Positions 1 through 64,000 of a stretch of 64,000 bases of DNA are shown one piece after another. The position numbers and the translations under genes were made by a program. Source of the stretch: an uncultured Chloroflexia bacterium. Lineage in GTDB: Bacteria; Chloroflexota; Limnocylindria; Limnocylindrales; CSP1-4. A model generated the notes under the pieces. That model had not been told where the DNA came from and ran no database searches. It saw only the letters and a list, made by a program, of their open reading frames with translations. Location: positions 96,001 to 160,000 of the forward strand of contig CAVVNQ010000015.1 in assembly GCA_963749705.1 (NCBI GenBank), given 5' to 3'. Position 1 is the stretch's first letter; each line of letters starts with the position of its first letter.

Positions 1-1061
1 CGTTCCAGGTCGCGCTGGTCACCCGGTACGCCAAGCGGATCGCGCTCGCGTACGACGTCGACGCCGCGGGGCAGAAGGCGGGCACCTTCGGCGCCACCGC
101 GCTCGAGGAGCTCATCCGCCAGCTGGCCCCGGACGATTCCGGCGTGGAGCTGGACGACGTCCGCGTGGTTGGGCTGCCCGAGGGCCGGGACCCCGACGAG
201 GTCCTGCGCGACGAGCCGGACCGCTGGCGCGAGGAGGTCCGGACCGCCCGGCCGATCGTGGACCACCTGATCGACGTCCACGCCCGCGCGCAGGACCTGC
301 GGACGCCGGGTGGGCAGGCCCGGTTCGTGGATGCGGTGCTGCCGATCATCCGCAACCTGCCCAACCCCGTGCTGCGCGACGCGTACCTGGGCCAGGTCCA
401 CCGCATCTCGGGGGTCGAGGAGCGCACCCTGCTCGAGGCCATGCACCGGCGTGCGGGTCGCGAGCCGGACGGGCGCGACGGGCGCGACCGGTTCACGGCC
501 CAGGCGGTGACGGGTGCTCCCGATGCCCTGCCGGTGACCGAGATCCTGCGCGGCGTGTCCCGGACCGAGCAGGAGCTGCTGCGGCTGGTGCTGCTCGTCC
601 CCGAGACGCACGACACGGTCCTCGACGGGGTCGGGCCGGACCGGCTGCCATCACAGGTCGCCCGGGAGCTGTACCGCGCGATCGTCGTGGCCCGCGCCCG
701 CGACGAGCATGGGGTCCGGCCCGCGTGGGCGCTGCCGGCGATCCTCGACGGGCTCGACGACGAGAGCCGCGCCCTCGGGCAGGCGCTGGTCTCGCGGCCC
801 GGACCCAATCCGCGCCAGCTGGGCGATCGCGCCCTCGCCTACGAGATCGAGCGGCTCACGCTCGAGCTCGACGACGCCGAGTGGCAGGAGCGAAGCGCCT
901 GGAACCACGATGCGACGGCCGAGGCCGAACGCGATGGCGACAACGAGACGGCCGAGCGGCTGACCCTCGAACGCCGACTCCTCAACGAGCAGCGACGGTC
1001 GCTCGACCGGCGCCGCGACCAGACACGACTCCTCGCCCGGACGGCCGTCGCCGCCGGCTGA
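1..1061 (+). CDS. dnaG: DNA primase, 5'-truncated
   Basis: The frame from nt 3 reads ...[14 protein letters not shown] (Toprim DxD) and LPEGRDPDE; it lies directly upstream of rpoD. Confidence 0.93.
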
Positions 1062-1110
1062 ACCCGACACCCGACCCGCAAGCCGAAGCCCAACGGAGGT
1101 ACCCGCGGAC

Positions 1111-2874
<1,764 letters not shown>

Positions 2875-2900
2875 GCGCCGCACACGGCACCGGCCGCGAG

Positions 2901-3991
2901 GTGTCTGTCCAGGGATCGGTCGATCCGGGGTTCGAGCCGGTCGCCGAGGCGTTCGCCGACGTGATCGCGGGCCAGGCCGGGCCCGGTGCGTCGCTGGCGG
3001 TGTGGCACGCCGGGAGCTGGGTCGTCGACCTGTGGGGCGGCTCGGCCGACGCGGGCGACGCGGGCGGCGCACGCCCCTGGCGATCCGACACCATCGCGAT
3101 GGTGTACTCGGTGACCAAGCCGTTCGCGGCGGTGTGCGCCCTGGTCCTCGCGGACCGTGGGCAGCTCGATCTCGATGCGCCGCTGACGACGTACTGGCCG
3201 GAGATGGCCGCCCGGACCACGATGCGCCAGGTGCTCGCCCATCGATCCGGCCACGTCGTGCTGGATCGGGCAGTCCCCGAGACGGCCTGGTACGACTGGG
3301 ACTGGATCTGCCGCCTGCTCGCCGAGCAGGTTCCGGCCTGGGAGCCCGGTACCGCGCACGGCGAGGCGGCGCTGTTCTACGGGCATCTCGTGGGCGAGGT
3401 CGTCCGGCGCGTCGACGGCCGGACGCTGGGACGGTTCCTGCGCGACGAGGTGTGCGAGCCGCTGGGACTCGACTTCCACGTCGGGTTGACCGACGCGGAG
3501 CTGTCGAGGGTCGCGGATCTTGGCGGGTTCGGCGACGCGTTCCGGCTCGCCAACGCGGGCGGGACGGACCTCTATCGGCGCGCCCTCGGCAACCCGCCTG
3601 GCGCGCGCGATCCCGGCGTGGTCAACGGCGAGCGTTGGCGCCGGGCGGAGATCCCGGCGATCAACGGCCACGGCACGGCCCGCGGCGTGGCGGGGCTGTA
3701 CGTCGCGCTCAAGGACCGGCGCGATCCTGTCACCCGCGAATGCTCGCCCAGGCGACGGCGGTCGCGGGCTCGGGCGTGGACCAGGTCATGGGCGACGAGC
3801 GCGAATGGGGCCTCGGGTTCGCGCTCGATCCCGATGGGTTCGGGATGGGCGGGCTGGGCGGCAGCGTGGGCTGGTGGAGCGAGGTCGGGCAGTACGCGTT
3901 CGGGTTCGTCACCGGCGAGATCGCGGGCTACGACCGCTCGGAGCGACTCGAGAATGCTGTCCGAGGGTGCCTCGGCCTGCCGCCGCTGTAG
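2901..3991 (+). CDS. Serine hydrolase (beta-lactamase/esterase family), frameshifted near 3716 and 3739
   Basis: VVDLWGG, SVTK (SxxK) and WEPGTAHG motifs. The C-terminus (WGLGF..GMGGLGGS) is in another frame; removing two single-base insertions restores KDGAILSPAMLAQ. Confidence 0.85.
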
Positions 3992-4016
3992 ATCCGCGCC
4001 GCCGCCGATAGGCAAC

Positions 4017-4036
4017 GTTCTCAGCAAGTTCTCAGC
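4017..4036. promoter_or_regulatory. Tandem GTTCTCAGC repeat with 11-bp period; candidate OmpR-family binding site
   Basis: GTTCTCAGC-AA-GTTCTCAGC in intergenic DNA. Confidence 0.35.
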
Positions 4037-4063
4037 GGCGTGGCACAACGTGCGGAACTCAGG

Positions 4064-4335
4064 GTCCTGACACGCGGACCCTCGCCGCTCCCAACGGATC
4101 TGCAGATCGTCGACGATCGCACCGAGAGGACGACCGCGACGCGACACCGATCCAGGCCGACAACTCCGGCCCCGATCGATCGCGGACCTGGATCCGATGG
4201 CGCAGGTAGCTGCAACCACGCCCGATCCGGGCCGAGCACGCCGAACTCGCGTGGCTCGGGCCGAACCTCCGGGGGCTGCCATCGACCCTGCCTGAGACGG
4301 CGGCCGCCAGGGGCGGCGACGTGCGCGTGTCCTGA
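4064..4335. repeat. Inverted-repeat-bounded element (~260 bp) with flanking GTCCTGA direct repeats; MITE-like
   Basis: GACACGCGGACCCTCGCCGCTCCC pairs imperfectly with GGGGCGGCGACGTGCGCGTGTC. GTCCTGA occurs at 4064-4070 and 4329-4335. Confidence 0.4.
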
Positions 4336-4485
4336 TCGGAAGGAGTGCGGTGCGGCCGTGCTCCGGTGGTAGATAGGCGGTGCGCCGAGATCGTTCTCGA
4401 TCGAAATTGCCCCTGCTCGCCGGCAGCCAATCTCGCTGCGTCTGGCCATGGCGGGGCTCCAGGCTTGTCCACAGGAGAAGAGCCA

Positions 4486-5772
4486 GTGAGAAGTCGTCCC
4501 ATCACCCTGTCCGCCGTGGCGCTGATCTCGGTCTTCGTCGCCGCGTGCGGTTCCTCTGCCGCCACGCCATCGCCGTCCGCCGCGCCCGCGTCGAGCGCGC
4601 CGGCCAGCGCGGCGCCCTCGGCAGCGGCCTCCGAGTCCCCGTCGTCGTCGCCTTCGGCGCTGAGCGTGGGTTCATTCAATTCGAGCTTCTCGGCAATGGC
4701 CGATCTTGCGTCGGTGACAGCTGCCGGCAGTGGGCTCGTCGGCGTGATCCTGCCGGACGCAACCACCTCGGCCCGCTACACCAGCTATGACCTCCCGTAC
4801 CTCAAGCAAGCCTTTGAAGCGGCCGGGTACGCCGCATCGGACTTCAAGATCGACAATGCCTCGGGCACGGCCACGACCGAGCTCGCCCTCGCCCAGGCCG
4901 ACATCACGGCCGGGGCCAAGGTCCTGCTGGTCGACCCGCTCGACAGCACGACCGGCAACCAGATCCAGGCGGCCGCGGCGGCCGCCGGCGTGGCGATGAT
5001 CAGCTATGACCGCGCCACGTTCCAGGGCACCAACACCTACTACGTCAGCTTCGACAACGTCCAGGTCGGCAAGCTGATCGGCCAGGGCTTCATGCAGTGC
5101 GTCACCGACTGGGGCGTCAAGAACCCCCAGGTGTTCACCCTCGACGGCGGCCAGGACACCGACCCCAACGCGATCGACTTCGCCAAGGGCTACAACTCGG
5201 TGATCTGGGGCCAGGAGGTCGCGCAGGTCCCGAAGGGCACGACCAACAGCGCCGGAATGAAGCTCATCGATGAGCAGATCGCCCCGGCCTGGAACAACAA
5301 GACGGGCGGCACGATCTTCCAGCAGGCCTACACGGCCAACCCGTCGATCAACGCCACGGTCGAGGCCAATGACGGCCTCGCCGGCGCGGCCATCGGCGTC
5401 CTCAAGTCAGCCGGGGTCCCGGCCAAGACGGTGCCCACCACCGGGCAGGACGCGACGCTCCAGGGCATGGAATACGTGCTCCAGGGCTACCAGTGCGGCT
5501 CCGTATACAAGCCGGTCTACCTCGAGGCCCAGGCGGCCGTCGCCCTGGCCACGTACCTGCGGGCCGGCCAGACGCCGCCCGCCACGCTGATCAACGGAAC
5601 CACGACCGATCCGACCAACTCGGCTGCCACGCAGCCGGCCGTGCTGCTGACCCCGTACTGGGTCAACGCCGCCAACATGGAATCGACGGTCATTCAGGAC
5701 AAGTTCGTGTCGGTGACGGACCTGTGCGCCGCCGTCGGCGCCGACCTCTGCCTGGCCTCGGGCATCAAGTAG
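4486..5772 (+). CDS. Sugar (xylose-type) ABC transporter substrate-binding lipoprotein
   Basis: Lipobox VAAC, Ser/Ala/Pro linker, and XylF-like motifs ISYDR, YVSFDNVQVG and TGQDA; AGGAG RBS before the GTG. Confidence 0.9.
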   Translation: MRSRPITLSAVALISVFVAACGSSAATPSPSAAPASSAPASAAPSAAASESPSSSPSALSVGSFNSSFSAMADLASVTAAGSGLVGVILPDATTSARYTSYDLPYLKQAFEAAGYAASDFKIDNASGTATTELALAQADITAGAKVLLVDPLDSTTGNQIQAAAAAAGVAMISYDRATFQGTNTYYVSFDNVQVGKLIGQGFMQCVTDWGVKNPQVFTLDGGQDTDPNAIDFAKGYNSVIWGQEVAQVPKGTTNSAGMKLIDEQIAPAWNNKTGGTIFQQAYTANPSINATVEANDGLAGAAIGVLKSAGVPAKTVPTTGQDATLQGMEYVLQGYQCGSVYKPVYLEAQAAVALATYLRAGQTPPATLINGTTTDPTNSAATQPAVLLTPYWVNAANMESTVIQDKFVSVTDLCAAVGADLCLASGIK

Positions 5773-5870
5773 CCCGCGGCCCCGGCGACGGCAGCGGCCC
5801 GATGTGCACGCTGCCGTCGCCGGGACACCTCCCCCCGCCCCGCCCCGCGCAGCCCACAGAGGACGAGCCA

Positions 5871-6722
5871 ATGGACCTGTCGGCGCAACGAGATCCCGTC
5901 CCTGTTGGCAAGGCCGGTGCGATCTCGAATCCGCCGGTCGCGCCGGGCTCCGAGCCGTTGCTCCGGCTTCGGGGCGTGAGCAAGCATTTTGGCGCGGTCC
6001 AGTCGCTGTATCGCGTCGACCTCGACCTGCCCGAGGCGCAGGTCACGGCACTGTGTGGCGACAACGGCGCAGGCAAGTCCGTGCTCACCAAGAGCATTGC
6101 CGGCATTCACCAGGTCGACGAGGGCGAGATGTTCTGGGAGGGCCGCCCCGTCCACATCCGGAACCCCAACGACTCAGCGGCGCTGGGGATCGAGACCGTC
6201 TACCAGGACCTCGCCCTCGCCGACAACCTCGACATCGTCCAGAACATGTTCCTCGGACGCGAGCGCCTCTCGCGGGGCCTGCTCGACGAGGACAGCATGG
6301 AGCGCGCGGCGGCCGAGACGCTCGCGAGCCTGCGGGTCACCACCGTGCGCTCGATCCGGCAGCCCGTCGCAACCCTGTCCGGCGGCCAGCGCCAGGCGGT
6401 CGCGGTAGCCAAGGCCGTCATGTGGAACTCGAAGCTCGTGATGCTCGACGAGCCGACGGCCGCCCTGGGCGTTGCGCAGACGAGGATGGTGCTCGATCTC
6501 ATCCGGCGGCTGAAGGACCACGGCCTCGCGGTCATGGTCGTCTCGCACAACCTCAACGACGTGTTCGAGGTAGCGGACCGGATCGCGGTGCTCCGCCTCG
6601 GGCGAATGGTCGCCCAGGATCGGATCTCGGCATTCGATCGCGAGAGCGTCGTCGACTACATGACCACCGGCAGGTCGAACCGCGACGTCGCGGGGCCTGC
6701 CACCAGCGACGGACTGGACTGA
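5871..6722 (+). CDS. Sugar ABC transporter ATP-binding protein
   Basis: GDNGAGKS, LSGGQ and MLDEPT motifs. Confidence 0.92.
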   Translation: MDLSAQRDPVPVGKAGAISNPPVAPGSEPLLRLRGVSKHFGAVQSLYRVDLDLPEAQVTALCGDNGAGKSVLTKSIAGIHQVDEGEMFWEGRPVHIRNPNDSAALGIETVYQDLALADNLDIVQNMFLGRERLSRGLLDEDSMERAAAETLASLRVTTVRSIRQPVATLSGGQRQAVAVAKAVMWNSKLVMLDEPTAALGVAQTRMVLDLIRRLKDHGLAVMVVSHNLNDVFEVADRIAVLRLGRMVAQDRISAFDRESVVDYMTTGRSNRDVAGPATSDGLD

Positions 6723-6725
6723 CCC

Positions 6726-8078
6726 ATGACCCCCAACGAACCCGAGCCGGCAGCCGCGGCACCGAACGAGATCGGGATCGACGACGAATCTGCGCCGGAC
6801 CTGACCGCGGCGGCTGTCGAGGCGATTCCCCCGGCGATCGCGGCGCAGTCACTGCGCGAGTACCTGCGGGCGTGGGTCGCGCGGGTGCGAGGTGGCGACG
6901 CCGGCGTCCTGCCGGTGGCGCTCGCCCTGGTCGCGGTGGGGGTGGTGTTCACCGTGGTCAGCCCCAACCACGTCTTCCTGTCCGCTGGCAACCTGGTCAA
7001 CCTGTTCGACCAGAGCGCGGTGTTCATCGTGCTCGCGATGGGCGAGGGATTCGTGCTGCTGCTGGGCGAGGTCGACCTCTCGATCGGCTACGTCGCGGCG
7101 ATCGGCGGGATCGTGGCGGCCCAGCTGGTGCAACCCAACGTGAACCTTCCCTGGGGCCTGGCGATCCTGGCGGCGCTTGCGGCGACGGCCGCCATCGGGG
7201 GCATCCAGGGGCTGATCATCACCAAGCTGGGTATCCCCGCCTTCGTGGTCACGCTGGCGGGCTACCTGATCTGGTTCGGCGTCATGATCGTCCTGCTCGG
7301 AGCCGCCGGCGGCGTGGGCATCACCAGCACGGTGCTGCCGAACCAGCAGGCGCTGTACGGAATCGTCTACAGCTACATCGACCCCACGCTCGGCTGGATC
7401 GGGCTCGTCGTGATCGTCGGCGTGGTGGGTGCCATGATGTGGCGGCGGGACGCAGGGCGGCGGCGAAGCGGCCTGGTCGCCCCTCCGGTCGGGCTGACCG
7501 TCGCGAAGATCGTGGCCGTGGCCGTGGCCGGCATCGCGGTCGTCGCCATCTGCAACCTGAACCGCGGCAGGTTCCTCCCGATCATCGGCACCCCCTGGGT
7601 CATCCCGCTCGTCCTGGCAGTGCTCGTGCTCTGGGCGACCCTGCTCGAGCGGACCCAGTTCGGGCGCCACGTGTACGCCGTGGGGGGCAACCCGGAAGCG
7701 GCCCGCCGGGCGGGCATCAATGTCTCCCGCGTGCGCACCCTGGGCTTCGTCCTGTGCTCGATGACCGCCGGGATCGCCGGCATCATCTATGCCTCACAGC
7801 TGGGCGGCATGACAACCAACATCAACGGCGGCCAGCTCGTCCTGTACGCAATCGCAGCGGCCGTCATCGGCGGCACCAGCCTGTTCGGCGGCCGGGGCCG
7901 GGCGATCCACGGCCTCCTCGGCGGCCTCGTCATCGGGGCCATCTACAACGGCCTGTACCTGCTGGGGCTCCCGATCCAGTACCAGCTGATCGTGACCGGG
8001 CTGGTGCTGCTCGCCGCCGTCAGCGTCGACTCGCTGTCGCGCCGCGGCGCCGGCTCGGGAAGCCTCGTCCGCGCCTGA
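6726..8078 (+). CDS. Sugar ABC transporter permease (XylH-like)
   Basis: Multiple TM segments; GEVDLSIG, GGNPEAARRAGI and IAAAVIGGTSLFGGRG motifs. Confidence 0.92.
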   Translation: MTPNEPEPAAAAPNEIGIDDESAPDLTAAAVEAIPPAIAAQSLREYLRAWVARVRGGDAGVLPVALALVAVGVVFTVVSPNHVFLSAGNLVNLFDQSAVFIVLAMGEGFVLLLGEVDLSIGYVAAIGGIVAAQLVQPNVNLPWGLAILAALAATAAIGGIQGLIITKLGIPAFVVTLAGYLIWFGVMIVLLGAAGGVGITSTVLPNQQALYGIVYSYIDPTLGWIGLVVIVGVVGAMMWRRDAGRRRSGLVAPPVGLTVAKIVAVAVAGIAVVAICNLNRGRFLPIIGTPWVIPLVLAVLVLWATLLERTQFGRHVYAVGGNPEAARRAGINVSRVRTLGFVLCSMTAGIAGIIYASQLGGMTTNINGGQLVLYAIAAAVIGGTSLFGGRGRAIHGLLGGLVIGAIYNGLYLLGLPIQYQLIVTGLVLLAAVSVDSLSRRGAGSGSLVRA

Positions 8079-8264
8079 CGGGAGGTACGGAGGGCGATCG
8101 GCCGCGTCGACCTTTGGCACCCGGGTTCGCCGACCATTGCCCCTCGACCCGCCCACGATCGAGAGGGACGCTCCGGAGTGACGCCGATCCCAACCGGATC
8201 TCGCGGCCCCGGCGCCGGGCGAACCAGCCCAACTGCTGATTCCCGGGGGAGAAGAGGGATCGCC

Positions 8265-9530
8265 ATGTCGCCCATCCGCAGGCTGCTCCTCGCAGCCGGT
8301 TCCGTCGGCTTGCTATCCGTTGTGTTCGGGGCGGCCGCGGTCGCCGGCTCACCGTCGTCGATGGAGGCGCTGGGCAAGGCGATCTTCTTCGACGAGAACC
8401 TCTCGATCAATCACAACGAGTCATGCGCGACCTGCCACGGGCCCGACTACGGCTTCACCGGGCCGACTGACCTCATCAACGCGCACGGAGCGGTGTACGA
8501 GGGCTCGATCGCGGGCAGGTTCGGGAACCGCAAGCCCCCCAGCAGCGCGTATGCAGCGCTCAGCCCGATCCTCCATCTCGACCGCCATGGCACCTGGGTC
8601 GGCGGCAACTTCTGGGATGGGCGGGCGACCGGCGAGAAGCTCGGCAACCCCGCCGCGGACCAGGCCCAGGGACCGTTCACCAATCCCGCGGAGCAGGCCC
8701 TGCCGGATTCGGCCTGCGTCGTGTACCAAGTGTCCATGGCCGCGTACGCCGACGACTTCACGTCGGTCTGGAAGATCGACCTGAGCTCGGTGGTCTGGCC
8801 ATCGGGCATCGAGACCACCTGCTCGACCGAAGGCGGGGAGGTCCTCCTGTCCGACGCGGACGAGGCGACCGTCTCGACCGCCTTCGACGACATCGCGCTT
8901 TCGATCGCGGCCTACGAGGGATCGCCGGAGGTCAACGCGTTCTCGTCCAAGTACGACCTGACCTTCGGCGGCAGGGCCAGGCTCACGAAGGAGGAGCAAC
9001 GCGGCCTCGCGCTGTTCCGGGGCAAGGGCGGCTGCACGGCCTGCCATCCGGCCAACGGCAAGCAGGCGCTGTTCACGGACTTCACGTTCGACAACCTCGG
9101 CGTTCCCGCAAACCCCGAGAATCCGGCGCTGCTCGCGGATTCCTCGTACGTCGACGACGGCCTGGGTGCGTACCTCGAGAGCGCCGGCTACCCCGAGTCC
9201 GTGTACCAGGATGAGATGGGCAAGCAGAAGGTCCCCACGCTGCGGAACGTGGGCCTGAGCCCATTGGAAACGTCCACCAAGGCCTACACCCACAACGGGT
9301 ATTTCAAGACGCTCGAGGGGATCGTCCACTTCTACAACACGCGCGACGTCCTGCCGCGATGTGACGGCGCCTACACCGAGGCGGAGGCACTGGCAGCCAA
9401 CTGCTGGCCGGCGCCCGAGGAGTCGATGAACGTCAACCATGACGAGCTCGGCGACCTCGGCCTCAGCGTGGACGACGAGGCCGCGATCGTGGCCTACCTG
9501 AGGACGCTCTCGGACGGCTACGGGAACTGA
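8265..9530 (+). CDS. Secreted di-heme cytochrome c peroxidase/MauG-family protein
   Basis: Signal peptide; CATCH and CTACH heme motifs; FWDGRA and KVPTLRNV. Confidence 0.9.
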   Translation: MSPIRRLLLAAGSVGLLSVVFGAAAVAGSPSSMEALGKAIFFDENLSINHNESCATCHGPDYGFTGPTDLINAHGAVYEGSIAGRFGNRKPPSSAYAALSPILHLDRHGTWVGGNFWDGRATGEKLGNPAADQAQGPFTNPAEQALPDSACVVYQVSMAAYADDFTSVWKIDLSSVVWPSGIETTCSTEGGEVLLSDADEATVSTAFDDIALSIAAYEGSPEVNAFSSKYDLTFGGRARLTKEEQRGLALFRGKGGCTACHPANGKQALFTDFTFDNLGVPANPENPALLADSSYVDDGLGAYLESAGYPESVYQDEMGKQKVPTLRNVGLSPLETSTKAYTHNGYFKTLEGIVHFYNTRDVLPRCDGAYTEAEALAANCWPAPEESMNVNHDELGDLGLSVDDEAAIVAYLRTLSDGYGN

Positions 9531-9537
9531 CCACCTG

Positions 9538-9574
9538 CGGCGGCGGGAGTCCGATGAGACGGTTCCCGCCGCCG
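9538..9574 (+). terminator. Hairpin after the peroxidase gene
   Basis: CGGCGGCGGGA / TCCCGCCGCCG stem followed by TT. Confidence 0.5.
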
Positions 9575-9622
9575 TTCTCCCGAGCGGCGGCTCGAACCGG
9601 TGATCCGGGCTAGATTCGGGGC

Positions 9623-9949
9623 ATGCCCCCGCAGGCGTATGCCCTCGTCACGCTGTTCGCGCTGTGCTCGGTCGCGCTGGGCTGGGCCGCGACCCGGATC
9701 GCGGCTCGCATCGGCGGTCCGGCGACGCGCGCGGCCTACATCATGCCGATCGCGGCCGGCTTCCTCGCCTTCTACCTGATCGGGCACAAGCTGGGGATCG
9801 CCGTGGGACCGGAGGTCTCGCTGTTCGGCTTCCAGGTGTCGCTGTTCGGCGACCTGGCGATCGGCTTCGCGGCCGCGTTGCTGGCGGCGCTGGCCCAGGC
9901 GGGCTGGCTGCGGGTGCGGGCGTCGCAGCGCCCGGACCCCGCGCGCTGA
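9623..9949 (+). CDS. Small 3-TM hypothetical protein
   Basis: Hydrophobic ORF with TAGATT (-10) 6 nt before the ATG. Confidence 0.7.
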   Translation: MPPQAYALVTLFALCSVALGWAATRIAARIGGPATRAAYIMPIAAGFLAFYLIGHKLGIAVGPEVSLFGFQVSLFGDLAIGFAAALLAALAQAGWLRVRASQRPDPAR

Positions 9950-9965
9950 CCGGCAGCCGGCAGCC

Positions 9966-10808
9966 TCAACGCCGCAGCGACGGGGGGACTTCGCCGGGAT
10001 CATCGCCGGTGGCGACCGGCAGGCCGGACCGCGACCAGTCGCTGTACGACCCCGGGTAGAGCAGGGGATCGGGCAGCCCGGCGACCCGCATCGCAAGCGC
10101 GTCATGGCAGGCGTTGACACCGCTGCCGCAGGCGACGACGACATCGTTGCCGAGCGCCTCGAAGCGGTCGCGAAGATCCGCGGCCGCTCGAAATCGACCG
10201 CTGGCGTCGAGATTGCCGGCGGTGGGCCGGCTGAGCGCGGTCGGGATGTGGCCGGCGACGGGATCGATCGGCTCGACGTCGCCGCGATAGCGCTCCCGCG
10301 CCCGAGCATCGACGATCGCGAAGTTGCCGAGCCTCGACATCAGCGCCGCCTGGTCGATCGTCCGGGACCAGCGCTCGCGCAGCTGGAGCTTCCCCGGTGC
10401 GGGTGCCGGCACGGTCGTCGTGAGCCCGCCACCGGCCGCGATCCAGGCCTGGATCCCGCCGTCGAGCACCTGGACCTGGTCGTGCCCGAGGTCGTCGAGC
10501 ATCCACCACAGGCGGGCGGCGACCGTGCCGCCGGCATCGTCGTAGGCGACGATGTGGCTCGACGAATCGAAGCCGAGCGCCTCCATCCGCCGGAGGAAGG
10601 TAGCCGGATCCGGCAGCGGGTGACGACCGGGTCCTTCGCTCGCGACGATGTCCGTGTCGAGGTCCACGAATACGGCACCCGGGAGGTGTCCCGCGTCGTA
10701 GTCGCGGCGGCCCTTCGACGGGTCGGACAGCCACCAGCGAACGTCGGCGAGGCGGAGCTCCGGATCGTCGATCCGGGCAAGCAGCTCGCCGGCGGAGATC
10801 AGGCTCAT
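9966..10808 (-). CDS. Sulfurtransferase (tandem rhodanese, SseA/MST-like)
   Basis: GHLPGA, GRHPLP, active-site CGSGV and LYPGSYSDW motifs. Confidence 0.93.
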   Translation of the reverse strand: MSLISAGELLARIDDPELRLADVRWWLSDPSKGRRDYDAGHLPGAVFVDLDTDIVASEGPGRHPLPDPATFLRRMEALGFDSSSHIVAYDDAGGTVAARLWWMLDDLGHDQVQVLDGGIQAWIAAGGGLTTTVPAPAPGKLQLRERWSRTIDQAALMSRLGNFAIVDARARERYRGDVEPIDPVAGHIPTALSRPTAGNLDASGRFRAAADLRDRFEALGNDVVVACGSGVNACHDALAMRVAGLPDPLLYPGSYSDWSRSGLPVATGDDPGEVPPSLRR

Positions 10809-10982
10809 GGCCGGACAGTCTAGGGGAGTGCGGCGGCGGGGCCGTGGTTCGGCGGCGACGAAGCCCTGGTTGAGCGGCGCCGGGTACGCGTTGGAACGGG
10901 CGCGCCGGCTCCTGCTATCCTCTGCCGCGGCGCCGCGACGGCGCCCCCGGCGGGTCGGGTCTTCGCCTCGGCCGCCATTCGC

Positions 10983-11057
10983 TCCGGCGTAGCTCAGTGG
11001 TAGAGCGGGTGACTGTTAATCACTTGGTCGTAGGTTCGAATCCTACCGCCGGAGCCA
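10983..11057 (+). tRNA. tRNA-Asn(GTT)
   Basis: Cloverleaf with acceptor stem TCCGGCG/CGCCGGA, anticodon loop CTGTTAA, GTTCGAATC T-loop and encoded CCA. Confidence 0.97.
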
Positions 11058-11234
11058 ACTTGCTCACCCTGTCCGATCGGCCAACAACAACACACCGTTG
11101 TCGGATCCTCGTCCGCCAGAGGGCGGCGGCGTGCTCCTCGCTGCCGTCTACCGTGTCCCGGTCGAGCAGGTCGCGCACCCAGGCGACGCACGCCGGCATG
11201 TGACGGGCACCCCCCGGACGCTCCGCAACGCTTC

Positions 11235-11849
11235 TCAGCAGTAGTCGGTGAAGCCGTGGAGGGGCTGCCGGCCGGTCAGCACCAGGTAGCCCGCCAGGAG
11301 ATCGTCGCAGCTGTTCTGGTAGATGCGGACCATCGCGATCGGCCGGTCGATGAGGCCCCACACCATGATCTCCGCGGCCTGCTCGGTGCCGTTCTCGTGC
11401 CACGGGGCCTTCTCATAGTCCCGCCAGTAGGTCCAGCCCCGCAACGCCCGGAACCGCGCCCTGGTCTCCTCGGTGAGGGTGTGGTCGGCCCAGGCATGGG
11501 CGGTCTCATGGAGGATCATCACCTGGGTGCCGAAGTCCAGGCTCGTGGTGCACAGCTCGATCACGTTCAGCGCGCCGTCGGGGTGCTGCAGGCCGTCGCG
11601 GCCGTTGCACGGCGACATGTTGCCGTCGTGGTAGCGGTAGCGAATGGGAGGAAGCTCCAGGCCGGCCTCGGCGAACAGGGCGACCGCCCAATGCGCCCAG
11701 GTGGCAAGCTGGTCGGGCATGTCGACCAGCTCGAGCGAACCGGGTTGAGGGGCCGCAGGAGCTACGGCAGCGGCCGTGGCGCCGGTGCCGAGGGCGACGA
11801 GGGCGACGAGGGCGATGATGGCAACTGCGCGTGTGAGATGGTTCCGCAT
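11235..11849 (-). CDS. Secreted protein with HExxH zinc-metallopeptidase motif
   Basis: Signal peptide; ILHETAH plus a downstream E (TEQAAE); four Cys. Confidence 0.7.
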   Translation of the reverse strand: MRNHLTRAVAIIALVALVALGTGATAAAVAPAAPQPGSLELVDMPDQLATWAHWAVALFAEAGLELPPIRYRYHDGNMSPCNGRDGLQHPDGALNVIELCTTSLDFGTQVMILHETAHAWADHTLTEETRARFRALRGWTYWRDYEKAPWHENGTEQAAEIMVWGLIDRPIAMVRIYQNSCDDLLAGYLVLTGRQPLHGFTDYC

Positions 11850-11980
11850 GGCGCGGACCATCCGACCGGCGACTTCATGCCCACGTGTGAAGCGCTCAAG
11901 GGAAGCTTTGCGAGCCTAAAGGCGGCCTTAAGTCGCGGGTTCCAGGCTCTGCGACTCGGTTCGTGAGAGGAAGCGGGATC

Positions 11981-14900
11981 GTGGAGTTCAGGGTTCTCGG
12001 ACAGCTCGGGATCGTCGACGGTCATCGTCCGATCACACTTGGTTCGCACAAGCAGCGGTCGTTGCTCGCCCTCCTCCTCATCAACCACGGCTCCGTGCTG
12101 TCTGCGGATCGGCTCCTCGACGAGCTGTGGGGTGACGAGGCCTCGGATCGTCAGAACGCACTGTGGGTGCACGTCTCCAACCTGCGGACGGCGCTGGAGC
12201 CGGATCGGGAGGCCAGGTCGGAGGGGTCCATCGTTCGCACCCGAGCGCCCGGGTACATCCTCGACGTCGACGGGGAGCAGATCGACGCGGTTCGGTTCGA
12301 GCACCTGGTCGACGACGGGCGCGCACTGTTGGGCGAGGACCCGGAGGCGGCGTCGGCGACCCTGCGCGGCGCCCTGGAGCTGTGGCGGGGACGGGCCTAC
12401 GAGGAGCTCACCTACGAGGCGTTCGCCCAGGCAGAGATCAGCCGGCTCGACGAGCTGCGTCTCGAAGCCGTCGAGGCTCGTATCGAGGCGGATCTCGCAC
12501 GAGGGCGCGACCGCGAGCTGGTGTCGGAGCTCCAGAGCCTGACCAGGCAGCATCCGTTGCGGGAACGGTTCACCGCCCAGCTCATGCTCGCCCTGTATCG
12601 CGCTGGTCGCCAGTCCGAGGCGCTGCGCGCCTATCAGGAGCTGCGGTCGCGGCTGGGGAGAGAGCTCGGCATCGACCCTTCCCCCGAGGTCAAAGGATCT
12701 CGAGGGCAGGATCCTCACCGAGGATCCCTCGCTGCTGGGCGCGAGTCGCCGATCGGCGGTCGGGGTCGAGCCGGGGCTGGTCATCCGCGGCTACGAGATC
12801 CGGGAGCAGCTGCCGCTGGGCGGCGTGGGCACGGTGTACCGGGCGTTCCAGCCGGCCGTGGGACGGGAGGTGGCGATCAGGGTCATCCCGTCGGCGCTCG
12901 CCGACGATCCCGGATTCATCAGGCGCTTCGAGGGTGACGCCCGGCTCGTCGCCGCACTCGAGCACCCGCACGTCGTGCCGCTCTACGACTTCTGGCGCGA
13001 GCCCGGCGCCGCCTACCTCGTGACCCGGCTCACGCACGGCGGCACGCTGGCCGACGTCGTGGCCCGCAGCGCGCTGCCCGAGGCCGACGCCGCTGGGGTT
13101 CTCGGACAGGTGGCCGGCGCCCTGCGCGCCGCCCACGATGGTGGCGTCGTCCATGGCGCCATCGGGCCTGAGCAGGTGGCGCTCGATGCCGACGGCAACG
13201 CCTATCTGGCCGGTCTCGGGCTGCGGGCGGCGGCTACGGCCGCGCACGCGGTGGGGCCGACCACCGCCCCGGAGGTGATCGACGGATCGCCGCCGACGCC
13301 TGCTTCGGATGTGTATGCGCTGGGCGTGGTGGTCGCCCAATGCCTGACGGGCCTCACCGGGCGCATCGAGCAGGTCGAGGGCGCGTTGCCGCGCTCGGTG
13401 GCCGCGGTGGTCGCATCCGCAACCAACCCCGATCCTGCACGCCGACCGTCGGCCATCGACTTCGCTATGGCCTTCGCAACGGCCACCCAGCCGGGCGCCG
13501 CAACGGCGCCGTTGCCCGACGTCGAGGTGGAGAACCCGTACCGCGGCCTCGCCGCATTCGCCGCCGCGGATGCCGCCGTGTTCCTCGGCCGGCAACGAGT
13601 CGTCGACCGGCTGGTGGCTCGCCTCGGGCAACCGGGGGCGGCGGGGCAGATCATCGCCCTGGTTGGTCCCAGCGGGAGCGGGAAGTCGAGCGTGGTTCAG
13701 GCCGGGCTGCTGCCTGCCCTGGCGGACAACGCCCTCCCCGGCTCCGCACAGTGGTTCGTCACGTCGGCGGTGCCGGGGCGGCAACCGTTCGAGGCACTGG
13801 AGGCGGCATTGCTGCGGGTGGCGATCGATCCGCCGCCAACGCTCTACGAGCAGCTCTCGTCCGGGGAGAACGGGCTGCGCCGGGCGGTGCGCCGGGTCCT
13901 CCCCGATGACGGCTCGCAGCTGCTGCTCGTCGTCGATCAGTTCGAGGAGCTGTTCACGCTGACCGACCCGCAGGAGGCGGCGGCGTTCCTCGATGCCCTG
14001 GCCGGGGCCGTCGCCGACGCCCACAGCAGGGTGCGGGTCGTCGCCACGCTCCGTGCCGACTTCTACGACCGGCCGCTCCAACACCGGCGCTTCGGCGAGC
14101 TGCTGCGCGAGGGAACCGAGGTCATCACCCCGATGTCCCCGGAGGAGCTCGAGCAGGCCATCAGCGGTCCGGCGGAGCCGCTCGGCGTTCACTTCGCACC
14201 TGCCGTCGTCGCCGACATCGTGCACGAGGTCGAGGGCCGCCCAGGCGCCCTGCCGTTGCTCCAGTACGCCCTCACCGAGCTGTTCGAAGCGCGGGCCGGG
14301 TCGATCATCACCTCGGAGACCTATCGCCAGATCGGCGGCGTCACCGGTGCGCTGGCGTTGCGGGCCGAGGCGCTGTTCGCCGAATGCGACGAGCGCGAGC
14401 AGCTGGCCGCCCGGCAGGTGTTCCTCCGCCTCGTCACCCTCGGCGAGGGCGCCCTCGACACGAGGCGGCGGGTGCTGGTCTCCGAGCTCGACGACCTGCC
14501 GCTCCATCCGCTCGCGGTGCGGGCGGTGCTCGATCGGTTCTCCGCCCACCGGCTGCTCACCTTCGACCGGGACCCGGTGACGCGTGGACCGACGGTGGAG
14601 ATCTCCCACGAGGCGCTGCTGACCGAGTGGGACCGGCTGCAGGGATGGATCGACGGCGCCCGCGAGGACGTGCGCAACCAGCGCCGCCTCGCCGACGCCA
14701 TGGGGGAGTGGGCCGGCTCGGGACGACGCGACGACCTGTTGCTCTCCGGCGGCCGGCTCGCCCGCTTCACCGCCTGGGCGGCGGACGCCGATGTCCAGCT
14801 CGCCAGCGGGGAACGGGGATTCCTCGATGCCAGCATCGAGCTCGCCGAACGGGCCGAACGCCTCGAACTGGAGCGTGAGTCGCAACGGGTCGCCGCCCAG

Positions 14901-16706
14901 CGCCAGGCTCGGCAGCGGCTGCGGCTGACGGCGGTCGCCGGCGTGGCCGCGGTGATCGTCGGTGCGCTCGCCGTCGTCGCCTTCCTCCAGCGACAAGCCG
15001 CCCAGGGCTCAGAGCGCCAGGTCACCGCCACCCTGCGGGCGAACGATCTCGCCACGTCGTCACGACTCGTGCTCCGGGACGACGTGCGCCTCGCCCTGCG
15101 CCTGGCGATCGAGTCGGCCGGGGCCACCACCGAGTTCGGGGTGGTCACCCCGGAGGCGATGGATGCCCTCCACTGGGCGGTCCAGGAGGCCAACATCGTG
15201 TACCCGGCCGGCGACACGACGCCGGTCGCCGTCCGTCCCGGGCCGCGCAGCCTCACCGGCGTGTATGCACTGCCACCCAACGAGCTCATCGCGCTCGCCC
15301 AGTCGGGCCCGGTCGGGTCATACCTCGGCGATCAGTGCCCGACCTACCTCGGCACCGAGGAATGTCCGGACCCGCTGCGCAGCTTCCCGGCCGGGTTGTC
15401 GATCGCCGGCGGCGACGAAGCCTATGGGGTGGTGCAACCCAAACCGGGGACCCTCACCGGGGCGAAGGTGGAGCTCGTCTCCGACTTCACGGTGAGCAAC
15501 GAGGACCTGGCATCCGAGCTGAGGTCGCTCGAAGGCCTCACCGGCATCGTCGTGTCACACCGCGCCGCACCCGTGTGGGACGAGCTCAGCTCGCGAAAGG
15601 ACGCCAACGACCCGTTCCCCGATCTGATCATGGGGGGGTATCCCACGCAGCTCGCCGATTGGCGGTCCGACGGGCTGATCGACCTCTCGTCGTACCTTGA
15701 CATGAGCCGGATCCGGTCCGACTTCGGGGCGAACCAGGTGAAGCTGGGCTCCATCGACGGTGGCTACTACATGCTGCCCGTCGCCAGCGACATGAAGGGC
15801 ATGGTCTACTACCCCAAGGCCGCGTTCGAGGCGGCCGGCTACCGCGTCCCGCAGACGTGGGACGAGCTGCTGGCGCTGTCGCGGCAGATGGTCGCCGACG
15901 GGCGCACGCCGTGGTGCTTCGCCTGGGAGGACGGCGGGGGTTCGGGCTGGCCGGGCACCGATCTGCTGGAGACCCTCGTGCTCCGCGTGGGGGGGACCGA
16001 CGCCTACGACGCGTGGATCGCCCACACGATCCCGTTCGACGCCCCGGTCATCCGCCAGGCCGGCCAGATGGCATCGACCCTGCTCCTCAGCGACGGGTTC
16101 GTGCGCGGCGGAGCGGGGGCCATCAGCAGCACGCCCGTCTTCGACAGCCTCGCTCCACTCCTGGAGGACGAGCCCGGGTGCTGGATGGTGCTCCAGTCGA
16201 GCCTCATGCTGACGACCCGACCCGACGTCAACAGCGTGGCCGGCAGGAGCCTCGATTGGTTCCCGTTCCCGCCGATCGAGCGGGGCTCGGACGTCATGCC
16301 GCAGTACGGGGGCTCCAGCTACGTGCTGGCATTCAACGACCGTCCCGAGGTGCGTGCGTTCATCTCGCACGTCGCCTCGCCACAGTGGGGCCGGGTGTGG
16401 GCTGCGACGGCGACCACGTTCGTCTCGCTGAACGACCGCTTCGACGTCCGGCAGTACGGAGGGGCGGTCTCGGCGGCGCCGGCCGGGGTCCTCCGGTCGA
16501 TCGGCGAGGCCGCGCGGGAGGCGATCGCTGCCGGGGTGTGGCGCTACGACGCCTCCGACCTCATGCCGGGCGCGATCGGGCTGTACGACGACAACGGCAA
16601 CCCCGGTGCGTTCTTCACCGGCATGCTCGATGTCGTCGACGGCCGCAGGACGATGGACCAGATGCTCACCGACGTCGAGGCGAAGTGGCAGTCGCTCGGC
16701 GGGTGA
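11981..16706 (+). CDS. SARP(wHTH+BTAD)-pseudokinase-nSTAND NTPase-TM-extracellular solute-binding fusion (~1574 aa), frameshifted at ~12693
   Basis: BTAD motifs (ALELWRG, HPLRER, LMLALYRAGRQSEAL). An extra A in CAAAGGAT breaks the frame. Downstream: kinase-like fold, NPYRGL, GPSGSGKSS, VVDQFEELF, a TM helix, and a sugar-SBP domain (PQTWDELLALS, GWPGTD). Confidence 0.85.
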
Positions 16707-16807
16707 CCAGGCGACGAACCGGCCAGGGGCGACCGCACCCGGCTGAGCGGTTGACCACTGCAAGGGGCAAGGCACGCGCCGCTGGCCACATCCTCCATGC
16801 GACACCT

Positions 16808-16833
16808 ATGTGTCCACATCACTGTGCTAGTGT
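16808..16833 (+). promoter_or_regulatory. vapBC operator and extended -10
   Basis: Palindrome ATGTG-TC-CACAT; TGCTAGTGT 6 nt before the antitoxin ATG. Confidence 0.55.
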
Positions 16834-16839
16834 GTCCTC

Positions 16840-17100
16840 ATGGCTGACGTCGGGATCCGGGAGCTGAAGCAGCACCTGTCCGAGTACCTGGATCGGGCGG
16901 AACGGGGCGAGACCCTGCGCGTCACCGACCGGGGGCGACCGAAGGCGATGCTCGGACCGGTGCCGGGGCGTGGGCGTATCGAGGACGGGATCCGCACCGG
17001 CTGGATCACGCCCGGCTCCGGCGCGCCGCTCGGTCGGGTGCAGCGCTCGAAGGCGGCGAGTCGGGTGCTGGACGTGCTGGCCGAGGACCGCGGCGAGTGA
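16840..17100 (+). CDS. vapB: Phd/YefM-family antitoxin
   Basis: VGIRELKQHLSEYL..GE..VTDRGRP; overlaps the PIN toxin gene at GTGA. Confidence 0.88.
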   Translation: MADVGIRELKQHLSEYLDRAERGETLRVTDRGRPKAMLGPVPGRGRIEDGIRTGWITPGSGAPLGRVQRSKAASRVLDVLAEDRGE

Positions 17101-17501
17101 GCACCTACGTTGACTCGAGCGCCTTGCTCAAGCGCTACGTGGAGGAGGCCAATTCGGCCGCCGCGGACGCCCTGCTGCGAGCCGGAGGTGAGCTCCTGAC
17201 GGCCCGACACACGATCGTCGAGGTCCGCCGCAACCTCGCTCGCCTGCTGTCGGGCGGCCCGCTTGCCACGGCCAGACGCGCGTTTGCCGAAGACCTGCGT
17301 TCCTTCTCGATCATCGAGCTCGACGAGGCGACCTGCGAGTCGGCCGCCACGATCGCGGAGACCACCGGCGTCAGAACGCTCGATGCCCTCCATCTCGCAG
17401 CCGCGCAACGCGTCTCCGCACCCGGGGTCGGCTTCCTGACCTTCGATCTGCGCCAGGCGCAGGCAGCCCGCGGCCTTGGCCTGACGGTCGTGACTGCCTG
17501 A
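17097..17501 (+). CDS. vapC: VapC PIN-domain toxin
   Basis: YVDSSALLK, RTLDALHLAAA and TFDLRQ motifs. Confidence 0.9.
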   Translation: MSTYVDSSALLKRYVEEANSAAADALLRAGGELLTARHTIVEVRRNLARLLSGGPLATARRAFAEDLRSFSIIELDEATCESAATIAETTGVRTLDALHLAAAQRVSAPGVGFLTFDLRQAQAARGLGLTVVTA

Positions 17502-17630
17502 CCGAAGCAGGCGCCTGGACGGACGCGGAGAAGCCACCTCGCGCGGGTAGACCGCCGATCAGCAGGCGACTCCCTCGACTGTCACTGATCGAGGCGAGCC
17601 CAACTGCCTCCCGGATCTGGAGCAGACCGC

Positions 17631-18278
17631 TCAAGCCCCTGCGCGCGTGAAGGTCATATGGACAACGCCACCCGGCGAGGCCGTGGCCTCGACCGCGTAG
17701 TCGTCCTCGAGCTTCTCGAGATCGTCCCACAGGCGCACGCCCCGACCGAGGAGGATCGGCACCACGACCACGTGCAAGTGGTCAACAAGTCTCGCGGCGA
17801 GGAACTCGCGAATGGTGGTGGGGCCCCCGCCGATCCGGACGTCCTTGCCACCTGCCGCCGCACGTGCCGCCCTGAGTGCCTCTGCCGGTGTCGCGTCGAG
17901 GAAATGAAACGTCGTGCCGCCCTCCATCTCGATCGGCGGCCGTGAGTGGTGGGTCAGGACGAACACGGGGGTGTGGAACGGCGGGTTCGGACCCCACCAA
18001 CCCTTCCAATCGGGGTCGTCGTGCCATCCCGGATAGCCGTACTTGCCGGCCCCCATGATCTCGGCCCCCACACCGACGTCGTGCAGCCGCAGGAATGCGT
18101 CGTCGATGCCGCGGCTTCCGCCCGGCTCGCCGACCAGCTCGTGCCACCACCGTGTCCGGAACATCCACTCATGGAGCCGCTCGCCGGCATGCCCGAACGG
18201 GGCGTCGCGGCTCAGCCCCTCACCGGTGCCGAAGCCATCGAGCGAGATGGAGAAGAACTGGACCCGCGCGAGCGACAT
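17631..18278 (-). CDS. Dihydrofolate reductase/RibD C-terminal family protein
   Basis: ISLDGF, PPFHTPVFVLTH, IGGG and PILLGRG motifs. Confidence 0.88.
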   Translation of the reverse strand: MSLARVQFFSISLDGFGTGEGLSRDAPFGHAGERLHEWMFRTRWWHELVGEPGGSRGIDDAFLRLHDVGVGAEIMGAGKYGYPGWHDDPDWKGWWGPNPPFHTPVFVLTHHSRPPIEMEGGTTFHFLDATPAEALRAARAAAGGKDVRIGGGPTTIREFLAARLVDHLHVVVVPILLGRGVRLWDDLEKLEDDYAVEATASPGGVVHMTFTRAGA

Positions 18279-18344
18279 GACGCGTGCTCCTTGCTTCGGG
18301 TAGCCGTCGGGTGGCGTGGGATGACGCTATACTGAGTGAGCGTC

Positions 18345-18364
18345 CATACTTATACTGGAGTATG
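18345..18364. promoter_or_regulatory. Putative TetR operator overlapping the -10
   Basis: CATACT-N8-AGTATG inverted repeat containing TATACT, between divergent genes. Confidence 0.55.
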
Positions 18365-18964
18365 AACTTGTCAAGCAGCCCGGGTCGCCGCGAGCGGAAG
18401 AAGCGCGAGACGCGGCAACGCATCCTTGACCGCGCGGTTGCCCTGTTCGCGGCCCAGGGCTACGACGCCACGACGATGGACGAGATCGCGGCGTCGGCGG
18501 ACTTCGCGCGGGCCACCGTGTTCAACTTCTTCCCCCGCAAGTCGGACCTGGTCCTCGCCTGGTTCGAGGACCGCCGCGCCGAGCTGGCAAGCCGTATCGC
18601 CGCAGGCACGGCGGATGCGACCCAGACCTCGACGCAGCTGGCATTCGCGCTCCGGGTGATCGCGCAGATGTTCGAGCATGATCCCCGAACCGGGCGCGCG
18701 ATGGCCCGAGCGTGGCTCCAGGCCGGCGGCGCGCTCCTGGCCCCGGAATCCGACACGTCACGGATGTTCGCGGACATGATCCGGGCAGGCCAGGAGCGGG
18801 GTGATGTCGACCCCCGGATCGACGCCGACCGAGCCGGACTCGTGCTGTTCGACGCGTACCTCGGCGTGCTCTACCGCTGGGCATCGCGCGAGGAGGGGAT
18901 GGCCGGACTCGGTTCCGACCTGGATGCCACGCTTGATGTCCTCATGACCGGCATCTCGAGGTAG
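18362..18964 (+). CDS. TetR/AcrR family regulator
   Basis: RRERKKRETR..GYDATTMDEIA..ARATVFNFFPRK HTH. Confidence 0.92.
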   Translation: MNLSSSPGRRERKKRETRQRILDRAVALFAAQGYDATTMDEIAASADFARATVFNFFPRKSDLVLAWFEDRRAELASRIAAGTADATQTSTQLAFALRVIAQMFEHDPRTGRAMARAWLQAGGALLAPESDTSRMFADMIRAGQERGDVDPRIDADRAGLVLFDAYLGVLYRWASREEGMAGLGSDLDATLDVLMTGISR

Positions 18965-19104
18965 GCGGCGATCCGCCGGCCACGCTCCCGTTCCCGCGAG
19001 AGCTTGCGCCACCGTCGGGGCTCTGCTTCATGACCCTGGGTACGGAAGGGTGCTGCGCCCGCGGCGATGCCGGTGCTCGCCGCGCCGTCGTTGGCGTTCC
19101 CTGC

Positions 19105-20407
19105 TCAGGCGGCTCCCAACCGGGCACCCATCTCGACACCGGCGCCGGCATCCTGCGGGATGCGGAGCCCCATCCCGGCCGCGAGATGCGGGCCGTCGAG
19201 GGTCGGCCCGATCAGGGTGGCGGACGCCTGGCTGTGCTGCCACAGCAGCCCGATGAAGTAGAGACCCGGGATCTCGCTCACCCCGCGCCGGTTGCGCGGG
19301 ATCCCCTGGGCATCGACGGATCGGCGCATCGATCCATGAATGGTCCATCCGGTACCCGGTGGCCCACACGATGGACGTGACGCCCGCCGCCTTGAGGTCA
19401 AGCTGCGTGTGCTCCGGCGGGTCATACGGTTCGTGATCGACCGTGCCGGGCGGCGCATCGATGCCCGCCCGGGCGATGTACGTGTCGATCGGCGGCCGCA
19501 CGATCTCGTCAAAGAACGCCTCGGAGCGGCGCAGCCGGGCGCCGAGATCGGCCGCGATCGACAGGCGATGCCCGGCAACCGCCTCGAGGTGACCGAGGAG
19601 GGTGAGCCCATCGCGCGCAGCCATCCGGCGCAGGTTGACGTCCCGCCCGCCGTGGTGGCCGGACAGCTGGGGCGTTCCCATCAGGCGCCGGCGCGGATCG
19701 GGGAGGGTGTCCGCCTTGGGCGTGACGACCCCGTGGGCCTCACCGTCGACCTCGAGGGCGGCGAGCCACCCGAAGATGTCGCGACCGCGATAGCGGCGCG
19801 GAGCCCACCCGTTGCTGCCGACGGCGAGGTAGACCCGTCGCCCGGCCGCCAGCAGCTCGTCGGCCAGCTGGACGCCGGTCTGGCCGGACCCGACCACGAG
19901 CACGGCACCGGGCGGCAGGGCGCTCGCGTTGCGATAGGCATGCGAGTGGACCTGGTGGATGTCCCCCGGAACGCGCGTCGCGAGTTCGGGGACGCGGGGG
20001 AGGTGGAAGCTGCCGGTGGCCACCACCACGGCCTGCGCCTCCATCATCCCCGCGCTGGTCTCGAGTCGGAAGCCGCCGTCCCCGGGCGTCAGGCGCTCGA
20101 CCGCGGTCCCGGTCATCACCGGCGCGCGGACCTGCTCCGCGTAGCGCGCCACCCGGGCCACGATCTCGTCCCGCGGCATGTACCCGTCAGGATCCGTGCC
20201 GTCGTAGGGCTGGCCCGGAAGCGATGCAATCCAGTTTGGCGTGACCAGCCGGAACGAATCCCAGCGGTCCTGCCAGCCGCCGCCGAGGGTCGTGCGGCGT
20301 TCGAGCACGAGGTGGTCTGTTCCGGCAAGGGTGAGGAGCCGGCTCATCGCAAGGCCGGCCTGGCCGGCGCCCACGACGACCACCGGCATCCGGCGTGTGT
20401 CGTTCAT
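19105..20407 (-). CDS. Flavin-containing monooxygenase-like NAD(P)/FAD oxidoreductase, frameshifted at ~19318
   Basis: VVGAGQAG, HSHAYRN, VVGSGQTG and WATGY motifs. The C-terminus (PGLYFIGL..SATLIG) is in an alternate frame ending at 19105. Confidence 0.85.
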
Positions 20408-20494
20408 GGGCCGCACCCTACGTGTCGCTCACCGGCAGGGGAAGTCTCGATCTCGAACTCGTGCCGGCCTCGCCAGGGGTGGGAAAATCGGTCC

Positions 20495-21163
20495 ATGGGC
20501 GACTACTGCTCGTTCTCCAAGGCCGTCGAGCAGCTCGGGGATCGCTGGAGCCTGGTGATCGTCCGGGAGCTGCTGATGCACGGGTCGCGCACCTACAGCG
20601 ACCTCCTCGCCGGGGCATCCGGGATCAGCCGCTCGGTGCTCGCGGCACGGCTTCGCAAGCTGCGTGACCTGGGCCTCGTGGAGCGCGTCCGACCGGCAGG
20701 CGACGACCACGCGCCCGAGCATTACGAGATCACGTATGCCGGGCGGGAGCTGCTGCCGGTCCTCGAGGCGCTCCGCGGCTGGTCGGAACGGTTCGTGCCC
20801 GAGGATCCCGCGATGGCCGAGCGGGACCCGGACATCGTCGTGCGCTGGCTGGGCGAGCGCGTGAACCCCAGCCGGCTCCCGCCCCGCCCGGTGGTGCTGG
20901 ACATCGCGCTCGACGGCGCCCGGCGACCCCGGTTCTGGCTCGTGCTCGAGCGCGGCACGGGCTCGTCGGTGTGCATCGAGGATCCCCGCATCGACGAGGA
21001 CCGCTACGTGTTTCTCGAGACATCGGTCGGCGCGCTGATGCCCCTCGCTCGCGGGGCGGGCGACTGGCGGCGGGCGATCGAGGGTGATGCGATCGAGGTG
21101 TTCGGCAACCCGCGGCTGGTCAGCCAGCTGCCGAGCTGGTTCGGCGGGTTGCCCGCCGCGTAG
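20495..21163 (+). CDS. HxlR-family regulator with C-terminal SCP2-like domain
   Basis: YCSFSKAVEQLGDRWSLVIVRELL and GISRSVLAARLRKL; divergent from the oxidoreductase. Confidence 0.88.
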   Translation: MGDYCSFSKAVEQLGDRWSLVIVRELLMHGSRTYSDLLAGASGISRSVLAARLRKLRDLGLVERVRPAGDDHAPEHYEITYAGRELLPVLEALRGWSERFVPEDPAMAERDPDIVVRWLGERVNPSRLPPRPVVLDIALDGARRPRFWLVLERGTGSSVCIEDPRIDEDRYVFLETSVGALMPLARGAGDWRRAIEGDAIEVFGNPRLVSQLPSWFGGLPAA

Positions 21164-21269
21164 CGCGACCGCGGCGGCGGGGGCAGGAACGACATCCGCC
21201 GCCCATGGCCGTCGAGTACACTCGAACCAAGGGCCGAGGGGGCCGCGATCAGACCGCTCGAGGGGCAGC

Positions 21270-22208
21270 TTGACCACGAATCCTGTCGATGTCCGCCCGG
21301 TCATCGAGGTCACCGACCTACGCAAGCGCTACGGCGACGTGCAGGCTGTCGACGGCATCACCTTTGAGGTCCAACGGGGCGAGATCTTCGGGCTGCTCGG
21401 ACCCAACGGCGCCGGCAAGACGACCACGGTCGAGATCCTCGAGGGGCTCCGCAAGCCGGACTCCGGCCGCGTGGACGTGCTGGGCATCGACGCGGCGCAC
21501 CAGCCGGCCGGGATCAAGGAGCGGATCGGCGTCCAGCTCCAGACCGCCGCGCTCTACCCCTACCTCACGGTCGCGGAGCTGCTCGACCTGTTCCGGACCT
21601 TCTTCATCCGCAGCCGGTCGACCGAATGGCTGCTCGATGCCGTCGACCTCGGGGAACGCCGGAATGCGCAGACGCGCCACCTGTCGGGCGGCCAGCGCCA
21701 GCGGCTGTCGGTCGCCCTCGCGCTGGTCAACGAGCCGGAGCTCGTGTTCCTCGACGAGCCCACGACCGGCATGGACCCGCAGGCGCGGCGGTCGCTGTGG
21801 GACCTCGTCCTGAAGCTTCGTGACGACGGCTGCTCGGTGCTGCTGACGACGCACTACATGGAGGAGGCAGCCCAGCTGTGTGACCGGGTGGCGATCATGG
21901 ACCACGGCCACATCCTGGAGCTGGGCACCGTCTCGGAGCTGGTGAGCCGGCGGTTCCGCGAGCGTGCCGTCCATTTCGACACGGTGCCAGAGCTCGAGCT
22001 CGAGCGGCTCGGTGCGTTGCCCGCCGTCACGCGCGCGATGGTCGAGGACGGCGAGACCGTCCTGTACACGGGGGACGTCGCCGTCACGATCGGAGCCCTG
22101 ATCGAGCTGACCGAATCGCTGGGGCGCGAGCCGGGCAACCTCGGGATCCGGCGTGCCACGCTCGAGGACGTGTTCCTCGACCTGACCGGCCGCGCGCTGC
22201 GGGAGTGA
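21270..22208 (+). CDS. ABC-2 exporter ATP-binding protein
   Basis: GPNGAGKTT, LSGGQ, LDEPTTG and TLEDVFLDLTG motifs. Confidence 0.92.
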   Translation: MTTNPVDVRPVIEVTDLRKRYGDVQAVDGITFEVQRGEIFGLLGPNGAGKTTTVEILEGLRKPDSGRVDVLGIDAAHQPAGIKERIGVQLQTAALYPYLTVAELLDLFRTFFIRSRSTEWLLDAVDLGERRNAQTRHLSGGQRQRLSVALALVNEPELVFLDEPTTGMDPQARRSLWDLVLKLRDDGCSVLLTTHYMEEAAQLCDRVAIMDHGHILELGTVSELVSRRFRERAVHFDTVPELELERLGALPAVTRAMVEDGETVLYTGDVAVTIGALIELTESLGREPGNLGIRRATLEDVFLDLTGRALRE

Positions 22209-22209
22209 C

Positions 22210-23322
22210 GTGATGCATGCCCTCACGACGTTGACGGTCGCCAACATCCGCAGCTTCATCCGGGATCGGAACGCGCTGTTCTGGACGATCGCCTTCCCGG
22301 TGATCTTCATCCTGCTGTTCGGCGCCATCTTCTCGGGCAACGGCGGCACGACCTACAAGGTCGGCTGGGTCGACGAGGACGGCACGCCGGCGGCGGGCCA
22401 GCTCCGTCAGGTGTTCGCGCAGGTGTCGCTGCTCGAGCTCGAGGATGGCTCCCTCGCCGGCTCCCGCGACGCGATGCAGAAGGGCGACCTGCGCGGGATC
22501 GTCGTCGTCCCGGCCGGCTACGGCGATGCGATCGCGGCGGCTCAGTCGGGGGGGACGGGAGCCGGTGGCCCGACGGTCAGCCTGGAGGTGTACACGGACC
22601 CCAGCCAGCAGACCAGCAGCGGCACGATCAGCCAGGTCGTGTCGCAGGTCGTGTCGTCGCTCAACGTGGCGATGACCGGGCGATCGCCGATCCTGGGCGT
22701 GACCACCCATTCGATCCAGACCCAGGACCTCACCAACGCCGCGTTCCTGGTCCCGGGCATCCTGGGGATGGCGTTGATGCAGCTCGGCATCTTTGGCGCG
22801 GTGCCGCTGGTCGCCCAGCGCGAGAAGCTGATCCTCAAGCGGCTCGGCGCGACGCCGCTGCCGCGCTGGACGCTGGTGGGCAGCAACGTCGTCCTGCGGC
22901 TGCTGATCGGGCTGGTCCAGGCGGCGCTGATCGTCGGGATCGGGATCGCGGCGTTCGGCGTCCAGGTCCTGGGTGCGCTGTGGCTGATGGCCGCCATCGT
23001 CATCCTGGGCGCAATGTCGTTCATCGCCATCGGGTACCTCGTGGCCGCCTTCGTGCGCACCGAGGAGGCGGCCAACGGGGTCGTCCAGGTGATCCAGTTC
23101 CCGATGATGTTCCTGTCGGGGGTGTTCTTCCCGATCGAGATCATGCCCAGCTTCCTGCGCCCGGTCGCGGCGTTCCTGCCCCTGACCTACCTGGGTGACG
23201 CGCTCCGCCAGGTGATGGTGAGCGGCACGGCCTTTGCGCCGCTGCCGGTGGACCTTGCCGTCCTCGGTGGCTGGCTCGTGGTGTGCCTCGCGATCTCGGC
23301 CCGCTTCTTCCGCTGGGAATAG
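22210..23322 (+). CDS. ABC-2 exporter permease
   Basis: FWTIAFP and PMMFLSGVFFP; N-terminal TM, extracellular loop, then further TMs. Confidence 0.9.
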   Translation: MMHALTTLTVANIRSFIRDRNALFWTIAFPVIFILLFGAIFSGNGGTTYKVGWVDEDGTPAAGQLRQVFAQVSLLELEDGSLAGSRDAMQKGDLRGIVVVPAGYGDAIAAAQSGGTGAGGPTVSLEVYTDPSQQTSSGTISQVVSQVVSSLNVAMTGRSPILGVTTHSIQTQDLTNAAFLVPGILGMALMQLGIFGAVPLVAQREKLILKRLGATPLPRWTLVGSNVVLRLLIGLVQAALIVGIGIAAFGVQVLGALWLMAAIVILGAMSFIAIGYLVAAFVRTEEAANGVVQVIQFPMMFLSGVFFPIEIMPSFLRPVAAFLPLTYLGDALRQVMVSGTAFAPLPVDLAVLGGWLVVCLAISARFFRWE

Positions 23323-23353
23323 CGCCCGAGACGTTCGAGGCGGCCGCGGCTGC

Positions 23354-24478
23354 TCAGCGAGGCGCGACGCTCACCTCGCTCGCCCCGCCCAGGACCTCGA
23401 TCTCGTACCGGTCCGGCTGTTCGGCGAAGCCCTCGCCTACGAACCGCTGGTCGCCACCGACCGTGGACCGCCGCTGCGAATCGAGCCGGACCCGCGACAC
23501 CCCGCCGGCGACCCGCAGCGCCACCGGGACCGCACCGGGCCGCCGGAAGCTGGCGCTGCTGACCACGCCGCCGATCCGCACCGAGGCCGTCCCCGAGGGC
23601 ACCGGCAGGTCGAGCCGGATGTGGTTCGCACCGCCCGCGACGTCCAGCCGCTCCAGCGCGACGCCCTCCAGGGTGCCGGTCAGGTCGGTGATGCCGCCCT
23701 CGAGCTCGATGGTCCACGGGATCGATCCGTTGAGCTTCAGCTGCGCCCTGCGGGTCGAGAACGCGTCGATGGCCTGGCGCCGGTAGCGGACCGTGACGGT
23801 GCCGGCCGACGCGCGAACGTCCGGTCGCGGTCCACCGAAGGTCGCCACCACCAGCTCGCCGCTCGTGGTTGCGCCGCCGAACTGCAGGCGCGATGCGCTG
23901 GTCTCCATGATCATCCGCGCGTTCGCCCGTGGGCCGAGCGGCGCGACGTTGAGCGCGAGCCGTGGCGCACCCGATACGAACATGAGGCGGCCCCGGGTGA
24001 CCCCACCGAGCGGTGCCCGGAACTCGGCGCCCACGAAGCCGCCGCGGGCATCGGCGTTCAGCCTCGATGTCGCGTCGGCGACGAGCCGGCCGGCGGTCGC
24101 GATGAAGTCGGCGATTGCCGCTCGCTCGGGTGCCGGATGTGCGTCCAGGGCGCCCGCCAGGGCGGCGTCGAGCGGGGACACGAGGTCCAGCAGCCGGGTG
24201 GCCTGCGCCTCGACGGGGTGAACGCCGACGCTCCGCCGGTCGGCCGGATCGGGCCGGCGCGCCACGAACCCGGCCTTCTCGAGACGGTCGATGACGCCCG
24301 TGACGGCACCGGTGGTGAGCCCTGACAGGGTGGCCAGGCGACCGGGCGTCACGCCGGGCTCGGCGATGACCAGCTCGAGGCACCGCAGGTCCGTCGGGTT
24401 GACCCCGAGATGGGCCGCCAGCGCATCGTCGAACTCCGGGTTGCGGATCGCTTGACGGATGGCGTCGATGTCACTCAT
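23354..24478 (-). CDS. MarR-family regulator fused to a beta-repeat (LiaG/toast-rack-like) domain
   Basis: GVNPTDLRCL..LTTGAVTGVIDRLEKAGFV..DRR, followed by Gly-rich beta repeats (LEGGITDL, VAGGANHI, IGGVVS, VAGGVS). Confidence 0.8.
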   Translation of the reverse strand: MSDIDAIRQAIRNPEFDDALAAHLGVNPTDLRCLELVIAEPGVTPGRLATLSGLTTGAVTGVIDRLEKAGFVARRPDPADRRSVGVHPVEAQATRLLDLVSPLDAALAGALDAHPAPERAAIADFIATAGRLVADATSRLNADARGGFVGAEFRAPLGGVTRGRLMFVSGAPRLALNVAPLGPRANARMIMETSASRLQFGGATTSGELVVATFGGPRPDVRASAGTVTVRYRRQAIDAFSTRRAQLKLNGSIPWTIELEGGITDLTGTLEGVALERLDVAGGANHIRLDLPVPSGTASVRIGGVVSSASFRRPGAVPVALRVAGGVSRVRLDSQRRSTVGGDQRFVGEGFAEQPDRYEIEVLGGASEVSVAPR

Positions 24479-24486
24479 GATGGAAA

Positions 24487-24505
24487 TATCTTAGCACACG
24501 AGATA
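24487..24505. promoter_or_regulatory. Putative MarR operator
   Basis: TATCT-N9-AGATA in an AT-rich 42-bp divergent spacer. Confidence 0.5.
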
Positions 24506-24520
24506 CTTAGGAGAAGCCAG

Positions 24521-25513
24521 ATGTCTGGTGGCGATCATACACCGCCGCGCGGGGCGATCGAGGCGCGGGATCTCGTCAAGGTGTACCCGGGCGACATCCG
24601 GGCCGTCGACGGGATCAGCCTCGACGTCCAACCCGGATCCGTGTTCGGGCTGCTCGGCCCGAACGGGGCAGGGAAGTCCACCGTGGTCAAGATCCTGTCG
24701 ACGCTGTCCCGGCCCACGTCGGGCGGCGCGTGGGTGGCCGGTCACGACGTGCTCCGCCATCCCGACCGCGTGCGCCGCTCGATCGGCGGGGTCGGGCAGC
24801 AGTCGGCGGTCGACGCCGATGCGACCGGCCGCGAGAACCTCCGGCTCCAGGGCCGCCTGTACGGCATCGATGGCCGGGAGCTGCGTGGCCGGATCGACAG
24901 CCTGCTCGAGCGGTTCGACCTCACGGATTCCGCGGACCGGCTGGTGAGCACCTGGTCGGGGGGCATGCGCCGCAAGCTCGATGTCGCGATGGGCCTGATC
25001 AATCGACCGAGCGTGCTGTTCCTGGATGAGCCGACCACGGGGCTCGATCCCGATGCGCGCGCCAGCCTGTGGGCGGAGATCGAGACGCTGTCGAGCGACG
25101 GGGGGATCGCCATCCTGCTCACGACCCACTACCTCGAGGAGGCCGATCGGCTGGCCGGGCGCCTTGCCATCATCGATCACGGCCGGGTCGTGGCCGAGGG
25201 CACACCCGACGCCATGAAGGCCGAGCTTCGCGGCGACGCGATCCACATCGACCTCGGTGAGGCAGGGGCCGCCGAGGGTGCCGCGACGCTCCTGGCGGGG
25301 ATCGACGGGATCGGCCGCCCGGTCATCGAGGGCGTGCGGATCTCCGCGCGCGCCGACGGGGCCGCGTCGCGGGTGCCCGCGGTGCTGTCCGTCCTCGAGG
25401 CTGCGGGCATCTCCGTCGCCGCCGTCACCGTCGCGCGCCCATCGCTCGACGACGTCTACCTGCGCCATACCGGCCGGTCGTTCCGGCCCGATGCCCTGGA
25501 GGCCACCCGATGA
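24521..25513 (+). CDS. DrrA-like ABC exporter ATPase
   Basis: GPNGAGKST, WSGGMRRKL and PSLDDVYL motifs. Confidence 0.92.
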   Translation: MSGGDHTPPRGAIEARDLVKVYPGDIRAVDGISLDVQPGSVFGLLGPNGAGKSTVVKILSTLSRPTSGGAWVAGHDVLRHPDRVRRSIGGVGQQSAVDADATGRENLRLQGRLYGIDGRELRGRIDSLLERFDLTDSADRLVSTWSGGMRRKLDVAMGLINRPSVLFLDEPTTGLDPDARASLWAEIETLSSDGGIAILLTTHYLEEADRLAGRLAIIDHGRVVAEGTPDAMKAELRGDAIHIDLGEAGAAEGAATLLAGIDGIGRPVIEGVRISARADGAASRVPAVLSVLEAAGISVAAVTVARPSLDDVYLRHTGRSFRPDALEATR

Positions 25514-26286
25514 CTGCCATCGCCCAGACCGCCTACGTCACCGAACGCCACCTGCGGTGGTTCATTCGCCAGCCATGGTTCGTCCTGATGGCGATCATCC
25601 AGCCCGTGATCTGGCTGCTCCTGTTCGGAGCGCTGTTCCAGAACGTGACCCGGATCCCGGGCTTCGCGTCGAGTGGCAGCTACCTCGACTATCTCGTCCC
25701 CGGGGTGCTCGTGATGACCGCCCTGTTCTCGTGCGGATGGAGCGGGATGTCGATCATCGAGGACCTCGACCGATCGATCGTCGACCGGATGCTGATCACG
25801 CCGATCCATCGGAGCGCGATCATCAGCGGCCTGACCATCTACCAGCTGGTGTCGCTGCTGATCCAGGCCGCGATCATCGGCGGCCTGGCGCTCCTGCTCG
25901 GCGCCCATTTCGACGGCGGCCTGCTGGGCTTCCTCGCGCTGACCGCGTGCGCGATGCTCGTCGGCGCCGCCGTCGCCTCGCTCTCGGACGCGATGGCGCT
26001 GGTCCTGCGCCAGCGCGAGTCCGTGATCGGGATCAACACCCTGATGACGCTGCCGCTCACGTTCCTGTCGGCCGGGTTCATGCCGCTGGCGCTGGCGCCC
26101 GACTGGATCCGGACGGTCGCCCAGGTCAACCCCGTGAACTGGGCCGTCGAGGCCGGCCGCGAGGCGATGACCGCGACGCCGGACTGGATGTTCGTGCTGC
26201 CGCGGATGGGGGCGCTGCTCGCGCTCGCGCTCCTGGCGACCGCCTGGGCGACGCGGACGTTCCGGTCCTACCAGCGGTCGATCTAG
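25510..26286 (+). CDS. DrrB-like ABC-2 permease
   Basis: QPVIWLLLFGALF, YLVPG and NPVNWAV motifs; ATGA overlap. Confidence 0.9.
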   Translation: MTAIAQTAYVTERHLRWFIRQPWFVLMAIIQPVIWLLLFGALFQNVTRIPGFASSGSYLDYLVPGVLVMTALFSCGWSGMSIIEDLDRSIVDRMLITPIHRSAIISGLTIYQLVSLLIQAAIIGGLALLLGAHFDGGLLGFLALTACAMLVGAAVASLSDAMALVLRQRESVIGINTLMTLPLTFLSAGFMPLALAPDWIRTVAQVNPVNWAVEAGREAMTATPDWMFVLPRMGALLALALLATAWATRTFRSYQRSI

Positions 26287-26352
26287 GCGCTCCGCGGCTG
26301 GGGTGCGCTTCGGCCGCCGCCAACCGGCCGCCGCCCCCGCTGGTCGCGTCGC

Positions 26353-27060
26353 TCAGGAGGGGCTCTTGGGCGAGAAGTAGTCCGGGCCGGGGGCTTCGAT
26401 CGTGCTGTCGTCCTCGGACCACTTGACGTCCGTGGTCACGGCGATGATCCCGGGGAGCATCTCGATCATCGGCTCGATCATGGCCGCCGTCGACCGGCGC
26501 CGCACGCGTCCCGTCACGGTGGCGATGCCGTCCACGACGTCGACCGTGAACCCCGCCGGATCCATCCACAGCGCGCGTACGAGCACCTCTTCGCGGATCG
26601 CCTCGGCCAGATCCTCGTCGGACCGCACGAAGGTCCTCACCACGTCCGCGCGGGTGACGATCCCCGCCAGGCGCCCGTCCTCGGTGACCGGCAGGCGGTT
26701 GACCTTGTGCTCCACCATCAGCGTCGCAGCGGCGTTGACCGGTCGCCCGGCGTCGATGGTGATCGCGGGGGTCGTCATCGCATCGCCGGCGGTTCGGGCC
26801 TCCACCTTGGCGAGCACCCGACGGGTCTCCTCGGACTCCCCGAAGATCCGCGCGAGCGGCCGGTGGTGGACGGCGCCGTGGTCCTGGTTCTTCATCAGGA
26901 GGTCGCCCTCGGACACGACGCCCAGGACCTTGCCGCCATCGTCCACGACGGGCAGGCCGCTGATCCGCCGGTCGATCAGCAGGCGGGCAACCTCCTTGAG
27001 CGGCGTTTCCGGTCGGACTGATTGGACCGGGTGGGTCATGATGTCTCGAACGGTCTTCAT
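26353..27060 (-). CDS. CBS-pair plus BON domain protein
   Basis: VRDIMT, ISGLPVVD, VNRLPV, GIVTRAD, then BON (VDVVDGIATVTG). Confidence 0.88.
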   Translation of the reverse strand: MKTVRDIMTHPVQSVRPETPLKEVARLLIDRRISGLPVVDDGGKVLGVVSEGDLLMKNQDHGAVHHRPLARIFGESEETRRVLAKVEARTAGDAMTTPAITIDAGRPVNAAATLMVEHKVNRLPVTEDGRLAGIVTRADVVRTFVRSDEDLAEAIREEVLVRALWMDPAGFTVDVVDGIATVTGRVRRRSTAAMIEPMIEMLPGIIAVTTDVKWSEDDSTIEAPGPDYFSPKSPS

Positions 27061-27234
27061 CGGCGGTGGGCTCCTGTAGCAGGGCGCGCCAGTCTCGCGT
27101 ACGTCGATGATCGGCCATCCGGCTGCCTCGATGCCAGAGGCAATTGGCGCGTGCCGGGGCAGGTCGACGACGATGCCCGATGACCTCCGGCCCTCCGGAT
27201 CACGCACGGGACGCAGTCAACGAGGGAGGTCTCC

Positions 27235-28431
27235 ATGGACGCCGACCCGGTCATCGAGATGCTTGGCCGCCCGGTTCGCCTGGCCGTCGTCGGCGGCGGG
27301 CCGGGCAGCTTCATCGGGGCGACGCACCGGAGGGCCGCACGGCTCGACGGTCGGTACACGCTCGTGGCGGGGGTGGTGTCGACCGATCCCGAGCGATCGC
27401 GCAAGGCTGCCGCAGGCATGGGGATCGATCCCGATCGCGCCTACACCGATGCGCTTGAGATGCTCGATGCAGAACGGGGACGCGAGGACGGTGCCGAGGT
27501 CGTCGCGATCATGACCCCCAACGACAGCCACCACCGCTATGCCGTTGCGGCCCTCGATCGTGGGTTCGACGTCATCTGCGACAAGCCGATGACCAACACG
27601 CTCGACGAGGCGCTGGATATCGTCCGCAGGGTCGAGGCAGCCGGGCTCGTCTTCTGCCTCACCCACAACTACACGGGCTACCCGATGGTGCGCCAGGCCC
27701 GCGCCCTGGTCGAGGACGGGCAGGTCGGGGAGATCCGGCTGGTCCAGGTCGAGTACGTGCAGGGCGGCAAGGCCGACGAATCGGATCCTGACCCGGCTGC
27801 CGGGCTACCGTGGCGCTACCACCCCGTGCGTGGCGGGCCGTCGCTCGTGATGGGCGACATCGGGACCCATGCCCACAACCTGGTCCGGTTCGTGACCGGT
27901 CTCGAGGTCGCCGAGGTCGCCGCCGAGATCGGCCACGTGATCCCGGAACGGCTGGTCGACGACTATGGCGGCGCCATGCTGCGCTTCGACAACGGCGCGC
28001 GCGGGACGTTCTGGGTCACGCAGACCGCGGCCGGAGTCGAGAACAGCCTGGGGATCCGCGTGTCGGGCACCAGGGGCAGCCTCGAGTGGCACCAGGAACG
28101 GCCGACGCGGCTGACCTTCAAGCCGCTGCAGGGACCGGTTCGCGTCTACACGCCCAACGGGCCCGGGGTGCTGCCGCCCTCGGCGCGGGCGTGCCGGATC
28201 GCCGCCGGGCACCCGGAGGGCTTCCACGAGGCCTTCGCCAACATCTACTCGGACGCTGCCGAGGCGATCGCCGCACGGCGGTCGGGCCGGGATCCCGATC
28301 CATTGGCCCTGTGGTTCCCCAACCAGCGCGACGGCGCCGTCGGGGTGCGCTTCGTCGAGGCCGCCGTTGCGTCGAGCCGTGCCAACGGCGCCTGGACCGA
28401 TGCCAGGCTGTCGCTCGAGGAGACATCGTGA
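27235..28431 (+). CDS. Gfo/Idh/MocA family oxidoreductase
   Basis: GGGPGSFIG, CDKP, DIGTHA and GHPEGF motifs. Confidence 0.92.
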   Translation: MDADPVIEMLGRPVRLAVVGGGPGSFIGATHRRAARLDGRYTLVAGVVSTDPERSRKAAAGMGIDPDRAYTDALEMLDAERGREDGAEVVAIMTPNDSHHRYAVAALDRGFDVICDKPMTNTLDEALDIVRRVEAAGLVFCLTHNYTGYPMVRQARALVEDGQVGEIRLVQVEYVQGGKADESDPDPAAGLPWRYHPVRGGPSLVMGDIGTHAHNLVRFVTGLEVAEVAAEIGHVIPERLVDDYGGAMLRFDNGARGTFWVTQTAAGVENSLGIRVSGTRGSLEWHQERPTRLTFKPLQGPVRVYTPNGPGVLPPSARACRIAAGHPEGFHEAFANIYSDAAEAIAARRSGRDPDPLALWFPNQRDGAVGVRFVEAAVASSRANGAWTDARLSLEETS

Positions 28432-28847
28432 TGCCTGCGCGAAGGGAGATCGGACATGCCGAGGCCCGCAACCTGGTCGCGATGGTCGCGGACCGGCTCG
28501 AGTCCAACGGACAGGGTGCTGCCGTTGCCATCGTCGACGCACACGGCGAGCTCGTCGCGTTCCTTCGCACCGACGGGTGTGGGCTGGCGTCGATCAACAT
28601 CGCCATCCACAAGGCGTTCACGGCGGCCCGGGAACGCGTCGAGTCCAGCGTGCTCGGCGAGCGGTCCCGAACCGAGGGGTTCCCGCTCACCAACTTCGGG
28701 GACGCTCGCTACGTGGGCTGGGGTGGCGGCGTCCCGATCCGCGTGGCCGGCGAGGTGATCGGCGCCATCGGGGTGAGCGGCCTGCCGGAAGCGGACGACG
28801 TCGAGCTCGCCCGCTGGGCGGCCGCCAGCGTGGCTGCCACGGGTTGA
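28431..28847 (+). CDS. GlcG/HbpS heme-binding family protein
   Basis: VAIVDAHG, AIHKAFTA and GGVPI..IGAIGVSG motifs. Confidence 0.88.
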   Translation: MPARREIGHAEARNLVAMVADRLESNGQGAAVAIVDAHGELVAFLRTDGCGLASINIAIHKAFTAARERVESSVLGERSRTEGFPLTNFGDARYVGWGGGVPIRVAGEVIGAIGVSGLPEADDVELARWAAASVAATG

Positions 28848-28881
28848 TCCGCGGCGGCGAACGGTCAGCGCCGCGGCCCGG

Positions 28882-29208
28882 CTACCGGACCGTTCCCGGC
28901 GCGTCGCTCGTCCGGCCACCCCGGGTCGGAGGCGCCAGCGCGACGTCCAGGTGTGCTCGCCAGTCGTCATTCTCGAGACCGGTACGGACGAGCACGTCCC
29001 GCCAGTCGATCTCTGCCGCCGCCGCCGCTTCGATCAGTCGATCAATGTCGCCGTCGGCGATGATCACCAGCGCGCCGCAGATCCGCTCGTCACCGTCGGG
29101 CGAGGTCCCGCCGAGCTCGAGGTCGGCCAGGAGGTCGACGGCCTGCGCGACGTATACGCCCTGGAAGTCGCGGGCGATCCGGCCGGCAACGCGCTGCGAA
29201 ACGAGCAT
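28882..29208 (-). CDS. Hypothetical protein
   Basis: Protein-like composition (ERICGALV..DWRDVL); TAGATT 5 nt upstream of the ATG. Confidence 0.65.
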   Translation of the reverse strand: MLVSQRVAGRIARDFQGVYVAQAVDLLADLELGGTSPDGDERICGALVIIADGDIDRLIEAAAAAEIDWRDVLVRTGLENDDWRAHLDVALAPPTRGGRTSDAPGTVR

Positions 29209-29216
29209 CCGGGAAT

Positions 29217-30107
29217 CTAGTCCACGGGAGCGGCCGCGACCGACGCCTGGGGCGTCATACGCGCATACGCGACGAGCGCGAGCAGCGCCGCGAGGCAACC
29301 CAGGAACGAGTTGATGGTCACGGTCGGCACGAACAGGACATTCGACTGCGTCGATGTCGCGACGATCGTCGCCAGCAGCGTGAGGAGTCGCGAGAGCACG
29401 CCGATGGGCAGCGCCACCGCGAGGAGCCCCCAGAACGCCGGCGGCGCGTCCGACTCCAGCCACGCGGCAGCCGGCACCCATACCGCGACCGCGGCGGCCG
29501 ACGGGACGATGATCATCAGGGTGGTGTCGTAGGCGTCGACCGTGGCGGACCCCGATCCGATCAGGTGGGAAGCAACGCCGATCCCCACGTACACCGCGAC
29601 GATGGTGGCAAGCACCGGCAGCCGGATCGGCCCGGTTCGCAGCCGCAGCAGCCCGAGCCCGATCAGGACGCCGCCCGCAGGCAATAGCCATGGCCCCGCG
29701 AGACCGACGGCGCTCCGTGTCCCGTCGTCGTTCTGGATCATCGGCCACAGTTGGTTCAGGGCCAGGACCAGCCGGTCAACGGCGACCAGCGCGAGTCCCA
29801 AGAGGAGCACGGTATCGGTCCGGAGCGCCTCGTGGGCCCGCCACAGGAGGGCCGCGGGCAGCGCAACGATGACGGCCGCCTCGACCGCCGACAGCAGGAT
29901 CGTGGGGACGATGTCGAGCGGGGCTCCGCCGAGCGCGCGCAGACGGACGACACCGACGAACAGGGCGACCGCGACGAACACCCACCCCAGCGGTGGCAAT
30001 CCCAGCCGGGCGAGGTCGATCGCCGGCCACGATCCGACGGCGTCCGTTGGGGTGTCAGGATCGTCAGCCACCGATGGCGCGATGTCGGTGTTCACATCGC
30101 GGATCAT
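29217..30107 (-). CDS. Hypothetical multi-TM membrane protein
   Basis: About 8 hydrophobic segments; start codon uncertain. Confidence 0.7.
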   Translation of the reverse strand: MIRDVNTDIAPSVADDPDTPTDAVGSWPAIDLARLGLPPLGWVFVAVALFVGVVRLRALGGAPLDIVPTILLSAVEAAVIVALPAALLWRAHEALRTDTVLLLGLALVAVDRLVLALNQLWPMIQNDDGTRSAVGLAGPWLLPAGGVLIGLGLLRLRTGPIRLPVLATIVAVYVGIGVASHLIGSGSATVDAYDTTLMIIVPSAAAVAVWVPAAAWLESDAPPAFWGLLAVALPIGVLSRLLTLLATIVATSTQSNVLFVPTVTINSFLGCLAALLALVAYARMTPQASVAAAPVD

Positions 30108-30257
30108 CGCCCCGCCAACCCGCCTGTCAAGGGTCACCGGACCTGCGTTCCTCGTCCGCGGGCCGGGCAGAAATTCGGGGGCTGTATGGCGCTGAGCCGG
30201 CGTCCGCTCGGCTCAGCCGGATGCGACCGGAGTCGGTCGGGCAAGCGGCAGGTCGGT

Positions 30258-30911
30258 CTACGCCTTGACCCCGACCCCGATCGGGCACGCGATCCCGGTC
30301 GCCGTGTGGCAGTCGTACCCGTCCGGGTTCTTTGCCAGGTACTGCTGGTGGTAGTCCTCGGCGAAGTAGAGCTCCGGCGCCTCGACGATCTCGGTCGTGA
30401 TCGCCCCGTGGCCGGCCTTCGCGAGCTCGCCCGCGTACAGGTCGCGTGAGGCGGTTGCCGCGGCCAGCTGCGCGGGCCCGTGTGCGTAGATCGCGGAGCG
30501 GTACTGCGTGCCGACGTCGTTGCCCTGACGGTAGCCCTGGGTCGGGTCGTGCGACTCCCAGAACGTCTTGAGCAGGTGCTCGTAGGACACGACCGACGGA
30601 TCGAACACGACCCGGACGACCTCGGCATGACCGGTGTGCCCGGTGCAGACCTCGCGGTATGTCGGGTTCGGCGTGGCGCCGCCCTGGTAGCCGACGAGCG
30701 TGACCCACACCCCGGGGATCGACCAGAACTTCTTCTCGGCGCCCCAGAAGCAGCCCATCGCGAAATCGGCGACCTCGAACCCGTCGGGGTAGGGGGGCGC
30801 CAGCGGATGGCCGTTCACGAAATGGGTGCCGGGCTGGACGATGGGATCGGCGCGCCCCGAAAGGACCTCGTCGGCACGCGGCATGGATGGCTTGTGGAAC
30901 AGGAACTGCAT
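30258..30911 (-). CDS. msrA: Peptide-methionine (S)-S-oxide reductase
   Basis: [20 protein letters not shown] and AEDYHQQY motifs; GGAGG RBS. Confidence 0.97.
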
Positions 30912-30992
30912 GGGACCTCCGTGTGCTCCAGAGTCTACGGCCGCCCGGTGACGGATCGGTGACCAGGGCCGGAGCGGCCACACGGATGATCG

Positions 30993-31568
30993 TCAGCCGG
31001 CGCGCAGCTCCGCGGGCGGCCGCTCGCGCTCGTCCTCGTCGGTGGCGAAGAAGTCAGCGGGCAGCCAGCCGAACACGCCCGCGAACAGCTTCGCCGGCAC
31101 CTGCGCAATGCGCGTGTTGTAGCGGTACACCTGGTCGTTGTAGAGCTCGCGCCGGTCCGCGATCACGTCCTCGAGCCGGGCGATCTCCGTCTGCAGAGCC
31201 CGGACGTTGGCGGCGGACTTCACCTCCGGGTAGCGCTCGACGACGGCGAACAGGTGGCGGACCGCCGAGCTGGTTGCGGCGCTGGTCGCCGCCTGGCGCG
31301 GGATCGGGTCCCGGTCCGAGTAGGCGGCCCGCCGCTCGGCGACCTCGCGCAGAACGTCCTGCTCGAAGGCCATGACGTCGCGGACGGCCTCGACGAGGTT
31401 CGGCAGCTCGTCGTAGCGCTGCTTGAGCGAGACATCGATGTTGGCCCATGCCTTCTCGATCCGCAGCTTGAGCGCGACGATCGCGTTGTACGTCGTCACA
31501 CCGAGAAACCCCACGATGACGGCGAGCAGCGCGACGGCGAACAGGGCAGCGACGGCGGACGAGCTCAT
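30993..31568 (-). CDS. lemA: LemA family protein
   Basis: N-terminal TM; YN..WANIDVSLKQRYDELPNLV and ERYPEVKS motifs. An alternative start is at 31589. Confidence 0.92.
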   Translation of the reverse strand: MSSSAVAALFAVALLAVIVGFLGVTTYNAIVALKLRIEKAWANIDVSLKQRYDELPNLVEAVRDVMAFEQDVLREVAERRAAYSDRDPIPRQAATSAATSSAVRHLFAVVERYPEVKSAANVRALQTEIARLEDVIADRRELYNDQVYRYNTRIAQVPAKLFAGVFGWLPADFFATDEDERERPPAELRAG

Positions 31569-31625
31569 GGTCGGACCATCATCGGCCATGGGACGGCGCG
31601 CGACACGCTCACTCGCCCGACACGC

Positions 31626-32699
31626 TCAGGCGCCCGACAGCAGGGTCGCCGCCGCCACCGCCGAGCCGATCGCCAGGAGCGCGCCCAGGAGCCCCACGAG
31701 GAACTGTCCCTCCTGCCGCTCGGCGGCTTCCCCCGGTTGCCCGAAGGCGACGAGCAGCGGTCGGTCGGGCATCGTCGCGATCACGAGGAGGTCGGGCTCG
31801 AGATCGAACGTCCGGCCGATCGTCGCGGCCTCGTCTGCGCCGGCGAGCTCCGGCGGACTGGCCCGAGCATCGAGCTCTGGCTCGATCACCGGCCGGCCCA
31901 CCCCGAACCCCGGGATCGCCGCGTTGCCCCAGGCCTCCTCGGGGGTGAGCAGCTCGCCGGCGGCCCGTGCCTCGGCGATCTCGGCCGCGACCGTCGGATC
32001 CTCGAGGCCCACGCTCGGGTCGTCCCAGTGGTCGAGCAGGTCCGCGCCGTTGGGGTCCTCGAGGTGACCGAACGGGAGCGCGGTGCCGACCACGGTCACG
32101 ACGTCGCCCGGCTCGAGCCTCGCCTCACGATACCGGCGGGCGTTCGATCCGCCGAGCAGGGACGCGGTCACCACGCCGCGGAGTGCCGACTCGGGATCGG
32201 GACGGTGCACGGTCAGCAGCTCGGCGATCGCGGCCTCCCGGTCGCCCGCCATGCCGCTGCCGAAGACCGGCCCGGTTCGCATCTCGAGGCCGGGCGGCGT
32301 CTCGCCGAACGTCCCGGTACGGTCGTCGAAGCGATCGGGGGCGTCGACCCGGGCGCCGCGCGGGAAGACCCGGATCGTTCCCGAGCCGTCCCGCACCCGG
32401 AAGCCGACCCCGCGCTCCTCCTTGAACGCGTCGTCGCGGCCTCGACCCCCGGACGAGACGCTGGCTCGATACCAGACGCACTCGCGGCTCTGGAGCGGGG
32501 AGCGGAGGGTCACCTCGGCGGGCTCGATCGTGCCCGAGACGAGCACCTCGCCCGCGGCCAGACCGGCGATCCGCGAGGTCGACGTATCGCCGATGCGCAC
32601 GGCCGATTGGAAGCCTCCGAACCCTCGCCACAGCAGCGCGAGGCCGCCGGCGATGCCGGCGGCGGTCAGCGCGAGGAGGGATGGATCAGGGGTGGCCAC
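31626..32699 (-). CDS. GIDE-like membrane protein (LemA-associated)
   Basis: Terminal TMs; IGDTSTSRI..GEVLVSG..SPL..CVWY, FRVRDGSG and YREARLEPGDVVTVVG. Confidence 0.65.
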   Translation of the reverse strand: MATPDPSLLALTAAGIAGGLALLWRGFGGFQSAVRIGDTSTSRIAGLAAGEVLVSGTIEPAEVTLRSPLQSRECVWYRASVSSGGRGRDDAFKEERGVGFRVRDGSGTIRVFPRGARVDAPDRFDDRTGTFGETPPGLEMRTGPVFGSGMAGDREAAIAELLTVHRPDPESALRGVVTASLLGGSNARRYREARLEPGDVVTVVGTALPFGHLEDPNGADLLDHWDDPSVGLEDPTVAAEIAEARAAGELLTPEEAWGNAAIPGFGVGRPVIEPELDARASPPELAGADEAATIGRTFDLEPDLLVIATMPDRPLLVAFGQPGEAAERQEGQFLVGLLGALLAIGSAVAAATLLSGA

Positions 32700-32804
32700 G
32701 GGACGCGATGATGCCCTATCCGGAGTGCCAGCTGCCCGGCGTCCGGGTCCTGCGCCTCGCCGCGATCATCGGACACGCAGTGCGTCCGCTAGTTCGTGCC
32801 GGGA

Positions 32805-33662
32805 TCAGGCCTTGAGCGGCTGGCCGGGCTCGTCCATCGGAGCGGGTTCCTCGCGACGGAGCCAGCGGCCGAGTCCTGCGAGCCCGATGGCCAGGATCGT
32901 GGCTCCCGTGGTGATGCCCGCCAGGTTCTCGACCCAGTAATCGCCCCAAAGGCCGCTGTACACGAGCAGCGAACCGTCGATGCCCCGCAGCAGCGCCCAG
33001 ATCCCCGCCCCCGCGGCAAGCCCGCCCCCGAAGGCGATCGTGGGCAATCGCGGAGCGAGGTCGCGATCGAGCATGGCCAGTGCCGCCACGGCGGTTCCGA
33101 CCAGCATGAGCAGGCCCCAGCCGACGAACACGGCCGCGATGACGCTGGCCACGACGCCGGCTGCGACCAGCAATGGACCCGCCGTTCCCGCGGCGCCCAA
33201 CCCGCCGTGGCGCTGGTTGAGCGCCACCATCACGGTCATGGTCAGGATGCCGGCAGCGAACAGCGCCACGTACCCGATGCCATAGACGATCCCGGACAGG
33301 TTCCGCTCGACATCACCGCGCGGTGGCAGGAAGCCCGCCGGCCACCATGTCAGCGGGACGAGCAGCCAGCACGCGGCGCCAACCAGGGCCAGGATGCCCG
33401 CGGTCCGCGTGAACTTCGTCGGCACGATCAACCCTCCATTTGGTGCCGCGGCAAACGCAAGCGCGACGAGCTCCGGATTTCCGAAGTGGTCCAGCGCCCG
33501 CCCCTGGGCGACGTCGGTTCCGTCACCCAGAGCCTCGTATCGCTCGGCGGCGGAGATGAGGTGGTCGGCAGCCTCGGCAACGACATCGTCGACATCCGGC
33601 CGCCAGCGCATCCTGCGGCGCAGCTCGCCGAGATAGGCCTCGATCAGGACGTACCGGGCCAT
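32805..33662 (-). CDS. Membrane protein with N-terminal HAAS-like domain
   Basis: IEAYLGELRRRM..EAADHL..ALDHFGNPELVA followed by ~6 TM; downstream of padR. Confidence 0.75.
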   Translation of the reverse strand: MARYVLIEAYLGELRRRMRWRPDVDDVVAEAADHLISAAERYEALGDGTDVAQGRALDHFGNPELVALAFAAAPNGGLIVPTKFTRTAGILALVGAACWLLVPLTWWPAGFLPPRGDVERNLSGIVYGIGYVALFAAGILTMTVMVALNQRHGGLGAAGTAGPLLVAAGVVASVIAAVFVGWGLLMLVGTAVAALAMLDRDLAPRLPTIAFGGGLAAGAGIWALLRGIDGSLLVYSGLWGDYWVENLAGITTGATILAIGLAGLGRWLRREEPAPMDEPGQPLKA

Positions 33663-33985
33663 GTCGCACCCCGCAGGACGCCGGCGACTGCGTCGGAGAA
33701 CTGATCCCAGGCGCGACGCTCGTCCCCGAGCGCACCCCGGCCGCTTTCGGTGAGGCGATAGGTTCGCCGCCGCCTGCCCTGGACCTCCGACCACTCGCTC
33801 GACAGGTAGCCGGCCTGTTCGAGCCGGTGCAGGGCCGGGTACACGGTGCCCTCGGGGAGGTCGAACGCCTGCCCGCTGCGCTCGCGAAGCGCATCGATGA
33901 TGGCGTAGCCGTGCTTGGCGCCGTCCGCGAGCGCGGCCATCAGCAGCAGGTCCAGATGTCCCTTGAGCGCCTGTCCTCGGTCCAT
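33644..33985 (-). CDS. PadR family regulator
   Basis: LKGHLDLLL, HGYAI, EGTVYPALHRLE and RRRTYRLT motifs. Confidence 0.93.
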   Translation of the reverse strand: MDRGQALKGHLDLLLMAALADGAKHGYAIIDALRERSGQAFDLPEGTVYPALHRLEQAGYLSSEWSEVQGRRRRTYRLTESGRGALGDERRAWDQFSDAVAGVLRGATWPGTS

Positions 33986-34022
33986 GCCTAGGGATCCTAT
34001 ACTAAGGTAAGCTAGGCGTCAA
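33986..34022 (-). promoter_or_regulatory. Sigma-70 promoter of padR (leaderless) with operator
   Basis: TTGACG-N17-TAGGAT-N8-ATG on the minus strand; GCCTAG...CTAGGC inverted repeat. Confidence 0.7.
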
Positions 34023-34085
34023 CCGGGTGGGAAGGCTGTCAGCGACACCGTGAGGCATCCGCACGCCGGCGAGCCGGCGCCCGGG

Positions 34086-34703
34086 TCAGCCGCCGGGCGG
34101 CTGGTTCCTGCGCATCGCTCCGATCATGAGCACGACGCCCAGCCCGATCACCACGACCGGCCACAGCAGGTTCCAGTCCACGTCCACGTACTGGTCCACC
34201 AGGAACCATGCGCCGAGCAGGATGAGGACGGCCCCGAACACGATCCCGGCGTTCCCCGAGTCGACCCTGCGCGGCGTCCAGTCCGGCGCTGGCTGGGCCC
34301 CCGGACTCCAGGAGGTCCCCTCGCCGGCCTGCCAGCCCGGTACGGCACCCGGCTGCGGTGCCGACGGCGGCGGGCTTCCGGCCTGCCAGCCGGGAACGGC
34401 GCCCGTGCCGGGGTCGGGCTGCGACGATGCCGGCGGAGGGCCGCCCGCCTGCCAGCCCGAGCCGCTCGAGGGCCATACCGGCGCGGAGCCTGCCCGTGGG
34501 CGCGGCACCCATCCGACCGGTGGCAGCGGCACCACGATCATCATCACGAGATAGACGAGCACGAAGATGCCGCCCGACAGGATGGCGAGCAGGACCCACG
34601 CGATCCGTACGAGGGAAGGATCCAGGTTGAGATAGACCGCAAGCCCGCCGGCCACGCCGGCGATGACGCGGTCGCTGGGAGAGCGATAGAGCCGATCAGT
34701 CAC
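34086..34703 (-). CDS. pspC: PspC-domain protein with Pro/Trp-rich linker and LiaF-TM-like C-terminus
   Basis: LYRSPSDRVIAGVAGGLA; repeated GWQAG; LLWPVVVIGLG. Confidence 0.88.
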   Translation of the reverse strand: MTDRLYRSPSDRVIAGVAGGLAVYLNLDPSLVRIAWVLLAILSGGIFVLVYLVMMIVVPLPPVGWVPRPRAGSAPVWPSSGSGWQAGGPPPASSQPDPGTGAVPGWQAGSPPPSAPQPGAVPGWQAGEGTSWSPGAQPAPDWTPRRVDSGNAGIVFGAVLILLGAWFLVDQYVDVDWNLLWPVVVIGLGVVLMIGAMRRNQPPGG

Positions 34704-35673
34704 AGCCGGCCTCCGGGTTGAGGGTGATGCTGCCAGCGTTGGCGCTGGTCGCAAGATCGATGCGATTGGTCGCGGTGTCGTAGCCGGGGCTCGTCCAGGT
34801 GTGTCCGTTCCTCACCAGGCCGCGCTGGTCGAAGTTGTTCGATGACAGCGGGTTGTCGGATCCGCGCAGGCGCAGCGCGACGCCATCGGGGACGCAGACG
34901 TCGATCGAGCCCGCGTTGGCCGAGATGCTGCCGGTCAGCGAGGCGGCCGGCAGGCGCAGCTTGAGCGACCCCGCATTGGCCGAGGCATCAAGCTGGCCGA
35001 CCTGCGCGGCCTCGGACAGGTCGAGCCTGATCTCGCCGGCGTTGACACTCACCGTGATGTCCGGGACGCGTGCGTTGGCGAGGTTCAGCCGCGCCGAAGC
35101 GGCATTGATGGCGACCTTGAGCTCGGTCACCGGGTCCGTCGGGAGCGTGACGTGCCACTGGTCGCCGCGACGGGTGAACCCGATCCCGGTGCGATTTCGC
35201 GACCGGACCTGGAGGCGATCGGCGGACGACTGGACGACCGGGCCCTGCCCGTCGTTGTCGCTGCCGGCGATGACCCACCCGGTGCCGGCAGCCGTCACGA
35301 CGTCCAGCTCGCCGCAGTTGAGCTCGATGTCGACGGTCGGGCTCGTCCCCAGCGCCCCCGTCTGCGTGGAGAACGCGGTCCCCTGGGCGCCATCCCCGAA
35401 GGTGCAGTTGGCAAAGCCACCTTCGACCCCGACGCTCAGGATGCTGCCACCGATAAGGCCGAACGTGATCGAGACCACGAGTCCGCCCACGACGGCGAGC
35501 TGCGTTCGCTGGAGGACCAGCCCGAGCCCGATCCCGACCAGGATCAGCGGCCACAGCTCCCACGCCCGGCGGACGGTATCTGTATCCAGGTAGCCCGCCC
35601 GGACGGCGAGCGGAACGGCTCCCAGGACGATGAGGAACACACCCCACCGCAGCAGGCCACGGTCAATTCGCAT
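34696..35673 (-). CDS. LiaF-TM (DUF5668-like) plus beta-repeat extracellular domain protein
   Basis: WGVFLIVLG..LWPLILVGIG, then repeated NAG beta strands. Confidence 0.75.
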   Translation of the reverse strand: MRIDRGLLRWGVFLIVLGAVPLAVRAGYLDTDTVRRAWELWPLILVGIGLGLVLQRTQLAVVGGLVVSITFGLIGGSILSVGVEGGFANCTFGDGAQGTAFSTQTGALGTSPTVDIELNCGELDVVTAAGTGWVIAGSDNDGQGPVVQSSADRLQVRSRNRTGIGFTRRGDQWHVTLPTDPVTELKVAINAASARLNLANARVPDITVSVNAGEIRLDLSEAAQVGQLDASANAGSLKLRLPAASLTGSISANAGSIDVCVPDGVALRLRGSDNPLSSNNFDQRGLVRNGHTWTSPGYDTATNRIDLATSANAGSITLNPEAGCD

Positions 35674-35855
35674 GGTCGCACCCTCTCAACCCTCGACGCA
35701 CGCCCATCATCGCGAATCCGCGCGTCGCGCGACAGTCCCGTTGTCACCTCGATGTCACCTCCCGGTCCCGGCCGGATTGGCCATCCCTCCTCCGCGCGAC
35801 GGAGTTCGGTAGCCTTGTCGAGACCGCCGTCCGCGCGGTCGATCGAGGAGCCGTG

Positions 35856-36524
35856 ATGCCGGAGCGCCGCACCGTGGACGCCGTCCTGTTCGATCTCGAC
35901 GGGGTTCTGGTGGATACCGAGCCGTGGTGGGACGAGGTGCGTCACGCGTTCGCGGTCGAGCACGGTCGGGCGTGGACCGACGCCGATCAGCGGGCGGTGA
36001 TGGGCGCCAACACCCGTCAGTGGGCGGCGATCATGCGGGAGCGTCTGGCGCTGACGGACGTCAGCGTCGACGCCATCGCGGGCGCGATCGTCGATGGCGT
36101 GCTCGCGCGGTATCGGGATGGCGCCCCCCGGGTCCTCCCCGGCGCCGTCGAGGCCGTCCGCCGGATCGCGTCGCACCGTCCTGTGGCGATCGCATCGTCG
36201 TCGCATCCCGTGCTCATCGAGGCGGCGGTCGACGCCCTCGACCTGGGCGACGTTCTCGGGGCCGCCGTGTCGTCCGATGAGGTCTCCCACGGCAAGCCCG
36301 CCCCGGACGTCTATCTGCTCGCGGGCTCGCGGCTGGGCGTCGAACCCGGGCGCTGCCTGGTCGTCGAGGACTCGCTCAACGGCGTCCGCGCCGGCAAGGC
36401 GGCGGGCATGACGGTGATCCTGGTCCCGAACCCGAGCGTGCCGCCGGCGGCCGGCGCGGAGGCGCTCGCGGATCTCGTGATCGAGCGCCTCGACGACCTC
36501 GATCCCGACGCGATCGAGCGCTGA
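35856..36524 (+). CDS. HAD-family phosphatase
   Basis: FDLDGVLVDTE, ASSS, GKPAPD and VEDSLNG motifs. Confidence 0.93.
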   Translation: MPERRTVDAVLFDLDGVLVDTEPWWDEVRHAFAVEHGRAWTDADQRAVMGANTRQWAAIMRERLALTDVSVDAIAGAIVDGVLARYRDGAPRVLPGAVEAVRRIASHRPVAIASSSHPVLIEAAVDALDLGDVLGAAVSSDEVSHGKPAPDVYLLAGSRLGVEPGRCLVVEDSLNGVRAGKAAGMTVILVPNPSVPPAAGAEALADLVIERLDDLDPDAIER

Positions 36525-36555
36525 CCCGGGCGACGGCGGGCGCATACTGTCTGGC

Positions 36556-37314
36556 GTGGCCAGCCCTGCGGCGACCGGCCCCGTCCACCGGCCCTACCGC
36601 TTCCAATTCGTCCAGGTCGTCCTGACCGCGGTCGTGCGGCTCATCCTCCGGGTGCGTGTCGAGGGTCGACCGAACCTCGCGACCGGACCGGCGATCTACT
36701 GCTTCAATCACCTCAACTGGGCCGATCCGATCATCCTGCTGACCGTCCTGCCGGGGCGCCCGAGGCTGGCGATGTTCGGCCCCAAGGAGGCCGACATGCG
36801 TCGCGGCGCGCGAAACCGCCTGATCATGTGGGCGGGGTTCGGGATCCCGTACAAGCCCGACAAGCACGACCTGATCGAGATCACCCGCCGTGTGCAGCGG
36901 ATCCTCGAGGACGGATGGGTGATCGTGATCGCCGGGGAGGGCCGGATCCATCGCGGGGAGCGCGAGCTGCTGCCCCTGGCGGGCGGCACCGCCTACTTCG
37001 CGCTGCGCGCCGGCGTCCCGATCATCCCCGTCGCCATCAACGGCAGCAGCTGGCTCGGGTTCCGGCGCCTGGTCAGGATCCGGATCGGCGAGCCGATCGC
37101 CCCGGAGGGTCGGGCGACCCGCGAGCACGTGGCGGCCATCACCGCCCGGACGGAGGCGGCGCTCCGGGCCATGACCTCGGACTTCGCCGATCCGGGCGAG
37201 CCCGGCCGCTTCGGCCGATGGCTGACCGAGCTGTTCAACGACTGGCCGGAGGGTGCCCGCCCGACCCTCGGGGCAGGCGATGCCGCCGCGACGGGGCAGG
37301 GGAGCGCAGGCTGA
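36556..37314 (+). CDS. Lysophospholipid acyltransferase (PlsC family)
   Basis: NHLNWAD (HxxxxD), AGEGR and VPIIPVAING motifs. Confidence 0.88.
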   Translation: MASPAATGPVHRPYRFQFVQVVLTAVVRLILRVRVEGRPNLATGPAIYCFNHLNWADPIILLTVLPGRPRLAMFGPKEADMRRGARNRLIMWAGFGIPYKPDKHDLIEITRRVQRILEDGWVIVIAGEGRIHRGERELLPLAGGTAYFALRAGVPIIPVAINGSSWLGFRRLVRIRIGEPIAPEGRATREHVAAITARTEAALRAMTSDFADPGEPGRFGRWLTELFNDWPEGARPTLGAGDAAATGQGSAG

Positions 37315-37373
37315 CTTCCGGCTGACCCCCGGGTGTGGCATCCTGCTGCCGACGACCTGACGCAGGAGGATCC

Positions 37374-37739
37374 GTGGAAGCAACCGGCCTTTCCGCCGAC
37401 GCCAAGGAGTACCGCGCCCGCCTTGCGGAGCAATCGGACGCCCAGATCGACTCCTGGGCCGCGGAGCTGATGCGCGACATCGCCATCCGCCGCGGCGTCG
37501 TGCGCGTCGTCGAGGACTTCCGGGCCGCGGCCGGGCTCGATCCGCGGGCATTCGAACGGGTGTTCGCTTCCGGCGGCGGGCCGCCCGATGTGGTGGGACG
37601 CACCGCCGCGGGCAAGCTCATGGTCCCGGCGACGACCCTGTGGGCGCTGGTCCCGGGCATCCGGACGCAGGTCGCAGACGGCCGCGAGCGCCTGATCGCC
37701 TACCTCGTCGCCAACTTCGACGAGCTCGTCTACGTCTGA
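37374..37739 (+). CDS. Hypothetical protein
   Basis: AGGAGG RBS before the GTG; typical codon usage. Confidence 0.7.
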   Translation: MEATGLSADAKEYRARLAEQSDAQIDSWAAELMRDIAIRRGVVRVVEDFRAAAGLDPRAFERVFASGGGPPDVVGRTAAGKLMVPATTLWALVPGIRTQVADGRERLIAYLVANFDELVYV

Positions 37740-37821
37740 CGAACCGGCCGGCGCGCTCGACGTCATCGAGATCGCGACCGACCTGCCGTCCATCCCGGCA
37801 GCCGCTCGCCTGGCGGGCGCA

Positions 37822-38667
37822 TTGAGGCTGGTCCACCCGTTCCCCTCGGTGCTCAACGGCGTCGTCGTGGCGCTGGTTGCGGCGGTGGCCGGGGGAGCAC
37901 CCGAGCGGGCGGCCATGCTGGGCATCTCGATGACGCTGCTGCAGTTCTCGATCGGGGCCCTCAACGACGTGACCGATATCCATCGCGATGCGGACCGCTC
38001 GCGCGACAAGCCCATCCCGGGCGGCGTCGTGTCCGAGCCCGTCGCGCGAGCCGTGGTCGCCGCGTGCGCCGCGGCAGGTCTCGGGCTTGCGCTCATCGCA
38101 GGCCCCGCGCTGCTGCTGCTGGCGGTGGTCGGCCTCGCCACGGGCGTGGTCTACGACCTGAGGGTCCGTGGGACGACCCTGTCGTGGCTCCCGATCGCGG
38201 TCGGGATCCCGCTGCTCCCCGTATACGGCTGGTTCGGGGCGACCGGGACGCTGCCTGGCGTGTTCCTCGTGCTCGTGCCGGCCGCAGCCAACGCCGGGAC
38301 CGCGCTTGCCATCGCCAACGCCATCGTCGACATGGAACACGACGAGACGGCCGGGAACGGCTCGATCGCTCTCGCGCTCGGGGCAGGCCTCGCGTCCGCG
38401 CTGGTCCTCGCCCTGCATGCCGTCGTCGCGGCGCTGGCGCTCGGGACGGCCGTGGTGCTCGGTGCCCCGGGAGGCTGGCTGGCGGCCATGCTGCTCGCCG
38501 CCGGGGCGCCGATCGCGGGGGCGTTGGTGGGGATCGGCGGCGCGGTCCGCCGCAGCCCAACGCTCCACGAGCTGGCCTGGGAGATCCAGGCACTCGGCAC
38601 CGGGCTGCTGGCGGTCGCCTGGCTGGGTGCGCTGAGCGCCTCGAGCAGTCCCATGGCGGGCGCCTGA
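37822..38667 (+). CDS. UbiA family prenyltransferase
   Basis: RLVHPFP, NDVTDIHRD..DKPIPGG and NAIVDMEHD motifs; multi-TM. Start uncertain. Confidence 0.85.
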   Translation: MRLVHPFPSVLNGVVVALVAAVAGGAPERAAMLGISMTLLQFSIGALNDVTDIHRDADRSRDKPIPGGVVSEPVARAVVAACAAAGLGLALIAGPALLLLAVVGLATGVVYDLRVRGTTLSWLPIAVGIPLLPVYGWFGATGTLPGVFLVLVPAAANAGTALAIANAIVDMEHDETAGNGSIALALGAGLASALVLALHAVVAALALGTAVVLGAPGGWLAAMLLAAGAPIAGALVGIGGAVRRSPTLHELAWEIQALGTGLLAVAWLGALSASSSPMAGA

Positions 38668-38859
38668 GGCGTCGGGACCCGAGGCGTCGGGCCCCCGCGG
38701 CCGGGCCCGCGGGTGCGTCCGCGACGCCCGACGCCGGTCCGGTGTTGCGCGCACGCGCACACCGTCGTCCGGGGTGCGCAGGACGGATGTACCCCTAACG
38801 ACCTTCACGGCTGACTCGTTACCATGAGCACAGCCACCTTGAACCGAGGTTTTCTATTG

Positions 38860-39414
38860 ATGACTGACCTGACTCGCCGCTTCCGTGGCCTTGGGATCGC
38901 ATTCGTCGTCCTTGCGCTCTCGGCTGGCGCCGTGTTCGCCACCTCGCCGGGCCTGCCGTCCCAGGCAAACGATCACGCGAGGACGGCAGCCGACCAGACC
39001 GGGGCGGACGACGGCAGCGAGGCGCCCGAGTCGGAGGCTCCTGAGTCCGAGGCGCCCGAGTCCGAGGCGCCCGAGTCAGAGGCGCCGAAGGTCGACGCTC
39101 CGGCCTCCGACGCTGCCCCCAGCGACAACCACGGCGCTCTCGTCTCGACGGCGGCGCAGATGGACACGCCCGACGGGTTCCCGAACCACGGTGCGTTCGT
39201 GTCGTGCGTCGCCCACATGAAGGACGTGTCGGCCGTCGGGTTCGACTGGACGACCGTGACACCGGAGCTGTGCGGGATCACCACCCCCGACGCTCAGACC
39301 CAGGCGGACAGCCAGACGAAGGCAGACGCCGGCAAGGCGAAGGGCGCCGCGGGCAAGGCCAAGGGCCACGCGAAGCGAGCAGCGGCCGCAGCCCTGGCTG
39401 CCTCGCACCACTGA
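38860..39414 (+). CDS. Secreted low-complexity protein with EAPES repeats
   Basis: GAGGT RBS; signal peptide ending AVFA; two NHGAxVS motifs. Confidence 0.7.
   Translation: MTDLTRRFRGLGIAFVVLALSAGAVFATSPGLPSQANDHARTAADQTGADDGSEAPESEAPESEAPESEAPESEAPKVDAPASDAAPSDNHGALVSTAAQMDTPDGFPNHGAFVSCVAHMKDVSAVGFDWTTVTPELCGITTPDAQTQADSQTKADAGKAKGAAGKAKGHAKRAAAAALAASHH
39019..39087 (+). repeat. 15-bp coding tandem repeat (EAPES, ~4.5 copies)
   Basis: GAGGCNCCNGAGTCN units. Confidence 0.85.
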
Positions 39415-39454
39415 CCATGACCGGCCCTCGGGCCGGGACCCCCAGAGAATCGAT

Positions 39455-39481
39455 GAAGCCGGCGCCGATGGCGCCGGCTTC
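39455..39481. terminator. Hairpin between convergent genes
   Basis: GAAGCCGGCGCC-GAT-GGCGCCGGCTTC, a perfect 12-bp stem. Confidence 0.7.
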
Positions 39482-39508
39482 GATGTTCCCGCGGGGAGCC
39501 GCTGCAAC

Positions 39509-40516
39509 CTAGCGATCGGTGTCCCCGCTGCGGACCACGGCGATGGCGTTCTCGAGCCGCAGCTTCGCGATCGTCAGGTACTTCGCGAGATTGCTCCGGT
39601 CGATGGGGCCGATCGCGTCGAGGACCTCCGGGTTGCGGAGCATGTCCAGGAAGTCCTCGACCGCCTCGTTGAGCTGCTGCTTGGCGGTGACGAGCGAGTC
39701 ATCGCGCATGGGCGTCGCGGGCCGCGTTCCGTGTCCTGCCCAGTCACCCGCCTCCGCGTCCGGGATGTCGGTGGCCGCGACATCCGGCTGGTCCGTCGTC
39801 TCGGCCGGCAGCCTGGCCGGCCGGCCCTCGATCCGCTCACGGAGCTTGACCAGGGACAGCTCGTTGCGGGCGACCTGGTCGGCCAGCCGGCGGCGCTTCT
39901 TGGGGTCCTGGACCTTCATCAGCTCGTAGGCGTGGGACAGCGTGTCCTTGCGCAAAGACACGAGCTCGCGGACCTCGGGCGGTGCGTCGGCCAGCCGGAG
40001 CCGGTTCTCGAGATATCCCTTGTCCTTGCCCAGCTTCTCGGCGAGTCTGCGGATGCTGTATCCGTGGTCCCGGATCATGCGGTCGTACATCGCCGCCTCG
40101 TCGAGCGGCGAGATGTCCTCGCGCTGGAGGTTCTCGATGATCGAGATCTCGAGCGCCGTATCGTCGTCGATGTCCTCGACCAGCGCGGGGATCGTCGGGC
40201 GCCCTGCGATCTTCGAGGCTCGCCATCGGCGTTCGCCGGCGATCAGCTGGTAGCGCCCGTCGTCGAGCGGGCGAACGAGGATCGGCTGGAGCACACCATG
40301 CTCGCGGATCGACGCGGCCAGCTCCTCGAGCGTCGCCTCGTCGAACGCGAGGCGCGGCTGCTCCGGATTGGAATCGATGTGATCCGTCTCGATCACCTTC
40401 ACGCCGGTCGACCTGCGGTTCATGTCCGGCGACAGGAGGCTGACGATCGCGGGCGGAAGCTCCCGATCCTCGGACAGTCGGCGGGCGGCGGCGGCGCGGA
40501 AATCAGGCCTGGCCAA
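39509..40516 (-). CDS. parB: ParB/Spo0J partition protein
   Basis: [22 protein letters not shown] (CTP-binding), IENLQRED and an HTH. Confidence 0.95.
39941..39962. other. Putative parS-like palindrome, copy 1 (inside parB)
   Basis: CGTGTCCTTGCGCAAAGACACG, 22 bp with one mismatch. Confidence 0.7.
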
Positions 40517-41279
40517 GTTCGATCACCTCCCGGGCGAGTTCGCGGTAGCTGCGAGCGGCTTCGGACGATCCGGCGTACGACGTGATGGGACGCCCGGCAA
40601 GCGGCGCCTCGCCCAGCTTCACGGTGTTGCGGATGATGGTGGTGAACACGTGGTGGTCACCCACCACTCGCAGCTCGTCGAGCATGTCCCGCGCCAGGTT
40701 GGTCCGGCCGTCGTAGAACGTCGGCAGCAGGCCCAGGATCCGGAGGTCCCGGTTGAGCTTCAGCCGGATCGCGTTGATGACCTTGACCAGGTTGTTGAGT
40801 CCCTTCATCGCGTAGAACTGCGTCTGGACGGGAATGATCACGCTGTCGGCGGCTGCCAGGCCATTGACCGTCAGGAGACCGAGGTTGGGCGGACAGTCGA
40901 TCAGCACGTAGTCGTACGGGTCGACCGCGTCGCGCATCGCCTCGCGCAGGATCTGCTCACGGCCCAACGCGGTGAACAGTTCGCCCTCGGTGCTGGCGAG
41001 GTCGATGTGCGCCGGTGCGACATCGATGCCGGCCGTCTCGGTCGCGAGGATCACCTCGGGGAGCGTCGATCGCCCGTCGGCGAGGACATCGGCCATGGAT
41101 CGCTGGACGGTGTTGAGGTTGACGCCCAGCCCCGCGGTGAGGTTCGCCTGCGGATCCATGTCGATCAGGAGCACTCGGCAGCCCTCCTCGGCCAGCGCTC
41201 CCGCAAGGTTGATCGCGGTCGTTGTCTTGCCAACGCCACCCTTCTGGTTGGCGATCGCGATCACGTGCGACAAGGACAT
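40503..41279 (-). CDS. parA: ParA/Soj ATPase
   Basis: [19 protein letters not shown] and IDCPP motifs. The start may be the TTG at 41273. Confidence 0.96.
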
Positions 41280-41371
41280 CACCTCGAAATGGAACAGCTG
41301 CGGCGCGGGGCCGGATTGCAGCGGGGGTGGTGCGAATGCTACCGCGAGGGCGTCGCCCTGCGGACGCGAGG

Positions 41372-41413
41372 TTGTCCACACAATGACCCAGTTGTGCACC
41401 GTTCTGTGGATAT
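41372..41413. promoter_or_regulatory. Cluster of three DnaA-box-like 9-mers upstream of parA
   Basis: TTGTCCACA at 41372, TTGTGCACC at 41392 and TGTGGATAT at 41405 (reverse orientation). Confidence 0.6.
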
Positions 41414-41581
41414 CCGTGGCCCGCGCATGCGCCACGGGCGCGGGTCGAAATGCACCTGTAACACCTCGTTGATCCAGCGCGAACAATGATGGGCCCATCG
41501 ACGGCAATGCCCGTGACGCGGGTCGACGCTGCCCAGGCCGCGAGCCGCGCGTGCCCGAGGCCTATGATTGGGGCGTCCCGC

Positions 41582-41599
41582 CGTCTTTGCGCAAGGACG
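41582..41599. other. Putative parS-like palindrome, copy 2
   Basis: CGTCTTTGCGCAAGGACG, downstream of TATGAT (41563). Confidence 0.7.
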
Positions 41600-41630
41600 C
41601 GCGTTCACGCCATCGGAGGAGTCCAGCGAC

Positions 41631-43184
41631 GTGCCCAACAACGCGGATCGGATCGCCCGGCTCGAGCGGATGCGCGCGGAGGCGCTCCAGGGTGGCGGCC
41701 CGGTGCGGATCGAGCGACAGCATGCCTGGGGAAAGCTGACGGCCCGGGAGCGGCTCGACCTGTTGCTCGACGCCGGCTCGTTCGTCGAGATGGATGCGTT
41801 CGTGATGCCGCGCGCCACGGCGACGGGTCTCGATCGCCAGCAGTTTCTGGGCGATGGGGTGGTCACCGGTCACGGCACGATCGACGGACGACTGGTGTTC
41901 GTGTTCAGCCAGGACTTCACGGTGTTCGGTGGGTCGCTGTCGGAGGCGTACGCCGAGAAGATCTGCAAGGTCATGGATCTCGCGATGAAGGTGGGCGCAC
42001 CGGTCATCGGGCTCAACGACTCCGGCGGTGCGAGGATCCAGGAGGGCGTCGCGTCGCTCGGTGGCTACGCCGAGATCTTCCTGCGCAACGTGATGGCATC
42101 CGGGGTGGTGCCCCAGATCTCCGTCATCCTAGGCCCGTGCGCGGGCGGTGCCGTCTACTCGCCCGCGATGACCGACTTCACCGTGATGGTGGAGGGGACG
42201 AGCTACATGTTCGTGACCGGTCCCAACGTGGTCAAGGCGGTCACCCACGAAGAGGTCGACTCCGAGGCGCTGGGCGGCGCCGCGGTGCACACGGGTCGCA
42301 GCGGGGTCGCGCACCTCGCGGCACGCGACGAGGCGGAGGCGATGGACTACGCCCGCCGAGTCCTCGCATATCTGCCGCAGAACAACCTGTCGGATCCGCC
42401 GCGCGCGGAAGCGAGCGATCCGCGCAACCGCATGGACCCGGAGCTCGATGCGGTGGTCCCGGACGAGCCCTCGAGGCCGTACGACATGCACGAGGTCCTG
42501 CGCCGTGTCGTCGACGACGGTGACTTCCTCGAGATCCAGCCGGCATGGGCGGGCAACATCATCGTCGGGTTCGCGCGGCTGGGCGGCCGGCCGGCCGGGA
42601 TCGTTGCGCAGCAGCCCGCCGTCCTTGCCGGCGCCCTGGACATCGACGCGTCGAACAAGGCCGCGCAATTCGTCCGGACGTGTGATGCGTTCAACGTGCC
42701 GCTGGTCACGTTCGTCGACGTGCCGGGGTTCCTGCCGGGCGTCGGCCAGGAGCACAACGGGATCATCAAGCACGGAGCCAAGCTGCTGTACGCGTACTGC
42801 GAGGCGACGGTCCCCAAGGTGACCGTCATCACGCGCAAGGCGTACGGCGGCGCCTACGACGTCATGAGCAGCAAGCACATCCGCGGCGACATGAACTTCG
42901 CGTGGCCGACGGCGGAGATCGCGGTGATGGGCGCCGAGGGCGCGGTCAACATCATCTTCAAGGACTCGATCGCGGGAGCGGACGATCCCGCGGCCGAGCG
43001 CAGTCGGCTGGTGGCGGAGTATGAGGACGAGTTCTCCAACCCGTACATCGCCGCGGGTCGCGGGTACATTGACGAGGTGATCCTTCCGCACGAGACGCGA
43101 CCGCGCCTGATCCGGGCGCTCGAGGTCCTCGCCGACAAGCGCGACACCAACCCGAAGAAGAAGCATGGCAACATCCCGCTCTGA
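41631..43184 (+). CDS. pccB: Acyl(propionyl)-CoA carboxylase beta subunit
   Basis: [33 protein letters not shown] and KKHGNIPL motifs. Confidence 0.93.
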
Positions 43185-43196
43185 CGACGACGCGGT

Positions 43197-43212
43197 GTCG
43201 TTGCGCAAAGAC
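43197..43212. other. Putative parS-like palindrome, copy 3 (intergenic)
   Basis: GTCGTTGCGCAAAGAC. Confidence 0.65.
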
Positions 43213-43232
43213 GCCCGCGCCGGGTCCGCCCG

Positions 43233-44828
43233 ATGACCGGCCGCGAGACGCCGTTTCGTCGCGTCCTGATCGCCAACCGCGGCGAGATCGCGGTCCGCAT
43301 CATCCGGGCCTGCCACGAGATGGGGATCGAGGCTGTCGCGGTGTACAGCGACGCCGACACGACGGCGGCCCACGTCCGTCTCGCCGACGTCGCGGTCCGG
43401 ATCGGGCCACCCGCGCCGACGGAGAGCTACCTCCGGATCGATGCCGTGGTCCAGGCGGCGATCGACACGGGCGCCGAGGCGATCCATCCCGGGTACGGCT
43501 TCCTCGCCGAGCGCGCGGCGTTCGCGCGCGCCGTCGAGGACGCGGGCCTCGTGTTCGTGGGCCCCGCGTCGGCCACCATCGAGGCCCTGGGCGACAAGCT
43601 CCACGCCCGACGGCTGGCGGCCAGGATCGATGTGCCGTCAGTGCCCGGGACCCTCGAGCCCGCTCCCGTCGATCGCCCGGACCAGGTCGCGGACATCGTC
43701 GCCACCGCGCGGACCATCGGCTTTCCGCTGCTGGTCAAGGCGGCCGCCGGCGGGGGAGGGCGGGGGATGCGTCGGGTCCTTCATGCCGACGATCTTGCCG
43801 CGGCGCTCGTCTCCGGGTCGCGCGAGGCTGCATCCGCGTTCGGTGACGGGTCCGTCTACCTGGAGCGCGAGATCCTCCCGGCGCGACATGTCGAGGTTCA
43901 GCTGCTCGGCGACGCCCACGGCAACGTCGTCGCGCTGGGAGAGCGCGACTGCTCGCTCCAGCGGCGTCACCAGAAGCTCGTGGAGGAGGCCCCCGCGCCC
44001 GGCCTGACCCCGGATCAGCGCCGGGAGCTGCACGAGCGCGCCGTGCGCCTGGCCCGCGCGGCCGACCTGCGCAACGCTGCCACCTGCGAGTTCCTGTATG
44101 ACACCGACGGTCGGTTCTGGTTCCTCGAGGTCAACACGCGGCTCCAGGTGGAGCACGGCGTGACCGAGCTCGTCACCGGCGTCGACATCGTTCGCGAGCA
44201 GCTCTGGATCGCCGCGGGCCGGCCCCTGTCGCCCGAGGTGGTTGCGGCCGGCGAGCGCGCGGCAGCGCCATCGAGCCACGCGATCGAGGTCCGGATCGCG
44301 GCCGAGGATCCGTCACGAGCGTTCGCCCCAACGCCCGGCCGGATCGGGCGGTGGGTGATGCCTGCCGGGCCCGGGATCCGGGTCGACACGGGGATCGAGG
44401 CTGACGACCTCGTGCCCCCGGACTACGACAACCTGATCGCCAAGCTGATGGTCCACGCGAACGATCGTGACGCGGCGATCGACCGGCTTGGACGGGCGCT
44501 GGACGAGACGGAGATCGGTGGCGTGCAGACGACGCTGCCCTTCCACCGGTTCGTCGCGCACAGCGACGCCTTCCGCGACGGCGAGCTGTCGACGGGTTGG
44601 GTGGACGGGCACTGGGACGGCGAGGCGGCCCGCGCGCAGGCAGCTCGAGTCGCGCTGCGCGCCGCGGGCCTGGCCGCGATCGCGGGTGACCTGGATGGCG
44701 TGGCACCGGTTGCAGCATCCCGCGCCCCGCTTGGTGCGGATGGCGCGCTCGCCGCCGAGTCTGCTGACGGCGCACGGGCGTGGCGTCGGTCGGGCCGCGC
44801 GCATGGGGTCGATCGATGGCCGAGCTGA
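43233..44828 (+). CDS. accC: Biotin carboxylase subunit
   Basis: IANRGEIA, HPGYGFLAE, GGGGRGM and FLEVNTRLQVEH motifs. Confidence 0.92.
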   Translation: MTGRETPFRRVLIANRGEIAVRIIRACHEMGIEAVAVYSDADTTAAHVRLADVAVRIGPPAPTESYLRIDAVVQAAIDTGAEAIHPGYGFLAERAAFARAVEDAGLVFVGPASATIEALGDKLHARRLAARIDVPSVPGTLEPAPVDRPDQVADIVATARTIGFPLLVKAAAGGGGRGMRRVLHADDLAAALVSGSREAASAFGDGSVYLEREILPARHVEVQLLGDAHGNVVALGERDCSLQRRHQKLVEEAPAPGLTPDQRRELHERAVRLARAADLRNAATCEFLYDTDGRFWFLEVNTRLQVEHGVTELVTGVDIVREQLWIAAGRPLSPEVVAAGERAAAPSSHAIEVRIAAEDPSRAFAPTPGRIGRWVMPAGPGIRVDTGIEADDLVPPDYDNLIAKLMVHANDRDAAIDRLGRALDETEIGGVQTTLPFHRFVAHSDAFRDGELSTGWVDGHWDGEAARAQAARVALRAAGLAAIAGDLDGVAPVAASRAPLGADGALAAESADGARAWRRSGRAHGVDRWPS

Positions 44829-45544
44829 CCACGGCTGTGCCCACCGATGGCCATGACCGGAGCGAGGACGCCGCGGCGGTGGCTGCGCCCGTGGCCGACG
44901 ATCCCCGGGCGGTCCGCGTCCGGCTCGCACCTGGATCGCAGCTCGGCGACGAGCCGGTGCTCCGCGTCGCGCCGGCGGCCGAGGTCCTCCAGCCGTCGAA
45001 CCCGACCGTCGGCGTCGGTCCGCTCGGTGGGGCCGCAGCTCCGGCCGCCGAGCCGGAGGGCGGGACTGTCCGTGCGCAAAGACACCCGCTGCTGGACGGC
45101 CAGGCCACTGATGCCGCGCTCCAGACCCTCGGGCGGGGACGGCTCATCCTCGACGAGGCCGGTCGTCGCACCCGCGTGGTGCTCGAGCCATACCGGGCCG
45201 CGCCGGGCCGCGTCGTGGTCCGGGAGGTCCTGGTCGACGGCTTCCGGTTCGAGGTGGAGCTGGAGCCCGAGCGGATCGCCGCCCTCCGCGAGCGGGCGAC
45301 CAAGGGCCGCGAGTCGAGCGCCCACCGCGGGCCGCTCGAGGTCCGGGCGATCATCCCGGGCAAGGTCGTGGCCGTGTCCGTGGGCCCCGGCGACGAGGTC
45401 ACGGCGGGCCAGCAGCTGCTGGTGGTCGAGGCGATGAAGATGCAGAACGAGCTGCGGGCGCCGCGGGATGGCACGATCGACCGGGTCGCGGTTGCGCAGG
45501 GCGTCAACATCGAGGTCGGCGACCTGCTGATGGTCATCAGCTGA
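44816..45544 (+). CDS. Biotin carboxyl carrier protein
   Basis: C-terminal biotinyl domain with EAMKM. Confidence 0.9.
45067..45084. other. Putative parS-like palindrome, copy 4 (inside the biotin carrier gene)
   Basis: TGTCCGTGCGCAAAGACA. Confidence 0.6.
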
Positions 45545-45555
45545 CGGAGGTATCG

Positions 45556-47226
45556 GTGAGCGACGAGGCAACGGCGGATCCGGCGGTCGAGCGCTGGCGT
45601 GCCACGACGCGCGCCCGCGCGCTGGCCGCGTCGCCGGAGCACGGGCGGTTCGCGACGACCTCGGAGATCCCGATCGCCGACGTCTACACCCCCGCCGACG
45701 TCGATGACCTGGATCCCGCCCGGGACCTGGGCCTGCCGGGCGAGTACCCGTTCACGCGCGGCGTCCAGCCGACCATGTACCGATCGCGGCTGTGGACGAT
45801 GCGCCAGTACGCCGGGTTCGCGACGGCGGCCGAGACCAACGAGCGGTTCCGGTACCTGCTGTCGCAGGGGCAGACGGGGCTGTCCGTCGCGTTCGACCTG
45901 CCAACCCAGATGGGCTACGACGCCGATGCCCCGGAGGCCGAGGGCGAGGTCGGCCGGGTGGGCGTCCCGGTCTCGTCGCTCGCCGACATGGAGGTCCTGT
46001 TCGCCGGCATCCCGTTGGGCGAGGTCAGCACCTCGATGACGATCAATGCCACGGCTCCCATCCTGCTCGCGCTGTACGTCGCGGCGGCGGAGAAGCAGGG
46101 GGTCGCGCGGGCGGCCGTGTCGGGGACCACCCAGAACGACATCCTCAAGGAGTACATCGCCCGCGGCACCTGGATCTACCCGCCTCGGGTATCGATGCGG
46201 CTGGTCACCGACGTGTTCGAGTTCGCCACCCGCGAACTGCCCCGCTGGAACACGATCAGCATCTCCGGGTACCACATGCGCGAGGCCGGGGCGACCGCCG
46301 CCCAGGAGCTGGCGTTCACGCTTGCCGACGGCATCGCCTACGTCGAGGCGGCGCTGTCCCGCGGGCTCGCCGTGGACGACGTCGCGCCCCGGCTGTCGTT
46401 CTTCTTCGCAGCGTGGTCGGAGCTGTTCGAGGAGGTCGCGAAGTTCCGGGCCGCGCGCCGGATGTGGGCGCGGATCATGAAGGAGCGGTTCGGCGCATCG
46501 AACGCTCGTTCGATGATGTGCCGGTTCCATACGCAGACGGCCGGGTCCTCGCTGACCGCCCAGTCGATCGACAACAACGTGGTCCGCACCACGCTCCAGG
46601 CCCTCGCCGCCGTCCTCGGGGGAACCCAGAGCCTGCACACGAACTCGCGCGACGAGGCGCTCGCGCTGCCGACGGCCGAGGCCGCGCGGCTCGCGCTCCG
46701 GACGCAGCAGATCATCGCCCACGAGGCGGGCGTGACCGAGACCCCGGACCCGCTGGCGGGGTCGTACTTCGTGGAGTCGCTGACCAGCGAGCTCGAGGCG
46801 GCCGCGTCCGCCTACCTCGACGAGATCGACGCGATGGGCGGCACGCTCTCGGCGATCGAGGGCGGCTTCCAGCAGCGGCAGATCCAGGAGTCGGCCTACC
46901 GGGTCCAGCGGGAGATCGAGCGTGGCGACCGCATCGTGGTCGGCGTCAACCGGTACCGGGACGAGGACACGCCGACGCGACCGGCGCTCCAGCGGATCGA
47001 CCCGGACGGCGAGCGGCGCCAGGTTGCCGGGATCCGCGCGGTTCGCGACGGGCGCGATCCCGCTGCCTGGGACCGGGCCATGCGCCGCCTCGAGGACGAG
47101 GCCCGCGGGGAGGCCAACCTGCTGCCCGCGATCATCGAGGCCGTCGCGGCCTACGCCACCGTGGGCGAGATCGCCGACCGCCTGCGGACGACCTGGGGCG
47201 TCCATCGCGAGCTGATCACGGTCTGA
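45556..47226 (+). CDS. Methylmalonyl-CoA mutase, substrate-binding (large) subunit
   Basis: [26 protein letters not shown] and ISISGYH motifs; no B12-binding domain. Confidence 0.93.
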
Positions 47227-47238
47227 GGAGGCCCTCGC

Positions 47239-47721
47239 ATGCCGGATCTGCCGGATTCCACACACCTGCCCGCCGCGATCGGCCGGCTGGGGCGGGTCCA
47301 TCACGTCGCGGTCATCGTGTCGGACCTGGACCGGGCGCTCGGCTTCTGGCGCGATGCGCTTGGCCTGCCGGTCGAGCTGGTGCTGCCGATCGAGACCGAC
47401 GGCGTCACCATCGCGTTCCTGCCGGTGGGGGAGTCGAAGGTCGAGCTGGTGATGCCGACCGACGATACGACGGGCGTGGCGCGCTTCCTGGCCAGCAAGG
47501 GCGAGGGGTTCCACCACGTGTGCTTCGAGGTCGCGAACCTCGCCGAGACGCTGCTGCGGCTGGAGGTCGACGGCATCGAGCTGATCGACAGCGCCCCCCG
47601 GAAGGGTGCCGAGGGGCCGGTCGCCTTCCTCCATCCCAGGTCGTGCCACGGCGTGCTGGTCGAACTGATCGAGGCGCCCGGCGGTCCCTCCTGGCCGATC
47701 CTCGGCTATCCGCCCGCCTGA
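47239..47721 (+). CDS. mce: Methylmalonyl-CoA epimerase
   Basis: VHHVAV, GEGFHHVCFEV and AFLHP..GVLVEL motifs. Confidence 0.92.
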   Translation: MPDLPDSTHLPAAIGRLGRVHHVAVIVSDLDRALGFWRDALGLPVELVLPIETDGVTIAFLPVGESKVELVMPTDDTTGVARFLASKGEGFHHVCFEVANLAETLLRLEVDGIELIDSAPRKGAEGPVAFLHPRSCHGVLVELIEAPGGPSWPILGYPPA

Positions 47722-47835
47722 GCTCCTCCGGCAGCGTGCCGGCCCTTGCTCCCGAGCGCCGGCTGAGATAGTCGGGCCGGGGCCATCACCCGGCGGCGGG
47801 AGCGGGCAACCCGCTCGACGTCCGGCCCCGGGCGT

Positions 47836-48306
47836 TCAGAACGCCCAGGCGAACACCACGTCCCGGGCGCCGGCAGAGGCGCGGGCGAACAGGACGATCC
47901 GGCCCGTGAGATCGCGGATCCACGGCTTCTCTTCGCGCGGCAGCAGCCCCAGCTCCTCTTCGAGCAGGTCGATCCAGCGACCCGCGAGCGGAGCGATCTG
48001 ATCGTCGGTGACCAGGGCGACCGTCTCGACCCACTGGCGATCGACCCGCTCCACGATCCGCTCGGTCATGTCGTCGGCGCCATCGAGGTCCGAGCGCGCG
48101 TCGAGGAAGTCGACCGGCAGGTCTGATTCGGTCACCGCCCGAACCGCCTCCGAGAACAGGTCCAGCCAGGTTGGATCGAGCCCGCCGCCGAGCGGGAGGT
48201 GGGCGTCGAACCGTGCCGGGTCGTCGAACGCGGCGACATCGTCGATCGAGAGCGTCAGGACGACATCGCGGGCGTCGCCCGCGACCAGGTCCATGAGACT
48301 GCCCAT
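47836..48306 (-). CDS. Hypothetical acidic protein
   Basis: Globular-looking ORF downstream of sucD. Confidence 0.7.
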   Translation of the reverse strand: MGSLMDLVAGDARDVVLTLSIDDVAAFDDPARFDAHLPLGGGLDPTWLDLFSEAVRAVTESDLPVDFLDARSDLDGADDMTERIVERVDRQWVETVALVTDDQIAPLAGRWIDLLEEELGLLPREEKPWIRDLTGRIVLFARASAGARDVVFAWAF

Positions 48307-48385
48307 CTGCGCCGGAGCGCCGATCCTCCTTCCGGTGTGGCACTCCGGGATCCGGTGCGCCTCACGCCAAAGTCTACCCGCGCGG

Positions 48386-49270
48386 TCAGCCCCGGTAGCC
48401 CGCCTCGCGGAGCAGCGCCGGCAGCTCGGTCGGGGAGCCGGCGACCCGGAACCCCGCAGCCTCGAGCGCCGTGACCTTGGATGCGGCCGTGCCGCGGCCG
48501 CCCGAGATGATCGCGCCGGCGTGACCCATCCGCTTGCCCTCGGGGGCGGTGCGGCCGGCGATGAACGCGACCTTGGGGACGTCGGCCATGTGCTCCGCGG
48601 CCCAGGCCGCCGCCTCCTCCTCCGCCGAGCCGCCGATCTCGCCGATGAGGACGAGCGCCTCGGTCTCCGGATCCGCGGCGAACAGGCGGAGCACGTCGAG
48701 GAACTGGCTCCCGATCACGGGATCGCCGCCGATGCCCACGCACGTGGATTGCCCCAGCCCGGCATCGGTCATGGCCTGGACGGCCTCGTACGTGAGCGTC
48801 CCGGAGCGCGACACGACGCCCACCCGGCCTTCGAGGTGGATCGAGCCCGGGATGATCCCGACCTTGGCCCGTCCGGGCGATGTGGCGCCCGGGCAGTTGG
48901 GGCCGATCAGCCGGGCACCGGCGCGCTGGACGACCTCGACCACGGGCACCATGTCCAGCGCCGGGATCCCCTCGGTGATGCAGAAGATCGTGCTGATCCC
49001 TGCGTCCACGGCCTCGAGCACCGAGTCGGGCGCACCGGCCGCGGGCACGAAGATGCACGACGTGTTGGCGCCGGTCTCGCGCACGGCGTCGGCCACCGTG
49101 TTGAACACGGGCACGCGCCCGTCGAGCGCGGTCTGCCCGCCCTTGCCGGGTGTCATGCCGGCCACGATGTTCGTTCCGTACTCGAGCATCGCCGCGCTGT
49201 GGAAGCCGCCCTCGCGACCGGTGATGCCGTGGACGACGAGCCGTGTCTCGTTTCCGATCAGGATGCTCAC
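48386..49270 (-). CDS. sucD: Succinyl-CoA ligase alpha subunit
   Basis: [23 protein letters not shown] and RMGHAGA motifs. Confidence 0.97.
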
Positions 49271-50451
49271 GCCGCCACCCCCTTCGCCGCCGCGACGGCC
49301 TTGGCCGCTGCTTCGTCCAGGCTGACGGCCGTCTCGAACCGGGCGGCGCGCAGCAGCTCCGCCGCCTCGTCCGCGTTGGTGCCGACGATGCGCACCACCA
49401 TCGGGACGTCGCGCACCTGCTGGGCGCGGGCGTCGATCAGGCCATGCGCGACCTCGTCGCCGCGGGTGATGCCGCCGAAGATGTTGACCAGGATCGCCTT
49501 GACATTGGCATCGGCGAGGATGAGCCGCATCGCGGCCGCGACACGGTCCGCCTTGGCGCCACCGCCGATGTCCAGGAAGTTGGCCGGCTCGCCGCCCGCC
49601 CGATGGACGAGGTCCATGGTCGTCATCGCCAGCCCGGCGCCGTTGACCATGCACCCGATGTCGCCCTCGAGCTTGATGAACGTGAGGTCGTACCGGCGCG
49701 CCTCGACGTCGGTCGGATCCTCCGCGTCGAGGTCCCGCAGCTGCTCCAGCTGGGGGTGACGGGGGAGCGCCGAGTCATCGACCGTGATCTTGGCGTCGAG
49801 GCACACCAGCCGGTCGACCTGCGTGCCGTCGGCGTTGTGCTCGCGGATGACCGCCAGCGGGTTGATCTCCACCAGGTCCGCGTCGTAGGCGAGCATCGTC
49901 TTGAGCAAGCCCTTGGCGATGGCCGCGCCGGCCTTCCACTGGGCGCCGAACCCGATCGAGAACGCCAGCCGCCGTGCCGCGTGGTCGGGCAGGCCGAGCA
50001 GCGGGTCGACGTGCTGGTAGACGATCGCGCCGGGATTGTCGACGGCGACCTGCTCGATCTCGACCCCGCCCTCGGCGGAGCCGATGAACATCAGCTGGCG
50101 GGTGGCTCGATCGAGGACGACCGAGAGGTAGTACTCCTTGACGATCTCCGCTGCCGGCCCGACCAGCACGCGCCGGACCGGGAGCCCCTTGATCTCGAGC
50201 GCGAAGATCTGCGCCGCGACGTCCTCGGCCTCGTCCGCGGTGGCGGCCAGCCGCACGCCGCCTGCCTTGCCGCGTCCGCCGACCAGCACCTGGGCCTTGA
50301 TGACGACCTTGCCGGTGGCGTTGGCCGGGTCGTCGAGGAATCGAACGGCCGCCGCTCGGGCCTGGGTGGGCGTCCTCGCCACCTCCCAGGCCGGAACCGG
50401 CAGGCCCTGGGCGACGAGCAGCGACTTCGCGTCGGCTTCGTGGATCTTCAC
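49267..50451 (-). CDS. sucC: Succinyl-CoA ligase beta subunit
   Basis: [30 protein letters not shown] and NFLDIGGG motifs. Confidence 0.97.
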
Positions 50452-50693
50452 GCGACGGGCAAGACCTCCTGGCAAACACGGGTGGGCGGAGCCCGATCAT
50501 AGCGGCCGGGCTCCCGGGTCGCTGAGACGAACGGACCCGTCGATGGGCGCCATCCGGCCCCATCGCGGCGCAGCGTCGAACGCGGCCGTTCGGCCCGGTC
50601 ATCGGGCGCCCGTCAGAACGACGGGCGGAATGGCCTGCTGAGCGGGGGCCCGAAGTCAGCGCCCGACCGGTTCCACCCGGCTAGAATGCCTGC

Positions 50694-51716
50694 ATGCCCC
50701 ACCGAGTCACCCTCATCCCCGGCGACGGCATCGGGCCGGAGCTGGCGGAGGCAACACGTCGTGTCCTCGATGCCTCGGGCGTCGCATTCGAATGGGAGGT
50801 CCAGCACGCCGGCGAGGCCGTGATGGCCCAGTACGGCACGCCGTTGCCGGAGCACGTGCTGGAGTCGATCCGCCGCAACAAGGTCGCGCTCAAGGGTCCC
50901 ATCACGACCCCCGTCGGCGCCGGCTTCCGGAGCGTCAATGTCGCGCTGCGCCAGACCCTCGGCCTGTACGCGAACCTCCGCCCGGCACGGTCGATCAAGG
51001 GCCTCGTGACGCGCTACGAGGACGTGGACCTGATCATCGTCCGTGAGAACACCGAGGACCTGTACGCGGGCATCGAGCACATGGTCGGCCGGGACGCCGC
51101 GGAGAGCATCAAGATCATCACCCGCGAGGCGTCCGAGCGGATCGCCCGGTTCGCGTTCGAGTACGCCGTGGCCAACCGCCGCCACAAGGTCACCGCGGTT
51201 CACAAGGCCAACATCATGAAGTTCTCGGACGGGCTGTTCCTCGAGAGCTGCCGCACGATCGCCGCGGACTACGCCGGGAAGATCGAGTTCGAGGATCGGA
51301 TCGTCGACAACATGTGCATGCAGCTGGTCCAGAAGCCGGAGCTGTACGACGTGATGGTGCTGCCGAACCTGTACGGCGACATCGTCAGCGACCTGTGCGC
51401 CGGCCTCGTCGGCGGGCTGGGGGTCGCGCCCGGGGCCAACATCGGCCTCGAGGCTTCGGTGTTCGAGCCCGTGCACGGCTCGGCGCCCAAGTACGCCGGC
51501 CTGAACAAGGCCAACCCGACGGCGCTGATGCTGTCGGGGGTCCTCATGCTGCGCCACCTTGGCGAGCAGGCCGCCGCAGAGCGCGTCGAGACGGCGCTGC
51601 GCGCGGTCATCGCCGAGGGCAGGCACGTCACCTACGACCTCGGCGGCGACGCTGGAACCAGCGGCTTCGCCGACGCGATCATCGAGCGGCTCGGCACGTC
51701 CGTGGCCGCCTCCTGA
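50694..51716 (+). CDS. icd: Isocitrate dehydrogenase (IDH/IPMDH family, NAD-type)
   Basis: [29 protein letters not shown] and EPVHGSAP motifs; TCA context. Confidence 0.85.
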
Positions 51717-51734
51717 CCCGGCTTCGGCCGGGTC
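51715..51734 (+). other. cUUCGg tetraloop hairpin between icd and sdhC
   Basis: GACCCGGC-TTCG-GCCGGGTC. Confidence 0.55.
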
Positions 51735-51751
51735 ACAGCAACGGAGGCTCC

Positions 51752-52135
51752 ATGCTCCTGCGGTATCGGGGCAGCGAAGGGATGCTCGCCTGGGCGTTCC
51801 ACCGCATCTCGGGAATCGCCATCTGGCTGTTCATCCTGCTCCACGTCCTCGACATCTGGCTGGTGGGCGCGAACCCCGGGCTGTACGACGAGGTGCTGCA
51901 GATCTACGCGAGCCCGGGCGGTCGCGTCATGGAGTCGCTGCTCGGCGCCGCGCTCCTGTACCACGCGCTCAACGGCCTGCGGATCATCATCATGGACTTC
52001 TGGCCGGCGATGACGAACTACCACAAGCAGCTGTGGTACGCGAACTGGGTGCTGTTCGCGGTCATCGGGCTGCCGATCCTGGTCCAGATCATGGCCCCGG
52101 CCTTCGGGTTCGCGGCACCATTCAGGTTCCAGTGA
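51752..52135 (+). CDS. sdhC: Succinate dehydrogenase cytochrome b556 subunit
   Basis: FHRISG and YHALNGLRI motifs. Confidence 0.93.
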   Translation: MLLRYRGSEGMLAWAFHRISGIAIWLFILLHVLDIWLVGANPGLYDEVLQIYASPGGRVMESLLGAALLYHALNGLRIIIMDFWPAMTNYHKQLWYANWVLFAVIGLPILVQIMAPAFGFAAPFRFQ

Positions 52136-52527
52136 TGTCCTACAACGTCACGCGCTCCGGTCGTGCCCGGCCCCAGGGAGGCGGCTGGGAGCTCGTCATC
52201 TGGTACCTGATGCGGCTTACCGGCCTGGGCCTGTTCGTCACCGCGCTCGGCCACTACATCATCGTCCACTTCCTGTTCGACCCGTCCGAGCAGACGGCCA
52301 AGTGGATCACCGACGAGCGGTGGGGGAACATCGCCTGGCGGACCGTCGACTGGCTGATGCTCACGTTCGTCGTGTTCCACGCGTTCATGGGGCTGCGGAC
52401 GGTGGTCCAGGACTACACCACCGGCGGTGTGCGAACGCTGCTCACGATGGGCCTCTACCTGGGCGCGATCGTGCTGTTCGCGATGGGCACCATCGTCGTC
52501 GCCACGCTCCAGTTCCCGACACCATGA
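52135..52527 (+). CDS. sdhD: Succinate dehydrogenase membrane anchor
   Basis: MRLTG and FHAFMGLRTVVQDY motifs. Confidence 0.9.
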   Translation: MSYNVTRSGRARPQGGGWELVIWYLMRLTGLGLFVTALGHYIIVHFLFDPSEQTAKWITDERWGNIAWRTVDWLMLTFVVFHAFMGLRTVVQDYTTGGVRTLLTMGLYLGAIVLFAMGTIVVATLQFPTP

Positions 52528-54272
52528 TCCGCGACCACGAAGCCCTGATCGTCGGCGCCGGCGGCGCCGGACTGTGGGCCGCGCTCGAGCTCGCCCGGGC
52601 GGGCGTCGACTCCGCGGTGCTCACCAAGCTGTACCCGACCCGCTCCCATACCGGCGCCGCCCAGGGCGGCGTGTGTGCCGCCCTGGGCAACCAGGAGGAG
52701 GACCACTGGGAGTGGCACATGTTCGACACCATCAAGGGTGGCGACTACCTCGTCGACCAGGACGCCGCCGAGGTCCTCGCGCGCGAGGCGATCGAGACGG
52801 TGATCGAGCTCGAGCACATGGGCCTGCCGTTCAACCGCACCGCGGACGGGAAGATCGACCAGCGGCGGTTCGGCGGCCACACCCGGAACTACGGGGAGGC
52901 CGCGGTCAAGCGCGCCTGCTTCGCGGCCGATCGAACCGGCCACATGATCCTCCAGACCCTGTACCAGCAGTGCCTCAAGCACGGGGTCAAGTTCTACGAC
53001 GAATACCACGTCGTCGACCTGATCACCGAGGGCGGCGAGCTGGGCGAGGGCGGGCGAGCCGCGGGGGTCGTCGCGTACCGGATCGCCGACGGAGAGCTGG
53101 TCACCCTGCGGTCGAAGGCCGTGCTGCTCGCGACCGGCGGGTTCGGACGCATGTTCCGCGTCACCTCGAACGCCTGGAGCCTCACCGGCGACGGCGTCTC
53201 GCTCGCGTACCGACACGGCGTCCCGATGCAGGACATGGAGTTCTACCAGTTCCACCCGACCGGGATCGTGGGAATCGGCATCCTGCTGTCCGAGGCGGCC
53301 CGCGGCGAGGGCGCGTACCTCCTCGACAACGACGGCTTCCGGTTCATGGAGCGGTACGCCCCCAAGCTGATGGAGCTGGCGCCGCGCGACATGGTCAGCC
53401 GCGCGATCTACCAGGAGATCCGCGCCGGGCGCGGCATCGACGGCAAGGACTACGTCTACCTCGACGTCCGCCACCTCGGCCGCAAGGTCATCGACGAGAA
53501 GCTGCCGGACATCACCGACTTCGTCCGCGTCTACCAGGGCGTCGAGCCATACACCGAGCCGATCCCGATCCAGCCCACCGCGCACTACGCGATGGGTGGC
53601 ATCCCGACCAACCTGCTCACCCAGGTGACCCGCGACGCTGCCAGCACAGTCGTGCCGGGGCTGTACGCCGCGGGCGAGGCCGCCTGCGTGTCCGTCCACG
53701 GCGCGAATCGCCTGGGAACGAACTCGCTCGTCGACCTGCTCGTGTTCGGGCGCCGGGCCGGGCGGCAGATGACCCTGGACGTCAAGGGGCTCGGGGTCCC
53801 GGAGATCTCGCCCGACGTGATGGAGCCGGTACGCGCCGAGATCGAGGCGATCCGCGGCCGCGCCAAGGGCGAGCGCAAGGAAGCGATCCGGACCGAGCTC
53901 GCGGACGTGATGATGGACGACGCCGGTGTCTACCGGGACGCCGAGGGCCTGGAGCGGGCGCGAGCCAAGGTGGCCGACCTCCGGGGCCGCTACGACGCCG
54001 TGTCCATCGACGACAAGGGGACGACGTTCAACACGGACCTGCTCGAGGCGCGCGAGGTGGGCTACCTGCTCGACTGCGCGGAGACGATGGTGGCGGCGTG
54101 CATCAATCGCAAGGAGAGCCGCGGTGCGCACAGCCGGGAGGACTATCCGGAACGCGACGACGTGAACTTCCTCAGCCATTCGCTCGCGACGATGGGCGCA
54201 GACGGGGCGGTCGAGCTGGCCTACAAGCCGGTCACGATCACCAAGTTCCAGCCCAAGCCGCGTGTCTACTAG
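52524..54272 (+). CDS. sdhA: Succinate dehydrogenase flavoprotein
   Basis: RSHTGAAQGG, QFHPTG, HYAMGG and HGANRLG motifs. Confidence 0.97.
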   Translation: MIRDHEALIVGAGGAGLWAALELARAGVDSAVLTKLYPTRSHTGAAQGGVCAALGNQEEDHWEWHMFDTIKGGDYLVDQDAAEVLAREAIETVIELEHMGLPFNRTADGKIDQRRFGGHTRNYGEAAVKRACFAADRTGHMILQTLYQQCLKHGVKFYDEYHVVDLITEGGELGEGGRAAGVVAYRIADGELVTLRSKAVLLATGGFGRMFRVTSNAWSLTGDGVSLAYRHGVPMQDMEFYQFHPTGIVGIGILLSEAARGEGAYLLDNDGFRFMERYAPKLMELAPRDMVSRAIYQEIRAGRGIDGKDYVYLDVRHLGRKVIDEKLPDITDFVRVYQGVEPYTEPIPIQPTAHYAMGGIPTNLLTQVTRDAASTVVPGLYAAGEAACVSVHGANRLGTNSLVDLLVFGRRAGRQMTLDVKGLGVPEISPDVMEPVRAEIEAIRGRAKGERKEAIRTELADVMMDDAGVYRDAEGLERARAKVADLRGRYDAVSIDDKGTTFNTDLLEAREVGYLLDCAETMVAACINRKESRGAHSREDYPERDDVNFLSHSLATMGADGAVELAYKPVTITKFQPKPRVY

Positions 54273-54288
54273 GGCGGGGGAGCGACCG

Positions 54289-54990
54289 ATGATCGTCGAG
54301 CTGCGGATCCTCCGCTACGACCCCGAGCGGGACGCCAGGCCGCACGAGGAGGTCTACAAGGTCGAGGCCGGGCCGATGGACCGCGTCCTCGACCTGCTGC
54401 ACAAGGTCAAGTACGAGCAGGACGGCAGCCTGACCTTCCGCCGGTCGTGCGGACACGGTGTGTGCGGGTCGGATGCGATGCTGATCAACGGCCGCAACCG
54501 GCTCGCCTGCAAGATCCGCGTCGACCAGCTCGGCGGTCGCAGGATCACCGTGGCACCGCTGCCCGGCCTGCCCGTGATGAAGGATCTCGTCGTCGACATG
54601 GACGCCTTCTTCGCGAAGTTCCGGAGCGTCCAGCCCTACCTCATCGCCGCGGAGCCCGCGACGGAGCGCGAGCGTCGCCAGTCGGCGGCCGACCGGGCCC
54701 GCTACGACGACACCACCAAGTGCATCCTGTGCGCGGCGTGCACGTCCTCGTGCCCGTCGTTCTGGGCGCAGCCGGGATACGTCGGGCCGGCCGCGATCGT
54801 CAACGCCCACCGGTTCATCTTCGACACCCGTGACGAGGCCGCCGAGGAGCGACTGGAGATCCTGGCCGACAGCGATGGCGTCTGGCGCTGCCGGACGATC
54901 TTCAACTGCACCGATGCGTGCCCGCGCGGCATCCACATCACGCAGGCGATCCTCGAGGTGTCCTCGGCGATCGTGGGGCGACACGCCTGA
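54289..54990 (+). CDS. sdhB: Succinate dehydrogenase Fe-S subunit
   Basis: SCGHGVCGSD, CILCAACTSSCP and CRTIFNCTDACP motifs. Confidence 0.97.
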   Translation: MIVELRILRYDPERDARPHEEVYKVEAGPMDRVLDLLHKVKYEQDGSLTFRRSCGHGVCGSDAMLINGRNRLACKIRVDQLGGRRITVAPLPGLPVMKDLVVDMDAFFAKFRSVQPYLIAAEPATERERRQSAADRARYDDTTKCILCAACTSSCPSFWAQPGYVGPAAIVNAHRFIFDTRDEAAEERLEILADSDGVWRCRTIFNCTDACPRGIHITQAILEVSSAIVGRHA

Positions 54991-55484
54991 GCGAGGCGCC
55001 GCTGCCGGTCTACCCGCACGTCGTCATCCGCACCGACGGCGCTGCGCGGGGCAATCCCGGGCCGGCCTCGCTCGGTGCGGCGCTGTTCGATGCGTCCCGC
55101 CCGGACGCGAAGGATCCGGCCGCGGCGCCGGATGCGACGATCTCCGAGGCGCTCGGCCACCAGACCAACAATGTCGCCGAGTGGACCGGCGTCGTCCGCG
55201 CGCTCGACCTTGCTCTGCGGCTGGGCGCACGACGGGTCGACCTGTTCCTCGATTCCAAGCTGATCGTGGAGCAGCTCCACGGCCGCTGGCGGGTCAAGGA
55301 TGCCAAGCTCCAGCCGCTGTGGGCACAGGCGACTGCGACGCTGGGTCGCCTCGAGGGCTGGTCCGCGACGCACGTGCCGCGGGCCCAGAACTCGACGGCG
55401 GACCGGCTCGCAAACGAGGCGCTCGACCGGGTGGCCGCCGGCGGTCCGATGCGCATCGCTCGGGCCCGCAGGGTGGGTGACTGA
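54987..55484 (+). CDS. rnhA: Ribonuclease HI (possible CTG start)
   Basis: TDGAARGNPG, TNNVAE, DSKL and HVPRAQNSTADRLAN motifs. Confidence 0.9.
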   Translation: MSEAPLPVYPHVVIRTDGAARGNPGPASLGAALFDASRPDAKDPAAAPDATISEALGHQTNNVAEWTGVVRALDLALRLGARRVDLFLDSKLIVEQLHGRWRVKDAKLQPLWAQATATLGRLEGWSATHVPRAQNSTADRLANEALDRVAAGGPMRIARARRVGD

Positions 55485-55494
55485 GGGCGCTGCT

Positions 55495-55753
55495 CGGGCG
55501 GGTCCCGGACCCGACGCACGTTGCCCGAGGACCGGCCTCACCTGCCACGCCGTCGACGCCACGAGCCGCCGACTCACGCCGCGAGTCACTGCGCCCACCC
55601 GGCTGGCGCCTCGCCGTCGCGAAGCCCGTCCGGAACGTCGACACGCAGCTTGGGCCTCGCCTCTGACGCGCTCGGTGAGTCACGGGGTCGTGGGCGCGAC
55701 GCGGCGCCGGTCGGGCGCGGGCGGGTCCCGGACCCGACGCACGTTGCCCGAGG
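55495..55753. repeat. Two perfect 36-bp direct repeats flanking a 187-bp imperfect hairpin
   Basis: CGGGCGGGTCCCGGACCCGACGCACGTTGCCCGAGG at 55495-55530 and 55718-55753. Confidence 0.85.
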
Positions 55754-55785
55754 GGTTTCGTCCACCCACCGCGTACAATCCGCGA

Positions 55786-56132
55786 GCCAGCGAGACGGCC
55801 GGATGGTCGCGCGGCTGCCGGGCAACCGTCAGCCGTGAGGAAAGTCCGAGCTCCTCAGCGCGGGGTAGCGGGTAACGCCCGTCCGCCGTGAGGCGAGGAC
55901 CAGTGCCACAGTGACGATGCCGGCCATCGAGGCCGGAGTGAAACGCGGCAAACTCTACCCGGAGCAAGGCCAAATAGGAGGGCGCAACCCCGGTTCGCCG
56001 GGGGGAGAGGTGCGCTGCCCAGCCCTCGGGTCGGCTGCATGAGCCGTCGGGCAACCGGCGGCCTCAGATGGATGACCGTCGCCGCGGCGCGAGTCGCGGT
56101 ACAGAACTCGGCTTACAGGCCGCCTCGCTGGC
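55786..56132 (+). ncRNA. rnpB: RNase P RNA
   Basis: GAGGAAAGTCC, CAGTGCCACAG, GGCAAAC..CCGGAGCAAGGCCAAATAG and ACAGAACTCGGCTTA; terminal P1 pairing GCCAGCGAG/CTCGCTGGC; TACAAT (-10) at 55774. Confidence 0.96.
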
Positions 56133-56219
56133 ACAACCGCGGTCCTGGCTGTGGTGACATCCGCGCCTGCTGAGGCAGGGGCCTGCTCCACGGCCGCCGA
56201 TCCGGCTACCATCGTCGGA

Positions 56220-57470
56220 GTGCAGGAGCCCGCTGCGACCCACGATCCCGCGCCGTTTCGGTTGCGGCCGCTGATCCTGACCGTCTACCTGCCCACGTTC
56301 CTGCTGGCGTTTGGCCAGGGCGCGGTGCTTCCGATCATCCCGCTGTTCGCCAGCGACCTCGGCGCCAGCGTCGCCGTCGCGGGGCTCGTGTTCGCGATGC
56401 GCGGCCTCGGATCGATGGTGTTCGACGTTCCCGCGGGCGTCCTGGCATCACGGTTCGGGGATCGGCGAACGCTGATCGCCGGCGCGCTCGTGATCGCGGT
56501 CGTCGGGCTGGGCTCGGCCACGAGCCGGTCCGTTGCGCAGCTCGCCCTGTTCACGTTCCTGTTCGGGGCCGGGAACTCGGTGTTCCAGGTCGGCCGGCTC
56601 GCCTACATCTCGGAGATCACCCCCATCGGCCAGCGCGGCCGCGTGATCACGCTGCTGGCGGGCCTCGACCGGGTCGCGCTGTTCGCCTCGCCGATCGTGG
56701 GCGGGCTCGTGGCCGCGACCTTCGGTTTGGCGGCGCCGTTCCTGGTCCAGGCCGCCGCCGGTGCGTCGGCTGCCGTGCTGATCTGGTTCGTCGTCCGGGA
56801 CAACGTCGTCGTTCCCCTCGCATCCGGCCACCGCGTGTACCGGCGCGTGGGAAGCACGCTCTCCCGCAATCGCCGCAGCTTCCTGACCTGGGGCGTGGCC
56901 GTCATCACCCTCCAGGTGATCCGCGGCGGGCGCCAGGTCCTGATCCCGCTGTGGGGCGCCGGGATCGGGCTCGACGTCGTGGCGATCGGTCTCGTGGTCG
57001 GGCTCTCGGCCGGCATCGACATGCTGCTGTTCTACCCGGTAGGGCACGTGATGGACCGCTTCGGACGGAAGTGGGTCGCCACGCCGAGCCTGGTCGTGCT
57101 CTCGATCGGGGTCGCGCTCATCCCGCTCGCGGGAACGTTCGAGGCGCTGCTGCTGGTCGGGCTCATCACCGGCCTGGGCAACGGGCTGGGGACCGGGATC
57201 GTGATGACGCTCGGCGCGGATCTCTCGCCGCCGATCGGTCGCGGCGAGTTCCTGGGAGTGTGGCGCCTGATCGCGGACGTCGGGACCGCGGGCGGACCGT
57301 TCGTGATCGCCGCCATCGCACACGTGCTCACGCTTGGCGCCGCGTCGCTCGCCGTCGGCGGCGTGGGGCTTGCCGGCGCGCTGTTCCTTACCGTCGCCGC
57401 GCGCGAGACCCTGACGTCACCGCAGCCTGCCGCCGTGCACGCCGGGCTCGGCGGCTCGTCGGGACGTTGA
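56220..57470 (+). CDS. MFS transporter
   Basis: About 12 TM; GVLASRFGDRR and GHVMDRFGRK motifs; TACCAT 7 nt before the GTG. Confidence 0.9.
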   Translation: MQEPAATHDPAPFRLRPLILTVYLPTFLLAFGQGAVLPIIPLFASDLGASVAVAGLVFAMRGLGSMVFDVPAGVLASRFGDRRTLIAGALVIAVVGLGSATSRSVAQLALFTFLFGAGNSVFQVGRLAYISEITPIGQRGRVITLLAGLDRVALFASPIVGGLVAATFGLAAPFLVQAAAGASAAVLIWFVVRDNVVVPLASGHRVYRRVGSTLSRNRRSFLTWGVAVITLQVIRGGRQVLIPLWGAGIGLDVVAIGLVVGLSAGIDMLLFYPVGHVMDRFGRKWVATPSLVVLSIGVALIPLAGTFEALLLVGLITGLGNGLGTGIVMTLGADLSPPIGRGEFLGVWRLIADVGTAGGPFVIAAIAHVLTLGAASLAVGGVGLAGALFLTVAARETLTSPQPAAVHAGLGGSSGR

Positions 57471-57509
57471 TGCCACGCGGGGAACGTGACCGTTTCCGGT
57501 GGTCCGGGC

Positions 57510-57767
57510 TCAGTCCTCGTCGGGCCGGAAGATGTGCGCCGCGGTGCACGCGTTGCAGATCGGCATCGAAGAGTCCAGGTCTCCGAGCGGGATCGGCAGC
57601 CGGCGGTCCGGGTACAGGCACTCCACCTCGTAGACCCGTTCCCGCGCACGGTCGAGCGAGATCAGGCGCCGATACGTGCAGCGCCGGATCCGATGCGGCG
57701 CGAGGCGCGACGGATCGTTCTCGTGGGACGCGACTTCGGCGACGGGAGCGGTGGTGGGGAGCGCCAT
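57510..57767 (-). CDS. Small 4-Cys hypothetical protein
   Basis: RRCTYRR..ECLY..ICNAC..FRPDED; start uncertain. Confidence 0.6.
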   Translation of the reverse strand: MALPTTAPVAEVASHENDPSRLAPHRIRRCTYRRLISLDRARERVYEVECLYPDRRLPIPLGDLDSSMPICNACTAAHIFRPDED

Positions 57768-57956
57768 GAGCGGCAGGGCCGGTTTCTCCGCGGTGTCGGA
57801 TCGAGGACGAGCTCGCCGATGTGTCAAACGACGGTGGAGGTGCAGCCTAGCACCCCGGATTCCGTACCGACAATGCGCAGGAGGTACTAGACTCGCCCGC
57901 ATCGGGGGCTTGCGTTGTCGCGTCACCTGGAGGGGCAGGACCTGAAGGACGACTGG

Positions 57957-58811
57957 ATGTCTGCCGCGGAGGGCGGTGACATCGCCGACGAGCCTCGGAC
58001 CGCAACCGACGGGCGCGCCACCACGCGTCCCGCCCTGCCCCTGTTCGATGACGCGGCACGCTCGCCCGACCCGGGTGTCTGCCCGTTCTTCCGGCGCGAG
58101 GTCGACGGCAAGCTGTTCGCCCCGCTCGATGAGCCGGACGACGGCAACCGGTGCGTCGCGATCGGCGGCCCGCGGCCCCAGTCGGTTCGCCAGCAGGAGC
58201 TCGTCTGCCTGCATCCGGCGCATGCGGACTGTCCCCGCTATCTGCGTGGGGCAATGCTCCTCGCAGAGCCCCCGCCGAGGGCGACACCGGCCGTGCCCCG
58301 CGCAACGCTGGCTGCCCTTCTGGTCCTGGTGCTGAGCGCCGGGATCTCGTTCGGGTTCGTCGTGCAACGCGGTGGGATCGACCTGCCGGCCACGGGCGCC
58401 GGTGCCTCGCCGACCGGGCTCGCGATCATCGCGTCTCCGACACCTGCAGCAACGCCCGGCCCGACCGGCGTGCCGGCATCGCCATCCGAGAGCCTCGTGC
58501 CCGCGCCGGAAGCCACGGCCAGCCCCACCCCCGCCCCCACGCCGGTCCCGACCGTCGAGCCGACGCCGAGCCCGACCGCCGCCCCGACGGCGACCCCGCA
58601 GCCCACCAGTGATCGCTACGCCCTGCTGACGCCGTGCACTGACCAGGCGGACTGCTACACGTACACCGTCCGGGCCGGCGACAACCTGTTCAGCATCGCC
58701 AACTACTTCGGCGTGCCGCTGGACACGGTCTACGCCTGGAACCCGAAGTACGCGAACGGCGCGGGCCTGCGGGCGGGCGACCAGATCCGGATGCCACCGC
58801 CCACCCGGTAG
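57957..58811 (+). CDS. Membrane-anchored LysM protein with N-terminal Cys cluster
   Basis: CPFF..RC..CLHPAHADCPRY, a TM helix, a Pro/Thr linker, and LysM (YTVRAGDNLFSIA..LRAGDQIRMP). Confidence 0.85.
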   Translation: MSAAEGGDIADEPRTATDGRATTRPALPLFDDAARSPDPGVCPFFRREVDGKLFAPLDEPDDGNRCVAIGGPRPQSVRQQELVCLHPAHADCPRYLRGAMLLAEPPPRATPAVPRATLAALLVLVLSAGISFGFVVQRGGIDLPATGAGASPTGLAIIASPTPAATPGPTGVPASPSESLVPAPEATASPTPAPTPVPTVEPTPSPTAAPTATPQPTSDRYALLTPCTDQADCYTYTVRAGDNLFSIANYFGVPLDTVYAWNPKYANGAGLRAGDQIRMPPPTR

Positions 58812-58910
58812 CCCGCGACGACCTGCGGGCGCGGCCACACGGCGAACATCGTCTCGCTCAGGCCGCCGGCGCGACCCGGACTCCGACCACCATCCCCTGC
58901 AATTCGGCCA

Positions 58911-58972
58911 TTGACGGCCGCCCCACGCGCGCTAGAATGCCCAGAAGTGGCGCAAAGTGGTGGAAAGTGGGG
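58911..58972 (+). promoter_or_regulatory. dcw promoter with three MraZ boxes
   Basis: TTGACG-N16-TAGAAT; AAGTGG at 58945, 58955 and 58965 (10-bp period). Confidence 0.85.
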
Positions 58973-59031
58973 AATGCCCCGCGGTTGATCGATCCACCCG
59001 TCGCCGCGAGGGACGTCAGGAGCTGGGATCG

Positions 59032-59460
59032 GTGTTCACCGGCGAGTACCGGCACGCGGTCGACGACAAGGGACGGATCGCCGTCCCGTCGCGATTCCGC
59101 GCGCAGCTCGACGGTGGGGCCGTGGTCGCAAGGTGGCTCGACACCTGTCTTGCGATCTTCCCCAGGAGCGCATGGGAGGAGCTGGCGACCAAAGTCGGCA
59201 GCCTGCCCATGACCGACCCCAACGCCCGGCTGCTGCAGCGACAGCTGTTCGCGGGTGCCTTCGAGACGGAGCTCGACCGCCAGGGTCGGGTGCTCGTTCC
59301 GCAGGGGCTGCGCTCGTTCGCCGGCCTCGAGGCCGACGCGATGGTGCTCGGATCCCGGGATCACGCCGAGATCTGGGCGCCGGACCGATGGGCGGATTAC
59401 AGCCGCAGCCTCGAGGACCCGGACGCGTTCGCGCAGGCGATCGCCGGGCTGGGGATCTGA
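59032..59460 (+). CDS. mraZ: Division/cell wall cluster repressor MraZ
   Basis: FTGEYRHAVDDKGRIAVP, DRQGRVLVP and EIW motifs. Confidence 0.96.
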   Translation: MFTGEYRHAVDDKGRIAVPSRFRAQLDGGAVVARWLDTCLAIFPRSAWEELATKVGSLPMTDPNARLLQRQLFAGAFETELDRQGRVLVPQGLRSFAGLEADAMVLGSRDHAEIWAPDRWADYSRSLEDPDAFAQAIAGLGI

Positions 59461-59521
59461 CGTCGCACCAAATGCGCTTCCAGGGTCCGCTCGGGATCCG
59501 CAATCGACACGTGGAGGAGTG

Positions 59522-60466
59522 ATGGAGGAAGGGCACTTGCCGGTCATGCCGGACGAGGTCCTCGGGACGCTCGCCCCCAGGCCCGGCAGCCTCCAGATCG
59601 ACGCGACGGTCGGCGGCGGTGGGCACACCGAGCGGATCCTGGAGGCCGCCAGCCCCGACGGCCGGGTCCTCGGGCTCGATGCCGACGGGGCGGCGATCGA
59701 GCGCGTCCGGCTGCGACTCGCCCGCTTCGGCGATCGGCTGGTGCTCCGGCGCGCGAACTTCCGCGAGCTTGCGACGATCGCCCCCGAGGCCGGGTTCGGC
59801 GCCGTCGACGGCATGCTGTTCGACCTCGGATTGTCGTCGTTCCAGCTGGCCGACCGCGAGCGTGGCTTCGGCTTCCGCGCCGGCGGCCCCCTCGACATGC
59901 GGTTCGATGCGACGCGCGGGGTCCCGGCGGCGGAGCTGCTCGCGACCCTCGATGCGGACGAGCTCGCCGCCCTGTTCCGTCGCTACGGCGAGGAGCCTGC
60001 GGCGTGGAAGATCGCCAGGGCGATCGTGGCGGCGAGGGCGACCGCGCCGATCCGGACCGCGGAAGAGCTGGCCGGGCTGATCGAGCGCGTCTCGCCCCCA
60101 AACCCACGCCAGCGCCGGCGGACCCATCCCGCCACGCGCACGTTCCAGGCGCTGCGGATCGCGGTCAACGAGGAGCTGGACGCGCTGAGCGACGGCCTCG
60201 CCGCGGCGGTGGACCTGCTGCGCCCCGGCGGACGGCTGGTCGTCCTGTCCTATCACTCGCTCGAGGACAGGATCGTCAAGCGCGCGTTCAACGCCGAGCG
60301 ACGGGGCTGCATCTGCCCGCCCCAGGCCCCGGTGTGCGTCTGCGGCCGGGCGCCGCGGCTGCGCCTGGTGACACGGCCGTCCATGACCCCGACCGATGTC
60401 GAGATCGATGCCAACCCACGATCCCGCAGCGCGCGCCTCCGGGCCGCCGAGCGGCTGGCCGCCTGA
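59522..60466 (+). CDS. rsmH: 16S rRNA m4C1402 methyltransferase
   Basis: HLPVM, DATVGGGGH, DLGLSSFQL, SYHSLEDR and NPRSRSARLR motifs. Confidence 0.97.
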   Translation: MEEGHLPVMPDEVLGTLAPRPGSLQIDATVGGGGHTERILEAASPDGRVLGLDADGAAIERVRLRLARFGDRLVLRRANFRELATIAPEAGFGAVDGMLFDLGLSSFQLADRERGFGFRAGGPLDMRFDATRGVPAAELLATLDADELAALFRRYGEEPAAWKIARAIVAARATAPIRTAEELAGLIERVSPPNPRQRRRTHPATRTFQALRIAVNEELDALSDGLAAAVDLLRPGGRLVVLSYHSLEDRIVKRAFNAERRGCICPPQAPVCVCGRAPRLRLVTRPSMTPTDVEIDANPRSRSARLRAAERLAA

Positions 60467-60570
60467 GCGCGAGGAGGATCGATCGAGGCAGACCACCGAC
60501 GCCGCCCCTCGCGCCCCGTCGATCCCGCCGGCCCACGTGGCCGCGGCCCCGCCCACGGAGGAGGAGTCCC

Positions 60571-60768
60571 GTGAGCAAGCGCCACCAGTCCAATCGCCGC
60601 AAGTCCTACGGACGTCGCCAGCACGAGCTCGCCGAGCGGCGGGTCCATCGTGACGACCCCGAGGCGCTCGACACCCAGATGAGCGAGACCGTGCCGCCCA
60701 CCATGGGCGACCGGTTCATCGCGCTCGATGCCGGCGTGCCGCTGCTGCTCTACACCATGGCCGATTGA
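60571..60768 (+). CDS. Small hypothetical protein (65 aa, basic N-terminus)
   Basis: GGAGGAGGAG RBS before the GTG; stop abuts the ftsL start. Confidence 0.6.
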   Translation: MSKRHQSNRRKSYGRRQHELAERRVHRDDPEALDTQMSETVPPTMGDRFIALDAGVPLLLYTMAD

Positions 60769-60770
60769 CG

Positions 60771-61154
60771 ATGGCCGTCTACCAGGGAGCCCGGCAGCGA
60801 ACCGTCGTCCTGCCGCGCCGTCCGCGCGTCGCGGTCGGAGCCCCCGCCCTGCCGCGGCGCCGGGTTCGAGCGGCGGTCAGGGCGCGTCGCGGGCCGTCGC
60901 GGATGGCGATCCTGCTGGGCGCGATCGTGATCGCGTTTGCCGCGGCGTTCTTCTCCCTGTCACAGGACATCCGGGTGTCCGCGACCGGGTACGAGGTCGA
61001 CCGGCTGACCAGCGAGCACGACCGCTACGATGCACAGGCCGCCGACCTGCTCAACGAGCTCAACCGGCTGGGCAAGGCTCCGGCCATCCGCAAGCTTGCG
61101 ATCCAGGCCGGGCTTGGCCCGCTTCCCGAGCCGCTCGTCATCCCCGCGCGCTGA
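60771..61154 (+). CDS. ftsL: Cell division protein FtsL-like
   Basis: Basic N-terminus, single TM, coiled coil ending IRKLAIQAGL; lies before ftsI. Confidence 0.7.
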   Translation: MAVYQGARQRTVVLPRRPRVAVGAPALPRRRVRAAVRARRGPSRMAILLGAIVIAFAAAFFSLSQDIRVSATGYEVDRLTSEHDRYDAQAADLLNELNRLGKAPAIRKLAIQAGLGPLPEPLVIPAR

Positions 61155-61170
61155 CGCGGACGACCGCCAG

Positions 61171-63000
61171 ATGCTCGGCCGGACCGATTCCCGAACTCGC
61201 GCCGTCGTCCTGCTGATCGCCTTCGTGGTGATCGCGGGCAGCGTCGGGGTGCGACTTGCCTACTGGCAGGTAGTCCGGCGGGACGAGCTTGCGACCCTGG
61301 CCCAGCAGCAGACGTCGCTGCGATACGAGATCCCAGCCGAGCGCGGGGCGATCTACGACCGGACCGGGACGGTCGTGCTGGCCACGACCGTGAGCCGCGA
61401 CCTCCTGGCCGCCAACCCCGTCATGCTGACGCTCAAGCGACGCGCGGAGGTGGCGCACAACCTGATCCAGGTGCTCGGCCTGGACGGTGCCGCGGCGGCG
61501 AACCTGTTCCAGCGCATGACCTCGGACAGCAAGTACACGGTGCTGGCGAGGGAGATCGAGCCCGCGATGTCGGACCGGATCCGTGCCATGAGCAAGGGCG
61601 ACAAGCCGGCGCTGTCGGGCCTCGTCCTGACGCCCGAGCCGATGCGGGTCTACCCCCAGCCCGGCGGTGGTCCCAACACGAGCCTGGCCGCGCACGTCCT
61701 GGGGTTCGTGAACCGTGAGGGGCAGGGGCAGTACGGGATCGAGCAGTACTACCAGGATGACCTCGCCGGCATGCCGCGGGTCGTGGCCGCGCAGCACGAC
61801 GCCTACGGCAACACGATTCCCGACACCTCGGTCGTGCTCGACTCCGGCGTGCCCGGGCAGGACCTGACGCTGACCATCGATGCCACCCTCCAGGTCGCGG
61901 TCGAGCAGGAGCTGCTGGCTGCCTGGATCGCCGATCGAGCCAAGCGAGCATCGGCCGTGGTCATGGATCCCTACACGGGCGAGGTGTACGCGTACGCGAG
62001 CTACCCGTCCTACGACGCGAACGACTACAGCGCGATCGCGGCCGAGGATCCGGGACGGTTCATCGACCCGATCGTGTCCACGGTCTATGAGCCCGGCAGC
62101 GTGTTCAAGATGCTGACGGCGATCGCGGCGCTGGGGGATGGCCACGTGACCATCAACACCAAGTTCAAGGACACCGGCACCCTGCGGCTGGATGGCGGCA
62201 AGACCCAGGTCGACGACGCCGACCACAAGCCGATGGGCTGGCTCACGTTCCAGGACGCGGTGGCCTACTCGCGCAATGTCGTGCTGGCCAGGGTCGGGCT
62301 CGGGCTGGGCAAGACGACGGCCGCCGCATCGCAGGTCCTGTACGACACCTGGCGGTCGATGGGCTTCGGGTCCACCACGGGCATCGACGTCGCCAACGAG
62401 GTCGGGGGCCTGGTCAACGACCCGGCCGCCAGGGTATGGCGCCAGATCGACCTCGCCAACGGGGCGTTCGGGCAGGGCGTCGCCGTGACGCCGATCCAGC
62501 TCGCCCAGGCCTATGCGGCGATGGTCAACGGCGGGACGCTCGTCCGGCCTCGCGTCGTCAAGGCGATCGGCCAGACGGTGACCGAGCCGGTCAGCGAAGG
62601 CCGCGTGATCTCACCCCAGCTGTCGACCACCCTCACCAACCTGATGCGCCACGTCGTGACCTCGGTCAACTTCTATCGCACCCGGACGGTCATCCCCGGC
62701 TTCGATGTGGGCGGCAAGACCGGCACCGCCCAGATCTGGGACTCGGCGAAGGGCGCCTGGAAGGTCAACATGTTCAACTACAGCTTCATCGGCTACATCG
62801 GTCGGGAGCAGGGGCACCCGGACCTCGTGATTGCGGTCCGGATCGAGGAGGGCACGCCCACGGTGGTCCGCCTCGGGCATCTCGAGATGCCGGTCATGTC
62901 GTTCGAGCTGTTCCGGAGGATCGCGCACGACGCGATCACCACCCCGGATCTCGTTCCCGAGCGCACCTCCACACCGGTCACCGCCGCGGTCAACCCGTGA
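61171..63000 (+). CDS. ftsI: Class B penicillin-binding protein (FtsI-like)
   Basis: RGAIYDRTG, YEPGSVFK (SxxK), SRN and KTGTAQ motifs. Confidence 0.9.
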   Translation: MLGRTDSRTRAVVLLIAFVVIAGSVGVRLAYWQVVRRDELATLAQQQTSLRYEIPAERGAIYDRTGTVVLATTVSRDLLAANPVMLTLKRRAEVAHNLIQVLGLDGAAAANLFQRMTSDSKYTVLAREIEPAMSDRIRAMSKGDKPALSGLVLTPEPMRVYPQPGGGPNTSLAAHVLGFVNREGQGQYGIEQYYQDDLAGMPRVVAAQHDAYGNTIPDTSVVLDSGVPGQDLTLTIDATLQVAVEQELLAAWIADRAKRASAVVMDPYTGEVYAYASYPSYDANDYSAIAAEDPGRFIDPIVSTVYEPGSVFKMLTAIAALGDGHVTINTKFKDTGTLRLDGGKTQVDDADHKPMGWLTFQDAVAYSRNVVLARVGLGLGKTTAAASQVLYDTWRSMGFGSTTGIDVANEVGGLVNDPAARVWRQIDLANGAFGQGVAVTPIQLAQAYAAMVNGGTLVRPRVVKAIGQTVTEPVSEGRVISPQLSTTLTNLMRHVVTSVNFYRTRTVIPGFDVGGKTGTAQIWDSAKGAWKVNMFNYSFIGYIGREQGHPDLVIAVRIEEGTPTVVRLGHLEMPVMSFELFRRIAHDAITTPDLVPERTSTPVTAAVNP

Positions 63001-63026
63001 GCGGCGCCTGTGCGACACTCGCCGGC

Positions 63027-64000
63027 GTGACGGACCAGGGACGGTCGCCGCTCCCCGAACCGGCCGCTCGCCACGCGGGCAACAGCCCCGATGGGCCCGT
63101 CGTTCCGGGCGCGGCAGCCGCGGGCGGGATGCCGGCAATGACCGAGGACGACATCGTTGCCGCGACCGGCGGCACGCTCCTGCACCGGGGCTCGCGGGCA
63201 GTCCGCGGCGCCGCCGTGGACTCGCGGCTGGTCGCGCCCGGCGAGCTGTTCGTCGCCCTGGCGGGGGAGCGCACGGACGGGCATCGCTACCTCGCCGAGG
63301 CGTCGCGGGCCGGTGCCGCGGCCATCCTCGTCGGGCGCCGCCCTGCGCTGGACGCCGGCGAGCCGCCGCACGACACGCTGGGCGACGTGAGCGTCGTGCT
63401 GGTGCCCGATCCACTGCGAGCGCTGCAAGGGGTTGCCGCGGCCTGGCGCACGCGCTTCGCACCGCTGGTGGTCGGGATCACCGGCAGCATCGCCAAGACG
63501 TCGACCAAGGAGGCCGTCGCGGCCGTGCTGTCCGGGCGGTTCAGGACGCTGCGAAGCGAGGGCAACCAGAACAACGAGATCGGCCTGCCACTGACGATCC
63601 TGCGCCTCGGCCCCGAGCACGAGGCCGCGGTGCTCGAGATGGGGATGTACGTGGGCGGCGAGATCCGGGACCTGGCCGCGATCGCGCGGCCGTCGATCGG
63701 CGTCGTCACCGCGGTCCAGCCTGTCCACCTGTCGCGGATCGGGTCGATCGACGCGATCGAGGATGCCAAGGCCGAGCTCGTGGAGGCACTGCCCGCGGCC
63801 GCCGATGGCGGGGTCGCGGTGCTCAATGCCGATGACCCGCGGGTGCGGCGGATGGCGGATCGGACGGCGGCGTGGCCGTTGACCTACGGGTTCGCCGACG
63901 ATGCCGACGTGCGCGCTGTCGACGTCGAGTCGCTCGGCCTCGGCGGCATGCGCTTCCGGCTGGTCGCGCCGGGTGGCGAGCGCCTCGCAACGACGTCCGG
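63027..64000 (+). CDS. murF: UDP-MurNAc-tripeptide:D-Ala-D-Ala ligase, 3'-truncated
   Basis: VDSR..LFVAL.GERTDGH, GITGSIAKTSTKE, GNQNNEIGLPLT and VLEMGM motifs. Confidence 0.92.
   Translation, partial: MTDQGRSPLPEPAARHAGNSPDGPVVPGAAAAGGMPAMTEDDIVAATGGTLLHRGSRAVRGAAVDSRLVAPGELFVALAGERTDGHRYLAEASRAGAAAILVGRRPALDAGEPPHDTLGDVSVVLVPDPLRALQGVAAAWRTRFAPLVVGITGSIAKTSTKEAVAAVLSGRFRTLRSEGNQNNEIGLPLTILRLGPEHEAAVLEMGMYVGGEIRDLAAIARPSIGVVTAVQPVHLSRIGSIDAIEDAKAELVEALPAAADGGVAVLNADDPRVRRMADRTAAWPLTYGFADDADVRAVDVESLGLGGMRFRLVAPGGERLATTS

Follow-up and report, generated by a model that had tools for sequence, protein, structure and literature searches.

Four palindromes in and around a parAB gene pair of a soil Chloroflexota bacterium are, judged from their sequence and conservation, likely to be the loading sites of a second ParABS-type system, which would be orthogonal to the canonical one that this chromosome also carries. 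The source genome (3,595,848 bp in 22 contigs, 88% complete, 72% GC) includes the 64,000-nucleotide stretch of DNA analyzed here, which we refer to as the window. We named the gene products in the window ParA2/ParB2 and the candidate sites parS2, and we named the pair on contig C3 ParA1/ParB1. The features of the locus are collected in Table 1.

Table 1. Features of the parAB2 locus (positions in the window)
Feature	Position	Strand	Description
parB2	39509..40516	-	ParB-family CTPase-type, 335 aa from TTG start; Pfam ParB_N 1.8e-34, HTH_ParB 4.5e-18
parS2 site 1	39944..39959	.	GTCCTTGCGCAAAGAC; inside minus-strand parB2, codons for VSLRKDT
parA2	40503..41279	-	Soj/ParA-type Walker ATPase; Pfam AAA_31 9.5e-63, CbiA 1.7e-28; KGGVGKT
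parS2 site 2	41583..41598	.	Reverse complement of site 1; divergent parA2/pccB intergenic region
pccB	41631..43184	+	pccB-like carboxyltransferase (context), sites 2 and 3 at its two ends; Pfam Carboxyl_trans 1.9e-200
parS2 site 3	43197..43212	.	48-bp pccB/biotin carboxylase intergenic gap
Biotin carboxylase gene	43233..44828	+	Context; Pfam CPSase_L_D2, Biotin_carb_N, Biotin_carb_C
Biotin carboxyl carrier ORF	44780..45544	+	Start uncertain, contains site 4 (context); biotinyl domain at the C terminus, Pfam Biotin_lipoyl 1.5e-17, residues 194-253
parS2 site 4	45068..45083	.	In the N-terminal, poorly conserved portion of ORF 44780-45544 (biotin carrier)
Methylmalonyl-CoA mutase gene	45556..47226	+	Context; Pfam MM_CoA_mutase 2.6e-223

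All four palindromes of the original prediction were present at their reported positions, and their consensus is yGTCyTTGCGCAArGACr (18 bp). Site 1, which lies ~560 nt into parB2, extends with its flanks to 22 bp (39941-39962), as had been described; one pair of this longer palindrome is mismatched. Site 2 stops 33 bp short of the pccB GTG, and site 4 is the most degenerate copy, with 2 mismatches to a perfect palindrome. The earlier observation that the window holds no further copy was upheld even when up to 3 mismatches were allowed: the four sites alone accounted for 8 strand matches, against an expectation of 0.42 (standard deviation, 0.71), and none of 100 shuffles reached 8. The motif is not scattered through the genome either; across all 3.6 Mb, the four window sites were the only sequences within 2 mismatches of the perfect palindrome. 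A single 3-mismatch match was found elsewhere, on contig C8, and half-sites showed no enrichment in the genome.

Among 96 distinct sites, the base preceding the 16-mer was T in 70% and C in 30%, and never A or G, and no complementarity was found past ±2 bp. These data indicate that the palindrome ends at 18 to 20 bp, a length more consistent with a binding site for a protein dimer than with a long hairpin. Palindromic sequence, with two copies intergenic between co-directional genes, could also be a structural hairpin or cruciform (a terminator or REP-like element) with no protein site. We regard this as extremely unlikely: the stem would be short and AT-rich in a 72% GC genome, no T-run follows the palindrome, and the genome has only four copies, some of them within coding regions.

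The intragenic copies place constraints on the coding sequence. Site 1 forces the codons TCT and TTG in parB2, and site 4 imposes ACT, CGT, CAA, and AGA in the frame at 44780-45544. As the original prediction had proposed, all six are rare in a crude codon table of 953 long ORFs with GC3 > 0.85, a filter that biases the table toward GC-ending codons (TCT, 1.0% of Ser; TTG, 2.6% of Leu; ACT, 0.9% of Thr; CGT, 6.1% of Arg; CAA, 2.8% of Gln; AGA, 0.5% of Arg). The Lys codon of site 1 is AAA in 22 of 31 orthologues (30 loci of families f1 and f4 plus the window), compared with 1.6% of Lys codons genome-wide in the same filtered table, and the f4 orthologues that have lost the palindrome (L045, L049, L070, and L071) carry AAG (three) or AGG (one) at this position. 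These observations show that intragenic site 1 is selected at the DNA level.

A ParB2 match (E ≤ 1e-20) was detected in 150 of the 151 genomes of the class, which is Limnocylindria according to the source names, and 144 of the 151 had at least 2 ParB matches. Both parA2 and parB2 are intact in nearly all 151, including streamlined genomes of 1.0 to 1.4 Mb. At least one motif match was present in 36/36 genomes of the same genus, a count that includes G023 (68% complete), whose sole match is a recurrent 1-mismatch sequence that forms no cluster and also occurs on other contigs of several genomes. Among the matches listed, 15 of 17 same-genus genomes had 2 to 6 sites within ~9 kb on one contig. 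Each of the 16 f1 and 14 f4 loci had two to four sites (30/30 in the two families), the motif being present even where ParB2 identity in f4 falls to 51 to 55%. The position of site 1 is palindromic in 16/16 f1 and 10/14 f4 loci, with a copy in L040 that has 3 mismatches; 29 of the 30 loci have a site upstream of parA2, equivalent to site 2 (the exception is L036), and the equivalent of site 3 is occupied in most pccB-carrying loci of these families.

Clustering of the motif beside parB2 in relatives, which had been put forward as a check, holds for f1 and f4 but not for f3, where the cluster lies tens of kilobases away, nor for the three f2 loci scanned. In f3, the motif GTCnnTGCGCAnnGAC (≤1 mismatch) is absent from all 6 parAB2 loci and occurs instead in 23 of 28 UvrD/PD-(D/E)XK helicase loci (27 genomes, 6 genera), with 39 matches in 157 kb versus 4 for the reversed control. 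This helicase/MFS transporter locus has no pcc, mcm, or parAB gene and is 44 to 55 kb from parB2 in G186, G081, and G064. A single good site was found in family f5. In f2, no site was found near parB2 (0/3 loci) or at the helicase locus (0/22), and the recognition helix is unchanged.

Of the four window sites, three fall within pcc genes or at their ends, and in f1 and f4 the motif is accompanied by conserved pcc-mcm synteny. The palindromes might thus be operator sites at which some unrelated transcription factor controls the propionyl-CoA carboxylase and methylmalonyl-CoA mutase genes, and their position beside parAB would then be a coincidence. However, four f1 loci (genus g5) with neither pccB nor the biotin carboxylase gene have kept the parA2-upstream and parB2-internal sites, such that in f1/f4 the motif follows parB rather than pcc, in line with the original prediction. 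By synteny, the methylmalonyl-CoA mutase gene directly adjoins parA2 or parB2 where the lineage has no pccB at the locus. One site is embedded in parB2 and maintained there against codon bias, and the locus has no other conserved DNA-binding gene. The operator explanation is very improbable indeed, and it is already largely refuted by the g5 loci and the f3 helicase loci; because the motif is kept without pcc genes, it is not a pcc operator.

ParB2 is the putative reader of the palindrome. In common with canonical ParABS (Spo0J/Soj, parS TGTTTCACGTGAAACA), it has the ParB_N CTPase fold, retains the CTP motifs GERRWRA and ENLQRED, and has the ParB HTH; the gene immediately upstream in the operon encodes a Soj-type Walker ATPase partner, and several central-CG palindromes lie around parAB, one of them inside parB. 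The likely start of parA2 is the ATG at 41279, although the open frame extends to 41507, and ParA2 is 46% identical to ParA1. In contrast, parS2 and canonical parS agree at only 3 of 8 half-site positions in the 16-bp register, and the N-terminal peptide of ParB2 is without the LGRGL-type motif present in ParB1. An AF2 model predicts a ParB/Noc-like fold for residues 39-230 with confidence and an all-helical hairpin for residues 272-330, which would be a noncanonical C-terminal domain. The recognition helix GKDKGY[LVI]ENRLRL is invariant across all 40 fetched ParB2 orthologues, and that of ParB1 is the canonical GKARATVANTLRLL. Alignment to Bacillus subtilis Noc, with the equivalences of PMC7383237, places K/R/D/S at ParB2 positions 173/179/184/201 and Y at 204, where canonical ParB has R. 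That paper gives R/T/A/G for Caulobacter ParB and Q/K/K/R for Noc, and calls the parS-contact positions 173 and 201 invariant among ParB orthologues; ParB2 K173 and S201 differ from the canonical protein.

These four altered positions are the ones that switch ParB to Noc specificity, and the solved sequences closest to ParB2 are those of Noc proteins (1.4e-40). Like ParB2, Noc, the NBS-binding ParB paralogue, has HTH changes at the same few positions and shares its chromosome with a canonical ParB. An alternative is that ParB2 does bind the motif but works chiefly as a CTP switch of the Noc or KorB kind, acting as a local silencer, a regulator, or an organizer of the chromosome (e.g., an SMC loader) and not as part of a ParA-driven centromere. 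The locus is far from the origin, and the promoter region and gene boundary of pccB carry sites 2 and 3, from which an effect on transcription is possible. Three of five f2 genomes (G037, G039, and G040) have kept ParB2, with a different N terminus, without parA2, and hence some function of ParB2 is independent of ParA2. However, parA2 adjoins parB2 in all 37 fetched f1, f4, f3, and f5 loci and in the other two f2 genomes (G041 and G042), which keep the ParB2 N-terminal peptide, so that this conserved peptide is gone only where ParA2 is gone. Noc works without a ParA partner and binds sites dispersed over the chromosome, whereas parS2 forms one tight cluster beside parA2, and the specificity residues of ParB2 (K/R/D/S) are not those of Noc (Q/K/K/R). 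The Pfam KorB match to ParB2 is below the cut-off (20 versus 22.3 bits), and the flanking genes vary between families (pcc/mcm versus helicase and MFS transporter), which argues against a dedicated one-pathway regulator. On balance, we consider a CTP switch of this kind unlikely.

The reading as a second ParABS-type system gains support from the location of the canonical one. Neither canonical parS nor dnaA was found in the window, in agreement with the original prediction; near-canonical parS sites in this genome are confined to contig C3, which encodes ParA1 and ParB1 (43% identical to ParB2), with two 1-mismatch canonical parS 140 to 280 bp upstream of parA1, and which carries dnaA ~51 kb from the canonical parAB/parS. 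The search for another parAB with canonical parS was thus positive, which excludes a lineage-specific replacement of parS and supports the other option originally raised, a putative second, orthogonal centromere. In relatives whose genomes are complete or nearly so, the two systems lie on one chromosome. In G006, a single contig of 3,624,741 bp, dnaA is at 1,072,196, canonical parS at 1,027,488 and 1,027,660, and ParB1 at 1,028,680; ParB2 is at 3,365,627, with four motif sites at 3,361,110-3,366,199. The same holds in G145 (single contig), G069, G001, and G097. The pair in the window, initially called a chromosomal parAB, is indeed on the chromosome but is better described as a second, paralogous parAB that is not origin-proximal: in single-contig relatives, this locus lies 35 to 38% of the circle from dnaA, a further difference from canonical ParABS. 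In G145, gene-strand bias and GC skew, both sampled in 54 windows of ~20 kb (roughly half of the genome), placed it inside a replichore, ~250 to 300 kb before the far switch point. Nearly all chromosomal parS are origin-proximal, and we found no precedent for a segregation role at such a mid-replichore locus.

The architecture of parS2 fits the description of chromosomal and Burkholderiales secondary replicon (Bsr) parS in PMC5450999, namely, a 16-bp palindrome with a T-rich arm, a 6-bp core of 2C/2G/1A/1T, and a central CG. The original prediction had pointed to a TGCGCA-centered parS from Burkholderia cenocepacia chromosome II; that site, gTTTATGCGCATAAAc, is printed in a table of PMC7022226, and parS2 has the same T-rich arm and TGCGCA core and matches it at 12 of 16 positions. 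As with Bsr ParABS, a second, non-cross-reacting specificity may exist beside canonical parS in one cell. Bsr sites, however, are on separate replicons near their own origins, in another host phylum, whereas parS2 is on the main chromosome. Burkholderia/Paraburkholderia plasmid ParBs in PLSDB are only ~30% identical to ParB2.

This resemblance to Bsr parS, together with the distance from the origin and the equal identity of ParB2 to ParB1 and to the best plasmid ParB (43%, from a Chloroflexota plasmid), could point to a fossil of an ancient fusion of chromosome and secondary replicon, with little or no present function. Fused multipartite genomes of Vibrio and Agrobacterium, natural or experimental, likewise have two orthogonal partition systems on a single molecule. 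Those fusions occur at the level of strains and involve a second origin or a repABC system, whereas the arrangement described here is a fixed feature of an entire class. We saw no replication-initiator gene in the window, and gene-strand bias on contig C15 showed no local switch. The intact genes, the invariant recognition helix, and the maintained intragenic site also argue against a relic, which we judge very unlikely. An ancient fusion origin is itself compatible with a second ParABS-type system, and only a lack of function is truly a rival explanation.

We propose that ParB2 dimers would recognize the 18-bp consensus through an HTH with base-reading residues unlike those of canonical ParB. 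CTP bound in the intact GERRWRA/ENLQRED pocket would close the ParB2 clamp, which may then slide over the ~5-kb locus, and the adjacent ParA2 ATPase would act on the partition complex, and so move the locus, through the ParB2-specific N-terminal peptide (A-R/K-P-x-F-R-x4-R-L ... I-V/I-S-L-L). The second system would mark a mid-replichore locus, with ParA1/ParB1/parS staying by the origin region. The canonical, origin-proximal ParAB/parS and the conserved second ParA/ParB with its own 18-bp site cluster suggest that there are probably two separate centromere-like systems on one chromosome, each ParA/ParB pair with its own sites.

The four palindromes described in the original prediction all lie at the coordinates proposed for them (see table), within a span of 5.1 kb. 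The window corresponds to positions 96001-160000 of contig C15 (genome G000). When the window was searched at up to 3 mismatches, only these four sites were returned, giving 8 strand matches against 0.42 expected, and none of 100 shuffles reached 8. A scan of the whole assembly (22 contigs, 3,595,848 bp, 71.6% GC, 88% completeness) at up to 2 mismatches to the perfect palindrome again matched only the four sites, showing that the motif is not scattered over these 3.6 Mb; a single 3-mismatch match to the perfect palindrome was found outside the cluster, on contig C8. We looked in the same genome for enrichment of core and half-site words and found none genome-wide. Canonical parS (TGTTTCACGTGAAACA) is absent from the window, as had been claimed, and near-canonical copies occur in this genome only on contig C3, beside parA1. 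The setting is one of core housekeeping genes: the window holds a C-terminal fragment of dnaG, rpoD, the propionyl-CoA carboxylase (pcc) and methylmalonyl-CoA mutase (mcm) genes, an epimerase gene, sucC, icd, sdhAB, mraW, and ftsI. We saw no gene for a replication initiator in the 64-kb window. The start of a division and cell-wall cluster (mraW and then ftsI; 59255-63000) lies some 14 to 18 kb downstream of the last site, perhaps by coincidence, and an ORF at 12825-16706 on the plus strand encodes 1,293 aa with a protein kinase domain, an nSTAND1 NTPase, and a solute-binding-protein domain.

Positions of the motif sites, the two par systems, and dnaA
Genome	Feature	Position	Context
Window	Site 1	39944	Inside parB2 (minus-strand gene), over codons for VSLRKDT
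Window	Site 2	41583	Gap between divergent parA2 and pccB
Window	Site 3	43197	48-bp gap between pccB and biotin carboxylase gene
Window	Site 4	45068	N-terminal part of biotin carrier ORF 44780-45544
Window's genome	Canonical parS, 1 mismatch each	C3:241168, C3:241305	Just upstream of the C3 parAB pair
Window's genome	dnaA	C3:188.5 kb	
G006 (same genus; single contig, 3,624,741 bp)	dnaA	1,072,196	
G006	Canonical parS	1,027,488 and 1,027,660	
G006	ParB1	1,028,680	
G006	ParB2 (second system)	3,365,627	36.7% of circle from dnaA
G006	Four motif sites (second system)	3,361,110-3,366,199	
G145 (family f4; single contig, 2,086,592 bp)	dnaA	274,952	
G145	ParB1	253,389	
G145	ParB2	1,076,178	38.4% from dnaA

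The prediction also held that the intragenic copies impose rare codons. Codon usage agreed, with TCT TTG in parB2 and ACT, CGT, CAA, and AGA in the carrier ORF all rare in the window's genome. Among 31 parB2 orthologues (30 loci of families f1 and f4 plus the window), the Lys codon at the intragenic site is AAA in 22. It is AAG in 7, namely, the window and three same-genus loci, where the site is kept, and three loci with a lost palindrome; the remaining 2 (L044 and L071) have the Arg codon AGG. In a set of 953 long ORFs from the window's genome, AAA accounts for 1.6% of Lys codons; because the set was filtered on GC3, this share is biased low.

We compiled 96 distinct sites from 36 loci. The symmetrized half-site profile reads, toward the center, G-T-C-(T 75%/C 21%)-(T 85%)-T-G-(C 90%); the 16 core columns are biased, as the choice of sites allowed no more than 2 mismatches to the consensus, and the flanks are unbiased. 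Just before the 16-mer only two bases occur, T (70% of sites) and C (30%), with no A or G, so that the element spans at least 18 bp. Beyond ±2 of the palindrome, complementarity ends. The consensus, GTCTTTGCGCAAAGAC, fits the parS definition quoted from PMC5450999, in which chromosomal parS and that of Bsr secondary replicons are described as palindromes of 16 bp whose arm is T rich and whose 6-bp core (2C, 2G, 1A, 1T) surrounds a central CG. The suggested likeness to the parS of Burkholderia cenocepacia chromosome II was confirmed, with 12 of 16 positions common to both when compared to the sequence printed in PMC7022226. With the reading begun at the outer T, the half-site of 9 nt, TGTCTTTGC, looks like the canonical 8-nt half TGTTTCAC plus one base, which we offer as no more than an observation.

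All 36 genomes of the same genus have at least one match to the motif. Among the 17 for which matches were listed, 15 have 2 to 6 sites on a single contig, all within ~9 kb; of the other two, G002 has one good site, and the sole match in G023 (68% complete) is a 1-mismatch sequence that turns up repeatedly, on other contigs of several genomes. Several same-genus genomes (e.g., G007:C113, G004:C454, G002:C277, G029:C3, and G023:C238) also carry, once per genome and off the cluster, a distinct conserved sequence, GTCGTTCCGCAACGAC, which inflates 1-mismatch counts. Across the class Limnocylindria, we fetched 40 loci of ParB2 ±10 kb, 16 from the window's family f1, 14 from f4, 6 from f3, 1 from f5, and 3 from f2. 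The expected clustering beside parB orthologues was present in f1 (16/16) and f4 (14/14), with 2 to 4 sites each, but absent within ±10 kb in f3, f5, and f2. Of the 30 f1 and f4 loci, all but L036 (29 of 30) have a site upstream of parA2, and the site over the VSLRKDT codons has been lost in four f4 loci (L045, L049, L070, and L071), three of them from genus g21. Locus L140, from one MAG, carries two perfect palindromes 125 bp apart (2107 and 2232) upstream of the parAB2 operon; its ParB2 reads TIRKDT, with no motif site (up to 2 mismatches) inside the gene.

At f1 and f4 loci with pccB, sites also occur at the junction of pccB and the biotin carboxylase gene and beyond, and one alternative is that the motif is an operator that follows the pcc genes rather than parB. 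At four f1 loci, all of genus g5, parA2 and the mutase gene are immediate neighbors, pccB and the biotin carboxylase gene being absent, and only the parA2-upstream and intragenic sites remain; the motif in this genus follows parAB2. The parAB2 pair of f3 and f5 lies beside a tRNA gene, without pcc or mcm genes and without the motif within ±10 kb. Motif-like sites of f3 (GTCnnTGCGCAnnGAC, with the same y...r flanks) cluster at a locus of M17 peptidase, UvrD-PD-(D/E)XK helicase, and MFS transporter genes, where 23 of 28 loci (27 genomes, six genera) have at least one site and 157 kb yielded 39 matches versus 4 for the reversed control; the genome-wide background for the f3 motif is 9 to 28 matches per 2.1 to 3.4 Mb. 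This locus is 44 to 55 kb from parB2 on the same contig in G186, G081, and G064. Orthologues of its genes in the window's genome lie elsewhere and are site-free. Because the motif is kept without pccB in g5 and is present without pcc or mcm genes at the f3 helicase locus, a pcc operator was ruled out. Whatever reads this cis-element is conserved across the class.

The f3 sites (L074, L075, and L216-L243) fall in and after the helicase-nuclease gene, and one just past its 3' end is common to six genera. The motif was found at 0 of 22 f2 helicase loci, and f2 parB2 loci also lacked it, bar a single degenerate palindrome in G042, in the interval from parA2 to the mutase gene, that is only suggestive of a parS2-like site (parS2 being the motif). 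A de novo search within ±10 kb of parB2 in f3, f5, and f2 returned no different shared palindrome; the same method recovered the motif in f4. Canonical parS was absent from all 10 ParB2 loci of these three families. In f3 (L050-L053, L072, and L073) and f5 (L054), a conserved short inverted repeat (GCGTGC...CTTCC...GCACGC-like) lies ~100 to 150 bp upstream of parA2, which is divergent from the tRNA gene, with no parS2-like site nearby; the repeat may be a leader or operator.

ParB2, the ParB encoded in the window, matches ParB_N (1.8e-34) and HTH_ParB (4.5e-18) in Pfam. Across the five families, orthologues keep its CTP-pocket motifs GERRWRA and ENLQRED, the one deviation among the rows listed being GERRLRA in L039, and 40 of 40 fetched orthologues carry the invariant recognition helix GKDKGY[LVI]ENRLRL. 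We aligned ParB2 to Bacillus subtilis Noc and took the equivalent specificity positions, in Caulobacter numbering, from PMC7383237, in which residues 173, 179, 184, and 201 reprogram ParB to Noc specificity (R/T/A/G in Caulobacter ParB; Q/K/K/R in Noc) and R173 and G201 never vary among ParB orthologues. On this alignment the four positions are K/R/D/S in ParB2; R173 and G201 are thus replaced by K and S, whereas ParB1, the canonical ParB of the same genome, has R and G. The contact R204, which that source gives as conserved in Caulobacter ParB and Noc alike, is Y in ParB2. An AF2 model (37-sequence alignment, mean pLDDT 79) is confident for residues 39-230, which have structural matches in ParB, Noc, and KorB; the match to 6t1f, the Caulobacter ParB-parS complex, has a target-normalized TM of 0.76. 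Residues 233-266 are disordered in the model, and residues 272-330 form a confident all-helical hairpin, without a Pfam match, that differs from the ParB1-type C terminus. These comparisons suggest that ParB2 is the likely reader of the motif.

ParB2 is matched at E ≤ 1e-20 in 150 of 151 genomes of the class, and 144 of 151 have at least two ParB matches, in a tally that takes in six genomes flagged as unpublished (G151, G176, G165, G122, G159, and G142); nothing else reported here relies on those six. Best-match identity to ParB2 is 58 to 100% in f1, 54 to 58% in f4, 51 to 63% in f3 and f5 (partly over shorter matches), and 47 to 54% in f2, where genomes are only 1.0 to 1.4 Mb. The C-terminal domain was matched in 35 of 301 genomes of the phylum (the window's included), all from f1, f2, or f4, with a query of only 74 aa that may miss f3 and f5. 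Close homologues carry the source names Chloroflexi, Chloroflexota, or "Candidatus Limnocylindrales," and plasmid ParBs are at most 43% identical to ParB2. In a scan of genome contigs, which brought up generic ParBs, the best six loci among the matches listed were all ParB2 (KDKGY helix), five of them with the same motif. Ten further metagenomic ParB-like proteins (P0155, P0159, P0163, P0164, P0169, P0174, P0186, P0232, P0243, and P0268) have a related noncanonical helix (GK[GS]KGY..RLRL ... RPDTLxH).

The partner protein, ParA2, matches AAA_31 (9.5e-63) and has a deviant Walker A motif, KGGVGKT. Its gene adjoins parB2 in 37 of 37 fetched f1, f4, f3, and f5 loci. Among f2 genomes, G041 and G042 have parA2 beside parB2 and keep the N-terminal ParB2 peptide A-R/K-P-x-F-R-x4-R-L ... 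I-V/I-S-L-L, whereas G037, G039, and G040 have only ParA1, the canonical ParA, and an unrelated ParB2 start. The joint change in these three is one evolutionary event, not three. The pattern fits a role of the N-terminal peptide as a predicted ParA2-contact peptide. At the f2 loci (L055-L057, L132, and L133), the parB2 gene of the streamlined genomes without parA2 remains beside the methylmalonyl-CoA mutase gene. Since ParB2 is kept in f2 genomes that lack ParA2, it has a role that outlasts ParA2 loss.

The main rival to a ParA2-driven system is that ParB2 is a Noc- or KorB-like organizer or silencer. Noc has Q173/K179/K184/R201, scattered sites, and no ParA, whereas ParB2 has K/R/D/S, clustered sites, and the adjacent ParA2; the KorB match of ParB2, at 20 bits, is under the Pfam cutoff of 22.3. 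Features of a ParABS system present in the data are a ParB with CTP-binding-domain motifs and an HTH, an adjacent ParA with KGGxxK[ST], and, in f1 and f4, clustered rare palindromes. A predicted ParA2-driven positioning role appears somewhat less likely than binding of the motif by ParB2.

A check for a second parAB with canonical parS, made by tblastn of the window's ParB and ParA against its own genome, found such a pair on contig C3. Identity is 43% over 169 aa between ParB1 and ParB2 and 46% over 260 aa between ParA1 and ParA2. Three features of ParB1 are missing from ParB2: the canonical recognition helix (GKARATVANTLRLL ... GHGR), the sequence ALGRGLDALI at the N terminus, and a canonical-looking C terminus. 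Both systems share a contig with dnaA in G006, G145, G069, G001, and G097, and in the first three of these the parAB2 locus is far from dnaA, at 34.5 to 38.4% of the molecule (34.5% on G069 contig C2), and not origin proximal as in the canonical group. G006 also has two identical 310-aa ORFs with weak Bac_DnaA matches (4e-8; G006:C1:1270622 and 3344547), one of them ~17 kb from the parS2 cluster; these are probably IS-encoded AAA+ proteins.

For G145, 54 windows of ~20 kb were sampled, covering about half of the genome. Two switch points, near 0 to 100 kb and near 1,300 to 1,400 kb, occur in both gene-strand bias and GC skew, which tentatively places ParB2 inside the longer replichore, ~250 to 300 kb before the far switch. 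Two features make the assignment of ori and ter tentative: skew and gene-strand bias point in opposite directions, and ~200 kb separates dnaA from the nearer switch. The skew in this sampled contig is weak, the replichores look unequal (~1.3 versus ~0.75 Mb), and parS1, the canonical parS, lies with dnaA ~200 kb from the nearer switch. GC skew in the window's own genome was too weak for placing ori or ter. On the window's contig, the whole interval from 80 to 517 kb has positive gene-strand bias, and the parAB2 locus shows no switch.

The ParB2 system thus lacks all three traits of the canonical ParB orthologue group: R173/G201, canonical parS at the locus, and an origin-proximal position. The site architecture described for the Bsr Par systems (a T-rich arm and a core around a central CG in a palindrome of 16 bp) is shared by parS2. 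However, Bsr Par systems are found on secondary replicons of Burkholderiales, whereas parAB2 is on the contig of dnaA in a Chloroflexota host, and Burkholderia-group plasmid ParBs are ~30% identical to ParB2. Taken together, these sequence data are best read as a putative second ParABS-type system, orthogonal to the canonical one and borne on the main chromosome throughout the class, in which parS is new and ParB is retargeted. Of the two possibilities raised in the original prediction, a replacement of parS or a second orthogonal centromere, the latter is favored, as canonical parAB and parS are also present on the same chromosome. Within the literature searches made, and among the matches listed, we found no description in print of a second ParABS on Limnocylindria or Chloroflexi chromosomes, and nothing pertinent joining ParB with TTGCGCAA.

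Limnocylindria are known mostly from metagenomes. Chromosomal parS is held to be nearly universal in sequence and origin proximal, with secondary specificities tied to secondary replicons; two specificities on one chromosome class-wide, the second far from the origin, would be an exception to this textbook rule. We tentatively propose, as a possibility that we hold with reserve, that Limnocylindria chromosomes are bicentric, with a canonical ParABS near the origin and, in mid-replichore, a ParA2/ParB2/parS2 system, class-wide, each actively positioning its own domain. The second centromere would be movable (the parAB2-pcc locus in two families and the helicase locus 44 to 55 kb off in a third), ParB2 would be ParA independent in streamlined genomes, and the arrangement may be the legacy of an ancient chromosome-chromid fusion. 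ParB2 is a clean test case for specificity, differing exactly at positions known to switch between ParB and Noc. Natural experiments are at hand in the sites relocated in one family, in the loss of ParA2 and the ParB2 N-terminal peptide from streamlined genomes, and in an invariant helix with varying flanking residues. If ParB2 does bind the motif, ParB2/parS2 would be a further orthogonal pair for the labeling of DNA loci. For the organisms themselves, the question raised is what purpose would be served in mid-replichore by a second centromere driven by ParA, or by a second zone of ParB loading.
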